IMG/VR virus record: IMGVR_UViG_3300032116_000229
Location: 1-58,195 of that record
Length of the DNA stretch: 58,195 nt
From: a virus
Taxonomy: Duplodnaviria > Caudoviricetes
Reading direction: 5' to 3' (one strand)
The position numbers were made by a program, and so were the translations under genes. The notes beneath the pieces were generated by a model. The model worked only from the letters and a program-made list of their open reading frames with translations. It made no database searches and was not told where the DNA came from. Shown piece after piece: positions 1-58,195 of the stretch (positions are counted from its first letter, which is position 1; the number at the start of each line of letters is the position of its first letter).

Positions 1-60
1 GAACTACCATCTTTGCTATTGTCTTTGCTATCTCGAGCTCCATGGCAGTGCGTTTTTCAG

Positions 61-84
61 AAAAGCGGGTCGTTGGACCCGCTT
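61..84 (-). terminator. Rho-independent terminator after ORF 92-391
   Basis: 9-bp stem AAGCGGGTC/GACCCGCTT with 4-nt loop; T-run follows on the minus strand. Confidence 0.7.
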
Positions 85-91
85 CCCTGAC

Positions 92-391
92 TCAAAAGTG
101 ATTGTTGGACGTGACGAAGTGTGCAATCGCGCCCATCAACTCGCCGCGCGTCTTGAATGTCTCACGACGGACGTGCGAGAACTGCTCAAATAGGCTTTCT
201 TCGCCGTTCATGTACGAGATGTTGAAGAAAGTGTCCAAGTCCTCGCATTCGGGCTTGCGTCCGTAGATGTCGAGGTGGTACTCGAGTCCGTCGAGTGACG
301 CGTCCAACGCCCACTTTCCCTGCTTCACGAACAGGGTGAGTCCGTCGTGAATGACACCCTCTTCGGGGTCCATGTAGTGCTGCTCTGACAT
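92..391 (-). CDS. hypothetical early protein, 99 aa
   Basis: AGGAG RBS upstream of ATG; terminator downstream. Confidence 0.75.
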   Translation of the reverse strand: MSEQHYMDPEEGVIHDGLTLFVKQGKWALDASLDGLEYHLDIYGRKPECEDLDTFFNISYMNGEESLFEQFSHVRRETFKTRGELMGAIAHFVTSNNHF

Positions 392-494
392 TTGATTGCT
401 CCTATGTGAGTGAGTGAATCGACGCGAGAATGATTACACGCGACGAAGCCCTGTGCGCTGGCAACTTGTAGGCAGTTTGTATTGTGAGTGGCGA

Positions 495-523
495 CCATGG
501 CGGGCTCCATGGAATTACCATGG
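495..523. repeat. three phased CCATGG hexamers including CCATGGAATTACCATGG
   Basis: CCATGG at 495, 507, 518; same 17-mer as the 1.7-kb array. Confidence 0.85.
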
Positions 524-538
524 CAACCTAGCCCAACA

Positions 539-560
539 GAAAAGGGCACCAACGGTGCCC
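539..560 (-). terminator. Rho-independent terminator
   Basis: GGGCACC-aac-GGTGCCC stem followed by TTTTCT on the minus strand. Confidence 0.65.
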
Positions 561-571
561 CTTCTGAGTGG

Positions 572-643
572 TCAGACGAACCAGTGAGTGACCAGGATGG
601 CCCCAAACAGCATCCCACCAACAAACAGCGCAAACTCTTTCAT
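572..643 (-). CDS. small hydrophobic peptide, 23 aa (MKEFALFVGGMLFGAILVTHWFV)
   Basis: GAGGG RBS before internal ATG; single TM-like stretch; terminator follows. Confidence 0.5.
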   Translation of the reverse strand: MKEFALFVGGMLFGAILVTHWFV

Positions 644-654
644 GGTGTCCCTCG

Positions 655-921
655 TTAGAAAGGATTGAGAAGGCCGAGCCGTTGTTCCAGCTCGTCCACT
701 TGTCGCTTGAGCCGCCCGTTCTCCAGCGTCAGTCGCAACGCTTGGTTCATGTAGCGGTGCATACGCTCCTCGCAATGCTTGAGCGCGGCGGTGTTGAGAC
801 TGTTGGCTTTGATGCCCTCGTCCACCACCGTGCCCAACTGCAACAGGAACAGTTCCTGCTCTGTGGGCTCCATCTCCTTCAGCGGGTGCTTCTTCAGCAG
901 CTCGGCGAAAGTCATTTCCAT
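655..921 (-). CDS. hypothetical coiled-coil protein
   Basis: GGGAG RBS; heptad-like C-terminus. Confidence 0.7.
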   Translation of the reverse strand: MEMTFAELLKKHPLKEMEPTEQELFLLQLGTVVDEGIKANSLNTAALKHCEERMHRYMNQALRLTLENGRLKRQVDELEQRLGLLNPF

Positions 922-1022
922 GTGTTGTTCTCCCGTAGGTTGTGACTCATCAATCGACGGGGATATAGTCTACCCGTGACTTACGGATTGCAACGCAATC
1001 CACCCAGCTGCCTACTGACTAC

Positions 1023-1364
1023 CTAGCGAATCTTGCGGCCCAGGGTGGTCAGGTCAGCCTCCTCCGTGATGTATTGCACGGCGCCCTTGTTGAACTGCGG
1101 TGCTAATCGCTTGGATTTGGCAATAATGGCGTCCTGCACCGCTTGGGACTCTTTTGCCAACTGTACCGGGTCCATGACTGACCGCCGTGCCGGCACAAAC
1201 GGCTCGTTGGTTATCAGCGACGGAATGTTGCGGGTGGAGTCCTCGCGCTGAAAACGCGGTGGCGGCACATAAGTGCCCGTGCTCACCACCCGGACCTTAC
1301 GGGCCACCACCGCGTGCTTTTTCTTCTTGCGGCGGCTCTTGGGAACTGCCGTGTAGACGAGCAT
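1023..1364 (-). CDS. basic hypothetical phage protein (LAPQFNKGAVQYI motif)
   Basis: GAGGAG RBS before ATG 1364; C-terminal motif resembles conserved phage hypotheticals (recall). Confidence 0.7.
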   Translation of the reverse strand: MLVYTAVPKSRRKKKKHAVVARKVRVVSTGTYVPPPRFQREDSTRNIPSLITNEPFVPARRSVMDPVQLAKESQAVQDAIIAKSKRLAPQFNKGAVQYITEEADLTTLGRKIR

Positions 1365-1366
1365 GG

Positions 1367-1570
1367 TTACTCCTCGTCCTCCCACTCCTTGTCGTCGAAC
1401 GGGAAATCCGCTTCCCGAAGAGCATCCACCGCAGCTTCCGCAGGTATCACATCGCTGTCGTACCACCCGCGATAGTCCACATCGGGCAAGTCATCGCAGG
1501 TCAGGCCACAGATAGCCACGACCCTCTTGTTGACTTCGCGCATCCAGGCATCAAAAGACAGGCTCGACAT
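1367..1570 (-). CDS. small acidic hypothetical protein
   Basis: GGGAG RBS; first gene after promoter 1615-1643. Confidence 0.7.
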   Translation of the reverse strand: MSSLSFDAWMREVNKRVVAICGLTCDDLPDVDYRGWYDSDVIPAEAAVDALREADFPFDDKEWEDEE

Positions 1571-1614
1571 ACGCCTACTCCCATGTAACTCCACAGTCAT
1601 CTGACTGCCCTGAC

Positions 1615-1643
1615 AGCATAAGCGTGGCTATACCCTCCAGCAA
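1615..1643 (-). promoter_or_regulatory. sigma70-like early promoter
   Basis: TTGCTG-17 bp-TATGCT; resembles promoters at 9640 and 9991. Confidence 0.6.
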
Positions 1644-1700
1644 GGGCATAGCATTGGTAATTGCTAGGCAGTTAGTAGGCTACGCCGATAGTAGGCGGGT

Positions 1701-1815
1701 CCATGGCTGGCTCCATGGAATTACCATGGCGGGGTCCATGGCTGGCTCCATGGAATTACCATGGTCAGTCAATCCATGGAATTACCATGGCACCACTTTC
1801 CATCCCACCCCATGG
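1701..1815. repeat. helically phased CCATGG array
   Basis: CCATGG at 1701, 1713, 1724, 1736, 1748, 1759, 1774, 1785, 1810; 29-bp unit duplicated at 1701 and 1736. Confidence 0.9.
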
Positions 1816-1958
1816 CAATGGCTTTTCCACCTAGTATTCAGTCCGCCTTATGCCAATTGGACAGCAATAGGCCGTGTTGTTATTGGTAGATGTATATAAC
1901 AAGCCAACTTTCCAAAATCCGTCAGACTTTCAAAATTGCCATGGCCCAGTCAACAGCC

Positions 1959-1991
1959 AAAAAACTCCCCACTGGACTGACCAACAGGGAG
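1959..1991 (-). terminator. Rho-independent terminator closing the putative ncRNA
   Basis: minus strand CTCCCTGTTGG-tcagt-CCAGTGGGGAG-TTTTTT (stem with G-U pairs, then U6). Confidence 0.7.
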
Positions 1992-2262
1992 AAACGGCTT
2001 CCTAAGGGAAAACGGCAGAATTAAGGGAATCAGGCGCTTAAGCCCAATTCAGACTCGGCTGCGGTGATGCACAGAGTGAGTCACCAACTCTGAGGGATTC
2101 ATCACCGCAGCCGTCAGTCTACGACAGGCCCCATTTATCTCCACTTAGGGAGGGGGCGGACCGCCGTCTCTTAACCAGCAAAGACCAGAAGGGATGGGGT
2201 TTCTGGTAGCGGCCAGGGGTCTAGGAGCAATCTATTACCCGGCCTCCTTTGCTTGTCTCGAT
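1959..2262 (-). ncRNA. putative ~300-nt structured non-coding RNA of unknown class
   Basis: bounded by a promoter and a terminator; no credible ORF; nested stems including a perfect 14-bp helix 2056-2069/2100-2113; G-U pairs favour the minus strand. Confidence 0.6.
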
Positions 2263-2268
2263 GTTGAT

Positions 2269-2297
2269 AATTTAAACACCCCAGAACTGGATGTCTA
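2269..2297 (-). promoter_or_regulatory. sigma70-like promoter of the putative ncRNA
   Basis: TAGACA (2297-2292)-17 bp-TAAATT (2274-2269). Confidence 0.6.
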
Positions 2298-2489
2298 TCG
2301 GTAGTTGATTGGCAGATTTCAGAAAAACGACCATGGAAGCCATGAAAAATTTTAAAACTACACTACTTTCCATGGTGCACATTACCTGGCCTAACTTTTA
2401 TGGACTGGTGGGTTGGGAATAGCATGGTAAAAGACAAGTGGTGATGGATTTGAGGAGAAGTGGGTGGAATCGGCCAGTCCGGCGACTTT

Positions 2490-2660
2490 CTTTACCAAGT
2501 CTTAATTGCTTACCAACGCTTCTACTCTCTTTACCAGCCCTCTAACTACTCCTACCCCACCTACTCTGTTCTATCTACCTATCTCTTACTGTCTATGGGT
2601 GGTCTTAACCTTGTACCTATCTCTTACTGGGTGACCTATCTACTCCCTTACCGTGGTCAT
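2490..2660. repeat. C/T-rich strand-skewed tract with a 16-bp direct repeat
   Basis: TACCTATCTCTTACTG at 2576-2591 and 2614-2629; G-poor plus strand. Confidence 0.7.
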
Positions 2661-3037
2661 CTTGCTGGTTTGCTACTGCTGGTGAAGTGCAATTTGTTAC
2701 CTTGGTGTTCCCTGCTTATTGCTTTGGCGTTAACTTGAATCTGGTGCTTTGGGTTGCTTGGAACTCGCTTTGATTCCTGCATTTTGAAAAGATGGAAATT
2801 ACCAACTCGGGCTTTGATTGGCTTGAATAACAATCTTGGAAAACCCTGCTGATTGGCTCATTCGATTGGCAGTGAAAGACTGTCCTTATACTTGACTGTC
2901 ATGGTGCTTGTTTCTTACCTATCTAGATGCTGCGCTTGTAGCCACGGCTTAAGTTGACTTTTGGTAATAGGCTGATACTAGAAGGCTTTTAGGCATTTCT
3001 ATAAGATGCTTTGGCGATTTTGGTACGGGCTTATTAG

Positions 3038-3113
3038 AAGCCCGGTGGGGCTAGGTGTGGGGTGGGGCGCGGGTAGGGTAGCGGGGGCTGCTACACCTAG
3101 TCACCTGGGGCTT
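3038..3113 (+). other. imperfect hairpin enclosing a G-quadruplex-capable loop
   Basis: CTAGGTGTGG (3051-3060)/CTACACCTAG (3091-3100) arms around multiple GGG+ tracts; G-tracts continue to ~3190. Confidence 0.55.
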
Positions 3114-3229
3114 TAGCGTGCGTTTGGGGCGTTGGTGCGTGGGTGGGTTTGGGGTTGGGTACGGGTGCGTTGGAGGGGTGGGTTATGGGCGTTCCATGGC
3201 GTTGTTGTGGGCGATATTGGCGGGCGGGT

Positions 3230-3580
3230 TTAGGAGTCCGCCAACTTGAGCAGCCGGTCGATTCTGTAGGTCAGACGGACCGCTTCGTCATCTCCGCCTG
3301 CTGCCGTTTCAGCAATCCCGGACATATAGTCCCTGGCGTCTCTTAGGGCGGCGAGAAGATGCGGCACTAGCATTTGCTTGGCTTGTTTATCGGCGATTGC
3401 CTCAAGCGTTTCTTGGTCGAAACTGGAAAGGTCGCCGTGGGCCAGGGCGAGGCCTTCCGCGATGCAGCCGATTGCCTCTTCTTGATTGGCATCCAGATTT
3501 TCGGGGTCTAGGCCGTCGAGTAGGTCGTAGACATCCTCGAGGATTGTGGCGATTCGATCCAGGCGTTGTTCTTGGTCCAT
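3230..3580 (-). CDS. hypothetical protein
   Basis: AAGGA RBS; 116-aa ORF ending the early operon. Confidence 0.75.
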   Translation of the reverse strand: MDQEQRLDRIATILEDVYDLLDGLDPENLDANQEEAIGCIAEGLALAHGDLSSFDQETLEAIADKQAKQMLVPHLLAALRDARDYMSGIAETAAGGDDEAVRLTYRIDRLLKLADS

Positions 3581-3593
3581 GTTTGCACTTCCT

Positions 3594-3716
3594 TTATGGG
3601 ATGCCCCGACGACTGGCGATACCTACTGTTTCGTAGGCGAGCCAAATGATGAGCGCCGCCCAAAGCAGTTGGACGAAGCCAATGATGTAGTTGAGTTGGC
3701 GGTCAGAGAGGTTCAT
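3594..3716 (-). CDS. 40-aa membrane peptide (not in ORF track)
   Basis: MNLSDRQLNYIIGFVQLLWAALIIWLAYETVGIASRRGIP; fills an operon gap. Confidence 0.55.
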   Translation of the reverse strand: MNLSDRQLNYIIGFVQLLWAALIIWLAYETVGIASRRGIP

Positions 3717-3876
3717 TGGCTGTCTCGGATGTGGCGCAGGCTGAACAGTAATAGTCCTTGAATGGCTCGCCCGTTAAGTCGGCGAGACACTCGACCTCTG
3801 GCGTTAACTTGCCGCAGCCGATGCAGACAAGACGGACCTGATGGTCAAGATAGCGTTGGACGGGGACGAGGTTCAT
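3703..3876 (-). CDS. 57-aa Zn-ribbon protein (not in ORF track)
   Basis: CIGC...CSAC; ATGA overlap with the upstream ORF; GAGG RBS. Confidence 0.65.
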   Translation of the reverse strand: MNLVPVQRYLDHQVRLVCIGCGKLTPEVECLADLTGEPFKDYYCSACATSETANEPL

Positions 3877-4265
3877 TGGCTGTCCTCATTGCGGTCTAGG
3901 TTTGCAAGGTCCGCCAGGCCTTTTTGGAAGCCCTGCTGATAGGCTTCTTGAAGTTCTGGATGCAAGGCGGCGGGGTTGTTTGGATTAGGCGTTCGCCCGT
4001 CGTAGTAACCCCTGGCGTAGCAGTAGGTCAGCTCCGCGCTAGAGATATCGTCGGCTGGGTTGGTGGGTACAACGCGGTAGTCCGTGATGTACCCACCACT
4101 CTTGCTTCTGCCAAAGCCGTGTCGTTCAGCCGTCTCTTGTAATCGCCTGGCCTCGTCTTTCGCCTCTTTGAGCGTGGCGAAAGATTTAAGCGGCTCCCAC
4201 CGATTAAGTTTCGTGTTAGCGAACCATAGGTGGCGTTCGACAGCGAATGGCGCGCTAGTCCTCAT
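3873..4265 (-). CDS. hypothetical protein
   Basis: start reassigned to MRTSAP, overlapping the end of the upstream gene; YARGYYDG and YQQGFQKG motifs. Confidence 0.7.
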   Translation of the reverse strand: MRTSAPFAVERHLWFANTKLNRWEPLKSFATLKEAKDEARRLQETAERHGFGRSKSGGYITDYRVVPTNPADDISSAELTYCYARGYYDGRTPNPNNPAALHPELQEAYQQGFQKGLADLANLDRNEDSQ

Positions 4266-4554
4266 CGCGATTGTTCCAAGGGTTGTCTGACAGGTCGATG
4301 GGGGCGTCCATCCACTCGTCGATGGCGGCCTCCAAGTCGGTGCCCTCGTGGACCCAGAGAACATCGGCGCCTGGATAGGCATTTCGACATTGCTCTGCCG
4401 CGTGGTCGAGACTGTCCGCCTGGCATGGGAAGCCTTCAATGTCTGGGCCTTCATTGATGAGGCGGAGAATGTCTATGGTGTTGAGACCCTTGCCAAAGAG
4501 GTCTGCCGTGTTTTCGTCCGAGGGCTGATAGAGCACCATGTAGTGACGCATCAC
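4255..4554 (-). CDS. hypothetical protein
   Basis: 4-nt overlap with the upstream gene; acidic phage-like ORF. Confidence 0.7.
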   Translation of the reverse strand: MMRHYMVLYQPSDENTADLFGKGLNTIDILRLINEGPDIEGFPCQADSLDHAAEQCRNAYPGADVLWVHEGTDLEAAIDEWMDAPIDLSDNPWNNRDED

Positions 4555-5000
4555 TTGCCCGCCTTCGATTCGTTCGCCTCAAGAATCTTGGCGATTTCGT
4601 CTGCACAGCGAGCGGAGTCGCCGCTGAGAATTCCATTTTCGACGATGGCGATGGCCTTCTTTACGATAGGCAAGTCAGACTCCAGACACCAAATTGTGGT
4701 GCGCGAAAGCGGCGTTCGAAAATCAGCCCTACGCGGACGATGTGGCACCTTGAGCGCCATGTCCTTTTTGAGCCGCGCGACGCTTGCTGTCGGATGCAAG
4801 TCAAAACCTATCGATCCGCCTTCGTGAAGGCGAAATGTGCAGGTGATTTTGTATTTCGACAGGATTTCGGGACTGATGACGACCGATGAGGCGGGTCGCT
4901 CGTGGTACTCGTCCATTGCCTTTGCGGCACGACGGTCCGCCCATTCGTGTATGCGACCGACAAGAATCTTGACGGAGATGTTGGAAATTTTCTTGGACAT
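4551..5000 (-). CDS. hypothetical protein
   Basis: in tight minus-strand operon. Confidence 0.7.
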   Translation of the reverse strand: MSKKISNISVKILVGRIHEWADRRAAKAMDEYHERPASSVVISPEILSKYKITCTFRLHEGGSIGFDLHPTASVARLKKDMALKVPHRPRRADFRTPLSRTTIWCLESDLPIVKKAIAIVENGILSGDSARCADEIAKILEANESKAGK

Positions 5001-5025
5001 TGGCTTCCCCTGTGTTGGTGAGTTG

Positions 5026-5331
5026 TTACTCGGCGGTCGACTTTTCGTTTGCGGCGAGCGCCATCATCGTGAGTATCTGGAACGCGCCCATCCTGGCAAG
5101 ACACTGCCGAATCTCCCGCGCCAGGCCATTGCATTGCGCCTTCGACAGCGTGGCGTCAGGCTTCTCCAGGTTCATCGCGATGATGGCGAGCATATCGGCG
5201 GCCTGAAAAAGACTTTCAGCCATGAAGTGCGCGTTGGAGATGAGGTTACGCTGCCCTTCGAGCGGCAAAGCCTCATCGGGTTGCTTGGCGAGATTTTCCA
5301 GGACCGGGGTCCATATCGGGTTAAGAGTCAT
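5026..5331 (-). CDS. hypothetical protein
   Basis: GAGGA RBS; operon position. Confidence 0.7.
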   Translation of the reverse strand: MTLNPIWTPVLENLAKQPDEALPLEGQRNLISNAHFMAESLFQAADMLAIIAMNLEKPDATLSKAQCNGLAREIRQCLARMGAFQILTMMALAANEKSTAE

Positions 5332-5345
5332 TGGTGCTTCCTCTG

Positions 5346-5606
5346 TTAAGGGTGAACTTTGTTGGTTTCATCGTGGTCCAGGACGACCACATCGTGTGCG
5401 TCTTGGCGGGCAAGAACGACGACTTGGCGGCTGTCCTTCGTGGGCGTATCCATCAGCGCGCCAGCGAAGCGTCGTACCAACGCATCGAAGTCGGCTGGGG
5501 CAAGGCGCTCCAAGTTGTTGTTGAATGCGCCAACAATCTCAAAGGCGCCATTCGCGTCAATCCAACCTACTGAGTAGGATGGAATCGGACGATGGTCTCG
5601 CGACAT
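5346..5606 (-). CDS. hypothetical protein
   Basis: start reassigned to MSRDHR downstream of GAGGAG. Confidence 0.6.
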   Translation of the reverse strand: MSRDHRPIPSYSVGWIDANGAFEIVGAFNNNLERLAPADFDALVRRFAGALMDTPTKDSRQVVVLARQDAHDVVVLDHDETNKVHP

Positions 5607-5625
5607 ATCCATGCGGCTTGCTCCT

Positions 5626-5778
5626 CTAGCCCTGCTTGGCGACGCGCCAGAAATACTGTTCCTGGCGATGACGCTTATCCACGACGCACAACGGATCCGG
5701 TTCCACGCCGACATACATCGGCAGCTGGTCTTGGCGCCGGAAAAGTCGACGCCACAGATTCTTGATGGACTTGAACAT
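5626..5778 (-). CDS. small hypothetical protein (MFKSIKNLW...)
   Basis: GGAGG RBS before ATG 5778. Confidence 0.6.
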   Translation of the reverse strand: MFKSIKNLWRRLFRRQDQLPMYVGVEPDPLCVVDKRHRQEQYFWRVAKQG

Positions 5779-5806
5779 TGCGTGACCCTCCGTCACTGGT
5801 GACTGA

Positions 5807-6307
5807 TTAATCAATGGTGAAACCTTCAGACTCGCGGAGAAAGTCGACGAACTCCTCGACATTCTCTGCGGAGAACGGGTACTGCGAGGCGATGTCTGGA
5901 ACGGTGCCAACACCGTCGCAGCCGTTGCACCAGCCAACCTGTCCTGCGCGTGGGTGTCCAGGCGGGTCCGATGGGATGATTTTGGTGGTTTGCCCCATCT
6001 GCATTCCAATGCCGTCTGAACGCACGCCACTCCCGCCGCAGATTTCACAGAGGCGACGGGGCAGAGCCGCTTGCCAAGCCTCGTATCTGATTTGGTACTC
6101 AACGGTTCGGCCGCTGTCGAGTTCCGCCTTAAGCAGATTCGCCAACTTGACTGAATCTTCCGCGTTCAGCCCTTCGCCGTCGTTGTAGTGCCAACCCTGT
6201 GTCACCATGTCGGGCGCGACCGTCTTGACATACTCTGCCAAGGGGCGCCACCACCAGACATTGTTGCGGAAGTAATTGCCGGAATTGCCGTGTACATCCA
6301 TTCCCAT
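5807..6307 (-). CDS. conserved phage protein with DnaJ-type CxxCxGxG Zn motifs
   Basis: YFRNNVWWWRPL motif; CEICGGSG and CNGCDGVG. Confidence 0.8.
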   Translation of the reverse strand: MGMDVHGNSGNYFRNNVWWWRPLAEYVKTVAPDMVTQGWHYNDGEGLNAEDSVKLANLLKAELDSGRTVEYQIRYEAWQAALPRRLCEICGGSGVRSDGIGMQMGQTTKIIPSDPPGHPRAGQVGWCNGCDGVGTVPDIASQYPFSAENVEEFVDFLRESEGFTID

Positions 6308-6318
6308 GATGATTCTCC

Positions 6319-6609
6319 TCAGGAACTTGCGTAGCCAAAGAACAGATACGAGCCTTCACCTAACTTGATGCAGCCCGCTGGACCCCACTTGTCGGAAACG
6401 CGGTCGTCGTCGTCGTCCAGCAGTTGCTCGGCAAACTCTTTCGGGTCTTGGCCGGGCGGAACTGGAATCAGAACATAGGAGTTCTTCTCGGCGATGCTAC
6501 CTGTGTAGCCCCTGCGGCCGTAGTAGTCCTCCGCGTCTCTAATCGCCTTGTTGAAGGCGTCCTTCGGGTTGTCGCCTTTGACGACGACAAAAAAGTTTTC
6601 GGCACCCAT
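6319..6609 (-). CDS. conserved phage hypothetical protein
   Basis: GYTGSIAEK, DKWGPAGCI and YLFFGYASS motifs; AGGAG RBS. Confidence 0.8.
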   Translation of the reverse strand: MGAENFFVVVKGDNPKDAFNKAIRDAEDYYGRRGYTGSIAEKNSYVLIPVPPGQDPKEFAEQLLDDDDDRVSDKWGPAGCIKLGEGSYLFFGYASS

Positions 6610-6619
6610 GATGTTGCTC

Positions 6620-7114
6620 CTATGAAATGTGGGCCTTGTAAAGTTCCAGAGCCTTGCTGCGCTCAAGTCCGTTCAAGACTTGAACGGCATCGGGCAGCAG
6701 GGTTGGATTCTTGATGTAGTGGTCGCGCTCAGACACGGTCAGTTTCCGCGTCTGCATTAACTGACCCGACCTACTGATGAACAGAACGCGCTCGGTCATC
6801 GCCTTCGTCATGTCGCCTTCGAGCAGCCAGTGCCGCAGCGCATTGTCGATGAGGATGTCGGCAGACTGCTTGAGTTCCGCCTTGCCCGATTTCGTGGTCG
6901 GGTCGGGCCAGTCACAGATGACTGGCGGGAGCGTTGCGCCATATGCGTCAAGCGCCACCTCTAACGAGTGCGGCTCGTACCCGTTGGGTCCGCCCGTGCC
7001 CTCGTTCCAGACCTGCCCCATGCGTTTGCCGTTGATGTAGACCGACGCCTGAAAGCACTCGGTCTCTTGGCTGGCCCACTTGGACCACCGAACATTTTTC
7101 AATTCAATCCGCAC
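6620..7114 (-). CDS. conserved phage hypothetical protein
   Basis: SQETECFQASVYINGK...NEGTGG motif; AAGGAG RBS, GTG start. Confidence 0.8.
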   Translation of the reverse strand: MRIELKNVRWSKWASQETECFQASVYINGKRMGQVWNEGTGGPNGYEPHSLEVALDAYGATLPPVICDWPDPTTKSGKAELKQSADILIDNALRHWLLEGDMTKAMTERVLFISRSGQLMQTRKLTVSERDHYIKNPTLLPDAVQVLNGLERSKALELYKAHIS

Positions 7115-7186
7115 TTGTGACTCCTTAGTTAGCAGGGTCGGCCCCTGCGAGTCATTAAGTTATCAACGCGCACATATGGATAAAAG

Positions 7187-7582
7187 TCATTCCGATGAAC
7201 TACCTAGTGACTGCCTATCTTTTGATTCGACACGCTCGGCAGGGCCGGTTGGATTGCCGTTGATATCAATAGGAGTTCGCAGCCAGTAGGAGCGGCACTC
7301 AGGATTGTTAGGCTCGAGCGGCTTTGTTAGGCCCTGCCGCAGCGACTTCAGAACGCCATGGTCTGGACACTCGAAGTGCCAACTCCATGTGTACGGGTCT
7401 TTGGCGTGCTCCGCTGCGCGCTTTTCTTGGACGCGCTTGTAGATTCGCCAAAATCGCTGATTGGCTTGCTCGGGCGTTAAAGACGGCGGTGGCTGATAGA
7501 TTTCAACTGGCTCGATTAAATCGACCGCCATGGCAACTGTTGTAGTTGCCAAGACCAGAAGAACTGGGATGGCGCGCCTCAT
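7187..7582 (-). CDS. putative exported protein
   Basis: N-terminal signal-peptide-like MRRAIPVLLVLATTTVAMA. Confidence 0.65.
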   Translation of the reverse strand: MRRAIPVLLVLATTTVAMAVDLIEPVEIYQPPPSLTPEQANQRFWRIYKRVQEKRAAEHAKDPYTWSWHFECPDHGVLKSLRQGLTKPLEPNNPECRSYWLRTPIDINGNPTGPAERVESKDRQSLGSSSE

Positions 7583-7645
7583 TTCATATCCTCTTCCTTT
7601 CGACGGTTTTGCCGCAGAAGTAGCACGGCCCTGGATATCGGTTTC

Positions 7646-7861
7646 TCATGGCTCGTATTCTCTTGTGCCGTTGGCCGCCTCAATCAGCGCGATTGCCAAT
7701 TCCAGCGTCTGCTCTCGCGTGAGAGAGGCGTAGTCGCCAATAGAGTTGGCGACGCGCGGTGGCGAAAGTTGGACGCACACACCGTTCGCGACGCCACCCC
7801 AATATCGGGTCAGCCCTACCTTGCCGTTTAGCACATTGACGCCTTTTAATTCGTTGGCCAT
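7646..7861 (-). CDS. hypothetical protein
   Basis: GGAG RBS; LTRYWGGVANGVCVQL motif. Confidence 0.7.
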   Translation of the reverse strand: MANELKGVNVLNGKVGLTRYWGGVANGVCVQLSPPRVANSIGDYASLTREQTLELAIALIEAANGTREYEP

Positions 7862-7866
7862 AACGA

Positions 7867-8208
7867 TTACTCCGCAGGTTCGACCTTGTAGCCCCTGTTC
7901 ATCCAGGGTTCCATTTTGATGTTGAGCAGCCAATCGGCCACCGTTGGGATTCGTCCGCCGCAGTCTTCGCGGATGTGCTGCTCGCCAATGTAGCGAACTG
8001 GCACAGTACGACCGTCCGAATTGACAATCGTCCGCCCAAAGACGCGCTCCGCCTCAAAGATGCCTGATGAATGATGGCGGAGCGCGCGGTGCCTGGCGTC
8101 TGCAACCAACTCCTTAGTCGCATCGAACCAATCGTGGATAGCGGCATAATCTTCCGGCTTGCCGCCCCAAATCTTGACCGATGTAAGACTGTGGTGATGC
8201 GGGTGCAT
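7867..8208 (-). CDS. DUF6915-like His-rich protein
   Basis: HPHHHS...WGGKPEDYAAIHDWFD...RHRALRHHSSGIFEAE...IGEQHIREDCG; family name from recall. Confidence 0.75.
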   Translation of the reverse strand: MHPHHHSLTSVKIWGGKPEDYAAIHDWFDATKELVADARHRALRHHSSGIFEAERVFGRTIVNSDGRTVPVRYIGEQHIREDCGGRIPTVADWLLNIKMEPWMNRGYKVEPAE

Positions 8209-8213
8209 AACGC

Positions 8214-8699
8214 CTACTCCTTGTAGGGTCGCCACTCGAACGAGTGGTCATCTGTTTCCATGTGATTGATGCCCACTTCGCCAACAAAGACCAACTTGCC
8301 GTCGTCGTCGAATTCCAGGCTGATGCTTCCTTGACCGCCCTCGTTGTTAAACCAGTCCAGATTGGTCGATTCCAACAAGGCGTAGGCGACCGTCGAGACG
8401 ACTTCGGAAAGCGCGTTCGTCTCGACCTTGCGCGTCCGATAGACATACTTCTTGGACTCGGAGTCATACTCCTGGTACGACTCGGTGTAGGCCGGGCCTG
8501 GAATCTGTCCTGCGTTGACAATCCGCTTGTCGTCGCCGTCGTAGAAAACGACCGCGTCTATCGCACCGCTGTCACCACAGCCAGAGAACTCGATGACCAC
8601 TTTTCTGATTCCGTGCGAAAGAACGACTTTGGCAAAATCGTCGCGCTCTTCCACATTGGTGAACGGAAAAAACTCGTTATCTTCCGGATCTTTTGCCAT
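8214..8699 (-). CDS. DUF6878-like protein
   Basis: VIEFSGCGDSGAID and WFNNEGGQG motifs; family name from recall. Confidence 0.7.
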   Translation of the reverse strand: MAKDPEDNEFFPFTNVEERDDFAKVVLSHGIRKVVIEFSGCGDSGAIDAVVFYDGDDKRIVNAGQIPGPAYTESYQEYDSESKKYVYRTRKVETNALSEVVSTVAYALLESTNLDWFNNEGGQGSISLEFDDDGKLVFVGEVGINHMETDDHSFEWRPYKE

Positions 8700-8823
8700 G
8701 ACTCTCTCCTAGAAAAATGCGTTGAAAAGGATAATCGCCGTGACCACGATGATTATTTCGGCAGCCGCCATCGCGCGGCTTTGCTCACGCCGTTTGGGCA
8801 TCCGCTAACCCCCATGAACTTGG

Positions 8824-8857
8824 AAAGAAGGGACGGGGGCCGTTAAGCCCCCGCCCC
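8824..8857 (-). terminator. Rho-independent terminator after 8875-9567
   Basis: GGGGCGGGGGC-ttaacg-GCCCCCGTCCC then TTCTTT on the minus strand. Confidence 0.65.
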
Positions 8858-8874
8858 GTTGCCGTGCTGCTGAC

Positions 8875-9567
8875 TCAGGCAGCGGCCGTCGCAGCGGGTG
8901 CTGCGGCCGGCGCCGTCTCGATGTACCGCAGAACGATGCTCTCCTCGTTCAGAACGAGCGGAGTGCCCTTGCCCGCCTCCTTGCTTGCGATGCGGAAAGC
9001 AGGGAACAAGGCGAACATCTCCGACGCCTGCCGACGCGCAGTACCCGGCTTGTAGGAGCACTGCGTGAGGTAGTAGTCGACCAGGCCCTTGAGCGAAAGC
9101 GTGCCGCCCGACGAGCGCAGGGCCTTGATAGCCTGCACCGTGTAGACGCTCGGACGCTTGCCCGAAGCCATCGAAGTGACAAGATTCACCGCTTTCTCGC
9201 GAGTTTTCTTGTCCAGACGGTCGATTGCGGTGAGGGCTTCACCCTCCAGTCGCTCGCCGCCAGTCGTGAGAACAATCCCGCCAATCGACGCGCCCGACGA
9301 GGCGATGATATCGCTCGCCTTGTGCGTCACAAGGGACAGGCGAGGGGCGCGGGGCGCCTTCTCCTTCTTGCCCTTGATTTCGGCAGAGACACCCTCGGCA
9401 GTCGTCTCGGCGGGCTGCTCGGCATACGCTTCGCGCTTCGCATCGGACGCTTCCAGGTCAGCGATAACGCTGGCGATTTCGCCTGCGTCCGCATCAGACA
9501 CGGTGAGTTCCGTCCCGTCGGCCAGGACGACTTCATCCGCCACATCAGCCAACTTCTTCTTGGCCAT
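8875..9567 (-). CDS. putative DNA-binding protein (acidic N-terminus, wHTH-like C-terminus)
   Basis: own promoter and terminator; basic helical C-domain YTVQAIKAL...YKPGTARRQASEMF; function inferred. Confidence 0.7.
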   Translation of the reverse strand: MAKKKLADVADEVVLADGTELTVSDADAGEIASVIADLEASDAKREAYAEQPAETTAEGVSAEIKGKKEKAPRAPRLSLVTHKASDIIASSGASIGGIVLTTGGERLEGEALTAIDRLDKKTREKAVNLVTSMASGKRPSVYTVQAIKALRSSGGTLSLKGLVDYYLTQCSYKPGTARRQASEMFALFPAFRIASKEAGKGTPLVLNEESIVLRYIETAPAAAPAATAAA

Positions 9568-9580
9568 TTCAATCACCTCA

Positions 9581-9627
9581 GGCGACTAGTGTTGTTAGCC
9601 GGACAGGGTAGTCGCCGTTGAACCCTG
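9581..9627 (-). promoter_or_regulatory. H-type pseudoknot in 5'-UTR adjacent to the RBS
   Basis: S1 CAGGG/CCCTG and S2 GGCGACTA/TAGTCGCC interleaved, L2=0, A/C-rich L3; GAGGTG RBS 1 nt after S2. Confidence 0.55.
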
Positions 9628-9639
9628 CTCGACGATGCT

Positions 9640-9668
9640 AGTATCAGCGTGGATTTAGTCACCAGCAA
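9640..9668 (-). promoter_or_regulatory. sigma70-like promoter
   Basis: TTGCTG-17-GATACT. Confidence 0.65.
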
Positions 9669-9705
9669 CTGATTCCAGCGAACTACCAATCAACTACCAA
9701 AAGCG

Positions 9706-9963
9706 TCAAGGAATGACAGCGGAGATGTCCACCCCGCCGTCCCGAAGAACTTCCACGACCCTGCTAGGCAGCACGCCTATACCGTCGTAGTCCGTGAGCA
9801 CCAGGCGGCCTTTATCGTCGCGCTCGAACCAGAGGCCACCGCCGCACTCCCAGTCAACATTGCCGATGTATTCAAAGTATCCATAGAGGGCGTTGCTATC
9901 CACCCGGACTTCGTAGATTCGGCTCGGGAAAACCAAGTCATATTTGCGTTCCGACATTTGCAT
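9706..9963 (-). CDS. conserved phage hypothetical protein
   Basis: YGYFE...GGGLWF...LTDYDGIGVLP motif; GGAG RBS. Confidence 0.8.
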   Translation of the reverse strand: MQMSERKYDLVFPSRIYEVRVDSNALYGYFEYIGNVDWECGGGLWFERDDKGRLVLTDYDGIGVLPSRVVEVLRDGGVDISAVIP

Positions 9964-9990
9964 GACTCCAAAAGGCTAATTGACAGAGTT

Positions 9991-10019
9991 AGTGTCACGC
10001 TGGATTCAGTCACCAGCAA
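9991..10019 (-). promoter_or_regulatory. sigma70-like promoter, near-duplicate of 9640-9668
   Basis: TTGCTGGTGACTGAATCCAGCGTGACACT vs TTGCTGGTGACTAAATCCACGCTGATACT. Confidence 0.65.
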
Positions 10020-10682
10020 GTGTCTCCTAGCAACTGCCAACAACTCGCCAATCCAAGCCCTGGAGACGCTTCCGTGGCCCGTGTGCGATAGATATAAGAT
10101 GAACGCGCCTGCGCGCGTAGTGCTGGACACAATGGATGTCAACGCTTGCCAACGAGCTGCCTATCAACTGCCTATTTGCGTTGTGTGGATGCGCGGCACG
10201 CAGTCTTGGCGCTTCCAATTGGCTTGCCGAAGTGGACACTAGGTGGCTGGCTCGGCAAGCGGATTCCACGGATGCAGCGCGCAGAAACTTCCATGGTCCC
10301 GTAGCCACACCATGGAAGCTCGAGCCACTTAGGTGCGCCAATGGAGCGTGAAACGCCTAGAAGTCGGCCCCGCCTCATTCCTTGGGAAGTCTCTTTCCTG
10401 CCTCATACCTATTAGGAAGCAATAGGCCGCGCCCTTTTGGGCTGGCGCTTAGGTGCGTGAGGCGAAAAGTTGTCAGCGAGGAGTTTTCGGGAAAACGAAG
10501 GCGCCAGATCCTAGGGTAGGCTTTCCTAGTTTCAATTTTCGGAATTCGGCTGGCCGTTTTATTATTTAGCCTGCGAGGCTTGTCAGGCTTCAATTTCGGA
10601 AAATCTAAAGGCGCCAATTCCCTTTCAAATCGGATCTATTGGCAAGCGCCGGGTAGAAAATGGCGGTTTCGATTTAGACGCT

Positions 10683-10745
10683 ATTAGGGCGGGCCTTTCC
10701 CGGTCTAGCCCTAGCCCTTACCCTAGCCCTGAGGCCCGCCCTAAT
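10683..10745 (-). other. perfect 14-bp inverted repeat enclosing a telomere-like G4 motif
   Basis: ATTAGGGCGGGCCT/AGGCCCGCCCTAAT; loop reads GGGCTAGGGTAAGGGCTAGGG on the minus strand. Confidence 0.7.
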
Positions 10746-10953
10746 GGGCTTATAGCGCGAGGTTTTCGCAGCCTTTCGGTTAACTTTCTAGTAGTCGCCC
10801 AAACTGTCGGAGTTCGGGCCTTTTGAGGCTGCTAATATAAGGCAGTTCTTATATTTGTAAGCCGAATTCAGGAAAAGGCCAGGTAGGAAATTCGAGAAGT
10901 GGCTGCCGCGTCCTTGCAGCAGCCTACTACCCGTGCGCCCCCGCTGGCCGGAT

Positions 10954-11496
10954 TTATGTGGACTGGTCCTGGTTGGACGGCTCGCTGCGGTAGCGACGGA
11001 GGATGTGGGCGCGGTCCGCGTCCGACACCTCTTCTGGCGTCAGGTACCTAAAGAAAGCCGACAGGTCGTAGCCGTCCTTCTCCATCCCGGCTTTGACTTG
11101 GCCCAGCCTGTAGTTCATGTGCCGAACAATCGAGTCGGTGTGCGGGACGACATGAAGGCGACCAGAGATTGCACCGAAGGTCAGAAGAATCCGATGAACG
11201 ATTGTTCCAATCGGCATCAGAACAATGCTGGCAACGCCGAGAATCATGCCGAAGATTCCAAGACCGGCATTTTTAATGCCTCTGCCAAATTCGCGGATGA
11301 TATCGAGCGGCAGCGGGGCAAGCACTGCCTTAAGCCAGAGTTCCAAATTCTTCCGCGTTCGCACCGGGCCAACCTTCAAGTCAATGGCTTGAGGATGAAA
11401 GTTCATGATTGGGTTGGCACTCATGCGCCGCTTAAACTCAGCCCAGGCCGCATCGTCCTGCTCGGTCCAGTCTTCCGGCTTATCATCTTCGGTCAC
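10954..11496 (-). CDS. hypothetical membrane protein
   Basis: GGAG RBS; central hydrophobic segment. Confidence 0.7.
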   Translation of the reverse strand: MTEDDKPEDWTEQDDAAWAEFKRRMSANPIMNFHPQAIDLKVGPVRTRKNLELWLKAVLAPLPLDIIREFGRGIKNAGLGIFGMILGVASIVLMPIGTIVHRILLTFGAISGRLHVVPHTDSIVRHMNYRLGQVKAGMEKDGYDLSAFFRYLTPEEVSDADRAHILRRYRSEPSNQDQST

Positions 11497-11521
11497 AATC
11501 GTCTCCTTCCTTACGGGTTAC

Positions 11522-12076
11522 TTACTTCACGGACGAAATGTCGTAGAAGTTCCTTTTGAGGCCACGATGAAGGCATTTCAGCGTGACCATCACATCGTAT
11601 TCCGCAGCGTGTGCAAGGCTGCGGTCGTAATCAATCGTCAGCGACCAGCAGAGTTCTGCCAGCCTGGGGTACTTGCCGAAAGCCGTAGCCCATCTAGCGT
11701 TTTCCATCGTGCAGAACACGGGCGGCGTCGGGGGCATGATGCCGACACGCATCAACTCGGCAGCGATAAACGGGCCGTCGAAGGCCATGTTGTGCGCAAC
11801 CAGGATTTCCCCGCGCTTCATCCAGTCGACAATGGCCGGCGCAACACGATTCCAGGTTGGCTTGCCGACAAGTTCGCTGATGCCGATTTTATGAACAGCC
11901 TCAGCGTCAGGGTCGATGGCCCGCTCCGGGTTGATGCGCTGGACATACTTGTCCAGGACTTCAATCTCCGGCTTTGTAGGGTCGATATCGGCAAGCACCA
12001 TCGCGATTTCGATGATGCGATGGCCTTTAGCCTGGTCCAGACCGGTGGTTTCTGTATCTACGCCAATGACTTTCAT
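11522..12076 (-). CDS. DEDDh 3'-5' exonuclease (DnaQ/epsilon-like)
   Basis: DTETTG, AHNMAFD and AHAAEYDV motifs. Confidence 0.92.
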   Translation of the reverse strand: MKVIGVDTETTGLDQAKGHRIIEIAMVLADIDPTKPEIEVLDKYVQRINPERAIDPDAEAVHKIGISELVGKPTWNRVAPAIVDWMKRGEILVAHNMAFDGPFIAAELMRVGIMPPTPPVFCTMENARWATAFGKYPRLAELCWSLTIDYDRSLAHAAEYDVMVTLKCLHRGLKRNFYDISSVK

Positions 12077-12080
12077 GTGC

Positions 12081-12386
12081 TTACCTGTAGCGACTCGTAG
12101 TGAGCGCCTGATGAAGAAGGTGGGCCACGCTATTCACCATCGACTCGCGCCTATTGAGCGAGTTCTGACTCAGCATGGTAAGAATGGCGTGCACCAGCTC
12201 GTGGAAGAAGACCTGCTCGGTGCGCGAACGCTCCGGGCAATCCAGGATGTCGATTTGCAACTTGTCCGGATCCCACGAGCCAATCGTGCCGATTTTGTGC
12301 GGCCACTTGCGCGCAGGAATTACCCGGACTTCAATCGTGTGTCCAAGCAGTTGCAGGCTCTTGGGGATTTGGAATCGGTTATTCAT
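12081..12386 (-). CDS. HExxH zinc metallopeptidase-like protein
   Basis: FFHELVHAIL plus a downstream E. Confidence 0.75.
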   Translation of the reverse strand: MNNRFQIPKSLQLLGHTIEVRVIPARKWPHKIGTIGSWDPDKLQIDILDCPERSRTEQVFFHELVHAILTMLSQNSLNRRESMVNSVAHLLHQALTTSRYR

Positions 12387-12741
12387 GTCTGCCAGAAAAG
12401 CCAATTGGTTGCCAGTATTCACAGTCCTTCTTCCCCTTGCCTTGTCGTTCCAGCAATTCAGCCTGAACGCAATGGCTAATTAGGCCGCTATCGAATACAC
12501 AGCCGTCTGGTTTCATGCCTGGCTCGAGGTCGACATGACAGCCATAATCAGTGGGGCCAAGACCGTCATCAGGAAGCTCGACTGTGCGGACTTCGTACGC
12601 CTCTTTCAGCGTGGCGTCGGGCTTTTGCCGCGCTACCCACTCACACGCCGCAGCCTCCGAATCGAACGGGCCGAAGATGCGGGTCAACGAGGCAAAGTAA
12701 CGCTTGATGACCACATACTTTTCTGGCGGGCGGTCAGTCAC
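12379..12741 (-). CDS. hypothetical protein with Cys-rich C-terminus
   Basis: GTGA-coupled; CHVD...GCVFD...CEYW. Confidence 0.7.
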   Translation of the reverse strand: MTDRPPEKYVVIKRYFASLTRIFGPFDSEAAACEWVARQKPDATLKEAYEVRTVELPDDGLGPTDYGCHVDLEPGMKPDGCVFDSGLISHCVQAELLERQGKGKKDCEYWQPIGFSGRHE

Positions 12742-13028
12742 GGCAGATACCTCTGAAAGATGGGCAGAGCGCGGCGGTAGGCCTTCCTCTCCTTGTCACT
12801 CTGGCCTTCAAGCATTGCGATGGCCCCATAATGAACCAGCTTCATGCCTTTCATATGTCTTTCCCACCACTCAGTATCGTCGTCGATGCCTAATAGGCGA
12901 ATTTTTTTGTCACGCCTATCAACTTGCCTGTACAGCAGTTCTTGAACGAAGGCTGCCGTTGCCATCTTGGCGGTCTTGTAGGGGCGACCACTAATATATG
13001 CCGCAGGCACAATCTTAACATTCGACAT
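12738..13028 (-). CDS. hypothetical protein
   Basis: GGAGG RBS. Confidence 0.7.
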   Translation of the reverse strand: MSNVKIVPAAYISGRPYKTAKMATAAFVQELLYRQVDRRDKKIRLLGIDDDTEWWERHMKGMKLVHYGAIAMLEGQSDKERKAYRRALPIFQRYLP

Positions 13029-13251
13029 TTGCCCTCCGATTCGCGTTGCTTACTTGTGACTTATGTTAGCAATCAAACAACAGTCCGGGAATCACTACCA
13101 ATCACCCGCCGAAAAATTGCCGCCACTTCTCTTTGGCGTAAGAGATTGCGAGCATGGTGCAGCCATATACCAAGCCAAGTACCCACATCACCGCCAGGAA
13201 CTCTATGACAAACGCCAGCGCCTTATACTGTGCGCTCATGAATGTCTGCCG

Positions 13252-13491
13252 CTACGGCGCCCTGGCCATTAGGTTGGCAACCTCGCCTTCTCTGAAGGCG
13301 CGACTCGAGAACCTGGAAAAGATTTGCGCGACCAGCTTGGCATCTTGCTTGAGCAGCCACTCGTATTGGGCCACCTTTTCGCGCAGCGCCTCAATCTTCT
13401 CGTCACGGTCGCTAACCATCCGCTCTAGCGTGATGATTTGGCTTGCAGGAGAAGCGCCACGGGTATCGTAGTTGTAGAAGCCTTTACTCAC
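13252..13491 (-). CDS. hypothetical coiled-coil protein
   Basis: probable GTG start (MSKGFYNY). Confidence 0.55.
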   Translation of the reverse strand: MSKGFYNYDTRGASPASQIITLERMVSDRDEKIEALREKVAQYEWLLKQDAKLVAQIFSRFSSRAFREGEVANLMARAP

Positions 13492-13669
13492 TGCGGCTGG
13501 CTCTCTTGATGTAAACCCGGTTGCTCGCCGATTCAAAGCCATACGCGCAAACAAGCGCCACGATTGCGAACCCAACGGCTACCAGGGAGATTGGAACAAA
13601 GATGACCCGACGAATGACCGTCACTCCGTACAAGACTTTATCTGCCAACTTCATATGCTGACCTGCACC

Positions 13670-13873
13670 TTAATTACCAGCGTAGATGGAAATGTAGAAC
13701 TCTCCTTCTTCCAAATCGAAGGGGCCACACTCGTCTTCAATGTGGTTAGTGACAAAGGCAGTACTCAGCTTGCCGCAATCACCAGAGGCGCCATGACGAT
13801 AGAAAACCTCGAGGTCGCCATGACCCTCTAATTGCAACTTTTGCAGGCACTCCACAAATTTATTTAGTTTCAT
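13670..13873 (-). CDS. hypothetical protein
   Basis: ATGA overlap; phage-like HGDLEV motif. Confidence 0.7.
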   Translation of the reverse strand: MKLNKFVECLQKLQLEGHGDLEVFYRHGASGDCGKLSTAFVTNHIEDECGPFDLEEGEFYISIYAGN

Positions 13874-14202
13874 TGGGCTTCGTCCTGTCTTGTGCTATCC
13901 GCTACCTTGTTAAATGTCTGGCGCTCAACCGATATGTTTTGTCGCCGCGCAATCAGACCCTTCTCCAACCAGACCTTGATGGCGTAATTGACGGTGTGCG
14001 ACTGGCGCTCTTTACCGTTCTTGTCGATAAAGTAGATATCACTACCGTCGAAGAGCAGGTATCCGTCTCCGGGATAGACGACAATGGAGTAACTGTCGTT
14101 GTGCGTCAGGAATCCGAGACCGATGCCTAATGTGTTGAGAACGGGGTCACCGTTAGGCACCGCAACAATGTCGTACTCACCGATGTAATCCTTGTTTTTC
14201 AT
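13870..14202 (-). CDS. hypothetical protein
   Basis: AGGA RBS; coupled to the next gene. Confidence 0.7.
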   Translation of the reverse strand: MKNKDYIGEYDIVAVPNGDPVLNTLGIGLGFLTHNDSYSIVVYPGDGYLLFDGSDIYFIDKNGKERQSHTVNYAIKVWLEKGLIARRQNISVERQTFNKVADSTRQDEAQ

Positions 14203-14210
14203 ACGCCGTC

Positions 14211-14369
14211 CTATCGAGTCTTGTATTCGCCGTCTTGGCTCGCCTTTATCACCTCATTAATGGTGGATAGCGGCAGACCAACTTCTTTGGCAATTGCGCC
14301 TTTGGGCCAGTGGAACACGAAATACAACTCCAGTGTTTTCAGAACCATATCTGTGTCCGGCTCGTTCAC
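14211..14369 (-). CDS. small HTH protein (sigma region-4-like)
   Basis: GTG start in GGAGAGCCGTGA junction; WPKGAIAKEVGLPLSTINEVI helix-turn-helix pattern. Confidence 0.6.
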   Translation of the reverse strand: MNEPDTDMVLKTLELYFVFHWPKGAIAKEVGLPLSTINEVIKASQDGEYKTR

Positions 14370-14548
14370 GGCTCTCCCACTTCCAGGTGGGCGTTTCGCA
14401 CCATCTGAATTTGGTAGGCGGCAAAATCCATCTGCTTTTCCGCATAAGCGAAGGCTTCTTCGCGGGAATCGAACAGCCCGTACACTTCCACGGGGTCGTA
14501 GTGGAAGTAACTTAGGACTACCCACTTGTCTGTCTCTTCCCCGTTCAC
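14366..14548 (-). CDS. hypothetical protein
   Basis: VYGLFDSREEAFAYA motif; GTGA overlaps at both ends. Confidence 0.7.
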   Translation of the reverse strand: MNGEETDKWVVLSYFHYDPVEVYGLFDSREEAFAYAEKQMDFAAYQIQMVRNAHLEVGEP

Positions 14549-14730
14549 GGCTCGTCATACTCACGGACGACGCACGACACCTTCCAATCCTCGAAAGTAA
14601 GCCGCCTCGATATCCACCCGTTGCCGAGTTCGTGATAGAGGCCCTGCTTTTTTGCTTCCTTGTCGAACGCAGCCAACAGCGCGTCATAAAGGTCATCGTC
14701 AATCGTATTGATATCCAAGTGCATCTTCAC
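14545..14730 (-). CDS. hypothetical protein, similar to the N-terminal half of 16231-16563
   Basis: IDDDLYDALLAAF...FEDWKVSC vs LDESTYDGVLRAF...YDNWIIQC. Confidence 0.7.
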   Translation of the reverse strand: MKMHLDINTIDDDLYDALLAAFDKEAKKQGLYHELGNGWISRRLTFEDWKVSCVVREYDEP

Positions 14731-14755
14731 CTCACACCTCCCGCCGTAAATTGGC

Positions 14756-15130
14756 TTACCAATCGCATAGTTCCTTAAACTTCATAACATCGCCTTGAAG
14801 TTCGTCCGGGTTGTCGTCGCTAAGCCAGTGGGCGAGACACACCATCAACGCCTTTCGCAGTTGTCCATTCTTGTACGCCAAGTCGATGGCAGCACTCTGC
14901 GCTTGAAGTGCGACGGCATTCAGCCGCTCGTTCTCTGCCTTCAGCCGCTCGATTTCTTCTTCCTTGCATACCTGGCTGTACATGACCGGGTCGATGCACC
15001 TCGCCACATCAGCCCAAAAGGATGTCATATCGCGGTGATACTCCTTCATCCCCCATGCGTACTCGAAAGCCTTGTCCTTGCCCAGTGATGCGATGAGGCA
15101 CTTGGCGTGCTCCTTGCAGTCGTTGCTCAT
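14756..15130 (-). CDS. hypothetical coiled-coil protein
   Basis: GGAGG RBS; EIERLKAENERL motif. Confidence 0.7.
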   Translation of the reverse strand: MSNDCKEHAKCLIASLGKDKAFEYAWGMKEYHRDMTSFWADVARCIDPVMYSQVCKEEEIERLKAENERLNAVALQAQSAAIDLAYKNGQLRKALMVCLAHWLSDDNPDELQGDVMKFKELCDW

Positions 15131-15206
15131 CGGAACATCCTCCCCACCCAGGCCAGAAACGCCTCCAGTGCATCCATCGCCCACTCGGCGGCTTTGCGTA
15201 AGGCGT

Positions 15207-15611
15207 TCATCGTTTGCCGAAGAAATACAGCCAATCCATATGGGTCAACTGAAGGCTCATCGATGGCCTGTCCTTCAGCACATCAATCCAGCCTGCGTAT
15301 TCGTCTGCCGCTTGCTGATGGCTCTGAATCTTGGCGTGACACTCAGCCAGCTTCCTCTGCAACTCTGGACGAATCATTACTTGAGGCCCACCAGGCTGCT
15401 GGCTCGTGTAGTTGCTGATGGTTGCGGCAATGCTCTCGTTGATTTCCAGTCCAGACTCCCGAATCTCGGCAAGGACTTTCGCTTTTTCGTCAGCCCACCA
15501 CGCTACGCGGCTGCGTCGGAATTCGCGCTGGAGCCTCGCCCCTTCCGCAACCTGTGCTGCCGTGTATGGAAACTGCCATTCGTTTCGCTTACCGCTGCCA
15601 ATGTGCATCAT
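15207..15611 (-). CDS. hypothetical protein
   Basis: AGGA RBS; 134-aa ORF in operon. Confidence 0.75.
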   Translation of the reverse strand: MMHIGSGKRNEWQFPYTAAQVAEGARLQREFRRSRVAWWADEKAKVLAEIRESGLEINESIAATISNYTSQQPGGPQVMIRPELQRKLAECHAKIQSHQQAADEYAGWIDVLKDRPSMSLQLTHMDWLYFFGKR

Positions 15612-15662
15612 GATTTCGTTCCTGTTGGTTTATTGAACATTGATAAAGGCTGCCGCGATTAC

Positions 15663-15842
15663 TCACGGCATTGCTCCCCACAGCCACACAACGACACCGG
15701 CGAACATCAAGCCGAAGCCGACAAATATGGCCAAGAAAATCATTATCCAAAGAAAAGCCACAGACCGGCGAGAGCCACCCCAAGGGGCCACTAGTGACGC
15801 CAGCAGCCCGACCGTAAACAGAACTAGGCCTATTGCGGTCAC
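15663..15842 (-). CDS. 59-aa two-TM membrane protein (not in ORF track)
   Basis: MTAIGLVLFTVGLLASLVAPWGG...FLWIMIFLAIFVGFGLMFAGVVVWLWGAMP; GTGA overlap. Confidence 0.6.
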   Translation of the reverse strand: MTAIGLVLFTVGLLASLVAPWGGSRRSVAFLWIMIFLAIFVGFGLMFAGVVVWLWGAMP

Positions 15843-16234
15843 GGCTTCGTCTCTCTAATTTCGTCCAGAATCTTTTGCTGCTCGGCGCGCTCAACATCCC
15901 ACGCCGCGTCCGAAGCCCACGCAGCAGCCTTCGCGGCAGACTTTGCCGCAGTCCACGCAGCAGCCTTCGCCGCACCCCACGCTGAAGCCCACGCCGCGTC
16001 CGTCTCATCGGACGCCGCATCCATCGCAGCCCACGCATCCTCCGCAGCCCACGCCGCAGCCCTCGCCGCAGCCAGTTCCTCGTCCGTCGCCTCGCCTCGT
16101 GCGTGACGCTCGGCAACATCCAGCGCGGCAATGCTTCGCGGGTCGGCCATCAGGTGCTGCACCCGTCGCGCACAGCGGACAGCAAACAGGCGCAACTGCG
16201 CGTCGGTCAGGCCGTCGAGGTTTAGGTCGCTCAC
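15839..16234 (-). CDS. Imm-5-like / Ala-Trp repeat protein
   Basis: LRLFAVRCARRVQHLMADPRSIAALDVAERHARGEATDEEL followed by AAWAA repeats. Confidence 0.75.
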   Translation of the reverse strand: MSDLNLDGLTDAQLRLFAVRCARRVQHLMADPRSIAALDVAERHARGEATDEELAAARAAAWAAEDAWAAMDAASDETDAAWASAWGAAKAAAWTAAKSAAKAAAWASDAAWDVERAEQQKILDEIRETKP

Positions 16235-16563
16235 GGCTTCGCCTCCTGTTGTCGCCGCACCTCTTCGAAGGCGTCATCGATGTGGCTCTCAGCGTCCTCG
16301 AGCGCAGTTAAAAGGTGCTGAGTCATGCTCTCGATTGGAACATCCTGACGAATCTGAATAACCAGTTCGCGAAGCAAATGGGTTGGCGACGAGGTCTGCA
16401 AATTTTCGGCAGTGCACTGGATAATCCAGTTGTCGTAGAAGAAATCGTCCGGGTTGAAGAAAAACGGCCCTGACTGCGTGGCCGCCCTGAAGGCACGAAG
16501 AACACCGTCGTATGTGCTTTCGTCCAAATCGTCCGCTGTAATCGTCAACTGCACCTTGTTCAT
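16231..16563 (-). CDS. hypothetical protein
   Basis: GGAGG RBS; ends in EAKP* junction. Confidence 0.7.
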   Translation of the reverse strand: MNKVQLTITADDLDESTYDGVLRAFRAATQSGPFFFNPDDFFYDNWIIQCTAENLQTSSPTHLLRELVIQIRQDVPIESMTQHLLTALEDAESHIDDAFEEVRRQQEAKP

Positions 16564-16610
16564 AAGCCCTCCTGGGTTGTGCAATCATAATACTCTAGTC
16601 GTGACTTAGT

Positions 16611-17075
16611 TCACGCGGCAGTTAATAGGTAGTTTGTGTTGCCAATGCGGAAGCGTCCGCAGGGTCTTGGCCACAGGTAAGGCTTGGTCGGGTCTTCCGT
16701 CCAGCCATGCACTCCGAAAAAGTCAGCATCTTTCCTAAGAAGGTTGCTGCGATGCGAGGCATGAAATGCCGGCACTCCAAGCCACCACGGGCGTTCGGCC
16801 TTTACGCCAGCGAGGGTATCAAGATGGGCGAGCGCCAGCGGTTCCTGATTGTCCACATAGCCCCGAGACTTCCACTCGCGGCACATGACGAGCCAATACA
16901 GCACCAGGGTTTTCTCGTATCCAATCCACATGACGGTCGCCGGGTGACTTGACCACCCGCCACCCTTCATTGCCTTGAGGATTTGCATACACTCGGTGCG
17001 TTGCTTGCCGAGCCGCCTGTAATCCAGGGCCTTAGCCGACGCTACGAAATCCGGGTGTGGGAGGAATGTTTGCAT
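16611..17075 (-). CDS. pyrimidine-dimer DNA glycosylase (DenV/MSMEG_6728-like)
   Basis: MQTFLP...LDYRRLGKQRTE...HPATVMWIGYE...HRSNLLRKD motifs. Confidence 0.8.
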   Translation of the reverse strand: MQTFLPHPDFVASAKALDYRRLGKQRTECMQILKAMKGGGWSSHPATVMWIGYEKTLVLYWLVMCREWKSRGYVDNQEPLALAHLDTLAGVKAERPWWLGVPAFHASHRSNLLRKDADFFGVHGWTEDPTKPYLWPRPCGRFRIGNTNYLLTAA

Positions 17076-17097
17076 AGAATATTATGCAGCGCCTCGT

Positions 17098-17307
17098 TTA
17101 CGCCTCGGGCGGTGAATCTGCTGCGGGGACAAGCCTTACGGTAAACTCGCTGCCAAACTTGTCGATGACTTCCTGCGGGTAGCCGTTCTGAACAAGCCAC
17201 TTTTTCATGGTGTCCTCAGAGCCTATCTCGTACAGCGAAAGCAACTTTGGAAAGCCGTAGAGATAACCAAGCGGCGGGTCAACCCAGTACCGTCGTCTAC
17301 TCAGCAT
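17098..17307 (-). CDS. conserved phage hypothetical protein
   Basis: VDPPLGYLYGFPK...WLVQNGYP motif. Confidence 0.7.
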   Translation of the reverse strand: MLSRRRYWVDPPLGYLYGFPKLLSLYEIGSEDTMKKWLVQNGYPQEVIDKFGSEFTVRLVPAADSPPEA

Positions 17308-17563
17308 AGCCGTCGTCTTCGCTCGCCAAGATTTCCGCCAGCGAACTCTTGTGCAGGATGATGGGTGTCAGCGGCCCAACATAGGCCCCGTCGATGTTGA
17401 ACTGGAAGTATTCCCAGGCCTCCTCTTCGGACATTCCCTGGCTCATCAACTTCCTAATCATCTTGCGGCCTTCGTAAATAATCCGCGTTACTTTCTGGCC
17501 ATCCGTGCCCCAGACTTCGCTGTAGCCAATCACGCAATCATCAAAGCCATCGAATACAACCAT
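17297..17563 (-). CDS. conserved phage hypothetical protein
   Basis: DGFDDCVIG...MSEEEAWEYFQFNIDGAYVG motif. Confidence 0.8.
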   Translation of the reverse strand: MVVFDGFDDCVIGYSEVWGTDGQKVTRIIYEGRKMIRKLMSQGMSEEEAWEYFQFNIDGAYVGPLTPIILHKSSLAEILASEDDGYAE

Positions 17564-17612
17564 ATAGTCCTCGGAAAGAGTAATGGGTGACTTAACTTTT
17601 GCGGCAAACCTG

Positions 17613-18101
17613 TTAGTCCAGGTCGCTCAAATCGTCCAGGTCGTCCAGGTCGTCGATGAAGTCCACGCCGTCAACATCCGGGACGACCTTCTGCGCGGGC
17701 TTGACGGGCGCCGCGTTGGTAATCGGCAGCAAGGCGAGGTTAGTTGGATGAACAGTCACAGTGGCAGTCCCAGGAGTGGTGACCGCCTTGCCCTGGTCAA
17801 TTCTGGCGCGAATTTCCAGAAGGATGTTCCAGTCGTCAGTAGGCACCTCGTCAGCCTTAAAGACCAGACGCTTCGACACCTCGCTGACCATACTCTTAAG
17901 GTCAACGCCGTAGACTGAATGAACCTTGTTCGCCAGCTCGAGGCTGAAGTTGACAGTGCCATTCTCCACCTTCGACAGATGAACAGAATGAACGCCAAGT
18001 TTGTCAGCCATCTGGCCGAGCGTTTCGTCCAGGTCGATGCGCAGTTTGGCGAGAGTCTTGCCGACCGGCGACCGGCCCTTCAGTTTCTTTCTTACTTCCA
18101 T
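17613..18101 (-). CDS. XRE-family HTH regulator with acidic tail
   Basis: LAKLRIDLDETLGQMADKLGVHSVHLSKVENG; C-terminal DDLDDLDDLSDLD. Confidence 0.85.
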   Translation of the reverse strand: MEVRKKLKGRSPVGKTLAKLRIDLDETLGQMADKLGVHSVHLSKVENGTVNFSLELANKVHSVYGVDLKSMVSEVSKRLVFKADEVPTDDWNILLEIRARIDQGKAVTTPGTATVTVHPTNLALLPITNAAPVKPAQKVVPDVDGVDFIDDLDDLDDLSDLD

Positions 18102-18535
18102 TTCTCATCTCCTGAGTGTTCAGCCAATGACTCATAGCCGTTGGTCTTCAAATGCTTACGGAAACCCTTGAGCGCGGCGATAGTTTCCTTGCTGCCGCCC
18201 GTGTCGACGCCACGATGGGATACGATTTTGCCGATAGTAGCAAGGCTTGCCGTGACGCGCTTGTTGCCTTGACGAACCAGAACAGACATAGCCCGGTCAT
18301 CCTTCAGCCATACCTCGATTTCGGGCGGTGCCTCGTCGGGCATAGAGGCAGAGAGAAGTTCATTCACATCGGAAGACAGAAGACCTGCCAGCGCCATGAA
18401 CAGCGCCTGCCTTGCTACATAAACCTGGTCTGGCCTAAGTTCGCCGGACTCCTCGCCTTCGGCAAGCCAAGTGAGGGCATCAACCGACTTCCGGTTTAGC
18501 TCCTCAAATAGTGTGGGAATGGAAGACACGGACAC
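18092..18535 (-). CDS. hypothetical protein
   Basis: GGAGG RBS. Confidence 0.7.
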   Translation of the reverse strand: MSVSSIPTLFEELNRKSVDALTWLAEGEESGELRPDQVYVARQALFMALAGLLSSDVNELLSASMPDEAPPEIEVWLKDDRAMSVLVRQGNKRVTASLATIGKIVSHRGVDTGGSKETIAALKGFRKHLKTNGYESLAEHSGDEKWK

Positions 18536-18592
18536 CTCCCGTATCGTGCTACTGCGTTAATATAGCACTCATGCAATACTTTTGACTTGGTA

Positions 18593-19213
18593 TTACATTG
18601 GCAATTTCTGCTTAAACGGAATCATGCTAGGACTGTTCGGCATATTTGCTACAATGTTAACCAACGCCTCGCACCTTTCATCCAACTCTGTGCAACTTCT
18701 GGACACGGAGTACATGGAGGTAGTTTGCAACTTGGCAGACGCAGCAAGCCCGAGGCAAATCACATTGATATGCTCCATGTAGGACTCTGTTGCCGGCGCC
18801 TTGGTCTCGTCCTCGACAATAGGGATTCCAGGCTGAATGATGATTACGGCATCAAAGAACTTCTTGGTCAGGGTCAAGCATTCGTCCACATAAGCCATCA
18901 CCTCTTTGTCGGTATACGGGTCGACGGACTGACGGGTGATATCTGCCAGCATATAAGCCGCAAGGTCTACCGGGGTTCGGTCCACGACAACAAAGTGCCT
19001 GTTGGCCTGGTAAATCTCCGTTAGGTCTTGAAGTATCTGGCGCTGAATCCAAAGCCGCTGACTAACCGGGTAGTCAACGCGCGGATCCATGCCGTGCTTC
19101 TTGAAGGTTGCCGATACGCTAGTCTCCACAAAGCGGTAACCAGCAACCTCGGCAAACCTCTTCGCAAGCGTGGTCTTACCAGTTCGATGCGCACCCGTCA
19201 GTCCGATAATCAT
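18593..19213 (-). CDS. P-loop nucleotide kinase-like (AAA_28/NadR-like)
   Basis: GAHRTGKTT Walker A; DRTPVD motif; coupled to thyX. Confidence 0.8.
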   Translation of the reverse strand: MIIGLTGAHRTGKTTLAKRFAEVAGYRFVETSVSATFKKHGMDPRVDYPVSQRLWIQRQILQDLTEIYQANRHFVVVDRTPVDLAAYMLADITRQSVDPYTDKEVMAYVDECLTLTKKFFDAVIIIQPGIPIVEDETKAPATESYMEHINVICLGLAASAKLQTTSMYSVSRSCTELDERCEALVNIVANMPNSPSMIPFKQKLPM

Positions 19214-19893
19214 TCCGGCACCCGCAGGCTATTGTGATAAGCCTCGATAGTGAGCGGCACGATAGGCGCAACAAGCGTCTCCAGTGCCTGCGCGTACTGC
19301 CTAATCTCCCATTGCGCGTGCTCATGGCTGCGCAGCCGCAGAAAGTGCAGAAGATTGTGGAGGTCCACGGAAGCGAACATCCGGCTGTAAGCGGCGAAGG
19401 GCAGCACAGAGCGAGCCAGCTCTCGCGGACAACCCTGCGCGATAAGTTCCTTGTAGACCTTATAGGACGCATCGCACTGCTTCTGGATTAGGGCCTGGCA
19501 CAAGTCTGCGCTCTCGAGCGGCTCGGCCGTTCGCATCTGCTTGTTGGACTCTGACTGCTTGGTAATCTGCGCCTGGTCCGGGATGTAAAAGCCCTCGTCC
19601 AGCTCACAGTATCTGGCGGAGATTTCGTTGTAACTCCAGGTACGATGCCGATGCCACTGGCGAAGAATGAACACCGGGGCCTTGACTTCAAAGGTGAAGG
19701 TGACCGCCTCAAACGGACTGGTGTGCTTGTTCCGATAGAGGTAGTTAATCAACTTGCGGTCTTTGCCTTCATCTTCGCCCGTACGCCAGTCGGCGTCATA
19801 ACTGACTCGAGCCGCACGGACAATCGACAAGTCGCTGCCCATGTGATCGACGAGCCGTACATAGCCGTGGTCCAGAACCTTGACTTCTTTCAT
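19210..19893 (-). CDS. thyX: flavin-dependent thymidylate synthase
   Basis: HTSPFE, RQWHRHRTWSYNEISARY, ARSVLP and HAQWEIR; true start MKEVKVLDHG at 19893. Confidence 0.95.
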   Translation of the reverse strand: MKEVKVLDHGYVRLVDHMGSDLSIVRAARVSYDADWRTGEDEGKDRKLINYLYRNKHTSPFEAVTFTFEVKAPVFILRQWHRHRTWSYNEISARYCELDEGFYIPDQAQITKQSESNKQMRTAEPLESADLCQALIQKQCDASYKVYKELIAQGCPRELARSVLPFAAYSRMFASVDLHNLLHFLRLRSHEHAQWEIRQYAQALETLVAPIVPLTIEAYHNSLRVPE

Positions 19894-19894
19894 G

Positions 19895-20350
19895 TTAGGC
19901 CCCCGTGCTGCCAAAGCCGCCCAGACCACGCACGGTGTCGCCGGCGCTGAAGTCTGCAACCCGGCGAAACTCCGGGTGAAGAACTGGAATGAAAACAGCC
20001 TGCGCAATCTTCTCGCCAGGCTGAATGAGAATTTCGTCCTGCTGACCACGATTGCAGGCGCTAACGAACCACTGGTTCTGGTAGTCGGCATCAATAAGCC
20101 CAACTGAATTTCCAAGAACAAGACCCTGCTTATGACCAAGGCCCGAGCGCGGCAGAATTATCGCCGCCACGTTTTGATGGTCCATGTGAATGGCAAGACC
20201 GGTTGGGATAAGAATTGCCTTCTCCGACTTTTTGAGAATCAGAGGCTCGTCAATACAGGCGACAAGGTCGTAGCCCGCCGACATTGATGTAGCCGGACCA
20301 TAAATCATGGTAGCCGCCCTCGGATCCAGGACTTTAACTTCGAAAATCAT
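19895..20350 (-). CDS. dut: trimeric dUTPase
   Basis: AGYDL, PRSGLG, GLIDADY, IAQ and RGLGGFGSTG motifs. Confidence 0.95.
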   Translation of the reverse strand: MIFEVKVLDPRAATMIYGPATSMSAGYDLVACIDEPLILKKSEKAILIPTGLAIHMDHQNVAAIILPRSGLGHKQGLVLGNSVGLIDADYQNQWFVSACNRGQQDEILIQPGEKIAQAVFIPVLHPEFRRVADFSAGDTVRGLGGFGSTGA

Positions 20351-20571
20351 TTGGAAATCTCCTTCTTATGAAAACGATTAAAGACTCGCCGCAAGATGTA
20401 ACTGCGGACAATAGAGACGACGGTAAAGATGGCGACGATTTGAATGTCCTGGCTCAGCGTGATTTGGATTCCGTAAAGCGGAAACACCAATCGCTGAACA
20501 AGGAGTGAAATCAACGAACCAATCAGAATGTTGGCCGTCGCCTCAAGAAAACTGTGTAGGCGTGTTTGCAT
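20347..20571 (-). CDS. small two-TM conserved phage membrane protein
   Basis: MQTRLHSFLEA...IFTVVSIVRSYILRRVFN. Confidence 0.8.
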   Translation of the reverse strand: MQTRLHSFLEATANILIGSLISLLVQRLVFPLYGIQITLSQDIQIVAIFTVVSIVRSYILRRVFNRFHKKEISK

Positions 20572-20581
20572 ATTCCCTCAA

Positions 20582-20610
20582 GAAAGGAGGGGCAGGAATC
20601 CCTGCCCCTC
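20582..20610 (-). terminator. terminator-like hairpin after RNR
   Basis: GAGGGGCAGG-gatt-CCTGCCCCTC then CTTTCTT on the minus strand. Confidence 0.6.
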
Positions 20611-20622
20611 GTTGGTCAGCCG

Positions 20623-23046
20623 TTACTTACTATTCTGGTCGTCCTCAGCGGAACGGAAGTCGATGGGGCAGGCACCCGAGGAGCAATCGACGTGCTCCAT
20701 GGACACCTCTTCCTGAACATCGACCGTGTTCACCTTGACCTCCATCAGAATCTGCTCGTACTCGTGCTTGGTGACCTCCTCTTCGGGCAGGTACTCATAA
20801 GCCGAAGCCGAGACACCCATCTGTGGCATGACCGAACAGCACTTGATGGTGCTCTGTCCGTACAGCAGCGTCTCCTCAAATCGGTCGTAATCAATCTCAG
20901 ACGCCTTGTACTTGAGCGTGTAGGAGACCTGGTTCCCGGTGTCGACCGGCAGCGGGTTGCCCGCCTCGTCAACGCCACGAATCCAGTACTTCTCCAGAAG
21001 TCGCAGATACTGATACTGCTCTTCCGGGGTTGCCTCTGCCGCAGTCACCAACTTGTCGCCCATGCCGAGCGTGCAAATCTTCGGCTGCGTCGGGAAGCCA
21101 ACGATGGTCGTGCCACTGTAGGTCTTCAACTTCCGCACCGGGTAGCCCATCGTCTGGAACTCAGCGACGGCAGGGGCATCATTGCGAAACTGAACCCAAC
21201 GGAGATACTCACGCATGGACGGAAGATGCGCGCCCTCAGAAAGTCCGAACAACTTGCTGGTCGTGCCCGCCGGCTTGATAGTCGTATCCGTGTGAGGGCG
21301 CGTGACGCTAAGATGCCGCGAGTACTTACCAGCCTCATCGACGACGGCACGCTTGAAGCGGGCCAGCATCATCCAAAACGGCTTGGACTTCTCTTCGTCC
21401 ACGAGGTCCGCCCAGCCGTAACCAAAGCGCGACCAGGCATATTCGTGCAGACCCGTAATGGAAACGCCAATGCGATTCGTGCGGGCCACTTCGCGCCCAT
21501 AAAGGGCCTCCATCAGATTCGTCCGAATGAGCATTCGGGTCGTCGTCCGGAAGGCATCCTCAGCATCGTCGTCGCTCTGTGCATGGAACGGGACAACATC
21601 GCCGATGACACAGTAGCCACCAAGCATGAACAAGGCGATTTCACCGCAGGGGTTGGTAATCATCTTGTATTGGCTGTTCTGCGCCCGAATGGTCAGCGTC
21701 TGGAACAGTTCTTTGGTCGATTCGGCGGGCTTGAAGCGGCTCGACTCGATGACAACGCCTTCGGAGTAGACCTCCATGCCGGCAGAGTTGTGGACCAACT
21801 TGTCAGAATTGATAAGCCCAGGCTCGCCGGTGCCGTCGTGATAGGCAGCCGAGCAGATAGCCTCGAAGATATCCAGGGCCATCTCCTCTTTTGCGGACAT
21901 GGTGTCGCTCTCATCTTCCGCAGAACGCATGGCACTCTTAACGAGCGTCCAGAACTCCTCGTCGACCGTCACGGAGTTGTTCGACGACCACAAGAAGCCA
22001 CCCTGCTTGATGTGGATGAAATCCATCACGCTCTCGTCGCGCCAAGACTTCGTAGACATTCTCGCCGCACGACGGGCGCCGCCAACGAGAACGCACTCAG
22101 CCAGATAGTGGTCAACGAACATCGCAGCGCGCCAAGGCTCCATCGCCGAGCCGCGAATCTGCGAAATCTTCTTGATGGCGTTCATCATCGGGCCAGGGCC
22201 AGAAGCCGGGCGGTTCTGCATACCGCCAATCGGCTGCCCACGGTGCCGAACATCCGAGAAGTCGAGGAGGACGACGCTATCGGACAGGCCCTGGAAGGTG
22301 GCAACCTCGACCAATTCGACGGCGTGCGCCCAACCCTCGCGGGAGTCAGGCACCTTGAAGTCGATGATATCGGCGTAGGCGTAGAGGTGCTCCGCCTCCT
22401 CGAGAGACATTGCCTGAATCTCACCGCTGATGACATCCGGGTGGTCCTGACGAATGACCGGGATGACGGTCGGCATATTCGCCCAATCGACGACCATCAT
22501 GGTGTCGTCGTAGCAACGGCCTACACCAGAGCCGTTAAGAAGAAGGTAGAAGGTGACAAAGCTGGCGGCGCTAGTGGCACAGTTGGTAAACACCTCAATG
22601 TTTCTAGCAGGCTGATTTTCGTCGCCGTGCTGAAGATGCCGACCAGAGAGGAGAATGCTTGCCTGCCGAAGATGATGGTGGGCGCGATTGAACTCCGCCT
22701 CCTGCTCATCCCGATTAGGCGTCAGCAGAGAGTTTCCAAGGGCGACGCGGTGAGCCACATCCTCCCAAGTCTCATAACGCTCCTTGGCGCTAGTAGTGAC
22801 TTCGATTTCCACGGACAAGTCATCGCCATGTTTGACTGTCCACGAGTCCACGATATAGCCCTCGCCTTTCGCCCAGGCGGCGACAAGGTCATCAAGGGCA
22901 ACATCATCACGGCGTGGAAGGGTCACAGGAACGATGAGTGGGGCTGCGAATTCCTCGCGAACCCGACGATTGACGGTACGATTGGCGACGGCGTCACCAA
23001 TCCCCGGCGCATAGGAACGCGCCGGAGGAAGCACGACTTCAGGCAT
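20623..23046 (-). CDS. nrdJ: ribonucleotide reductase, probably class II (B12-dependent)
   Basis: TNPCGEI catalytic loop, TTIKPAGTTS, C-terminal CSSGAC; no small subunit or activase in window. Confidence 0.78.
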   Translation of the reverse strand: MPEVVLPPARSYAPGIGDAVANRTVNRRVREEFAAPLIVPVTLPRRDDVALDDLVAAWAKGEGYIVDSWTVKHGDDLSVEIEVTTSAKERYETWEDVAHRVALGNSLLTPNRDEQEAEFNRAHHHLRQASILLSGRHLQHGDENQPARNIEVFTNCATSAASFVTFYLLLNGSGVGRCYDDTMMVVDWANMPTVIPVIRQDHPDVISGEIQAMSLEEAEHLYAYADIIDFKVPDSREGWAHAVELVEVATFQGLSDSVVLLDFSDVRHRGQPIGGMQNRPASGPGPMMNAIKKISQIRGSAMEPWRAAMFVDHYLAECVLVGGARRAARMSTKSWRDESVMDFIHIKQGGFLWSSNNSVTVDEEFWTLVKSAMRSAEDESDTMSAKEEMALDIFEAICSAAYHDGTGEPGLINSDKLVHNSAGMEVYSEGVVIESSRFKPAESTKELFQTLTIRAQNSQYKMITNPCGEIALFMLGGYCVIGDVVPFHAQSDDDAEDAFRTTTRMLIRTNLMEALYGREVARTNRIGVSITGLHEYAWSRFGYGWADLVDEEKSKPFWMMLARFKRAVVDEAGKYSRHLSVTRPHTDTTIKPAGTTSKLFGLSEGAHLPSMREYLRWVQFRNDAPAVAEFQTMGYPVRKLKTYSGTTIVGFPTQPKICTLGMGDKLVTAAEATPEEQYQYLRLLEKYWIRGVDEAGNPLPVDTGNQVSYTLKYKASEIDYDRFEETLLYGQSTIKCCSVMPQMGVSASAYEYLPEEEVTKHEYEQILMEVKVNTVDVQEEVSMEHVDCSSGACPIDFRSAEDDQNSK

Positions 23047-23130
23047 GAATCTCTCCGAAACTTAACGGTGGGTGGTTTGTATGACTATAAACTGGTTAGC
23101 GGTGACTTACTATTCTTGACAGCAACTGGT

Positions 23131-23649
23131 CTACCATGTAGCCCAAGTCGCTGGCGTAACTTCTTGATTTGGCGACGGTTTCGCCTTTCGCGAATCGCCA
23201 CGAATCTTGGTATCCAGCTCGGCTCTGAGGGCGGCTTCGAGGTCGTTTACCGATTCGGATGGACTTTCGTAGCCGCCGCGTCTCTCCAAAGCGGCTGTTG
23301 CCAAACTGGCAACGTGATTCTTTACGACCGTTGGGTTTGTGTCCGGCACGGGTGGGCCATCAAAGTAGTCCAGGTCGCTTATCATCGTGACGCTAGAAAG
23401 TCCGTCCCGCATTCTGGCGTGCAGCCAATCATCAACGCCACTTGGACACTTATCCAGCTTGTGGATACTGCACTTACTAAGTGCCGTAAACTGCCTTGCC
23501 GCTGTCGAAGGACTTGGCGCGCTTGACTGCCACAGTTTCAGTTTAGGACAGAAAAGGCAGACATGAGGCACAGAGCGAAGAACATTAATCCAGTTCCTCT
23601 CTACCGCTATATCCATAGCGCGCCGACTTTCAGGGCCTAGAATACTCAT
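23131..23649 (-). CDS. hypothetical protein, C-terminus PATWATW
   Basis: in operon after ruvC. Confidence 0.65.
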   Translation of the reverse strand: MSILGPESRRAMDIAVERNWINVLRSVPHVCLFCPKLKLWQSSAPSPSTAARQFTALSKCSIHKLDKCPSGVDDWLHARMRDGLSSVTMISDLDYFDGPPVPDTNPTVVKNHVASLATAALERRGGYESPSESVNDLEAALRAELDTKIRGDSRKAKPSPNQEVTPATWATW

Positions 23650-23656
23650 TGCTTAC

Positions 23657-24208
23657 TTATCTCCGCGCCTTATCAAAAATGCGGCAGTATTCCCAAAAGT
23701 CCTCGTGGTCGAAGCCTGCGTGAAGGACGCCAACAGCATCGGCCATATGCTCGTTGCGCGGCGAAATGCCATTGCGACCCTTAATCCAGGGCAGGCTGGG
23801 GTATTTGGCTCTAGCCCAGGTGATGATTTCTTCCTTCGTCGCGTCCTTTCGACCGGTCGCTGCCAGCTTGGTCATCGTCGGCGTAATCTCAATCATGGGG
23901 TTACGCACGGCAACATTTGCCAGACACCCCATGGCGATACCCAATGCCCAAGATGCCCTGGCACTTTGGCTGCCGGTCGGAATCTCTGCGAACACCATAT
24001 CCACACTTTCTGCGTATTTGGTCAGGGCGCGGGAAATCTCTTTGGCCCGCCGCAAGTCGTCGCTAGAGCGGCGAATAGTCTTAACGGCAGCCTTCTCAGT
24101 AGAGATAAGTCCACCATCAACAACTCCGACGCGCCGCTCCTCCATATCGTAATGGCCGATGCACCAGCCGGTGTTCGCAAAGGACGGATCAATGGCTAAG
24201 ATTTTCAT
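23657..24208 (-). CDS. ruvC: RuvC-like Holliday junction resolvase
   Basis: ILAIDPSFANTG, VFAEIP, TGRKDATKEEI and EHMADAVG motifs. Confidence 0.85.
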   Translation of the reverse strand: MKILAIDPSFANTGWCIGHYDMEERRVGVVDGGLISTEKAAVKTIRRSSDDLRRAKEISRALTKYAESVDMVFAEIPTGSQSARASWALGIAMGCLANVAVRNPMIEITPTMTKLAATGRKDATKEEIITWARAKYPSLPWIKGRNGISPRNEHMADAVGVLHAGFDHEDFWEYCRIFDKARR

Positions 24209-24894
24209 TACCAGGCTCCCCAACTTGTGGTGCCGTACTCGCCCTCGCGGGTACGGATATACTCTTCGCGCTCCTTGCGCTCCTTCTCGGCAAGCGCAGC
24301 AGCGGCTGCCTCTTTTGCTCTAGTGGCGCCATCGACAATCTCCGATGGGTTATCGCCAAATGTCATCAGGAATTGGTCGATAGGCTCCTTGATGGAGGCT
24401 GACCCATCTGCAATACACCAAGACTTGGCCAACTCAGCAAGCGGCACCTCGCAAATGCAGTCCTTCTTATCAAAGCCCAATATCTCGCCCGCCTTGATAT
24501 CCAACTTGACGATAATGCCGTCGCGCTTGCCAATGTAGGCCCCGGTGACAAGCCCAGCCTCGTCACCTACAAGGGCCATGCGTTGATAGGTGTGCTTTGG
24601 GTCGCCTTCAAGAGCGGACGCGATAGCCCCCATCATGTCCTTCACGTCCTCAGCCGAAGTCTCATCGTCAGGGCCACGCCGAATGACTACGACGCCTGGG
24701 CCAATCTTCCTGACATACTTGGAAAGAATTGGGCCAGACTTATCGAGCACCTCAAGAACGGCTTTCGCCGCGTCCATAAGCCCCTCCCGCTCCAAACTGG
24801 CGGTTGGCATATAGAACCAATCGTGTGGACCTGGTTTGTCCCACAGGATTGATGGCTTAACAGACTTCTTTTTGGACTTCTTCAACTTGGGCAT
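24208..24894 (-). CDS. hypothetical protein, C-terminus TSWGAW
   Basis: GAGG RBS; TAATG overlap with ruvC. Confidence 0.75.
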   Translation of the reverse strand: MPKLKKSKKKSVKPSILWDKPGPHDWFYMPTASLEREGLMDAAKAVLEVLDKSGPILSKYVRKIGPGVVVIRRGPDDETSAEDVKDMMGAIASALEGDPKHTYQRMALVGDEAGLVTGAYIGKRDGIIVKLDIKAGEILGFDKKDCICEVPLAELAKSWCIADGSASIKEPIDQFLMTFGDNPSEIVDGATRAKEAAAAALAEKERKEREEYIRTREGEYGTTSWGAW

Positions 24895-26831
24895 AACACA
24901 CCTCTCACCACAGACTGACCTTCAGACTTCTCGACCGTCACAACATCGCGTATCCAATCGGACAGCGAATTGTGGGAAATCACCAGAACCGTGCCGCGCT
25001 CCCGCGCTTTCTCTTCAAGCACAGCCATAAGGCGCTCGAGTCCGGCCGGGTCGAGGGCATCGTCAATCTCGTCTGCCACAAACAACCGGAACGCCTTTGT
25101 CGCTCGGGTCGATACCAAGTCCTGCAACGCCAATGCGCAAGCAAGGCGAACCTTCCGCTTCTCACCGCCCGACAGCAGCCCGAAGGAGTTGCCACCCGTC
25201 GCGTTGGAAACCTCGATGACGAAACGCTCTCGGAGTTCTCCCTTGGCGGTCGTGCTGAGTGTCGACCACACGGCAGTCAGGTTGCCGTCCGAGAGGGTGG
25301 ACAGGTACTCGCCGGTTCGGGTATTCAGATAAGGCGTGACATTGTCCAGGATATGCGCCCGAACACCTGCCGGCCCGAACACTTCGACCGCCTGGGCATG
25401 GAGCGCAACCGACTTTTCAAGCTCGGCGACTTCCTTAGTGGCGGCCTCAAGTTCGGCAACGGCGCTCTTCTTACGCTCAATCGCCTTCTGCAACTTATCC
25501 CAATCCGGACTCTCAGCCTTCTCCAGCGCGTCCAACTTAGATGCCCACAGGCGATATCGCTCCAACTGGGCCTCCAAGTCCCGGCACAGGTCTCGCGCTG
25601 CCTGGACTTTGTATTGGGCGTCCAGAGCGGCTTCCTGAAGCGCCTCGATAGGGGGCTTACTGGCGATGTAGGTGTCGCGCTCCAACTTCGCTTCACCGCT
25701 GATTCTGCGCGCTTCTGAGAGGGCCTCTTGCAAGTCCCTGTGGGTCTGCACCCTGCCCCTGAGGCCCGCTGTCTGGGCTTTACGCGCAGAATCTAAGTCG
25801 TCCGCTTCGTAGACTTTCCCGCACTCCCCGCAGGGGCTACCCACCTTGCCTTCGATGCGCTCGAGGTCAGCCTTAGCCCGGAGAATCTCGGCGGCGCTGG
25901 CCTTGAGGGTCGCCTCGAGCGAGACGACCTTGCGCTCAGCCTTCTGACAGTTCTCCAGATACCCCTGCTCTGCCGGATCCTTCTTGGCAAGGGCGGCCTT
26001 AGCGACCTCGTAGGCTGCGGCAGCCACAAGCACTTCGCGCTTGGCGGCGGTAATCTCCGCAGTCAGGCGCGCCTCCGGGTCATCCCCGAAGGTCTCCTTG
26101 ATAGTCGCCCGAAGGTGCTTCTTGTCCGCCTCTTTCTTCTCCAGCCACTTAAAGTGACTCTCCTCGAAAGAGACAATCCACTCCGAAGCGTCGGCAATGA
26201 CTCTATCAACTGCCTTGAGATTAGCCTGCTTGATGCCCAGTCGGTCTTTGATGCTGAAGTGCCAGGCTTTGGCGCGCTGATAGAAGCCGTGCAACTCGGA
26301 GATGCCAGCGGCCTCCTCCAGCAGCTCCTTCAACTGCTTATCGGTCATCGACGGCAGGTCGGGCATACGCTCCTGACCCGCATAGATAGCCGATGTAAAG
26401 ACCGACTCCGAACAGCCGACAATGCTCTCGATAAGTTCCTGAGTCTGTCGGTCGGTGCCGAGGGTCAAGTCGACCTTCGTACCGTCTGCGTCTACGGAGC
26501 CGAGCGTCAGCCTGTTCTTGCTGTGGCTGTGCTTGCGATTCCGGGTAACGACATACTGCTTGCCGTCGTCGTCCGTCAGGGTAATCTGAACCCTCGTGTC
26601 GCCGCCCGCCTTCTGATTGACGATAGCATCGCCAGTCTCGCCACGGGCAGTCTTGCCGAACAGACACCAGGAGATGCCATCCGCAATAGACGACTTGCCG
26701 GCGCCGTTCGATGCCGCCGAAGTGTCGTCCTTGTTGACGCCTTGAATCAACACAAGACCCCGGTCGTTCAGCATGAGCTCGGCGGTGCCGATACTCATGA
26801 AGTTCTGGATGTTAAGTTTGCGAATTTCCAT
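24882..26831 (-). CDS. sbcC: SbcC/Rad50-like ATPase
   Basis: NGAGKSS Walker A, CGEC zinc hook, LSGGE signature, DEIDDALD, ISH. Confidence 0.92.
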   Translation of the reverse strand: MEIRKLNIQNFMSIGTAELMLNDRGLVLIQGVNKDDTSAASNGAGKSSIADGISWCLFGKTARGETGDAIVNQKAGGDTRVQITLTDDDGKQYVVTRNRKHSHSKNRLTLGSVDADGTKVDLTLGTDRQTQELIESIVGCSESVFTSAIYAGQERMPDLPSMTDKQLKELLEEAAGISELHGFYQRAKAWHFSIKDRLGIKQANLKAVDRVIADASEWIVSFEESHFKWLEKKEADKKHLRATIKETFGDDPEARLTAEITAAKREVLVAAAAYEVAKAALAKKDPAEQGYLENCQKAERKVVSLEATLKASAAEILRAKADLERIEGKVGSPCGECGKVYEADDLDSARKAQTAGLRGRVQTHRDLQEALSEARRISGEAKLERDTYIASKPPIEALQEAALDAQYKVQAARDLCRDLEAQLERYRLWASKLDALEKAESPDWDKLQKAIERKKSAVAELEAATKEVAELEKSVALHAQAVEVFGPAGVRAHILDNVTPYLNTRTGEYLSTLSDGNLTAVWSTLSTTAKGELRERFVIEVSNATGGNSFGLLSGGEKRKVRLACALALQDLVSTRATKAFRLFVADEIDDALDPAGLERLMAVLEEKARERGTVLVISHNSLSDWIRDVVTVEKSEGQSVVRGVLCPS

Positions 26832-27889
26832 TAGAGGCTTACTCCAGCAGATTCTGAACCCAGGATTTTGGCGCACAGTGCGGCGAGGTCTTTGCCGCCT
26901 TTGAGTTCGGCATACTTGTCGACCATCGTCGCAATGTTGTCGATGCCAGAAGTTTCAGACCGCTTCGTAGTCATGGCAGTACGGGACAGGTTGGCGCAGC
27001 GCAGAAGAACACCAACTGCGCCAGAGTCTTTGAGGGCGGCGCGCATAGCGGCCTCCTCCCTGACGGTTGGACTCTCGGGAAGCGATACGCGGCAATAGTT
27101 GCCCTTCACCCACCCGACCAGTTCCTCGCGATACTTTTCCTCGAAGGCGGCAGGGGGCAGGTCCACAAACTTGGGTGCCTTGCTCTCGTGCCACTCGACC
27201 CGGTCCTCGTAGACCAAGCAGTAGCCCGCCTTCGAGCCGACATCCGACCAGGTCTGGTGGGTCAGCGCGCCGATAGAGTAGACGCCAGAACCCATGTCCT
27301 TGTGGTTGTGATAATGCCCGGAGAACACCCGCTTGAAGCCGAGTGAGGCAAGCATTGATGCCGTCAACCCATGATTGGGCAGGCTAAGAATGCCGTCGAC
27401 CGGGGCGTGGATGATGAGGTCACAATCGGCCCGGTCCTCCGTCTTGGCTGCAAGCAGCACCAGGTCGTCGTACAAGTCCTCGACCCTGGGGTACCAGTTG
27501 ACCAGGATGACATTGCCGACTCTCTTAGTGTCAACGGCAAAGATGACACCCATCATTGCCGTCGCAGCGGTCAGCCACTTCGTCTCGTTCGATTCCAGGT
27601 CGTGATTCCCGGCAATCGCATAGACATTGCCAAGCGTTGCCGTCTGCATCTTCTGATACAGCCGCCTCGTCGGGTTAACGACAGAAGGCACAAGCGAACC
27701 CCTGGTGTGGAACATATCCCCGGCGTGAAAGACCGTATCGCCGCCCTCACGGACAAGATGCTCAAAGGCAGCCCCTGTCTCGTCCAGGATGATTTGCAGC
27801 CGGCTGTTCACGCCATCTTCGTTGATGGTGCTGAACGCATCCCAAGCGTGGTAATGCGTGTCGGATAGCAGTAGATAGGGGTACTTCAT
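26831..27889 (-). CDS. sbcD: SbcD/Mre11-like nuclease
   Basis: SDTH, AGDMFH, GNHD and SGHYH motifs; adjacent to sbcC. Confidence 0.9.
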   Translation of the reverse strand: MKYPYLLLSDTHYHAWDAFSTINEDGVNSRLQIILDETGAAFEHLVREGGDTVFHAGDMFHTRGSLVPSVVNPTRRLYQKMQTATLGNVYAIAGNHDLESNETKWLTAATAMMGVIFAVDTKRVGNVILVNWYPRVEDLYDDLVLLAAKTEDRADCDLIIHAPVDGILSLPNHGLTASMLASLGFKRVFSGHYHNHKDMGSGVYSIGALTHQTWSDVGSKAGYCLVYEDRVEWHESKAPKFVDLPPAAFEEKYREELVGWVKGNYCRVSLPESPTVREEAAMRAALKDSGAVGVLLRCANLSRTAMTTKRSETSGIDNIATMVDKYAELKGGKDLAALCAKILGSESAGVSL

Positions 27890-27932
27890 GCCTTTGAATT
27901 CCAAGTGTTTTTAACCCGTGACTTAGTATATG

Positions 27933-28298
27933 TCACAGCGCAGAGCCTTTCATTGGCAGTTCATCGGTATTGAATCGGACAATGTAGAAGCCTGCACCAA
28001 TGTAGCCCTGTCGGAACAGGTCGTAGACGAAGAGCGGAATCGCGGACTCCGTAATCAGATTCATGGCCTTAGCCGTACGAAGATTTTCCAGCCTGCTATC
28101 AAAGTCCGGGTTCTCCTCGATGTTGCCTACAACCAGATAGCCAGAAGAAGGAACAAGCGCCTTCAACTCACGCGGGTTGAGGTTTGCGGCCCGAATCAGC
28201 TGCTCCTTCAAGCCGTAGAAGTTCTGCTCCTGAAGGCTTGGTGTTGTCTCCCAATCAAGGAGGACGGCGTCTTCGAGGGGCTGCTCAAACATCGTCAT
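27933..28298 (-). CDS. hypothetical protein
   Basis: ATGA overlap; GGAG RBS. Confidence 0.65.
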   Translation of the reverse strand: MTMFEQPLEDAVLLDWETTPSLQEQNFYGLKEQLIRAANLNPRELKALVPSSGYLVVGNIEENPDFDSRLENLRTAKAMNLITESAIPLFVYDLFRQGYIGAGFYIVRFNTDELPMKGSAL

Positions 28299-28666
28299 AG
28301 CCTTATCTCCTGCTCCGTCTCGACGAACAAGCCGAGCGGAATCATTCTGCTCATGGTCTTGCCGCGAGTGATTAACTTGGTCTGACTCGGGTTGAGGAAG
28401 TTCTCAATCCTGGTGACCCAAAAATGCCGACGACGGCGCAACTTGACCACAACATACTTGCAGCCAAGACTGCGCGCCTTCATCAGCGTAGGAATATCGA
28501 CAGACCAGCCAGCGTTCCCGCTGCGCTTAGCCTCCGAAATGGTAACTTTCCTGGCACGGTCAATTTCGGCGTGGCCCTTCAACGCAACATAAAGGGCCAC
28601 GCCGTTTTCCTGCCAGACGAAGAAGCCTAGTTTACGCTTCCCCTTCCAATTGACTGTCGTCCGCAT
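28295..28666 (-). CDS. basic hypothetical protein
   Basis: GAGGA RBS. Confidence 0.7.
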   Translation of the reverse strand: MRTTVNWKGKRKLGFFVWQENGVALYVALKGHAEIDRARKVTISEAKRSGNAGWSVDIPTLMKARSLGCKYVVVKLRRRRHFWVTRIENFLNPSQTKLITRGKTMSRMIPLGLFVETEQEIRL

Positions 28667-29243
28667 TGAGATTCCTCAAGTAGATGACAGTCACCTCAGA
28701 AGATTCGTCCACCTCGACCATCCCGTAACTCTGCCTAATCAACTTCCGCATCTTTTCAGCCGCTTCATCCGGGTTCAGATGCAGCATGGCATGGTTGTAT
28801 TGGGCGTGCTCCTCGCACATTTCGGCGAGCGGCCCCGTCACAACATCCACAACTTCTGCCTTTGCAAAGATGGCATTGGTGCTTGTGTCGACCAACGCCG
28901 CTTTTACACCAGGCCCTATCCTGTAGTACCACGCCGTCCCGAGCCTGAAGGTGTTGAAATCATCTTCAAACCCACGGAGGGGTGGCCTAAATGTCAGTAA
29001 GGGTTGAAAATCCGGACAAGTCCTAATCAGCAGTTTTACGCCTTCTTGGCTGTTCTCCAGGAGTCTGGCCCTGGTGATACAAGCCGAATATCCCGCCGTG
29101 GCATTTCTGAATCCGCAATGGTCGCAGAGAACTTTGCCACGAGCCTCTTCCAGCTTGGTCTCCAGTGTGTACACGAGCCTATCGTTAGGCCCTGGAATCC
29201 GCTTAAGTGACCGCATATTCGTTTTCAGTTCACCTTCTTTCAT
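28632..29243 (-). CDS. Zn-ribbon plus possible ASCH/PUA-like domain protein
   Basis: CDHC...C...C; NTFRLG...AEVVDV...LAEMCEEHA resembles the ASCH pattern (inference). Confidence 0.55.
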   Translation of the reverse strand: MKEGELKTNMRSLKRIPGPNDRLVYTLETKLEEARGKVLCDHCGFRNATAGYSACITRARLLENSQEGVKLLIRTCPDFQPLLTFRPPLRGFEDDFNTFRLGTAWYYRIGPGVKAALVDTSTNAIFAKAEVVDVVTGPLAEMCEEHAQYNHAMLHLNPDEAAEKMRKLIRQSYGMVEVDESSEVTVIYLRNLNADDSQLEGEA

Positions 29244-29300
29244 CTGTCACCATGTAGTGAGTTGCCCGACTACATGGTGACAGACGATACCGATGGACTA

Positions 29301-30284
29301 CTAGTGAAGGAGCGCAATCAGTTTGTCGGCGAAATTGTTTTCGTCGATGTAGGCAATCAACTGACTGCGAAAGTACGACTTGCCATCAAAAGTGATGCGC
29401 GGCCCCTTCTGCTCCAACTTGCCTGTCTCCACAAGATGGTCGATAAGGCTGCCGGTTACATCAAACTTGCCAAACGACTCCTCGAAAAGAAAATCCCACT
29501 CCGTCTTCTGGAAGGGCCGAGTCAGTTTGGTCTTGATGACCTCTGCCGTAATGCGCTGACCGAGACGCTCCTTGTCTGAATCAACCAGCGCCTTAGCCGA
29601 CAACTTGATGCGGACCGAAGCGTAGAAGCCGGGGGCCTTACCGCCAGGTGTGCGGGTCGGGTCGCCGTAAGCCACGCCAGGGTTCTCGCGGGTCTGGTTC
29701 AAAATCAGAATCAAGGTGTTGTACTTCTCGGCGTACTGATTGACCGCAGGCATGACCGACGAGGTCGCCTTCGCAAGCGCAAGCGAGTCTGCCATCGTCA
29801 GTTCGGTCAGCTCCTTCTCGCTCTTGGTGCGGGGAATCATCGCGGCAAGAGAATCGAACACCGCAATGATTGGCGCGTTCTCATCAATCAGGCCGTCCTC
29901 TCGAATCTTCGCCGCAGTCTTCAGGGCGCGGGTGAAGGACTCTTCGAGCGTCTCCGGCTTGGTATGAGCGAAGGTGCCAGATTCCACATCCAGCCCCAGG
30001 TGCGCAGCCAGGTTCACATCGAACGACCGCTCGTGGTCGAAGAACATGGCGAAGCCATTGTGCTGCTGCGCCGAAATCATCGCCTTAGTGGCGATAGCAG
30101 TCTTGCCGCACGAGGGTGGCCCGAACATTTCCACAATTCGTCCACAGGGCATACCCTTACCGTAATCTCCCGAAATTGCCTTATTCAGCGGCGGGAAGCC
30201 GGTATCAAGGAAGTGCGTCACCTCGAAACTGCTTGCGGCAGTTTCACCGAGGGTACCAATTAGGCTGTCAATCAACTTAGTCAT
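29301..30284 (-). CDS. recA: RecA/UvsX-like recombinase
   Basis: GPPSCGKT, DHERSFD, DSLAAM, NQTR and TPGGKAPGFYASVR. Confidence 0.93.
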   Translation of the reverse strand: MTKLIDSLIGTLGETAASSFEVTHFLDTGFPPLNKAISGDYGKGMPCGRIVEMFGPPSCGKTAIATKAMISAQQHNGFAMFFDHERSFDVNLAAHLGLDVESGTFAHTKPETLEESFTRALKTAAKIREDGLIDENAPIIAVFDSLAAMIPRTKSEKELTELTMADSLALAKATSSVMPAVNQYAEKYNTLILILNQTRENPGVAYGDPTRTPGGKAPGFYASVRIKLSAKALVDSDKERLGQRITAEVIKTKLTRPFQKTEWDFLFEESFGKFDVTGSLIDHLVETGKLEQKGPRITFDGKSYFRSQLIAYIDENNFADKLIALLH

Positions 30285-31192
30285 TTGTGCCTCAGAGCAA
30301 AAGGTTGAATCCAGTTATCGAAGTCGGACAAGATTGAGTGAAACGCCAACTCTTCGGCAATCACGCGAACCGTATCCGGGTTGTACTCTCCTTTAGTGAC
30401 CTGGCGCTCTTGAACGCCTGGCAGCGGCCATTGCGTAAGGCTCATCAGTTTTCTGTTGAGCCGATAACGGTCAAGCCGCCCATCTTCGTTGTTGATTAGC
30501 CGCGCCCAAGGCGTTGGTATGTCGCCCAACTTGCCTTCGTCTTTAAGCCGCAGCATCTGCTCGACCGTCCCGTAAGCCGCAAGCAGTTTCCTGGCATTCA
30601 CATCGCCGATACCACCGACGCCTTTAACATTGTCTGAGGTATCGCCAACGAGACACTTGTGCTGGAGAATCTGCTCGGGGTTCCGAAAATCCGTCTGCTC
30701 CGAGAAGTTGCTCGCCGTTATGATTCGGTCACGAATCGGGTCGTGCCAAGTAATAAGCGGCGTCACAAGTTGCAGCCAGTCTTTGTCTGCGGTGATAAGG
30801 CGAACAGATTTGCCTTTCTGCGCGAATAACCTGGCGTAAGCAGAGGCAAGGTCGTCCGCTTCGCAGATGGGCGACCGCATTTGGTCTACACCCAACGCAC
30901 GAACCAGCCGCTCGATGTATGGACGCTGGGCTTTGTAGGCCTCGCGCATCGCCAACATCTTGGGGTTTGCCTCTCGGTTAGCCTTGTAGTCGGGGTACAG
31001 GTCAATGCGCCACTGCGCCCGACCGTCCCAAAGCATTGCCTTGTAGACGGACGGATGCTGAACAGTCATGGCCCTCAGAGTTCTGGCGATGCCAAAAATC
31101 GCCTGAGTCTGGAAGGATCCGACGCTCAGTTTCTGACCAGTGTGACAAGCAAAGCCAACGGCGTTGCCATCAATCAGGAAGATGTTTGCCAT
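30281..31192 (-). CDS. 5'-3' exonuclease / flap endonuclease
   Basis: LIDGN, YKANR, EADD, TADKD and GDTSDNVKGVGGIG. Confidence 0.92.
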   Translation of the reverse strand: MANIFLIDGNAVGFACHTGQKLSVGSFQTQAIFGIARTLRAMTVQHPSVYKAMLWDGRAQWRIDLYPDYKANREANPKMLAMREAYKAQRPYIERLVRALGVDQMRSPICEADDLASAYARLFAQKGKSVRLITADKDWLQLVTPLITWHDPIRDRIITASNFSEQTDFRNPEQILQHKCLVGDTSDNVKGVGGIGDVNARKLLAAYGTVEQMLRLKDEGKLGDIPTPWARLINNEDGRLDRYRLNRKLMSLTQWPLPGVQERQVTKGEYNPDTVRVIAEELAFHSILSDFDNWIQPFALRHK

Positions 31193-31200
31193 AGGTCCAG

Positions 31201-31249
31201 AAAGAAAATGGGCCGGGACTGGCGGAGGTGTGTGTACCAGTCCCGGCCC
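31201..31249 (-). terminator. terminator after SSB gene
   Basis: 13-bp stem GGGCCGGGACTGG/CCAGTCCCGGCCC then ATTTTCTTT. Confidence 0.7.
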
Positions 31250-31264
31250 GTTGATTAGCCGAAC

Positions 31265-32101
31265 TTACTCGTCGAGTCCGTCAAGACCCGACAAATCGAC
31301 TTCCGACAAATCAACATCCAAAGCATCGTCGTCCGTACGCGAGACAGCCGCCGAAGCAGTCGCCTTGCCCGTCACTCGCGGCGGGGTAGCGGCTGCACCG
31401 CTACTAACCGCACGCGGGAGCATCGGGGTAGAAGCCGACGACAGACTGCCGATAGCAGCGATAGCCTTCGTCTTGGCTTCCTCGTACTCCTGCTGGACAT
31501 AGTCCGACAGGTTGGCCGCCTTCGTCATGTAGGACTTGTCGATGGGCGACGAACGGGGCGCCAGCATGGCCTTGTACTTGGTCTTGAGGCCAGTACCTTC
31601 GCGGTTGAAAAGAATATCGTAGCCTTCGTCCATGCTGAAGATATTGATTCCATCCGACGCGTACTGCGCCGCGAGGCTAATCACATCATCGAACGGGCCA
31701 GAAGGCAGCTCGAGGATAGAGACTTCGCTGGCGTAGCCCTTGTCAGTGCGCTGAACGGCGTTGACGAGATAACGCTGCGCCGCTTTTGCGCCCTTGAGGA
31801 GATTCTTCGCATTCTCGTCCGTAGTCGAGAGTTCCGCCTTCGTGATGGCGTCACAGACCGGGCAACCATCGCCGAAGGTCTTGGCGGTGCAGATGTAGAC
31901 CGCCTGCACCTCGCCAGAAAAGTCCTTGACGAAATGCTTGCCGTAATCGTGGGAAGGAAGACCCGCGTTCTCGTCACCCGACCAGTGCGGCAGGATGCGC
32001 CAACGGGAGTTGCCGTTAGGAATTTTCACCGTGTTGTCACGGGACTTCTTGGCCGACAGTTCCTTCTGCTTAGACTTCAGCATTTCCAACAGGTTTGACA
32101 T
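31265..32101 (-). CDS. gp32-like single-stranded DNA-binding protein
   Basis: RILP, H...C...CPVC Zn site, EGYDI, G.KTKY, acidic C-tail. Confidence 0.8.
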   Translation of the reverse strand: MSNLLEMLKSKQKELSAKKSRDNTVKIPNGNSRWRILPHWSGDENAGLPSHDYGKHFVKDFSGEVQAVYICTAKTFGDGCPVCDAITKAELSTTDENAKNLLKGAKAAQRYLVNAVQRTDKGYASEVSILELPSGPFDDVISLAAQYASDGINIFSMDEGYDILFNREGTGLKTKYKAMLAPRSSPIDKSYMTKAANLSDYVQQEYEEAKTKAIAAIGSLSSASTPMLPRAVSSGAAATPPRVTGKATASAAVSRTDDDALDVDLSEVDLSGLDGLDE

Positions 32102-32145
32102 GACAGACTCCAGATAAATGATAGAACAGACAACTAGAGTATAAC

Positions 32146-32682
32146 TCACCGCTTACTTTTTTTCATTGGTATGTTAGCGGAAATTTTCGGGGCGGGCGGC
32201 GGGTCAATCGTGGCGACCATTGTTTTACGGCACTTTATTGACCCGCAGAAGCACCGATACCTTCTGCGAATGGTCTCCTTGCTGGCGCGCTCACCGCTGA
32301 TATGCAGGGCATAGTCAAAGGTAAGCTCCTCTCCGGCACGAATGGCTTTGGTGGCGATAATGAATACCCTGCCTTTCGACACCTCTGCGTAGCAGTTGCC
32401 ATCGCAGGAATGATTCAGAAACCTGGCAGCGTTGCCGTTCTTCCCGCCATCTATCGTATGACGGGACGACACCTGGAACATGAAGGTATGGTCTGCGGCG
32501 ACGGAACTGCCCTTTTCGGACTCCCGTCTATCCGCCTCCCGATTCGTTATCCGCTCGCCTAGATATTCGATAATGCAAGTACCTTCGGCAATTGGCTTTT
32601 TGGCAAACAGGCCGTAGCCGTGTATGCGCGAACCCTTAACTCCCACTAACCTCGAAGTCTTGACTCCTTCCAGCCTAGTCAT
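32146..32682 (-). CDS. SET-domain protein-lysine methyltransferase with post-SET
   Basis: SRIHGYGLFA, EYLGE, RFLNHSCDGN, GEELTFDY and CFCGSIKC. Confidence 0.92.
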   Translation of the reverse strand: MTRLEGVKTSRLVGVKGSRIHGYGLFAKKPIAEGTCIIEYLGERITNREADRRESEKGSSVAADHTFMFQVSSRHTIDGGKNGNAARFLNHSCDGNCYAEVSKGRVFIIATKAIRAGEELTFDYALHISGERASKETIRRRYRCFCGSIKCRKTMVATIDPPPAPKISANIPMKKSKR

Positions 32683-32801
32683 GCCTTCCTCCAGTACGAC
32701 CATGCGCGGCCCACCATCTTCCTAAATAGACTTGGATTGCCGAAACCGCCTTCAGCATAGAAGGTTTGTCTGGCTATTCGCGTTCTGTTGATGGAACTCA
32801 T
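32679..32801 (-). CDS. 40-aa basic peptide (array)
   Basis: ATGA overlaps at both ends. Confidence 0.6.
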   Translation of the reverse strand: MSSINRTRIARQTFYAEGGFGNPSLFRKMVGRAWSYWRKA

Positions 32802-33022
32802 TTCTGCGCCAAGGCTTGGGCAATGCGTAAAAACAGGCTCTCGGCTATGGGGTGATGCGTTGGCAGGTACTCCCTCGCCTCCTGTAGCAGCCCCCGCAGC
32901 CGCTCGATCTCGGCGTGTTGGCGGCGGAGTTCGGCGGCGGCTTCCGTCTCCACACAACTAAAACCGCGATACTCGGCATACAAATTATCCGCCAACCTCA
33001 AAGCCACGGGCTTCTCGTTCAT
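32798..33022 (-). CDS. hypothetical (array; ALRLAD...AAAELRRQHAEIERLR)
   Basis: starts in GGAGACAAGACATGA junction. Confidence 0.75.
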   Translation of the reverse strand: MNEKPVALRLADNLYAEYRGFSCVETEAAAELRRQHAEIERLRGLLQEAREYLPTHHPIAESLFLRIAQALAQK

Positions 33023-33711
33023 GTCTTGTCTCCCATCGCCGCGTCGATGGCGGCTGTTCTCATCGGCGTGCAAGAAAGGTCTGCATCGACCGCAACTGGA
33101 ATGGCCACATACGCTTCGTGCTCATGCCGTATCCACCGGGCGTTTTCCACGCCCCACCTGTACCGCTCGGCCTCCCGCCGCAGGGCCGCAACATGACCAA
33201 CAGCACCGCCATTGGTACGAGAGCCGGACGCACGAACCAACGAGTTCCAGTCGCTCAACACCGCAGCAAGTTCTTGCCGCAGGGCATCGATATCCTCGCT
33301 CGGCGCGGCTGTGGGTGGGGCGAACCAGTACGGCAGGACTTCAATCGGTGGCGCTCCGTTTATCGTGCTGCCGCCGTTAAACCTCAACACGCCATCGTTG
33401 TAGCGATACGCATACCCACTCGGCTCCGGGCGCGGCGCGGCTGCGGGTGGGGCGGCGTAGAGCGGCTGTGCGTTTTTGTCTTTGAACTGCGCCACCTGCT
33501 TGCTTGTCGTGACTTGATAATTGTCATGCCAGCAGTTTCCGTCAAACGACGGTTCGTCTTTGTATTGCCACGCCACCGGCTCCGGCTCCGGCGCGGCGAG
33601 GCGGTCGCGGAGGGCTTCGATAGCGCCAACGACCTTATGCCGGTCTGCGGATATCGGGCGTGAAACCATCAACGCCTCCAACGCCAACTTCATCGCTTCA
33701 CGGTCGCTCAT
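33019..33711 (-). CDS. modular hypothetical (array; Ead/Ea22-like PEPVAW / YAAPP modules)
   Basis: LAAPEPEPVAW, PLYAAPPAAAP, APPTAAP, EAERYRW and AAIDAAM modules. Confidence 0.8.
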   Translation of the reverse strand: MSDREAMKLALEALMVSRPISADRHKVVGAIEALRDRLAAPEPEPVAWQYKDEPSFDGNCWHDNYQVTTSKQVAQFKDKNAQPLYAAPPAAAPRPEPSGYAYRYNDGVLRFNGGSTINGAPPIEVLPYWFAPPTAAPSEDIDALRQELAAVLSDWNSLVRASGSRTNGGAVGHVAALRREAERYRWGVENARWIRHEHEAYVAIPVAVDADLSCTPMRTAAIDAAMGDKT

Positions 33712-34022
33712 TTCATGTTCCTCCCGATCTCTGCCGCAGCAAGGAAGATGGCTCGGCGGGTGGCGGCGTCGGGGTCGGTGCCGTAATCTTCGTACACCTC
33801 AACCGTTTCTTCGTGGTTGAATACATAAACTTCGCGGCTAGTTATCAACTGCGCTACGGTCAGCCCCAACTTCACCGCCAACCGCAGCGCATCGCCGTCG
33901 TCGTCGCGGGGGTTCCAGTACCCCCGGCCATCGTGGATGCACTTCGTCCCGTCCTCGCGGGTTGCGTGGTAATCAATCCCCGCCGCCTTCGCTGCGAGTC
34001 CAAGCAGTTCACGGTCGCTCAT
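33708..34022 (-). CDS. hypothetical (array; WNPRDDDGDALRLAV family)
   Basis: MSDRELLGLAAKAAG...ATRRAIFLAAAEIG. Confidence 0.8.
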   Translation of the reverse strand: MSDRELLGLAAKAAGIDYHATREDGTKCIHDGRGYWNPRDDDGDALRLAVKLGLTVAQLITSREVYVFNHEETVEVYEDYGTDPDAATRRAIFLAAAEIGRNMK

Positions 34023-34222
34023 GTCTTGTCCTCCAATTCAATGCGAATCCGCGCTATCAAATCTTTGTGGGTCTTGGTGTCACCGAACATGACACTTGCC
34101 TGCATTTCTTTCAGGCACTCTTTCAACACCCGTTGCAGCCGGTGATTGCGCGCTTTTCGCTCTCGATACTGCCGCAGCCAATCGAACACGGTGTCTGCCT
34201 CCGGCTTGGTCAGGTCGCTCAC
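34019..34222 (-). CDS. hypothetical (array)
   Basis: junction overlaps at both ends. Confidence 0.7.
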   Translation of the reverse strand: MSDLTKPEADTVFDWLRQYRERKARNHRLQRVLKECLKEMQASVMFGDTKTHKDLIARIRIELEDKT

Positions 34223-34419
34223 GGCTGCACCTCCCCGCGTGAGCGAATGGCGTCGGCGTAATGCTCTGGTAAATCGTCAACGCTTCCTTCGGTTTCGCAC
34301 ACCTTCGCACACGCCTCACGCTCCTCTGCAATCAATTCGAGGATGCAGTCCATCACACGCCGCGAGACAAAGTCGCGGGTGCGTTCGTAAATGACTTGTT
34401 CAAGTTCCTCGCGGTTCAT
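34219..34419 (-). CDS. EREACA-family small protein (array)
   Basis: MNRE...EREACAKVCE...AIRSRGEVQP. Confidence 0.75.
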   Translation of the reverse strand: MNREELEQVIYERTRDFVSRRVMDCILELIAEEREACAKVCETEGSVDDLPEHYADAIRSRGEVQP

Positions 34420-35048
34420 CGCGGCGGCTCCTGTCTCCGCAGCGTGGCGGAGACGAATCTGTGGAAAGCGGCTTCTAGTGATTTGTCTGGCTCGGAAAGG
34501 GGAACGGGCATGGAGATTTTCAACTCCCAATTCTGCACCGCTTCATCAGCGTCGGAATGTATGTGCTTGTCAGCCCACTCCGCACCATTCATCGCACGGC
34601 AAAGCACTCTCAACAGCGCATCTCCTTGTGCCGCCAGCCGCTCGTTGTCGGTTTTGAGTGCGTCACGCTTGCCAATAAGTTCGGCGTAATCTTCGTTCTT
34701 GACATATACATATCCAACAAAAGACTTCTTCCAATTCCGCACTTCCTCCCGCAGCCGCTCGGCATCCCGCCGCAGTGCTTCAACATCGTCCGGCGCGGCT
34801 GCGGGTGGGGCGGTGTAGAGGAATTGTCCATCTTCAAGCATTGGCGAACGGGGCAACAGCACAGGCTGCCCCATCCGCTCGTCAAACATCGCCACCGGCT
34901 CCGGGCGCGGCGCGGCGAGGGCGGCGCGAAAGTGTTCAATAAGCGGGTCTGCTGTCCAAAGCCCTGCGTGTTTGCTCGCGACCTCAGCCACTCGCAACGC
35001 CCGTTCCACCAACTCGCGCGGCAGCGTGATTGTGTCTTTGTCGCTCAT
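34416..35048 (-). CDS. modular hypothetical (array)
   Basis: ITLPRELVE, LAAPRPEPVA, LYTAPPAAAP and LRRDAERL modules. Confidence 0.75.
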   Translation of the reverse strand: MSDKDTITLPRELVERALRVAEVASKHAGLWTADPLIEHFRAALAAPRPEPVAMFDERMGQPVLLPRSPMLEDGQFLYTAPPAAAPDDVEALRRDAERLREEVRNWKKSFVGYVYVKNEDYAELIGKRDALKTDNERLAAQGDALLRVLCRAMNGAEWADKHIHSDADEAVQNWELKISMPVPLSEPDKSLEAAFHRFVSATLRRQEPPR

Positions 35049-35422
35049 GTCTTGTCTCCTCGTGGAAGATTTGCCACCCAACATTCTTCAATGTCCTCCT
35101 CGATTCCCGGTATCTGGCAGTACGCTTCCCAATACCCCACGGCAATCTCTCTGGCGCGGTGCTTGTTCACGCCTTCGCGCATCAGGGTTGCAGTCAGTCC
35201 ATCCACCCACCATGCGGGGGTTTTGCTCTCCGGTTGCGGCGCGGCGAGGGCGGCGCGGAGGGCGGTGATGGCTTCGCTAACTTTCTCCGGCAGCAGGTTT
35301 AGCGGCCATTCAGCAGCAGTGCTGCTGTAGTCCGTGAGCTGGTCAGCGTAGGGTTCTACCATTTCCAGCATCTTCAACAACTGCTCCATCACCTCGCGGG
35401 ACAGCGTGATGTTGCCGGTCAT
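35045..35422 (-). CDS. modular hypothetical (array)
   Basis: ITLSREVME, AITALRAALAAPQPE and RGDKT* modules. Confidence 0.75.
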   Translation of the reverse strand: MTGNITLSREVMEQLLKMLEMVEPYADQLTDYSSTAAEWPLNLLPEKVSEAITALRAALAAPQPESKTPAWWVDGLTATLMREGVNKHRAREIAVGYWEAYCQIPGIEEDIEECWVANLPRGDKT

Positions 35423-35574
35423 GGCTTAACCTCCCTCAGTTTCTTGGTTCCTTGCAGAATGCAGATTGACCGAGCCTTCTTTGCAAAATTGCTGTGGCGC
35501 GTGCACCAGTCCTCGTGTTTCGTACCGCGCTTCCCGATGTTGTGGTACACGCAGCCTTTGCAGTGCTTGGTCAT
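35419..35574 (-). CDS. small Cys-rich protein (array)
   Basis: CKGCVYH...WC...C; ends REVKP*. Confidence 0.65.
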   Translation of the reverse strand: MTKHCKGCVYHNIGKRGTKHEDWCTRHSNFAKKARSICILQGTKKLREVKP

Positions 35575-35771
35575 CGCTTCTTCCACCACCACAAAATCAG
35601 CGGGACGGGCCATGCCGTCAGTGCTAGCGGCTGTGCAAACCAGGCAATCTGCCTCGGGCATGAGCGATACCATGCAAGCAAGGTTTGCCTTTCGTCGTCT
35701 ACTGTCGCCCAAACGGCAGCACCAAGCATGGCGTTAGCAATAAACCCAAGCAATAAATAGGCAGTAGTCAT
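35571..35771 (-). CDS. small membrane protein (array)
   Basis: two hydrophobic segments; ATGA overlaps. Confidence 0.65.
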   Translation of the reverse strand: MTTAYLLLGFIANAMLGAAVWATVDDERQTLLAWYRSCPRQIAWFAQPLALTAWPVPLILWWWKKR

Positions 35772-35941
35772 CCGAACACCGCTTTAATCCAGAGCATGGC
35801 AAGCGGTGGGAGCCACCAGACGGCAACCCACACAGCGCCGACAATGCGAGTCGCCTTGTGCTTGCCCTCAAAGTAAAGAGGAAAGCCAAACATCCCGGCT
35901 AATGGCATCAGCATCAACGCAATAACCTGCTCGTCGTTCAT
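35768..35941 (-). CDS. small membrane protein (array)
   Basis: two TM-like segments; starts in AAGCCATGA junction. Confidence 0.65.
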   Translation of the reverse strand: MNDEQVIALMLMPLAGMFGFPLYFEGKHKATRIVGAVWVAVWWLPPLAMLWIKAVFG

Positions 35942-36078
35942 GGCTTTATTTCCTTGTCGAGTTCCGCGATGAGGGCATTCACAAAATCTGTCCGCGTCCA
36001 ACCCAATTGTTTGAGTCGTTTAGCCTCTTTCTCGGCTTCTTCTTGCAAGGCTTTGACTGTTTCGGGCTTCTCACTCAC
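35938..36078 (-). CDS. small hypothetical (array)
   Basis: GTG start in GAAGCCGTGA; ends EIKP*. Confidence 0.65.
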   Translation of the reverse strand: MSEKPETVKALQEEAEKEAKRLKQLGWTRTDFVNALIAELDKEIKP

Positions 36079-36082
36079 GGCT

Positions 36083-36283
36083 TCACAACCCTCGCTTGCG
36101 GATAGCGGATGAATAGGTTGAAGCCGGGGCACGGAGTTCTACAAGCCTGTCTACTAGCCTGGCACACGATTCACGCTCATGGGCGATACAGGACCGACAG
36201 TGCGCCTCTATGTGCTCGGCAATTAAGTCGACTTGCCAAGCTTGGATTTCCGGGCAAAGTCCTGCAATCCAATCGCGGCTCAC
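36083..36283 (-). CDS. EREACA-family small protein (array)
   Basis: AHERESCA...AIRKRG. Confidence 0.7.
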   Translation of the reverse strand: MSRDWIAGLCPEIQAWQVDLIAEHIEAHCRSCIAHERESCARLVDRLVELRAPASTYSSAIRKRGL

Positions 36284-36552
36284 GGCTGCACCTCCCCTCG
36301 CTTGCGGATGGCAGTGGCAAGAGCAAGCGTGACCAACTTCATGCCCCCGCTATCGGTGACATACGGGCTGATTGCATCCTCACACACCTTCGCACACGCC
36401 TCACGCTCATGGGCGGCGACGAGGGCGGCGACGAGGGCGGCAAAGCGTTCAAGTTCGTCTTGAGTTACCGTCCAAAACTCGTTGTGCCATGCGTCCACTT
36501 TGTCTGTGTCGCAAACGCTTCGCATCATGCGGATGATGTCCTCGCGGTTCAC
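36280..36552 (-). CDS. EREACA-family small protein (array)
   Basis: MNREDIIRM...LERFAALV...HEREACAKVCE...AIRKRGEVQP. Confidence 0.8.
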   Translation of the reverse strand: MNREDIIRMMRSVCDTDKVDAWHNEFWTVTQDELERFAALVAALVAAHEREACAKVCEDAISPYVTDSGGMKLVTLALATAIRKRGEVQP

Positions 36553-36767
36553 GGCTTCGCCTCCCGAGTCGGACAAACCTCGTCCTTTTCATAATGTCGA
36601 TTGATTTGTCCTCCGTATGGCTTAAGTTCGCTAAAAATGAAATACATCGAGGCCGGAAGTGGCGGCACAACATACGGGTACTTGCACCACCCGTCGCCTG
36701 ACGGATGGAGGTTACCCTTCCCCGTTTTCTTCCAGTCTGCATGAACGCATCCGATGCACCCCTTCAC
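36549..36767 (-). CDS. small Cys-rich protein (array)
   Basis: CIGCVHADW...GDGWC...CP; ends REAKP*. Confidence 0.7.
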   Translation of the reverse strand: MKGCIGCVHADWKKTGKGNLHPSGDGWCKYPYVVPPLPASMYFIFSELKPYGGQINRHYEKDEVCPTREAKP

Positions 36768-36973
36768 GGCTTCACTTTCCCGCGTGCGCGAATGGCGGCG
36801 GCTACACCAGCCTTATTCCTACCAGCCTCAGTAGCCAACTTTAAACACGCCTCACGCTCCTGCTTCGCACCCCACTCGGCGGCGAGAGTGGCGAAGGCGA
36901 GGAAGCGCCGTCCTCGCGAAGTCTCCTCCGCAATCAAGACCCACTCGGTAACCAGTTCGTTGCTTGGACTCAC
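36764..36973 (-). CDS. EREACA-family small protein (array)
   Basis: QEREACLK...AIRARGKVKP. Confidence 0.7.
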   Translation of the reverse strand: MSPSNELVTEWVLIAEETSRGRRFLAFATLAAEWGAKQEREACLKLATEAGRNKAGVAAAIRARGKVKP

Positions 36974-37227
36974 GGACTCACCTCCCGTACGGTGACTATG
37001 TTTACCGGCGGCACGCTGTTCATCGACTTCCTAACGCGCTCGTCGTGCGGATGCGACGCCTTCCTTCCTTTGGGCGTTTCGCAGAGATAGCCTGGATCGC
37101 TGCCGCAATTTGGACACTTTGCCAGCCTGATGGCATCAGAAAATATCCAGCCAGTTGGTGGACCGCCGACAATGTGTCGTGGAGTTGGGTCGTCTTTGGT
37201 CCAGCCGATATACTCAAACTTGTTCAT
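36970..37227 (-). CDS. Zn-finger protein (array)
   Basis: CPNCGSDPGYLC...HPHDERV; start MNKFEY. Confidence 0.7.
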   Translation of the reverse strand: MNKFEYIGWTKDDPTPRHIVGGPPTGWIFSDAIRLAKCPNCGSDPGYLCETPKGRKASHPHDERVRKSMNSVPPVNIVTVREVSP

Positions 37228-37267
37228 GGCTTTTGCCCCCGTTTGCCAACCGTACTTCCAGCGGCTG

Positions 37268-37771
37268 TTATGCGCGCTTCGATGCAAGGCCGCGAATAGC
37301 CTTGTTGGCGATTTCCTTAGCGTCAGAGGTCGGCACCAGCGCACTGGAGTAGGCCCACTCACGCTCGGAGTTCTTGTTGAGCTGGATGAGCATATCGCGC
37401 TTCATCTCCAGGCTAGTCAGCGCCGTTTCGGCCACCGACAGAATTGAGTTAGCCTCGTTAAGAAAGCCAACCGCCTCGATGTAGACCTTCTGCAAGACCA
37501 GTTCCGAGCGAATCTTGTTCTCGGTGACCTTCTCGCCCGCCGCTGCAAACTTGTCACGCAGCGCCTTGTCCAGCTTTGCCTCGACAAGTTCCAGGGTCGT
37601 CTTGCAGGCATCACGCTGAGAGCGGGCCTTCGCTGCGACAACGCCGAAGTCCGAATACAGCGCGGCCATCCTGATGAGTTCCGAATCCAGGTCGGTCGGA
37701 TTGATGGATGTGGCCTGGGCGAAATTGTGCGCCGTCAGAAACTCATCCAACTTGCTTTCATTTACGGACAT
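37268..37771 (-). CDS. UvsY-like recombination mediator
   Basis: helical; INPTDLDSEL...KVTENKIRSEL...KRDMLIQL; AAGGAG RBS. Confidence 0.6.
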   Translation of the reverse strand: MSVNESKLDEFLTAHNFAQATSINPTDLDSELIRMAALYSDFGVVAAKARSQRDACKTTLELVEAKLDKALRDKFAAAGEKVTENKIRSELVLQKVYIEAVGFLNEANSILSVAETALTSLEMKRDMLIQLNKNSEREWAYSSALVPTSDAKEIANKAIRGLASKRA

Positions 37772-37796
37772 ATGAAACTCCTTAATGGGTGACTTA

Positions 37797-37825
37797 ACTC
37801 TACACACTAGTAAATTGGATTACAG
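37797..37825 (-). promoter_or_regulatory. promoter CTGTAA-17-TAGAGT followed by TAAGTCAC box
   Basis: same architecture as 45924-45952 (CTGTAATCCA...). Confidence 0.5.
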
Positions 37826-37845
37826 CAATTCCGCGAAAGTACCAA

Positions 37846-40800
37846 TCAACTTACCAATTCAGCGACGGTCGCCAAAATCTCGTTCAGCGCCGTCTGCTTG
37901 GATGAATCGAAGGCAATCATCGCGGGGTTGAATCCAATGACGATATTGGCATCCAGTTTGGGGTTGTAGTGAACCCTGCCGGTATGCTCCTGCACACCAC
38001 CCTTTAGCCCCGGCACCAGATAATTCACAGTCGAACTACCAAGCGCCAAGATTACGGGCGGCTTGAGAATCTCAATTTCCTTCATCAAGTAGCCGGCGCA
38101 GCCGTTGATTTGCTCATTGGAGAGCAACTTGCCGGACTTGGGCGATTTGACCAGCGAGGTGAAGTAAGCGTCTGCTGCCTTCAGTTCTGCCGAGTTCAGC
38201 GCCTCCCTCAAGAACCCGGAGGCTTTGCCTGAGAACATCTTGTTCTCAGCCTCCTCCGAGTAGTTCGGGCAGTCGGTGACCACCATGAACTTGGCTTTAG
38301 CACCGAGTCTAGGCATCGGGTGTACGCCACCGCTGAGGCTACAGCCCTTACAGGACTGAACGGGCCTGACAACTTCGGAAATCAGGATGTTCTTGATTGC
38401 CTCTCCGGTGACGATTGCCCGGTCTGCCTTGACCATGTCGATAATCAGACCGGGCATGAGGGCCATCTGGTCTTTGCGACGGTCGGGATGCAGGGGCGGC
38501 AGACTTCCCGGTTCGATGCCATGAAAAGCACCGACCTTGTCCAGCGCGTCGCGATGACGAACATTGACCTTCGTCCTGTTGACGATGCCTTCAAGATGCT
38601 TCCGACTGAGGAACTTACCTGCCTTGTTGCGCGCCTCGAGAATAGACTGGGCCGTGTTTTCGGAGATTCCCTTGACGCGGCTAAATGGCGCAATCAAGAC
38701 TGCATTGGGCAACTTCTCGGAACGCTCCTTCAGTCCGTCGATAATCTCAAACCGCTGAGTGGAGGTGTTGATGCGGGGCGGCATCACCTCGATTTCTCGC
38801 TTCCTGGCGTCACGCACCAGGCCCTCCAGCTTGTCGTCGCCGAGAATCGTCAGGCCCGCCGCGTAGAACTCTGCCGGGTAATTGACCTTGAGCCACATCG
38901 TCCAGTACGAGATTACGGAATACTCGACAGCGTGGCTTCGATTGAAGGCGTACGCGGCGAAATTCATAATCTTGTCGAACAAGCCATTAGCGGGCCTCGA
39001 CTCCATACCCGAGTGACTTTGCGCGCCCGCCACAAACTTGGCGCGCAGGGCCTCCATCTTGTCTTTGTCCTTCTTGCCCATCGCCTTTCGAGCAGCGTCG
39101 GCTTCTGCGGCAGAGAATCCGCACAGGTCGCGGGTAATCTGCATGACCTGCTCCTGGTACACCATGACCCCGCCCGTTGTTTCCAGCGCAGGAATCATGT
39201 TGGGATGCTCGTAGTAGGGCCTCTTCAGGCCCTGACGAATAGCCACATAGTCGTCCAGCAGACCAGAGTCCTTCGGGCCGGGGCGATACAGCGAGGTAGC
39301 GGCGGCCAAGTCCTCGAAAGTCAACTTGCCACCCATGCCCAAGTCCTTGAGCAGCGTCCGCATTCCCGATGATTCAAACTGGAACACGCCGACCGTCTGG
39401 CCCTCTGCGAAAGAGTCCAGGGTCTTGGGGTCATCAAGCGGCAGCGTGGTCATATCAATGGTGATGCGATGCCGCTGCTCGATGTATTTGAGCGCCAACC
39501 CGATGACATCCAGCGTAGACAGACCGAGAACGTCCATCTTCACCAGCCCCAGGTCTTCCACGAACACCTTGTCCCAATTGACCACGGGTTCGCCGCGATG
39601 CGTCTCGACTACGGCACGATTTGAAAGCGGCTCGCCAGCGACGACAACGCCAGCAGCGTGACGGCCAAACGACCGCATGACGCCCTCCAGACGGGTCGCT
39701 GTCTTCCAGATAGCCGGATGCTTGACCCGGAAGTTGTCGATTTGCGGCACTTCGTCAGCAGCACGCTCCAACTCGTAGGGCTTGCCGTGCTCCTTCGGCA
39801 CCAACTTCGTGATTTCCATTTCACGCAGGTCGATGTTGTAGACGCGACCTACATCGCGCAGGGCTGATGCGGATGCCATCGTCGAGAAGTTAGAAATGCC
39901 GGCCACCATGTCCCGACCGTACTTGTCGACTAGGTACTGAATAACCTCTTCGCGGCGGGAGGACTGAAAGTCGAGGTCCGCGTCGGGCAAGTCGAGGCGT
40001 TCCGGGTTGATGAAACGCTCGAAAAGTAGGTTGAAGCGGATGGGGTCGACATCCGTGATTCGCGTCAGGTAGGCGACAAGACTGCCGCCAACAGAGCCTC
40101 GACCGGGGCCTACAAGAATCCCGTTCCACTTGGCCCAGTTCACCACATCTGCGACGACCAGGAAGTACCGCTCAAAGCCCATCTTGCGGATGACGCCAAG
40201 TTCGTACTTGAGGCGCTCCTGATACTTGGGCAACTCCTCTGGGCCTGGCTTGTGTCCGAGAATCTCCTGGCTGAAACGCTCCTTCCAGCCCTTCTTACAC
40301 AGGCGCACAAGCATATCGAACTCGGTCTCGCCAGTAGCAATGCTAGGCAGCGTGACCGGCAATTTTGACCAGGAGAACTCGATGCGCGGCTCGATTTCGT
40401 ACTCGACCGTAGGCTTGATGCCGAGCCGCCCGTAAGTGCCTTCCTTGTGGGAGCGGAGTTGACTGGCATCAACAGGGTGATGGCACCGGGTATGCGGGAT
40501 ATGCCGGAACCGGTCGGTAATCTTGTGATTGGAGATGATTGCGGACGCCACATCGCGCGCTTCCGCTTCCTCCCCGGTCAGGTAGAGGATGGGCCAGGTG
40601 ACGGCGTGGGATTTCGTGTGCTTGATGACCTCGAAATTGTACCTATCCCAAAACGGAGTATTGAGCGGCACGACCTCGCCGCAGGCCAGTTCTCCCGCTG
40701 CCGCCTCAATGGCGGTCCAAATCTTAGCCGCACTAGGATGCGTGAACACGCCGTTGAAGTCGCCAGAGGTGACGATAAGCCCGCCGCGTTCCAATTCCTC

Positions 40801-41184
40801 GAGCAAGTCATCCAGCCCGATGCGCGGCTTGTAGTAGAAGTAGTCCTCACTCAGCCCCTTGGACAGCAGCCTCAGAACCGAGAGCCAACCGTCGTGATTC
40901 CGGATGTAGACATTCGGATAGTATTCGTAGTTGTCCTTCTTGGGTTCACCAAGGCCGGGCTTCCGATAGAGCGGGTCATCCACAACCCGCAGTCGCACGC
41001 CGACGATGGGCTTGATGCCGCCCTCCTTGCACCGCTTGCAGAAGTCAATCATGCCGGACACATTCATCGTGTCCATAAGTCCGATGGCATGAACGCCCTG
41101 CTCCTTTGCGGCGTCAACCAACTCGTCAATCTTGACCACACTCTCGCCGAGCGAGAAGTGCGTCCGGGCATTCAGCCAAATCAT
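37846..41184 (-). CDS. dnaE: DNA polymerase III alpha subunit with C-terminal UDG-like domain
   Basis: PHP N-terminus, GPGRGSVGGS, LPDADLDF, HAAGVV, KMDVLGL, YAFNRSH; start MIWLN at 41184 (ATGA overlap). Confidence 0.95.
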   Translation of the reverse strand: MIWLNARTHFSLGESVVKIDELVDAAKEQGVHAIGLMDTMNVSGMIDFCKRCKEGGIKPIVGVRLRVVDDPLYRKPGLGEPKKDNYEYYPNVYIRNHDGWLSVLRLLSKGLSEDYFYYKPRIGLDDLLEELERGGLIVTSGDFNGVFTHPSAAKIWTAIEAAAGELACGEVVPLNTPFWDRYNFEVIKHTKSHAVTWPILYLTGEEAEARDVASAIISNHKITDRFRHIPHTRCHHPVDASQLRSHKEGTYGRLGIKPTVEYEIEPRIEFSWSKLPVTLPSIATGETEFDMLVRLCKKGWKERFSQEILGHKPGPEELPKYQERLKYELGVIRKMGFERYFLVVADVVNWAKWNGILVGPGRGSVGGSLVAYLTRITDVDPIRFNLLFERFINPERLDLPDADLDFQSSRREEVIQYLVDKYGRDMVAGISNFSTMASASALRDVGRVYNIDLREMEITKLVPKEHGKPYELERAADEVPQIDNFRVKHPAIWKTATRLEGVMRSFGRHAAGVVVAGEPLSNRAVVETHRGEPVVNWDKVFVEDLGLVKMDVLGLSTLDVIGLALKYIEQRHRITIDMTTLPLDDPKTLDSFAEGQTVGVFQFESSGMRTLLKDLGMGGKLTFEDLAAATSLYRPGPKDSGLLDDYVAIRQGLKRPYYEHPNMIPALETTGGVMVYQEQVMQITRDLCGFSAAEADAARKAMGKKDKDKMEALRAKFVAGAQSHSGMESRPANGLFDKIMNFAAYAFNRSHAVEYSVISYWTMWLKVNYPAEFYAAGLTILGDDKLEGLVRDARKREIEVMPPRINTSTQRFEIIDGLKERSEKLPNAVLIAPFSRVKGISENTAQSILEARNKAGKFLSRKHLEGIVNRTKVNVRHRDALDKVGAFHGIEPGSLPPLHPDRRKDQMALMPGLIIDMVKADRAIVTGEAIKNILISEVVRPVQSCKGCSLSGGVHPMPRLGAKAKFMVVTDCPNYSEEAENKMFSGKASGFLREALNSAELKAADAYFTSLVKSPKSGKLLSNEQINGCAGYLMKEIEILKPPVILALGSSTVNYLVPGLKGGVQEHTGRVHYNPKLDANIVIGFNPAMIAFDSSKQTALNEILATVAELVS

Positions 41185-41807
41185 CGGGCAACTCGGATGA
41201 GCATTTTGCCGTCCACAGCAAGGATTCCTGTCGCGACCATGTAAGATGCGATGATGGACAGATGGGACGCTGCCGTTTTGGAGTCCCACCCAAGATTGTC
41301 GGTATACGCCTTGTGCAGTTTGGCGCGGTCGAGGGCGCCGTCAGCCAGGAGCAGGTCGCAGGCAATCTTGAAGAAACTAAGCCTGTCGAAGCCCTCCATC
41401 GGGTTCCTACCCGCCTTCAGACTTTCGACCGCATTGATGTTGAGCCGCTTGAGCGACTCGTCCAGCTGGCGAGCCTTCTTGCTCATTTCCCCTGCGGCAT
41501 ACCGCTTGGGTTCCGAACCACCACGCTTGGGTACTTCTGCCTTGATTTCCACGACTGTCTCCACTACTGCGATATGCACAACGGGAGCGGGTGTAGCAGG
41601 CGCTACGCTAGGGCGCATTGCAGCCCGTTTCAGCGGGCCTCGCGCACCCCCCGCTACCCTACCCGCGAGTAACTTTTCCAACGCTGTGCGACGCTCAGAA
41701 ACAACCGCCGCACAGGCTTCCTCGTGATTACACCCGGAGCAGAACTCCGAGCCTGGCTCGTAACAGACCACAAACCCGAAGCAGCCTGGTCTTTCTAGAT
41801 GTTCCAT
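41181..41807 (-). CDS. hypothetical protein with N-terminal Cys cluster
   Basis: PGCFG...C...CSGC...C; wHTH-like C-terminus. Confidence 0.75.
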   Translation of the reverse strand: MEHLERPGCFGFVVCYEPGSEFCSGCNHEEACAAVVSERRTALEKLLAGRVAGGARGPLKRAAMRPSVAPATPAPVVHIAVVETVVEIKAEVPKRGGSEPKRYAAGEMSKKARQLDESLKRLNINAVESLKAGRNPMEGFDRLSFFKIACDLLLADGALDRAKLHKAYTDNLGWDSKTAASHLSIIASYMVATGILAVDGKMLIRVAR

Positions 41808-42439
41808 GCACCTACCACCCCCTGTACTTTGGCCCTAAGCCTCTTGATTGCCGCCTGATTCTCCGGAATCAACTTGGGCAGGAGTTCGCCAAACAGAAAG
41901 CGAATGTCCATTTCAAGATTGACGGCATTGCGTCGAATTCCACGCCGATTCATTTCGGCAAATTTCCAACGAAGCGCGTTGAGTTCCGCCTCAATTTCCG
42001 GAGGCGGGCTAATCATCCACTCAATCATCTGTTCGCCGAGCGGACCCAGTTCTCTCAAGGAGTTTTCAAGGGAGTCCGTCGCCATCAACTCATCGAGTGG
42101 CGACGGGTCGTACCCAGGAAACACCTCGTGGGCATCCCCGTCCTCTTCCAACATCGAGTCCAGACTGACCGTCCTACCAACCAGCTGGCGGTCCATCTTT
42201 TTCTTGTAGTTGGCAAGGGACGAATTAACGGCGGCGCCAAGATAAGTGATGAATCGGAACCCGAGTTCCGGCTTGAATGTCCTCAGCGCGCGAACATAGG
42301 CTGTAGCCGCCTCCTGGAAAATGTCGTCAAATTCCATTGGGCGTCCAGCCATCCTGGATCTCCGGTGAGATTTCCAGGACAGCTGTGCCACAAACCGCTC
42401 GTAGTCCTCCCATTTTGGAGGCTGCGCTGGCGCTGTCAT
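41795..42439 (-). CDS. sigma70-like factor (region 2 recognisable)
   Basis: EFDDIFQEAATAYVRALRTFKPELGFRFITYL; SLD motif. Confidence 0.7.
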   Translation of the reverse strand: MTAPAQPPKWEDYERFVAQLSWKSHRRSRMAGRPMEFDDIFQEAATAYVRALRTFKPELGFRFITYLGAAVNSSLANYKKKMDRQLVGRTVSLDSMLEEDGDAHEVFPGYDPSPLDELMATDSLENSLRELGPLGEQMIEWMISPPPEIEAELNALRWKFAEMNRRGIRRNAVNLEMDIRFLFGELLPKLIPENQAAIKRLRAKVQGVVGAWNI

Positions 42440-43596
42440 CAGGTGAAAATCCTCTGCACCAACTGACGCGCAACCTCCTGCTCGACGGGCGGCAGGCGAT
42501 TGATGTAAGCAAGCGACAGGCCCACCTTGAAGTCACCCTTGACGATGCCGAGTCGGGCGGCATTGATGAGCGACCGGGGAGTAATCGGCGTGCTGATGGA
42601 ACTCTTGTCGACCTCCTGACGAATCAGGCTGGCAAACTTGATGAAGTGGTCCGCATCCTTGCTGCCGAGACCGCAGCGGCTGATGAGGATGCGCTTCTCG
42701 ATGCTTGCGTCCATGAACTCCACACGCTGCACGACGGCGAAGCGTTCGTAGTTCGCCGCGTTCTGCAACTGCGTACCTTGATAGATGCCCGTCGAGTCGC
42801 CGGTGCCGTTAGTGTTGCCGTTCGCAAGGAACCGGAAGTTCGGGTGCGGATGAACGACACGCCATTCGGGGTCGGCGTCCTTGATAATGAGCGGCTTACC
42901 CTCGAGAACCGACTGATAGACCGACAGGACGTGCGGCACACAGAAGTCGTACTCGTCGGCGACATAGACAAGTCCATATCGCATCGCGATGGGCAGCCAG
43001 GCCGGCTGATAGACCGTCTGCCCGTCACGGAAGACGTGCTGGCCCAGAATGTGCGCTTCCTCTGTGTTGACGGTGTGGTTGACCCGAATCATCGGGCGGC
43101 GCGTATGCGCACACGCCTGCTCGTAGATAGTGGTCTTGCCCGTACCCATGTGGCCCCACAGATAGCAAGGCATATTCATTTCCAGGCACATCAACACCGT
43201 CTTGAGCAGGTCGATGTTGAACACATAGGACTTGTCGACGGCCGGCACCATCGCAGTGCCGTACTCGCCTTCGATATCGTCCAGGACAGCAATGGGAATG
43301 GGCTTGCCGGATGCCGACATAGCGGCGGGCACCGTACCCAGGTCAAAGACCTCATGCAGAAATGTACCGGGCTTGGTCGGGACACCACGAGGGGCAGCCA
43401 CATCAGTCACGCCCGACTTAGTTTCCTGAGCACGCCGCTCGGCAATTTTTGCCCTTGCGGCCTCGCTCAGAATTGGCGAGTCTGGGAACTGGGCCTTGTA
43501 AGCATCCAGACTCACGTCCGGATGCGCCTCCGCCAAGTGCTTCTGAATGGCGTGAACCTGCTCGCCGCAGATTTGACAAGTAATCTTACTGGACAC
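42439..43596 (-). CDS. MoxR/CobS-like AAA+ ATPase with N-terminal Zn finger
   Basis: CQIC...HLAEAH; GHMGTGKT; DEYD; HPNFRFLANGNTNG; GGAGG + GTG start. Confidence 0.88.
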   Translation of the reverse strand: MSSKITCQICGEQVHAIQKHLAEAHPDVSLDAYKAQFPDSPILSEAARAKIAERRAQETKSGVTDVAAPRGVPTKPGTFLHEVFDLGTVPAAMSASGKPIPIAVLDDIEGEYGTAMVPAVDKSYVFNIDLLKTVLMCLEMNMPCYLWGHMGTGKTTIYEQACAHTRRPMIRVNHTVNTEEAHILGQHVFRDGQTVYQPAWLPIAMRYGLVYVADEYDFCVPHVLSVYQSVLEGKPLIIKDADPEWRVVHPHPNFRFLANGNTNGTGDSTGIYQGTQLQNAANYERFAVVQRVEFMDASIEKRILISRCGLGSKDADHFIKFASLIRQEVDKSSISTPITPRSLINAARLGIVKGDFKVGLSLAYINRLPPVEQEVARQLVQRIFT

Positions 43597-43699
43597 AAAC
43601 ACCTCCAAAGTGCGATAACGCGACAATTGCAATATACAAGACAACCCCATTGGTAACAACACTTACCAATGACTTACCGATTGATTACCAAGTGCTCGA

Positions 43700-45889
43700 C
43701 TACGCGGCTTTTGTCGAGTCAAGCAGCATGACTTCCAGCTGCCGCATAACGGTAGTCGGAAGCTCATCCAACTTGTTGATGACAACATGATTGCGGTAAT
43801 ACCGCTTGACGGCAGCGGACATGATGCCAATGCCGAATACTTCGATACCGCCGGACTGAATTCGCTTGACCGTCTCGGCAAGATGCCAGTCTTGTGCGGA
43901 ACGGTCGCCCTCAGCGCACGGCAGGCCGTCAGACAGGACAATCATCAGTTTGCGGGCCTCTCGACGCGCCCACAGCCGTTTGGCGGCATATTCGACCGAC
44001 TCGCCGTCAATATTGTTTGCCAGGTCAATTTCGTCATAACAAGCCATTGCGCGGCGTCGCTCTGAATTAAAGCGGCTGTTGAAAGACTTGAAGATAGGCA
44101 TATAAACAGCCTCAGACCGCGAATACTTATGGCGGTCTGCGCCTACTTCTGCAAGATACACGCCAACCTTGCTCGGCCAATTAGTGGTGAAGCCGATAAT
44201 TTCGTGCGTGATATTGAGCCTATCAAGCGATGAGGACAGGGCGAATGCCGCCTTCATAGCCAAATCAATCTTTGACCCACCCATCGAGCCAGAAAGGTCA
44301 ACAACAAGGCTGACCGCAACATCCTTAGTCCGGCTTACATACTTGCGCCTGAACAAGCGTTCGTCGCCAGTCGCAATGCGATGCAAGGCGCTTGGGTTGA
44401 TTCGGCCCGAGCGATAGCCTGGAATCATGCGGCTGTGAGAGCGGGCCGCAACAAATCGCTCCAAATGACGCTGCAAAGGCCCGATATGACTGCTAACGGC
44501 GGCCTCCATTGCAGCCATTTGCCTCAGTTGGGTCGGCACACCTGCGCGCGGACGAAACTCGGAGATATCATCCAAGTCCCTAGTAAGCGGCGTGTATCTT
44601 GACGCCGCGTGGGCCTTCTCAATCTCCTCAGCGATTTTCTTATCCATCATCGCGTCGAGGTCTTTTGCCTCCTCGATAGCCTTGATGACATCCGCAATTG
44701 ACTCTGCGATTTCGCCGTCGAGGCCCTCCTCAGAGTCCTCGTCCTCGCTCTCATCTTCGGAGTCCTCATCAGAGTCCTCATCAGAGTCCTCATCAGAGTC
44801 CTCATCAGAGTCCTCATCAGAGTCATCCTCGTCGGAGCCACCCTCAGAGTCCTCCTCATCAGAGTCCTCATCAGAGTCATCCTCGTCGGAGCCACCCTCA
44901 GAGTCCTCCTCATCAGAGTCCTCATCAGAGTCATCCTCGTCGGAGCCACCCTCAGAGTCCTCCTCATCAGAGTCATCCTCGTCGGAATCGCCCTCGTAGT
45001 CAGAGTCGTCCGCAGAGTCCTCCTCCGGATGTCCGTCCTCGGGGTGCTCGTCCTCAGACTCATCGCCGGGGCCGTCATCAGGGTCGCCGGAGTCGCCGGA
45101 GTCAGAGGCGCTAGATTTGCTGCGACGGGTGGGGCCAGAAGAATCACCATCTGCATCGGGCGTGCCGCCAGAGGTGTCCTCGCCTTCGCCTTTTTCGCCC
45201 TCCTCCTTCTCCTTCTTTTTCCTTTCCTCTTCCTCGACGCGACGCTTGAGTTCCTCAAGCCGATTGTGCATCGCAACCGCCAACTTGTAGCCGTCCTCCG
45301 AAGAATTGACGGTACGAATCCGGTCAATCAAGTCGCTGCCGATTGCCTTAATCATCGGCTCGATAGTGGGCAGGTGCGGCTTAATCAGCGCCTCGCACTC
45401 TTTCTGGCCAGACCAGAAGCGCATGAGCGGCACAAGCAGTGTGCCGAAGATTGCTTCCTTGCTGCCTGATGCAACCGCCTTAGCAAGCGGCTCCTTGAGA
45501 ATGTGCTCCTCGACGAACGACCAGGTCTTGACGAGATTCTCCTTAGAACCACCGTAAGCCTCCTTCATTTTTCGTTCGATGAAGGTGTCCTCGATGACAC
45601 CGTAGATGCTGCCGACCTTCGAGTGTCTGGCAGTTTCCACAAACTTCGCATTGCTAAACAGAATGTGCGCGCACTCGTGGTCAACGAAGCCTTGAATGGC
45701 AATCAGCAGGGCATCCGGCGCGCTGTCCGGAATGTACGGGATGTTTACCCGCTCCGGGACGAAGGTCTTGGGATGATAAGAGACATACGCCTTAGTGCCG
45801 ACCTGCGTGACTTCGACACCGCGCCCGGAGAGCAATGGCACGATTTTTGCAATTGACTCTCGGAGAATTTCTACTTTTGTGGGCTTCAC
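43700..45889 (-). CDS. CobT-like vWA protein with acidic linker
   Basis: N-terminal HECAH; D/E/S-rich linker; MIDAS DLSGS...LSDG. Confidence 0.88.
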   Translation of the reverse strand: MKPTKVEILRESIAKIVPLLSGRGVEVTQVGTKAYVSYHPKTFVPERVNIPYIPDSAPDALLIAIQGFVDHECAHILFSNAKFVETARHSKVGSIYGVIEDTFIERKMKEAYGGSKENLVKTWSFVEEHILKEPLAKAVASGSKEAIFGTLLVPLMRFWSGQKECEALIKPHLPTIEPMIKAIGSDLIDRIRTVNSSEDGYKLAVAMHNRLEELKRRVEEEERKKKEKEEGEKGEGEDTSGGTPDADGDSSGPTRRSKSSASDSGDSGDPDDGPGDESEDEHPEDGHPEEDSADDSDYEGDSDEDDSDEEDSEGGSDEDDSDEDSDEEDSEGGSDEDDSDEDSDEEDSEGGSDEDDSDEDSDEDSDEDSDEDSDEDSEDESEDEDSEEGLDGEIAESIADVIKAIEEAKDLDAMMDKKIAEEIEKAHAASRYTPLTRDLDDISEFRPRAGVPTQLRQMAAMEAAVSSHIGPLQRHLERFVAARSHSRMIPGYRSGRINPSALHRIATGDERLFRRKYVSRTKDVAVSLVVDLSGSMGGSKIDLAMKAAFALSSSLDRLNITHEIIGFTTNWPSKVGVYLAEVGADRHKYSRSEAVYMPIFKSFNSRFNSERRRAMACYDEIDLANNIDGESVEYAAKRLWARREARKLMIVLSDGLPCAEGDRSAQDWHLAETVKRIQSGGIEVFGIGIMSAAVKRYYRNHVVINKLDELPTTVMRQLEVMLLDSTKAA
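44735..44990. repeat. in-frame VNTR: 54-bp x3 plus 12-bp x5
   Basis: encodes (DSDEEDSEGGSDEDDSDE)3 and (DSDE)n. Confidence 0.9.
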
Positions 45890-45923
45890 CAGATACCTCC
45901 GTCATGGGTGACTTTGTTTTTCT

Positions 45924-45952
45924 AGTATAGAAAGAAAGTGCTTGGATTACAG
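45924..45952 (-). promoter_or_regulatory. promoter CTGTAA-17-TATACT
   Basis: upstream of the vWA gene; AAAGTCACCC box downstream. Confidence 0.55.
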
Positions 45953-46051
45953 ACTCTCCAAGCACTTACCAATCAGATACCGATAAATGACCAACTTTGT
46001 TTTTCTTGTTGTTGGCACTGACTTACTCTATGTGGAAGCCAAAGCGATTGC

Positions 46052-46678
46052 TCAGTCCGCTGTGTCGGATTGAGAGCCTGATTCTGACTGGTGAAGACGG
46101 TCAAAAATGAACCTGGTCAACTGGTTGACCTGCCAATCCTGCGACCGCTCTTCAAACTGCTCCAGGCAGTAATCCCATGGCATCAACGAAACCCACTCCA
46201 GCTCCGCACGGGTCAGGAGAAAGCGTCGCCTGTAAATCTCCCAGTCGGCTTCGATATCCTGGAACATCCGCTGAGCAAACCTATGCCGCTGAAGGCTCGG
46301 CGTGATGTTGATGAATACCTTGATGTGTTTCCAGCCGTACTGGTTGGCGACCCTAGCCAACTGCATCGCGCCGTTTGGCTCCACGATAACGATAGGAACC
46401 TGACCGCTCTGGATTGCGGCTTTTACACTGTGAACCGCTACGCCGTACTTATAGCCGCCGTACTCTACCCGCTCGGCCATTTCTACGGACTCAAACTCCT
46501 CGTCCGAGACGAAATAGTAATCCACCATGTCCCGCTCGCCTGCGCGAGAGGGTCTGGTAGTGTGACTGACAATCTCCTTGAAGCCGCCCCGCGATTGCAG
46601 GGTCCGCATAAGGGTCGTCTTTCCAGAGAGCGACGGACCAGTAAGGCTTACGATTGCATTGATAGGTTTCATCACCAC
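46052..46678 (-). CDS. guanylate kinase-like nucleotide kinase
   Basis: GPSLSGKTT, SHTTRPSRAGE..VDYYFVS and YG motifs. Confidence 0.85.
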   Translation of the reverse strand: MVMKPINAIVSLTGPSLSGKTTLMRTLQSRGGFKEIVSHTTRPSRAGERDMVDYYFVSDEEFESVEMAERVEYGGYKYGVAVHSVKAAIQSGQVPIVIVEPNGAMQLARVANQYGWKHIKVFINITPSLQRHRFAQRMFQDIEADWEIYRRRFLLTRAELEWVSLMPWDYCLEQFEERSQDWQVNQLTRFIFDRLHQSESGSQSDTAD

Positions 46679-47964
46679 TCCGACTTATCCATTCTGAGGG
46701 AAACGAAGCGCGGGTGCCGAAGCGAGCCGGCCTCCGTGACTTCCTGGAACTGAACTTCCGCAAGTTTGTGGCGATAAACTTCTCGATTGCGCCAGATGAG
46801 ATTTCGGTCCTCGTCGCTGATGCCCGAGCCGACACGAACCGGCACACCCTTGCGGTCCACAATAAGAGCGCCGAGAGTGCCGACAAACTTGCCTTCGCCC
46901 TCCTCGAAACCGATGATTTCCAAATCTTCGGAGTCCTCGGCCTTCATCTTGATCCAGGCTGAAGACCGCTTGCCGACATAGCCGCTATTAGGCGCCTTGA
47001 TGATTGCGCCCTCGAAGCCTTTGTCTCGGAAGGCGCCATAGTAATGGGTGACTTCTTCTTCGGAGGAAGCCACATAGGACGGAGGGAAACTAATGGAGGC
47101 CGGACCGTCGTTGAATTTGAGCGCGGACAGGTTAACCGCAGTGACAAGAGCCTGCCGACGCGCCGCATAGTTCTTTTCCGTCCAAGACTGCTTGCCAGCC
47201 TTTCTGAAGGCCTCGTACGGCAGCCAGTCAAATACATGGTAGGTCGCATCGTGGAAAACTTCAGACTTGCGACGGGCCTTTTCCATCGTCTCCTTGAAAG
47301 ACTTGCCCATCACTTCGCCATCAATAACTACGGCGTCGCACCCTTCGTCGGAACACAACTTGTTGGCAATATTTTGCAGCGACTTTTCCAGCGATTCGGG
47401 TAGGGAGGTCACAGGTTTGCCGCTTCTGGTGTAGAACTTGACGCCAGACGCATCCACGACCGAGAGCACCCGCATACCGTCGTACTTAGGCTCGATGCGA
47501 CACGGATATTCGATTTTCCGACTGTCGTACGGCTCGGCGAGCATACAGGAGAACTCAAACAGAAAGCCCGGAATAGCCGTGTTGATGGTGCCTGCGCCCA
47601 GGCCCCAGGACAGGTCCTTGTCGAGAATGGCAACAAGAAGTTGTGCCTCGTCGAACAACAGTTCCGAGCACCGCTTGTTGGCCCACTCTGCGCCTTTGCT
47701 TCTATTCATCTTGCGACTTGCCAAAAGCCGTAGCGTCTCAAAGTCCTTCGAATTAAGTACCCCGGTAACTTTCTCGGCGATTGAGAGTCGCAGCTCCACG
47801 CTGTTCTTGCCAACATTGAAGGCAATCGAGGGGTCCATCGCAAGGGAAACCATTTCGCCAAAGTTTGGCACGGTCTCCACAAACTTCTTAAACAGGTCCA
47901 CCTTTTCCTTGCGGCTACCCGCTGCGCGGACCTGGTTAACACATTCCGACAAAATCAGATTCAT
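46672..47964 (-). CDS. ATP-dependent DNA ligase
   Basis: EPKYDGMR, IDGE, FD, EGAIIK, WIKMK, SLRHPRF. Confidence 0.93.
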   Translation of the reverse strand: MNLILSECVNQVRAAGSRKEKVDLFKKFVETVPNFGEMVSLAMDPSIAFNVGKNSVELRLSIAEKVTGVLNSKDFETLRLLASRKMNRSKGAEWANKRCSELLFDEAQLLVAILDKDLSWGLGAGTINTAIPGFLFEFSCMLAEPYDSRKIEYPCRIEPKYDGMRVLSVVDASGVKFYTRSGKPVTSLPESLEKSLQNIANKLCSDEGCDAVVIDGEVMGKSFKETMEKARRKSEVFHDATYHVFDWLPYEAFRKAGKQSWTEKNYAARRQALVTAVNLSALKFNDGPASISFPPSYVASSEEEVTHYYGAFRDKGFEGAIIKAPNSGYVGKRSSAWIKMKAEDSEDLEIIGFEEGEGKFVGTLGALIVDRKGVPVRVGSGISDEDRNLIWRNREVYRHKLAEVQFQEVTEAGSLRHPRFVSLRMDKSEW

Positions 47965-47988
47965 TTTTACCTCACCAAGTTAGTCTGA

Positions 47989-48510
47989 TTATTTATCTTT
48001 GGCTTGCTCTGCCATCATCTTATTTACCAAATCTGCATACAGATTTCCTGTGCTGACTTGTGGCTCGACTCTGGCAGGTCGTCTGGTCGGGCGACTGACC
48101 GGAGCCGACCTTTCGGGTCGCGGGGCAGTCTCAACAGGCTCGGGCAACCCGGATTCGCGCCTCTTGATTGCCGCAATTGCTAGTCCAGCCCGGTCCCATC
48201 CGCGCTGGAAACTTGGACTCAGCACATCAACCGCCGGCTTTGGTCTGCCGCCTGTGGCTGGTGTGGGTTCGCGTGGGGTATAAAAGAGCGCGTGTCCAGC
48301 CTGTCGCTCCTCCGAGCGCATCTTTTTGGCAGGGCAACCGCCGCAGTTGAAGGCGCGTATGCAAGCCGCGTCTTTCGATTGGTAGTCGCGCTTCTCAATC
48401 CGCTCAATGAGATTGAGGCATACAGCGTAGTGCCGATGCCCACCGTAGACCGAGCAATTCACGGTCAGCGTGTTGTCGCCGCGCTTTGAGTATTCAAGTG
48501 GCTTAGTCAT
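47989..48510 (-). CDS. hypothetical Cys-rich protein
   Basis: C...YAVCL...C...CPAKKMRSEE. Confidence 0.7.
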   Translation of the reverse strand: MTKPLEYSKRGDNTLTVNCSVYGGHRHYAVCLNLIERIEKRDYQSKDAACIRAFNCGGCPAKKMRSEERQAGHALFYTPREPTPATGGRPKPAVDVLSPSFQRGWDRAGLAIAAIKRRESGLPEPVETAPRPERSAPVSRPTRRPARVEPQVSTGNLYADLVNKMMAEQAKDK

Positions 48511-49133
48511 TACCATGCACCCCAAGTTGCAGGCCTGGAAGTCGACTCGATAGGCAATTCAATAGGCGACTCAAATGCAGCAGAAAGACCGGCTGCTGAA
48601 GTCGGTACTGGAGTAACTGACAGTCCAGACGGGATGACCGGATAACTTATGTTTGTCGCCATAGCATACGCATGGATGCTGGTGACAAACGCCTCGATAT
48701 CCCCGGATGTCGCAGGAGAGGGCCGAAGGTCCGTACCGAATCGGTACAGCGCGTTTCTGAAGGGCCTCATCTTCGTCTCGTCATTGACCATACCCGACAC
48801 CCAACTTGAAATTGGAGGTATTTCGGCGTTGAGTAGCAAAGCGTCACCCAGATGCTTGCCGTCGTGAAAGATAAATTTTGGTCTGTTGTCCTGGTACTTG
48901 AGCGTGAGTTTGTGGAATCTAGCGGCCAAATGCGTAATGGCGGCAGTGGGCGAGTTCAAAAGCCAAGCCCAACAGGTTTCACCCTTAAAGCCGTATCGCT
49001 CCGCGATGAAGATTTTAGCCAGCGACGTGGAACTCAGTACCTCCCATTTGTACCTGGTCGTATGGTTTCCAAAATCGTTTTCGGCGACAAACTCAATTTG
49101 AGCGCGTCGGACATGAATTGCCTTCGCCGTCAT
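48510..49133 (-). CDS. hypothetical protein, C-terminus PATWGAW
   Basis: GAGGAGG RBS; TAATG overlap with the next gene. Confidence 0.75.
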   Translation of the reverse strand: MTAKAIHVRRAQIEFVAENDFGNHTTRYKWEVLSSTSLAKIFIAERYGFKGETCWAWLLNSPTAAITHLAARFHKLTLKYQDNRPKFIFHDGKHLGDALLLNAEIPPISSWVSGMVNDETKMRPFRNALYRFGTDLRPSPATSGDIEAFVTSIHAYAMATNISYPVIPSGLSVTPVPTSAAGLSAAFESPIELPIESTSRPATWGAW

Positions 49134-49202
49134 ACACACACCTCCTCAGTCGTTACTTATATCTTACACGCGCCCGTGATTTTTGGGACGGTAGTTGCGC
49201 GG

Positions 49203-50282
49203 TCAAAACATAATGGCCCTGAGGAGAGACTTTGCGCCGGCGGCATCAGATGGATTGACGGCACCAAGAAACTGCTTCCGAACAACCGCGCCAGATACCT
49301 CGTTGGGGTCTTTACCCTTTGGAAGAATGGCGATGTTGACCGTCAAACCGATGCCACGGAGCTTATCCGCCGCCTTAATAGCAGACCTAAGTGCGGCTGG
49401 CTCCGAGTCCCACATTATGGTGACGGTTCGCAGGTTTGCTGCCTTCAGGGACGCAAAGGCATCTATCTGCGTGTCGCCTTCAAGCCCCACAGATAGGTGC
49501 ATACCGAAGGTGCCTACCGCAGCGACATTACGAAGTGCCGGATCTTCCTGCAATGCTGCATGAATGGCTATCACATCGAACACGCCTTCGCCCACGACAA
49601 TGTGGCTGGACTGCCAAGCGTTGTGACCGTTATAGAGATAGCGGCCCGACGCACTCAGCCCAGGCGGGAATAGATACTTCGGCTCCTTCGCCCCGGTAAT
49701 GTCGCGGCCCTGAAAGGTCTTGAGGTTGCCCTCCAGGTCGAATATCGGAATGATGACCCGACCAGAGTAGTCTTGGCGGTAGACGGCCCCATCAACTTCC
49801 ATCTTGTGCCCGCCAGTATGGCAGTAACGAAGATTGAAGAACCGGGCCAAGTCGCCCGTGACTCCACGGCTCTCGAGATACTCCAGATTGTTGCCGTCAA
49901 TGTCTGGCAATTCAATGCTGGTCGGCAACTCGACGCTCCCGCTCCAATCTACTGCCGCAGCCTTCCTCCGCGCCCGCCATCCCATCGCTGACGCGCTCTC
50001 TTTTATATGTGCGATGACTTCGCGATGGGCTGCGTCTCCAAGGAGCGCACGGATGAACTTATACTTGTTGAAGGTTCCAAGCTGGCAACCGCCTTTGAAG
50101 CAGTTGCCAAGGCCCGTAGATTCGTTGGCGTAGACTTTCCAATTGTTGTCTCCGCAGGACGGGCAGGTTTTGATGTTCAGCTGCCTGCCCGAAGAGCCAG
50201 GGCGCGTCCTATACTCGACCCCCATGTGGTCCAAGTAGGACTCCAAGTCCAACGCCTCCAAGATTTCGTTTAACTCCGACAC
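49203..50282 (-). CDS. DNA primase (Zn finger + TOPRIM)
   Basis: CPSC...CF..GC, RVIIP, KYL, EGVFD, WDSE and KDPNE. Confidence 0.88.
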   Translation of the reverse strand: MSELNEILEALDLESYLDHMGVEYRTRPGSSGRQLNIKTCPSCGDNNWKVYANESTGLGNCFKGGCQLGTFNKYKFIRALLGDAAHREVIAHIKESASAMGWRARRKAAAVDWSGSVELPTSIELPDIDGNNLEYLESRGVTGDLARFFNLRYCHTGGHKMEVDGAVYRQDYSGRVIIPIFDLEGNLKTFQGRDITGAKEPKYLFPPGLSASGRYLYNGHNAWQSSHIVVGEGVFDVIAIHAALQEDPALRNVAAVGTFGMHLSVGLEGDTQIDAFASLKAANLRTVTIMWDSEPAALRSAIKAADKLRGIGLTVNIAILPKGKDPNEVSGAVVRKQFLGAVNPSDAAGAKSLLRAIMF

Positions 50283-50287
50283 TCGGA

Positions 50288-51610
50288 TTACTCTTTACCA
50301 ATTACCCTAGCAATGAACTTCGCGCGCTCGAGCGCCTGCTTAACACGAATGGTGATTCCATCTTCCTGGTTTCTCGACGCTGCGAAGTAAAGCCGCGCCT
50401 CTTGTCTGGCCTTCTCGTCTTCCGTGGAGTTGATAGAGATAAGAAGGTCGACGATGCGCGCCTTGTTAATGTCCTCGGAAACGTGCTCCATCCTTTGAAC
50501 AGCCTGCTGGAAACCTTCTCGATTGGTCTGGGTCGCAGATACCAAGGCCAAATTTTCCATCTGAGCGATGGCGCGGACCCCGGTGTATATTTGCTTGGAG
50601 TTTTCGATGGATTCTGTCGTCCGATAGTCCGGCGCCATCAGGTCCAAGTAGTCCAGGACGACCATATCGAAGGTCGTGCCTTTCGCCTTGTAATGATGGA
50701 GCAGCCGTACCAACGCCTTTGGCGTCAAGGAACCCGTTGGGAACTCGTGAATACGAAGTAAGCCACAGTCTTTTCTTGCCGTTTCTATACGGTCGGCGAC
50801 CTCTAAGGCGGAAATTCCAAGCGTCGACAGGCTGATTTCGGAGATGTTGGCGTCGAGCCGCTCCGCAACAATCTTGGCGGAAAGTTCCAGCGTGACATAC
50901 ATCACGTTGTGGCCAGCAAAGCAGGCGGCTCGAGCCGAATCAATCAGCGCCATACTCTTGCCGGACTTGGGGCCGCCCATGTAGATGGACAGCTCCTTCC
51001 GGCCCCACCCGCCGTGGTAGAGGATGGTGTCCATGATTTCGATGCCGGTGGTGATGCCAGACTTCGAGATTCGGCCAGCCACCAGGTCTTCGCGGTAAAG
51101 CTTCCGCTCCTCGATGGTGTCGAAGTAGGAGTAGCCCTGGTCGGTCTCCACCACGCCGACTTCGCTGGCGCGCTTGACCACGCGCTCAACATCGTCGAAC
51201 TTGCCTTTGTCCACCAGGTCGACGGACTCGAGAATTGCCACCTTCAAGGCCTGGTGCCGAGCGAACTCGGCGACCTTGTCGATTACGAAGTCCCGGTCCG
51301 CGATGACCACATCATTCAGCGCAGTCAGGGTGGCCGGGATTTCATGGACTACCCCCTTGCGGAATTTCTTTTTGACAATCCCATCCTTGATGACCTCGGT
51401 AATCGCGCCCTTCCCGCGAGGGATGGTGCGATATTTCTGGAAGTACTCCAGAAAGCAGGACGCAATGCCCGCCTCTAGTTCGTTGGAGAACTGCTCCGGC
51501 TTAATGAGGCCATCCGTACGGATGTGAAAGTCCACGTCCCTGCACAGCAGGGCCACGATGGTGGTCTGGAAAGCCTCGTCAAACTGGAACTTCTCGAGTT
51601 CCTCGGACAT
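50288..51610 (-). CDS. DnaB/gp41-like replicative helicase
   Basis: GPKSGKS, TLEL, LDYLDL, ATQTNR and VSED. Confidence 0.9.
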   Translation of the reverse strand: MSEELEKFQFDEAFQTTIVALLCRDVDFHIRTDGLIKPEQFSNELEAGIASCFLEYFQKYRTIPRGKGAITEVIKDGIVKKKFRKGVVHEIPATLTALNDVVIADRDFVIDKVAEFARHQALKVAILESVDLVDKGKFDDVERVVKRASEVGVVETDQGYSYFDTIEERKLYREDLVAGRISKSGITTGIEIMDTILYHGGWGRKELSIYMGGPKSGKSMALIDSARAACFAGHNVMYVTLELSAKIVAERLDANISEISLSTLGISALEVADRIETARKDCGLLRIHEFPTGSLTPKALVRLLHHYKAKGTTFDMVVLDYLDLMAPDYRTTESIENSKQIYTGVRAIAQMENLALVSATQTNREGFQQAVQRMEHVSEDINKARIVDLLISINSTEDEKARQEARLYFAASRNQEDGITIRVKQALERAKFIARVIGKE

Positions 51611-51613
51611 GGC

Positions 51614-51925
51614 TTACTCCAGGATTTCGAGGGTGAACGACTCGATGGCGTGCTTGAAGAAGATGGTCGGGTTTTCCTCGCCATCCCGGAAGAACGACAC
51701 GGTAAAGCGGTCCGACTGGCTAAGACGACCGACGTGCTCCTCACCGGAGATTGCCACGATTGTGATGCGGACATTCTTGTGCCGCAGCATATCAATCAAG
51801 GCGTCATGGCCTTCCTTGCGGTTAACTTCCTTGCGAACCGGCGACCGGCTGGTTCCATAGGCACGAACTCGACCCCGCTCGGGAAGTCCAAGTTGCTGAC
51901 GAATGGTCACGTTTTCATCACTCAT
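51614..51925 (-). CDS. hfq: Hfq-like Sm/LSm RNA-binding protein
   Basis: HDALIDMLR..VRITIVAISGEEHVGRLSQSDRFTV...IFFKHAIES aligns by eye with Hfq QDPFLNALR..VSIYLVNG..LQGQIESFDQF...VYKHAIST. Confidence 0.78.
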   Translation of the reverse strand: MSDENVTIRQQLGLPERGRVRAYGTSRSPVRKEVNRKEGHDALIDMLRHKNVRITIVAISGEEHVGRLSQSDRFTVSFFRDGEENPTIFFKHAIESFTLEILE

Positions 51926-51960
51926 GTTATTCACCCGTTACTTACTGTTTGAGACAAAAA

Positions 51961-52443
51961 TCAATGGCCGGCCAATTTCTTGACGACCGCTTCAACGACA
52001 TTGCTGTTTGCCAACTCGCGAGGTAAGGCGAGTCGCTTCCAACCTGCACGCTCTGAATAGTCTAGAGCATGGAAGCAAAATTGCTCATAGTCTGCACCGA
52101 TGGAATCGGCTGCTCGGCGAGCTGCCCACAGGCCGACCCGATTCTGCTCGGTGTCGTCCATAGGGTTGGCCGCCGAAAAGATACGGTGCTTATCAACCAG
52201 CCTGAAGTCTTCTCGCTTCCGAAGTGCCCATCTGTAGGCAGCGACATAGGCTTCTGCAAAGAGCATCGTAGCGGCCATAGGATGTAGGCTGCGGTACTTT
52301 GCATTCTTAGTCGTATACAGTCTTGCTTCGCCAGCAAGATACTTCTCTGGAATTGAAGTCAGTGACCTAGAGTCTAGCTCCAGGTCGCTGAAGTGTCTAC
52401 CAAAGTAAGGCCCGTTACTCTTTCCGATAGCATCAACAATCAT
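51961..52443 (-). CDS. hypothetical protein
   Basis: 160-aa ORF in replication operon. Confidence 0.7.
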   Translation of the reverse strand: MIVDAIGKSNGPYFGRHFSDLELDSRSLTSIPEKYLAGEARLYTTKNAKYRSLHPMAATMLFAEAYVAAYRWALRKREDFRLVDKHRIFSAANPMDDTEQNRVGLWAARRAADSIGADYEQFCFHALDYSERAGWKRLALPRELANSNVVEAVVKKLAGH

Positions 52444-52473
52444 GGGTTGATTATATCGGGCGGCTTTGTTTTT

Positions 52474-53178
52474 TCAGTCAGTCTCGTAGACTTCGACAAT
52501 GCGCTGCGAAATCCCGGAGCGCACAATATCCGCCTTGGTGAAGTTGACAACGCTAACGCCGCCAATCGACCGGGTGCGGTGTACAGCGTCCTCCAAGCCA
52601 TTCGCATTCGGGATGTCACGCTGCCTGATATCGCCGTTGACCACGACTTTCGAGTGATTGCCAACGCGGGTCAGAAACAACTTCATCTGAACGGAACTGG
52701 CATTTTGTGCCTCGTCGAAGAGGACAAAGCAGTTGTCGAAGGTATGCCCACGCATATAGGCCAGCGGTAGCGCCTCGATTGTGCCCCGCTTCACCATGTA
52801 CTCGACCTGACTTTTGCCAAGTCGGGCCTCGAGAATCGCCTTTACAGGCCGAAAATACGGGTCGAACTTCTCTTCCAGCGAGCCAGGGAGAAAGCCGAGC
52901 TCCTCGCCTGCCTCCACAGCTGGGCGCGTAACGATGATTTTTCTGACTTGCCGACTCTTAAGTGCCTCTGCTGCCTCACAGGTCGCAATGTATGTCTTGC
53001 CAGTTCCTGCGGGGCCGACACCAAAAGTGACAACTGACGACCGAATCGCCGTCAGATACTCTGACTGGGCGGCAGTTTTTGGCTCTAGCTTGGAGTCGTC
53101 TCGCTTTTCTACCTTGTGGTCCGTACCCAGTTCCGCAGCCAAGCTCTCTTTCTTGGTTCGCTTCCTGACTTTGGACAT
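52474..53178 (-). CDS. phoH: PhoH-family ATPase
   Basis: GPAGTGKT, RPAVEAGEELGFLPG, YMRGHT, DEAQN and DIVRS. Confidence 0.93.
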   Translation of the reverse strand: MSKVRKRTKKESLAAELGTDHKVEKRDDSKLEPKTAAQSEYLTAIRSSVVTFGVGPAGTGKTYIATCEAAEALKSRQVRKIIVTRPAVEAGEELGFLPGSLEEKFDPYFRPVKAILEARLGKSQVEYMVKRGTIEALPLAYMRGHTFDNCFVLFDEAQNASSVQMKLFLTRVGNHSKVVVNGDIRQRDIPNANGLEDAVHRTRSIGGVSVVNFTKADIVRSGISQRIVEVYETD

Positions 53179-53182
53179 GGGC

Positions 53183-54517
53183 TTACTTGCCAGGCCAAAT
53201 TGCGACGTTGTTGCCACCCTCTTCGGTGGTTCGATGATAGAACTTGCCGCCGACAATCGCGAAATTCGTCACCTGAACATACTCCATTGCTGTCGCCTGA
53301 GTCTGTGTGTCGGCGTGGGCAATCAGAAACCCATTCGACCACCGTTCGCCTTCGCAGTACTCGGCCATACGCCTATGGCCGGCGCCAAGCTGGTGCCACT
53401 CATAGGTTCCATACATCGGGTTGTAGTTTTGCCAAATCTCATGGCTGTGATGGTGTCCATTCCAGCCGGGTACGCCCATCCTCCGAGCGTGCGGGAAGTG
53501 GTGGGCTATGAAGCAGCCAAAGTAGGACTTGTAGTTTTTCGCCAACTCTCGGCTGAAGTCAGTCTTGTTGAAGACGGACAAATCCATTTTGGCAACATAG
53601 TTGCACTCGTACTTGTCTAGACCCAGAAGCTTCGGAACAGTCCAGCCATGAAGGTCTGATAGAAGTACGCGCATTGCAGGAGTCGCGTCCGCAAGCATTC
53701 TAAGAAGACGGGCCTCATGATTTCCCTCGATGATATCCAGCTGGGCATTCGGTGCAGCCTCTCGGAGTGGCTTGAGAATGTGGTCATGCACGAACTGGAT
53801 CCGGCCAACCACGTCCCAGTCGCGGGGGTCGACCGTGTATTTTCCAAATTCGGGCAGGTCGAACACGTCGCCGTTAAGGCAGATAACGTCGGGCTGAATG
53901 CGTCGGGCCGCGTCAATGAAGGTGCGCAACCAGAACGGGTCGCACTCGCGGTCATGCAAGTCGGACCCCACTAGAATCGTCTTATAGCGTCCCTCGCGGG
54001 GCCTATCGTACTTACCCTCGTAGCCCATGCGTTCAGCGGACAACGCCCTGTAATGGTCTCTGGATGCGTGTACCGCGATGTTGCGCTCAAGGGCGTGGGC
54101 TTGCCGGGAAAGCTTGATGTTGGCTTGCCGCTTGAACTCCTCGAAGGTACCGAAGTACCGATTCCAGGTGGACTCAGAGATGCTTGAGTTTGTCCGGAAG
54201 AAGTTTCGGGTGATGACCTTGTCCGGGTGCGCCTCGGCAATCCGACGAAGCTCCGAAAGGCAGTCTTCCGCGCTGTACTCTTCCTGATACTTCTCGGCGC
54301 TTTCCGACATCAGCGGCGGGTGGTACTCACCGCGATGAATCAGCTCCGGGACCGACCGCTTGCCCTTGCCGCGAGCCGCCCGAAGGCGGCGTGCTTTGTC
54401 AGAAATCTGCTTGCGGGTAAGGCCGAGTGCTTCCGCAAGGTCTGCCGTGAGTGGGTATTTCTGGACGTTGTTATAAGCGGACGCAAAGTCGTTGTCGGAA
54501 AGCTTTCCCTTCTGCAT
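53183..54517 (-). CDS. calcineurin-like metallophosphoesterase with N-terminal HTH
   Basis: SDLH, GDVFD, GNHE and GHHH; N-terminal LAEALGLTRKQISDKARRL. Confidence 0.85.
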   Translation of the reverse strand: MQKGKLSDNDFASAYNNVQKYPLTADLAEALGLTRKQISDKARRLRAARGKGKRSVPELIHRGEYHPPLMSESAEKYQEEYSAEDCLSELRRIAEAHPDKVITRNFFRTNSSISESTWNRYFGTFEEFKRQANIKLSRQAHALERNIAVHASRDHYRALSAERMGYEGKYDRPREGRYKTILVGSDLHDRECDPFWLRTFIDAARRIQPDVICLNGDVFDLPEFGKYTVDPRDWDVVGRIQFVHDHILKPLREAAPNAQLDIIEGNHEARLLRMLADATPAMRVLLSDLHGWTVPKLLGLDKYECNYVAKMDLSVFNKTDFSRELAKNYKSYFGCFIAHHFPHARRMGVPGWNGHHHSHEIWQNYNPMYGTYEWHQLGAGHRRMAEYCEGERWSNGFLIAHADTQTQATAMEYVQVTNFAIVGGKFYHRTTEEGGNNVAIWPGK

Positions 54518-54575
54518 ACATCCTCATGAAGTTAGCCCAGGTAATGCAACTGCATTACCGCCCGGTCTGCGCTAG

Positions 54576-54878
54576 TTAGGCGTTCAGAATCATCTTGATG
54601 ACTGCTGCACCCACCATGGCGACCATGAACAGAACGGCGCCAACTACCCACCCTTTGATGGTTTTGAGCATTGGCATTTCGATTTCGACGGCCTTAATTC
54701 GGTGATCGTGGCTGTTGACGGCTTTCACAACCTTGTCGATTTCCTCGCGCGTTGTTGCATGGCGCAACTCGAGCGTCGTAAGCCGCTCTAGGTTCTTCGC
54801 CATCGCCTCCAGCGTGTCGTCAATCCGAGACAGCCGGTAATTGATGAGGTCCTTGTCGTCTTGGTTTTCGGATGTCAC
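54576..54878 (-). CDS. holin-like / XhlA-like coiled-coil + TM protein
   Basis: coiled coil then C-terminal TM; end of lysis cassette. Confidence 0.6.
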   Translation of the reverse strand: MTSENQDDKDLINYRLSRIDDTLEAMAKNLERLTTLELRHATTREEIDKVVKAVNSHDHRIKAVEIEMPMLKTIKGWVVGAVLFMVAMVGAAVIKMILNA

Positions 54879-55147
54879 TTCCGGTTCTCCAGCTGGTCTG
54901 CGACTGCTTCTCTGACTTTCACGGCGTCAATCAAGGCATCAAGCTTGGCCTTGCAACTGCGCCCCCACGTTCCCGCCTCTACCAGCGCACGAGCGAGGTC
55001 GTATTGGTCAGCATCTGTGAGTGGTGCCGCAGCACGCTCGGGGCATGACTCCAGGTACTCACGGGGCACCGGAGGCATCGAGATGGTGATTGATGGAGTC
55101 GCGCAACCCGACAGGAAGGCGACAACCGGCAGAAGAAGGATTCGCAT
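54875..55147 (-). CDS. o-spanin (Rz1-like lipoprotein)
   Basis: MRILLLPVVAFLSGC lipobox; Pro-rich; overlaps the i-spanin. Confidence 0.8.
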   Translation of the reverse strand: MRILLLPVVAFLSGCATPSITISMPPVPREYLESCPERAAAPLTDADQYDLARALVEAGTWGRSCKAKLDALIDAVKVREAVADQLENRK

Positions 55148-55406
55148 TCTTGGCCTCACTGAGTTGAGCCTGGAGCGTCGCAGCACGCCGCTGCGTTGCG
55201 GAAAGTTGAGCCTTAAGTTTGTCCACGCCCGCCGTGTCAACGGTCGTAATGGTGCTTGTGGTGACTTCCTGGGTAGTGGTCTGAACGGCCTCTACCGCCG
55301 CGTCACGCTTGGAAGTCTTCCAGGCGTGGTGGCCGTACCCAATGCCGTAGCCGAGGAGAAGGGTCAGCAGAATTGCTGCCCACACTCTGGGGTCCAGGAA
55401 AGGCAT
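55059..55406 (-). CDS. i-spanin (Rz-like)
   Basis: N-terminal TM, coiled coil, Cys near the C-terminus. Confidence 0.75.
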   Translation of the reverse strand: MPFLDPRVWAAILLTLLLGYGIGYGHHAWKTSKRDAAVEAVQTTTQEVTTSTITTVDTAGVDKLKAQLSATQRRAATLQAQLSEAKNANPSSAGCRLPVGLRDSINHHLDASGAP

Positions 55407-55411
55407 AACCC

Positions 55412-55639
55412 TTACCGATGCGGGAGCGGGGTCGTCGTGATGGCGCGCAGGGCAATGTTTGCCGCGCCACCAATGAGCAGAATCGCTGCGGCGGCCTTTG
55501 CACCAAAGAGGGTGGTAAGGTGCGCCCCGAACAGCTCGAGGCCCGCCAGAACTGCCAGCAGGACGTTCCAATACATCGTCCGGGAGCGGAGTGCGCCCCG
55601 AACCCAGTCCTTAAGGTTCACCATCACTTCGTCGGTCAT
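55412..55639 (-). CDS. holin-like two-TM protein
   Basis: RSRTMYWN...ANIALRAITTTP; coupled to the endolysin. Confidence 0.65.
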   Translation of the reverse strand: MTDEVMVNLKDWVRGALRSRTMYWNVLLAVLAGLELFGAHLTTLFGAKAAAAILLIGGAANIALRAITTTPLPHR

Positions 55640-56145
55640 ACTGCTCTCCAAAGAACTCTGGCAAGGGCGTCGCAACACGCCGCACGGTTGGCGTAGATTT
55701 GGTCCGCCCAGTAGACGAACTCCGGCTCCACAATGACTGCCGTACACTTAGTTTTAGAAAGGAAGGCCAGCGGACCCTTCGCGGGGTCCGCCTGATACCA
55801 GCCAATCTTCGTTCCGCGATTCGGGAAGAAGAACTGAGAGACGCAAGCCTGAATTTCTCCAGCCCAGGCCTGGCCGCTTATAGAGCCAGGGGCAAAGAGC
55901 GTTTCCGAGCCTTTGGCAGAGGGCGTAGCGGCGTTGAAGTGGATCTCCACCGCAAGGTCGCCCTTCTTTGCCCTGGCGTTAATCCAGGCAACTTTTCTGC
56001 CGAGGTCGCCAGTTGGCACCATCATGGCGTTGGGCATAAGGCGCGCAAGGTGGGTCACCCACTTAACGGCCTCCTGATGCTCAACAAAGCCTTTCCAAGC
56101 TGCGCCTGGTGCTGCCGGATGATGACCAGCCGAAAGAAACAGCAT
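55636..56145 (-). CDS. N-acetylmuramoyl-L-alanine amidase (Amidase_3) endolysin
   Basis: SAGH, E, EIHFNA, GSETL and AVIVEPEF. Confidence 0.88.
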   Translation of the reverse strand: MLFLSAGHHPAAPGAAWKGFVEHQEAVKWVTHLARLMPNAMMVPTGDLGRKVAWINARAKKGDLAVEIHFNAATPSAKGSETLFAPGSISGQAWAGEIQACVSQFFFPNRGTKIGWYQADPAKGPLAFLSKTKCTAVIVEPEFVYWADQIYANRAACCDALARVLWRAV

Positions 56146-56232
56146 TGCGACTCCTACCAATCTGTACTGACTAGTATACCAGCCTTCGTCATTCGTGACT
56201 TACTTTCTATGTATAAGGTCGCCCTTATACAG

Positions 56233-56646
56233 TCAGCAGTCTTCCGCGTCAGCGAACAGCGGCGGACCCTGCGTGGCAGGCACCCATACTTCGCGAACAA
56301 CAGGCTGCGGAGGTGGCGGCGGCAGCGGCTGGCCATTCTCGTCAAACGTCGGCGGCATCGGTGGCACCACCATGTCGGTGACGCGCTCGACGCGGCCGGG
56401 AATCTGCTGCGGCTGCTGCTTGACCCACTCGTAGGCTGCCGCAGTGCCGCCGTGACCGAGGTAGCCTTCGAGCGCCACGAGCGCATCGGATGCCGGTGCC
56501 TTGCCGTCGAGCCGTGCCTGCTCATCGAGGTAGCCCGCGATGATGACGGTGCCGGTGCCGGTGGCGAAGTCCTGCTGCACGCGAACGATGCGCCAGTATT
56601 CGCAGACGTGGCCCGAAGGAAGGGTTAGCGATTTCTTAAGTGCCAT
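56233..56646 (-). CDS. tail-fibre-associated protein
   Basis: directly after the tail gene; YWRI...GYLDEQAR...AYEWVK...FADAEDC with a Pro-rich insert. Confidence 0.6.
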   Translation of the reverse strand: MALKKSLTLPSGHVCEYWRIVRVQQDFATGTGTVIIAGYLDEQARLDGKAPASDALVALEGYLGHGGTAAAYEWVKQQPQQIPGRVERVTDMVVPPMPPTFDENGQPLPPPPPQPVVREVWVPATQGPPLFADAEDC

Positions 56647-56648
56647 GA

Positions 56649-58193
56649 TTATTCCTCTGTGCTTACGATGGAAACGCGCTGGCTGTTGCTGCCAGTGCCA
56701 AATGCGGTCGAGCGTGCCGTGACGGTCGCACGATAGGTGCGGTCGCCCATGCTGCTGTCAGAATCGGTGTACGTGACCGAGCCACTCATGGCTTGCTCCC
56801 AATAGCGGTAGTAGATGCCGCCCGGCTGCTGCTCACCGTCCGTGTAGTAACTCCAGTTGCCCGACACATTGAGCGTGGCAACCTCGGTTTCGCTGCCCGC
56901 GCCGATTTTCCGATAGAGCCGAACGGTGGCGCTGATGGTGCCGCTTGACGAGCCGCTCGATTGGTTCTGGAACTCCGTCCAAGTGCCGCTGTACGAGTAC
57001 GACACGGTGACCAACTTCGGGTCGCCATTCGTGCCGAACGGCCCGACGATAATTTGCGCCGAGGTCGAAAGGTCGCTTGTCTCGCCGCGATTCGTGAGCG
57101 TGCCCGCCGAAAGCGAGCCGCCAAAGTAGGCAGCGCCGTTCGTTTTGAGGTACGCCGTCGCGTTCGATTCGGTGCAGTTGGCGAGGTTGCTCTGATACGG
57201 GCCGAACCACTCGATGAACTGGCTGCTGCTGCCGAACGGCGCGCCGGTAACCTTCATCAGCGAGCCAATCTGTACGATGGTGCGGCCGTTGGTCACATCG
57301 GTGCGGTAGGTGTCGGCGGCGTTGCGGATGACACCAGCGGTGAGCGTGCCCACGTTGGCGCTGATGGCATCGAGCGTCGAAACCGCCATCTTCGCGGCAG
57401 TGACGGAGCCAGCCGCGATGGCGTTGGCGGTCACCGAGTTGGCGGCCATCTTGTCAGCCGTGATTGCTCCGGCTGCGACCTTCTGCGCGATAACCGAGCC
57501 GTCTACGATAAGGTCTGCGCCGGTTTTTTCGACAACCGAAAGCCGCGTGAACCGGGACACGCCTGCGCCGCTGTAGTTGGCGAGAACGCCGATACGAAGA
57601 AACGCCGCGCCTGGCGGAATCTTCGCAGTCTCGCCCGGCCCGAAGGCATAGCGGTACTCCGTCCATACCGAAGGGATGAGTTCATTTGCGCGGCCCCAAT
57701 AATGGAAACTGCCCGCGCTGTACCAGCCGGTCGGATAGTTGCCGCCGATTAGCAGGCTTCCAGCCGCGTCATAGAACGCGATGAGGAAGTACGAACCCGG
57801 CGAGCCGCTTACCTGTCGCGCCCAAATCGTGGCAAGGTAATTTTTGGTCGCATCAATCGGAACCATGCGCTCGCTGTAAGTCGTTTGACCCACTGACGAC
57901 ACTTCGAGCGCCTTCCCGGTCGGAGAACTCGTGTCGTTGACGATGGTGATTGTGCTACCGCTTGTCCACGCGGAAAGGTCTTGCGTGTTCGGGTCATCAA
58001 CAATCGACGCGCCCACCCCGGTGACCAGAAGTTTCCCGGTCGTGACCGCGTTGGCTGCAATCTTGTCGGCAACCACGGCTCCGGCGGCAATCTTTGATGC
58101 GATTACAGCGCCGTCAACGATGAGTTCCGCCGACGCGGCGCGAATGACGCGGAGATTGGTGAAGTAGACAGAGCCGCCACCGCCGAAGGTGCT
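56649..58193 (-). CDS. tail tip/central fibre protein (5' end outside window)
   Basis: frame open to the window edge; IVDG..I.A.KIAAGA(I/V)TA repeats separated by CBM-like beta domains. Confidence 0.8.
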   Translation of the reverse strand, partial: STFGGGGSVYFTNLRVIRAASAELIVDGAVIASKIAAGAVVADKIAANAVTTGKLLVTGVGASIVDDPNTQDLSAWTSGSTITIVNDTSSPTGKALEVSSVGQTTYSERMVPIDATKNYLATIWARQVSGSPGSYFLIAFYDAAGSLLIGGNYPTGWYSAGSFHYWGRANELIPSVWTEYRYAFGPGETAKIPPGAAFLRIGVLANYSGAGVSRFTRLSVVEKTGADLIVDGSVIAQKVAAGAITADKMAANSVTANAIAAGSVTAAKMAVSTLDAISANVGTLTAGVIRNAADTYRTDVTNGRTIVQIGSLMKVTGAPFGSSSQFIEWFGPYQSNLANCTESNATAYLKTNGAAYFGGSLSAGTLTNRGETSDLSTSAQIIVGPFGTNGDPKLVTVSYSYSGTWTEFQNQSSGSSSGTISATVRLYRKIGAGSETEVATLNVSGNWSYYTDGEQQPGGIYYRYWEQAMSGSVTYTDSDSSMGDRTYRATVTARSTAFGTGSNSQRVSIVSTEE

Positions 58194-58195
58194 CT

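What the first reader, a model, noticed from the sequence alone, without database searches (positions are those of the whole stretch)
1959..2297. Self-contained ~300-nt structured ncRNA gene candidate in a non-coding island
Seen: on the minus strand a TAGACA-17-TAAATT promoter (2297-2269) points into ~300 nt without a credible ORF, ending in an intrinsic terminator (1991-1959). The 5' domain can fold as a three-way junction: AGCAAAG (2253-2247) pairs with CUUUGCU (2183-2177) and encloses hairpins 2244-2211 and 2207-2184. A second domain is closed by GAGACGGCGG (2170-2161) pairing with CUGCCGUUUU (2018-2009). It contains hairpin 2157-2128, a long helix (5 bp + perfect 14 bp 2113-2100/2069-2056 + inner 6 bp) and hairpin 2050-2018. 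Several pairs are G-U only on the minus strand. A second copy of GCCGUUU (1998-1992) abuts the terminator, giving an alternative register and a possible switch. I recognise no tRNA, tmRNA, RNase P, 6S or intron core. Inference: a phage RNA of unknown class (protein sponge, scaffold, primer/origin RNA or packaging-related RNA), possibly a partner of the phage Hfq.
Basis: partly seen in the sequence, partly recalled or inferred. Interest (0 to 1): 0.85.

Follow-up and report, generated by a model that had tools for sequence, protein, structure and literature searches.

The report
Candidate phage small RNA with UCCCU repeats
A roughly 300-base stretch between genes of an uncultured freshwater phage looks like a stand-alone gene for a folded non-coding RNA that carries six copies of a rare C-rich motif, but no transcript or distant relative could be found to prove it.

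Summary
The described features are there. On the minus strand there is a sigma-70-like site (2297-2269), about 300 nt without a credible ORF, the named helices, and the best canonical intrinsic terminator of the window (1991-1965 plus T6). The fold beats shuffles (z -5.2 minus strand, -2.8 plus). That signal comes from the 3' half (z -5.0); the 5' three-way junction alone gives -1.9. The promoter match is at chance level, and the helix closing domain 2 has probability 0.29.

No Rfam family matches, and no homologue was found in any collection, so covariation could not be tested.

Two new points:
- UCCCU occurs 6 times in 304 nt, against 21 on the whole 58-kb strand (Poisson 2e-9).
- In a freshwater metagenome variant, the RNA plus promoter differs at 6 of 359 positions, while other parts of the same non-coding island differ by 7-11%. 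All six changes keep the fold, and two turn G-U into G-C in the terminator. The chance of that is still 0.11.

My reading is a self-contained phage sRNA gene of a new family, most likely acting through its C-rich motifs. The window also encodes an Hfq-like protein. No expression data exist. Interest is moderate.

The parts
2321..2345 (-). Terminator-like hairpin (TCATGGCTTCCATGG plus TCGTTTTTCT) just upstream of the promoter. It may insulate the unit from upstream transcription.
   Evidence: It is a pattern match only.
2288..2318 (-). 31-nt block containing the -35 hexamer. It is invariant in the metagenome variants and is also joined to other sequence in 3 runs.
   Evidence: loose ends at 2288 and 2318 in X6 and X13, and at 2288 in X17; no substitutions in 2263-2317 in X17 record 11.
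2269..2297 (-). Sigma-70-like promoter TAGACA-17-TAAATT, which would start transcription near 2262.
   Evidence: 9 of 12 matches, and the number of such sites is at chance level. The function is inferred.
1959..2262 (-). Predicted ~300-nt non-coding RNA.
   Evidence: MFE -124.5 kcal/mol, z -5.21. No Rfam hit. 6 of 304 positions differ in the X17 variant and all six keep the fold.
2177..2253 (-). 5' domain: three-way junction (closing helix plus two hairpins).
   Evidence: helix probabilities 0.86-0.97. The 5' half alone has z of only -1.87.
2128..2157 (-). Hairpin carrying CCUCCCUAAG.
   Evidence: helix probabilities 0.95-0.97.
2051..2120 (-). Long helix of 5 + 14 (perfect) + 6 bp, with an internal loop that exposes AAUCCCU.
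   Evidence: I2; probability 0.94-1.00; motif unpaired probability 0.89.
2027..2050 (-). 9-bp hairpin with loop UUAAGC.
   Evidence: The loop base 2036 varies in 3 runs.
1986..2030 (-). Three UCCCU motifs at 19-nt spacing. The first two units (TTCCCTTA..GCCGTT) are 14 of 19 alike.
1959..1991 (-). Intrinsic terminator: 11-bp stem, 5-nt loop, U6.
   Evidence: It is the only minus-strand terminator-like hit with 9 or more pairs and an unbroken T6 in the whole window. In X17, two G-U pairs become G-C and the U-run gains one U.
2190..2194 (-). UCCCU motif 1, in a hairpin loop (unpaired probability 0.83).
2147..2151 (-). UCCCU motif 2, at a stem/loop edge (0.38).
2093..2097 (-). UCCCU motif 3, in an internal loop (0.89). 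Its last U is C in X17, so the UCCC core is kept.
2024..2028 (-). UCCCU motif 4 (0.47).
2005..2009 (-). UCCCU motif 5 (0.47).
1986..1990 (-). UCCCU motif 6, buried in the terminator stem (0.01).
51614..51934 (-). Hfq-like ORF (106 aa). It is a possible partner by inference only.
   Evidence: PF17209, 28.9 bits against a cut-off of 27.

Best explanation
A self-contained gene for a ~300-nt structured, non-coding phage RNA lies on the minus strand, the same strand as nearly all genes.

Inferred course of events:
- Transcription starts near 2262 from the sigma-70-like site at 2297-2269.
- It ends at the U6 terminator at 1991-1959.
- The RNA folds into a 5' three-way junction, a hairpin, a long interrupted helix, a further hairpin and the terminator.

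Six UCCCU motifs are spread along the RNA. Two are fully exposed and three are half exposed. I propose these motifs are the working parts. The RNA would act in trans by pairing its C-rich motifs with G-rich stretches (GGGA/AGGGA, Shine-Dalgarno-like) of host or phage mRNAs or sRNAs. This is what multi-UCCC sRNAs such as LhrC and RNAIII do. The 3' hairpin with its U-tail and the U-rich stretch before it offer a landing site for Hfq, either the host's or the phage's own Hfq-like protein.

Shown by computation: the sequence features, the fold stability, the motif enrichment, and the local conservation among strains. Inferred: transcription, trans action, targets and Hfq involvement.
For: - Promoter-like site and canonical terminator on the gene strand. 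This terminator is the only minus-strand hit with 9 or more pairs and an unbroken T6 in 58 kb.
- A terminator-like hairpin at 2345-2321 precedes the promoter.
- No plus-strand promoter or terminator in 1700-2600.
- Fold z is -5.21 on the minus strand against -2.82 on the plus strand, and 10 of the pairs are G-U.
- UCCCU occurs 6 times in 304 nt against 21 on the whole minus strand. Expected is 0.11, Poisson 2e-9.
- In 762 sliding windows this cluster ranks behind only two tandem-repeat arrays.
- Three cultured relatives (335 kb) have at most 3 copies per 300 nt, and L003-L010 have at most 2.
- Metagenome variant X17 has 6 substitutions in 1959-2317 (359 nt). In the same island it has 21 of 187 in 2430-2616 and 11 of 150 in 2930-3079.
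- All 6 changes are in loops or turn G-U into G-C in the terminator. The variant's MFE structure is identical at 304 of 304 positions and 7.7 kcal/mol more stable.
- A 1-nt insertion in X17 lengthens the U-tract and would frameshift the two plus-strand ORFs that overlap it.
- An Hfq-like ORF is in the window.
- Redundant UCCC motifs that pair with a G-rich ribosome-binding region are documented for LhrC (PMC4132741, passages read).
Against: - No expression data.
- No homologue outside near-identical strains, so there is no covariation.
- Keeping the fold with 6 of 6 substitutions has a chance probability of 0.11.
- Sigma-70-like sites are at chance frequency.
- The 5' domain is not clearly more stable than shuffles (z -1.87), and z of -4 or lower is seen in 3 of 15 neighbouring windows.
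- Much of the z-score comes from one perfect 14-bp inverted repeat, which is strand-neutral and could be a DNA site.
- Only 2 of the 6 motifs are fully unpaired, and one is buried in the terminator.
- The phage's own ribosome-binding sites are GGAGG/AGGAG. AGGGA lies upstream of only 4 of 88 crude ORF starts.
- Complementarity to phage mRNAs is at chance: 21 ten-mers found, 16.4 expected.
- The X17 contigs of the diverged parts have lower depth (3.2-3.6 against 5.3), so they may come from another strain.
- UCCC-motif sRNAs are known from low-GC Gram-positive bacteria, whereas this phage's nearest cultured kin infect proteobacteria.
Confidence: 0.42

Rival explanations
1. Protein sponge or decoy. 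The same transcript works mainly by offering six UCCCU sites, plus structure, to an RNA-binding protein that recognises C-rich or pyrimidine motifs. This could be a host or phage KH- or cold-shock-type protein, or Hfq through the U-rich 3' part. The RNA would titrate that protein as CsrB/RsmZ titrate CsrA.
For: Six copies of one rare pentamer in a single RNA is the architecture of sponge RNAs. The last three copies sit at a regular 19-nt spacing. No convincing base-pairing targets exist in the phage itself. An Hfq-like ORF is present.
Against: No protein known to me binds UCCCU in bacteria (recalled, not tested). Half of the motifs are partly or wholly paired. There is no CsrA in the window. 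Hfq's known preferences, recalled as U-rich, ARN and UA, do not include C-rich sites.
Confidence: 0.15
2. Cis-acting transcript element and not a trans-acting gene. The folded region with its terminator would be the structured 3' end or insulator of transcription coming from upstream. Alternatively it would be an attenuating leader of the next operon, the DUF5419-like gene at 1600-1367.
For: All genes run the same way, so upstream transcription can enter. The promoter match is at chance. Two nearly isoenergetic registers exist for the closing helix.
Against: A terminator-like hairpin at 2345-2321 and a C-rich, G-poor stretch at 3000-3229 lie between the upstream ORF and the unit. The stop codon of the upstream ORF is 1270 nt from the terminator. 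The next ORF start is at least 359 nt beyond the terminator, behind its own CCATGG site array. Both registers leave the terminator intact. No riboswitch or leader family matches.
Confidence: 0.12
3. DNA-level element. The inverted repeat (14-bp arms), the same-orientation TCCCT/AGGGA repeats and the flanking CCATGG arrays would be protein-binding sites of a regulatory, replication or maintenance region. The nearest cultured kin border on phage-plasmid groups.
For: The 1.6-kb island is packed with repeated motifs: CCATGG x10, CCCAC x7, AGTAG x5 and TCCCT x6. The 14-bp helix is perfect and strand-neutral. RHEph10 and nickie are discussed beside phage-plasmid groups (PMC7969092, passages read).
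Against: G-U pairs and the two G-U to G-C changes make sense only for minus-strand RNA. There is a canonical terminator with a U-tract. The plus-strand fold is clearly weaker. No ParA or ParB family match exists in the window, though the record is only 53% complete.
Confidence: 0.1
4. Plus-strand RNA of CsrB/RsmZ type. Read on the other strand, the six motifs are AGGGA, which fits the ANGGA core of CsrA/RsmA sites (recalled).
For: There are six AGGGA on the plus strand. Hairpin loops are shared by both strands.
Against: No plus-strand promoter- or terminator-like site exists in 1700-2600. The plus-strand z is only -2.82. Ten pairs become A-C mismatches on that strand. There is no CsrA in the window. 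No CsrB, Rsm or related Rfam family matches at E of 10 or less. The transcript would be antisense to the whole gene array.
Confidence: 0.04
5. No function. The region would be intergenic filler that happens to fold well and to lie between chance promoter- and terminator-like matches.
For: Pattern scans are at chance frequency overall. The z-score is not unique. No homologues were found.
Against: The 55-fold motif enrichment. The lowest divergence within the island. The quality of the terminator.
Confidence: 0.12

Closest known systems
Multi-UCCC (C-rich seed) sRNAs of Gram-positive bacteria: LhrC of Listeria, and RNAIII and RsaE of Staphylococcus aureus
   Same: Several redundant UCCC-containing motifs sit in loops, in single-stranded stretches and at the terminator of one RNA. 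In the known cases these pair with G-rich ribosome-binding regions (PMC4132741, passages read; PMC2790875, listing and start of abstract only).
   Different: - This RNA is about 300 nt with six motifs, and it is encoded by a phage whose nearest cultured kin infect proteobacteria.
- It has no sequence or Rfam relationship to those RNAs.
- Only 2 motifs are fully exposed.
- No target is known, and the phage's own ribosome-binding sites rarely contain AGGGA.
Protein-sponge RNAs (CsrB/CsrC, RsmY/RsmZ, CrcZ)
   Same: One RNA of 100-400 nt carries many copies of a short motif among hairpins and ends in an intrinsic terminator (recalled general knowledge).
   Different: The motif here is UCCCU, not GGA or A-rich. 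There is no CsrA in the window and no Rfam match. The cognate protein, if any, is unknown.
Phage- and prophage-encoded trans-acting sRNAs (reviewed in PMC12197685; a lambda sRNA in 10.1101/2024.10.31.621285)
   Same: A small non-coding gene on a phage genome with its own promoter and terminator, often Hfq-associated. I saw only the search listing and the start of the abstract for both papers.
   Different: The known examples are mostly under 150 nt and come from coliphages or prophages. This one is about 300 nt, multi-domain, of no described family, and in a phage that carries its own Hfq-like gene.
6S RNA / Ms1-type RNA-polymerase-binding RNAs
   Same: A size of 180-300 nt and a long interrupted helix (recalled).
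   Different: No Rfam match to 6S or related models at E of 10 or less. The long helix has a small asymmetric internal loop and not a large open-promoter-like bubble.

Membership tests
Any Rfam 15 family (4227 models) | Score at or above the family's gathering threshold | tested here: not met
   0 matches in the whole window. In 1400-3400 at E of 10 or less there are only 5 hits, all with E above 1 and far below gathering score.
tRNA / tmRNA | ARAGORN detection | tested here: not met
   0 genes in the window.
Hfq-dependent trans-acting sRNA (functional class) | Rho-independent terminator with a U-tail of about 6 or more | tested here: met
   11-bp stem plus U6; the X17 variant has U7.
Hfq-dependent trans-acting sRNA (functional class) | Own promoter and a discrete transcript | tested here: inconclusive
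   A 9-of-12 sigma-70-like site lies at the right distance, but such sites are at chance frequency. No RNA run is listed.
Hfq-dependent trans-acting sRNA (functional class) | Binding to Hfq | not testable with these tools
   An Hfq-like ORF exists. No RNA-protein test is available.
Hfq-dependent trans-acting sRNA (functional class) | Conserved seed complementary to targets | tested here: inconclusive
   The UCCC cores are kept in the variant. There is no above-chance complementarity to the phage's own mRNAs. The host is unknown.
UCCC-motif anti-Shine-Dalgarno sRNAs | Several UCCC motifs in unpaired positions | tested here: inconclusive
   Six motifs, with unpaired probabilities 0.83, 0.38, 0.89, 0.47, 0.47 and 0.01.
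UCCC-motif anti-Shine-Dalgarno sRNAs | G-rich (GGGA) ribosome-binding sites in targets | tested here: not met
   For the phage's own genes, AGGGA lies upstream of 4 of 88 crude ORF starts and the dominant sites are GGAGG/AGGAG/GAGGA. Host genes could not be tested.
CsrB/Rsm-type sponge | GGA motifs on the transcribed strand and a cognate CsrA | tested here: not met
   AGGGA x6 is found only on the plus strand, which lacks a promoter and terminator and folds worse. No CsrA in the window. No Rfam hit.
Riboswitch / attenuator leader | A terminator close to the regulated ORF and a competing antiterminator | tested here: not met
   The next ORF start is at least 359 nt downstream. Both alternative registers keep the terminator.
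Structured RNA supported by covariation | Compensatory changes in helices among homologues | tested here: inconclusive
   Only near-identical variants are available. There are 2 one-sided G-U to G-C changes and 0 double changes. The chance that 6 of 6 changes are neutral is 0.11.

The most novel reading that the evidence does not exclude
The phage carries a matched pair: its own Hfq-like chaperone and a ~300-nt multi-site RNA. The six UCCCU motifs of that RNA would capture G-rich ribosome-binding regions or G-rich host sRNAs, or a C-rich-binding host protein, several at a time. This would be a phage-borne post-transcriptional takeover module of a family not yet described. It would be widespread in freshwater, since parts of the locus are held by runs of 19 studies.
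Probability: 0.15. Interest if true: 0.75.

Novelty: new member of a known kind. Interest (0 to 1): 0.45.

Why it matters
Few phage-encoded regulatory RNAs are known, and almost all come from coliphages and prophages of model bacteria. A long, multi-motif RNA in an uncultured freshwater phage that also encodes an Hfq-like protein would extend RNA-based host takeover to environmental phages. It would also give a concrete, testable RNA-chaperone pair. The six-fold rare motif offers a direct handle for experiments: mutate the motifs, pull down partners. If it is not transcribed, the locus is just a motif-rich regulatory spacer and is of little note.

Tried and rejected
Homologue searches, all empty for the RNA:
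- blastn against INPHARED phages.
- nhmmer and blastn on IMG/VR loci L003-L009, reached through the flanking 116-aa and 147-aa ORFs.
- Flanking proteins without usable relatives.
- DnaE gave only a 5.4-kb contig at 77% aa identity.
- A metagenome scan with the DUF5419-like protein and with a 24-mer of the RNA.
- The 31-mer promoter block in viral and genome collections.
- A 3'-module pattern in viral and genome collections.
- Single-sequence covariance models R1 and R2 found only themselves in the window plus L003-L010 and in 5 cultured relatives. The best foreign hit had E 1.5.

Other negatives:
- No RNA holder was listed among the 24 runs.
- Parts of 1000-4000 had no contig cover in some runs.
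- A coding reading is rejected. The 31-aa minus-strand ORF carries 2 of 2 non-synonymous variant changes (my reading). The plus-strand ORFs 1874-2005 and 1890-2024 are frameshifted by the X17 insertion.
- A cyanophage assignment, my first guess from the DUF5419 match, is dropped. The nearest cultured kin by DnaE are Rhizobium, Pseudomonas and Stenotrophomonas phages at about 45% identity.
- A partition locus is unsupported: no ParB or ParA match.
- The repeated complement of CCCUCAGAGU at 44850-44958 is only an acidic coding tandem repeat.
- 'phage-encoded Hfq' gave 0 papers. 'Hfq-like' plus 'phage genome' gave 2 unrelated papers.
- Supplements were not asked for.

Full report
**Context.** The window is an IMG/VR virus record of 58,195 nt, judged 53% complete. 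Nearly all ORFs of 150 aa or more that look real lie on the minus strand. They include a DnaE-type polymerase, a DnaB-like helicase, a primase, a ligase, a ribonucleotide reductase, an SbcC-like protein and CobT/CobS-like proteins. By DnaE tblastn, the nearest cultured phages are ~110-kb phages of Rhizobium (RHEph10, RHph_Y2_11), Pseudomonas (nickie) and Stenotrophomonas, at about 45% identity. SSU5-like elements come next. RHEph10 and nickie are discussed next to phage-plasmid groups (PMC7969092, passages read). The finding lies in a 1.6-kb stretch without credible ORFs. That stretch runs between a 116-aa ORF (3580-3230) and a DUF5419-like ORF (1600-1367).

**Observation.**
- The sigma-70-like site TAGACA-17-TAAATT is at 2297-2269, and the terminator is at 1991-1965 followed by T6.
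- The minimum-free-energy fold of 2262-1959 (-124.5 kcal/mol) reproduces the 5' three-way junction, the hairpin 2157-2128, the 5+14+6-bp helix and a hairpin at 2050-2027. Most helix probabilities are 0.86-1.00.
- The helix that would close domain 2 (2168-2161/2018-2011) has probability only 0.29.
- An alternative register using the second GCCGUUU is 1.5 kcal/mol worse and leaves the terminator in place, so I see no switch.
- The z-score is -5.21 on the minus strand against -2.82 on the plus strand.
- 10 of the 98 pairs are G-U.

There are caveats.
- In 150-nt windows the 3' half scores -5.04 but the 5' half only -1.87.
- Two other windows of the 15 also reach -4 or lower. One is the CCATGG array at 1659-1808. 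The other is a coding inverted repeat at 1209-1358.
- Sigma-70-like sites occur at chance frequency (4 found, 3.3 expected).
- Terminator-like hits as a whole are also at chance level. This one, however, is the only minus-strand hit with 9 or more pairs and an unbroken T6 in the window.
- A second terminator-like hairpin (2345-2321) sits just upstream of the promoter. No plus-strand signal is seen in 1700-2600.

**Known families.** Rfam 15 gives nothing at gathering score for the whole window. At E of 10 or less in 1400-3400 it gives only noise, with E above 1. ARAGORN finds no tRNA or tmRNA.

**Homologues.** None was found. Searches covered the following:
- INPHARED;
- IMG/VR through four flanking proteins, DnaE and two DNA patterns;
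- JGI metagenomes;
- GTDB genomes;
- two single-sequence covariance models run on the window, eight IMG/VR loci and five cultured relatives.

Covariation therefore cannot be assessed.

**Microdiversity.** Logan contigs of public runs hold the locus. 24 runs of 19 studies are listed, mostly labelled freshwater, and none is on record as RNA. Four runs were laid on 1000-4000.
- X13 and X6 differ from the window in the RNA only at 2036, a loop base.
- X17 has one contig spanning 1506-2317 with 23 substitutions. Six fall in 1959-2262, none in 2263-2317, and 17 plus 31 gap letters in 1506-1958.
- Other X17 contigs of the same island differ far more: 21 of 187 in 2430-2616 and 11 of 150 in 2930-3079. 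Their depth is lower, so they may belong to another strain.
- Of the six changes, four lie in unpaired positions. Two (1971, 1984) turn G-U pairs of the terminator stem into G-C.
- The variant's predicted structure is identical at 304 of 304 positions and 7.7 kcal/mol more stable.
- A 1-nt insertion lengthens the U-tract and would frameshift the plus-strand ORFs that overlap it.
- Random placement of the same substitution types keeps the fold in 11% of trials. This is consistent with an RNA under selection, but it is not proof.

**New internal feature.**
- UCCCU occurs six times in the 304 nt, starting at 2194, 2151, 2097, 2028, 2009 and 1990. There are 21 copies on the whole minus strand. Expected is 0.11, Poisson 2e-9.
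- Under Markov models trained on the RNA itself, six or more copies arise in 0.06% of simulations.
- "Some 5-mer reaches six copies" is not rare in real 304-nt windows (21 of 381). When each window is scored against genome-wide 5-mer frequencies, this cluster ranks behind only two tandem arrays among 762 windows.
- Three cultured relatives (335 kb) have at most 3 copies per 300 nt, and L003-L010 have at most 2.
- Unpaired probabilities of the six motifs are 0.83, 0.38, 0.89, 0.47, 0.47 and 0.01.
- The last three lie 19 nt apart within a loose direct repeat.
- All six UCCC cores persist in X17. One motif changes its last U to C.

**Mechanism.** Redundant UCCC motifs in loops, in single-stranded stretches and at the terminator are how LhrC binds the G-rich ribosome-binding region of its target. 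The LhrC paper lists RNAIII, RsaE and others as working the same way (PMC4132741, passages read). That is the closest working analogy, and I adopt it as the leading mechanism.

Points against it:
- The phage's own ribosome-binding sites are GGAGG/AGGAG-like, and AGGGA precedes only 4 of 88 crude ORF starts.
- Complementarity to the phage's mRNAs is at chance.
- So targets, if any, would be host RNAs, and the host is unknown.

A protein-sponge reading fits the repeat architecture equally well but lacks a candidate protein. There is no CsrA in the window. The plus-strand AGGGA reading lacks transcription signals.

The window does encode an Hfq-like protein at 51614-51934 (28.9 bits against a cut-off of 27). 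Of five cultured relatives, one (nickie) has a sub-threshold match at 23.1 bits. The RNA's terminator, U-tail and U-rich preceding stretch fit what Hfq-dependent sRNAs look like (recalled). The partnership is inference only.

**Verdict.** This is a credible but unproven gene for a phage non-coding RNA of no described family. It would be a new member of the known kind "phage-encoded sRNA". Its size, the six-fold rare motif and the co-resident Hfq-like gene make it more interesting than average. Without a transcript or covariation I put the gene-plus-mechanism reading at about 0.42 and interest at 0.45.

Noticed in passing
window 495-523, 1697-1815, 1939, 2331, 2370: CCATGG hexamers cluster here: 17 of the window's 25 sites lie in the first 3.2 kb. 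They form arrays with 11-12-bp spacing. The unit TCCATGGAATTACCATGG occurs 4 times and a 35-nt unit is exactly duplicated. The arrays sit upstream of minus-strand ORFs and look like operator arrays for an unknown DNA-binding regulator.
   Followed up: partly
window 3000-3229 (minus strand): A C-rich, G-poor stretch lies right after the stop of the 116-aa ORF. Plus-strand GC skew is +0.46 to +0.59 and CCCAC occurs 7 times. It looks like a Rho-utilisation site and may end upstream transcription.
   Followed up: no
window 2412-2715 (minus strand): A purine-rich, C-poor stretch has AGTAG 5 times and an exact 16-nt repeat (2576-2591 and 2614-2629). It is the most diverged part of the island in the X17 variant (21 of 187). 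Its function is unknown.
   Followed up: no
window 2288-2318: This 31-mer, which holds the -35 hexamer, is joined to entirely different flanking sequence in contigs of runs X6 and X13 on both sides and X17 on one side. It may be a second copy in the missing half of the genome or a recombination boundary. In the other context, a -10-like GACAAT again lies 17 nt after TAGACA; this is my own reading of the loose-end consensus. There are no exact matches in the viral or genome collections.
   Followed up: partly
window 51614-51934 (minus): An Hfq-like ORF of 106 aa lies next to the DnaB-like helicase gene. Pseudomonas phage nickie has a sub-threshold Hfq-like match (23.1 bits) at 42069-42182 of its record.
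   Followed up: partly
window 44725-44974: A perfect 54-nt tandem repeat (3.3 copies) encodes an acidic D/E/S-rich stretch inside the CobT-like gene.
   Followed up: no
window 1254-1315: A 20-nt inverted repeat (85% complementary) inside the 147-aa ORF gives a 150-nt fold z-score of -4.51. This is as strong as most of the candidate RNA.
   Followed up: no
window 15910-16073: Overlapping tandem repeats of period 12, 24 and 36 (GC-rich) lie in a coding region.
   Followed up: no
window 8830-8857 (minus): A strong GC-rich hairpin (12 bp, loop CUUAAC) is followed by TTCTTTCC. It is probably another terminator. Its GGGCUUAA loop region resembles the 2050-2027 hairpin of the candidate RNA, and model R2 hits it weakly at E 1.
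   Followed up: no
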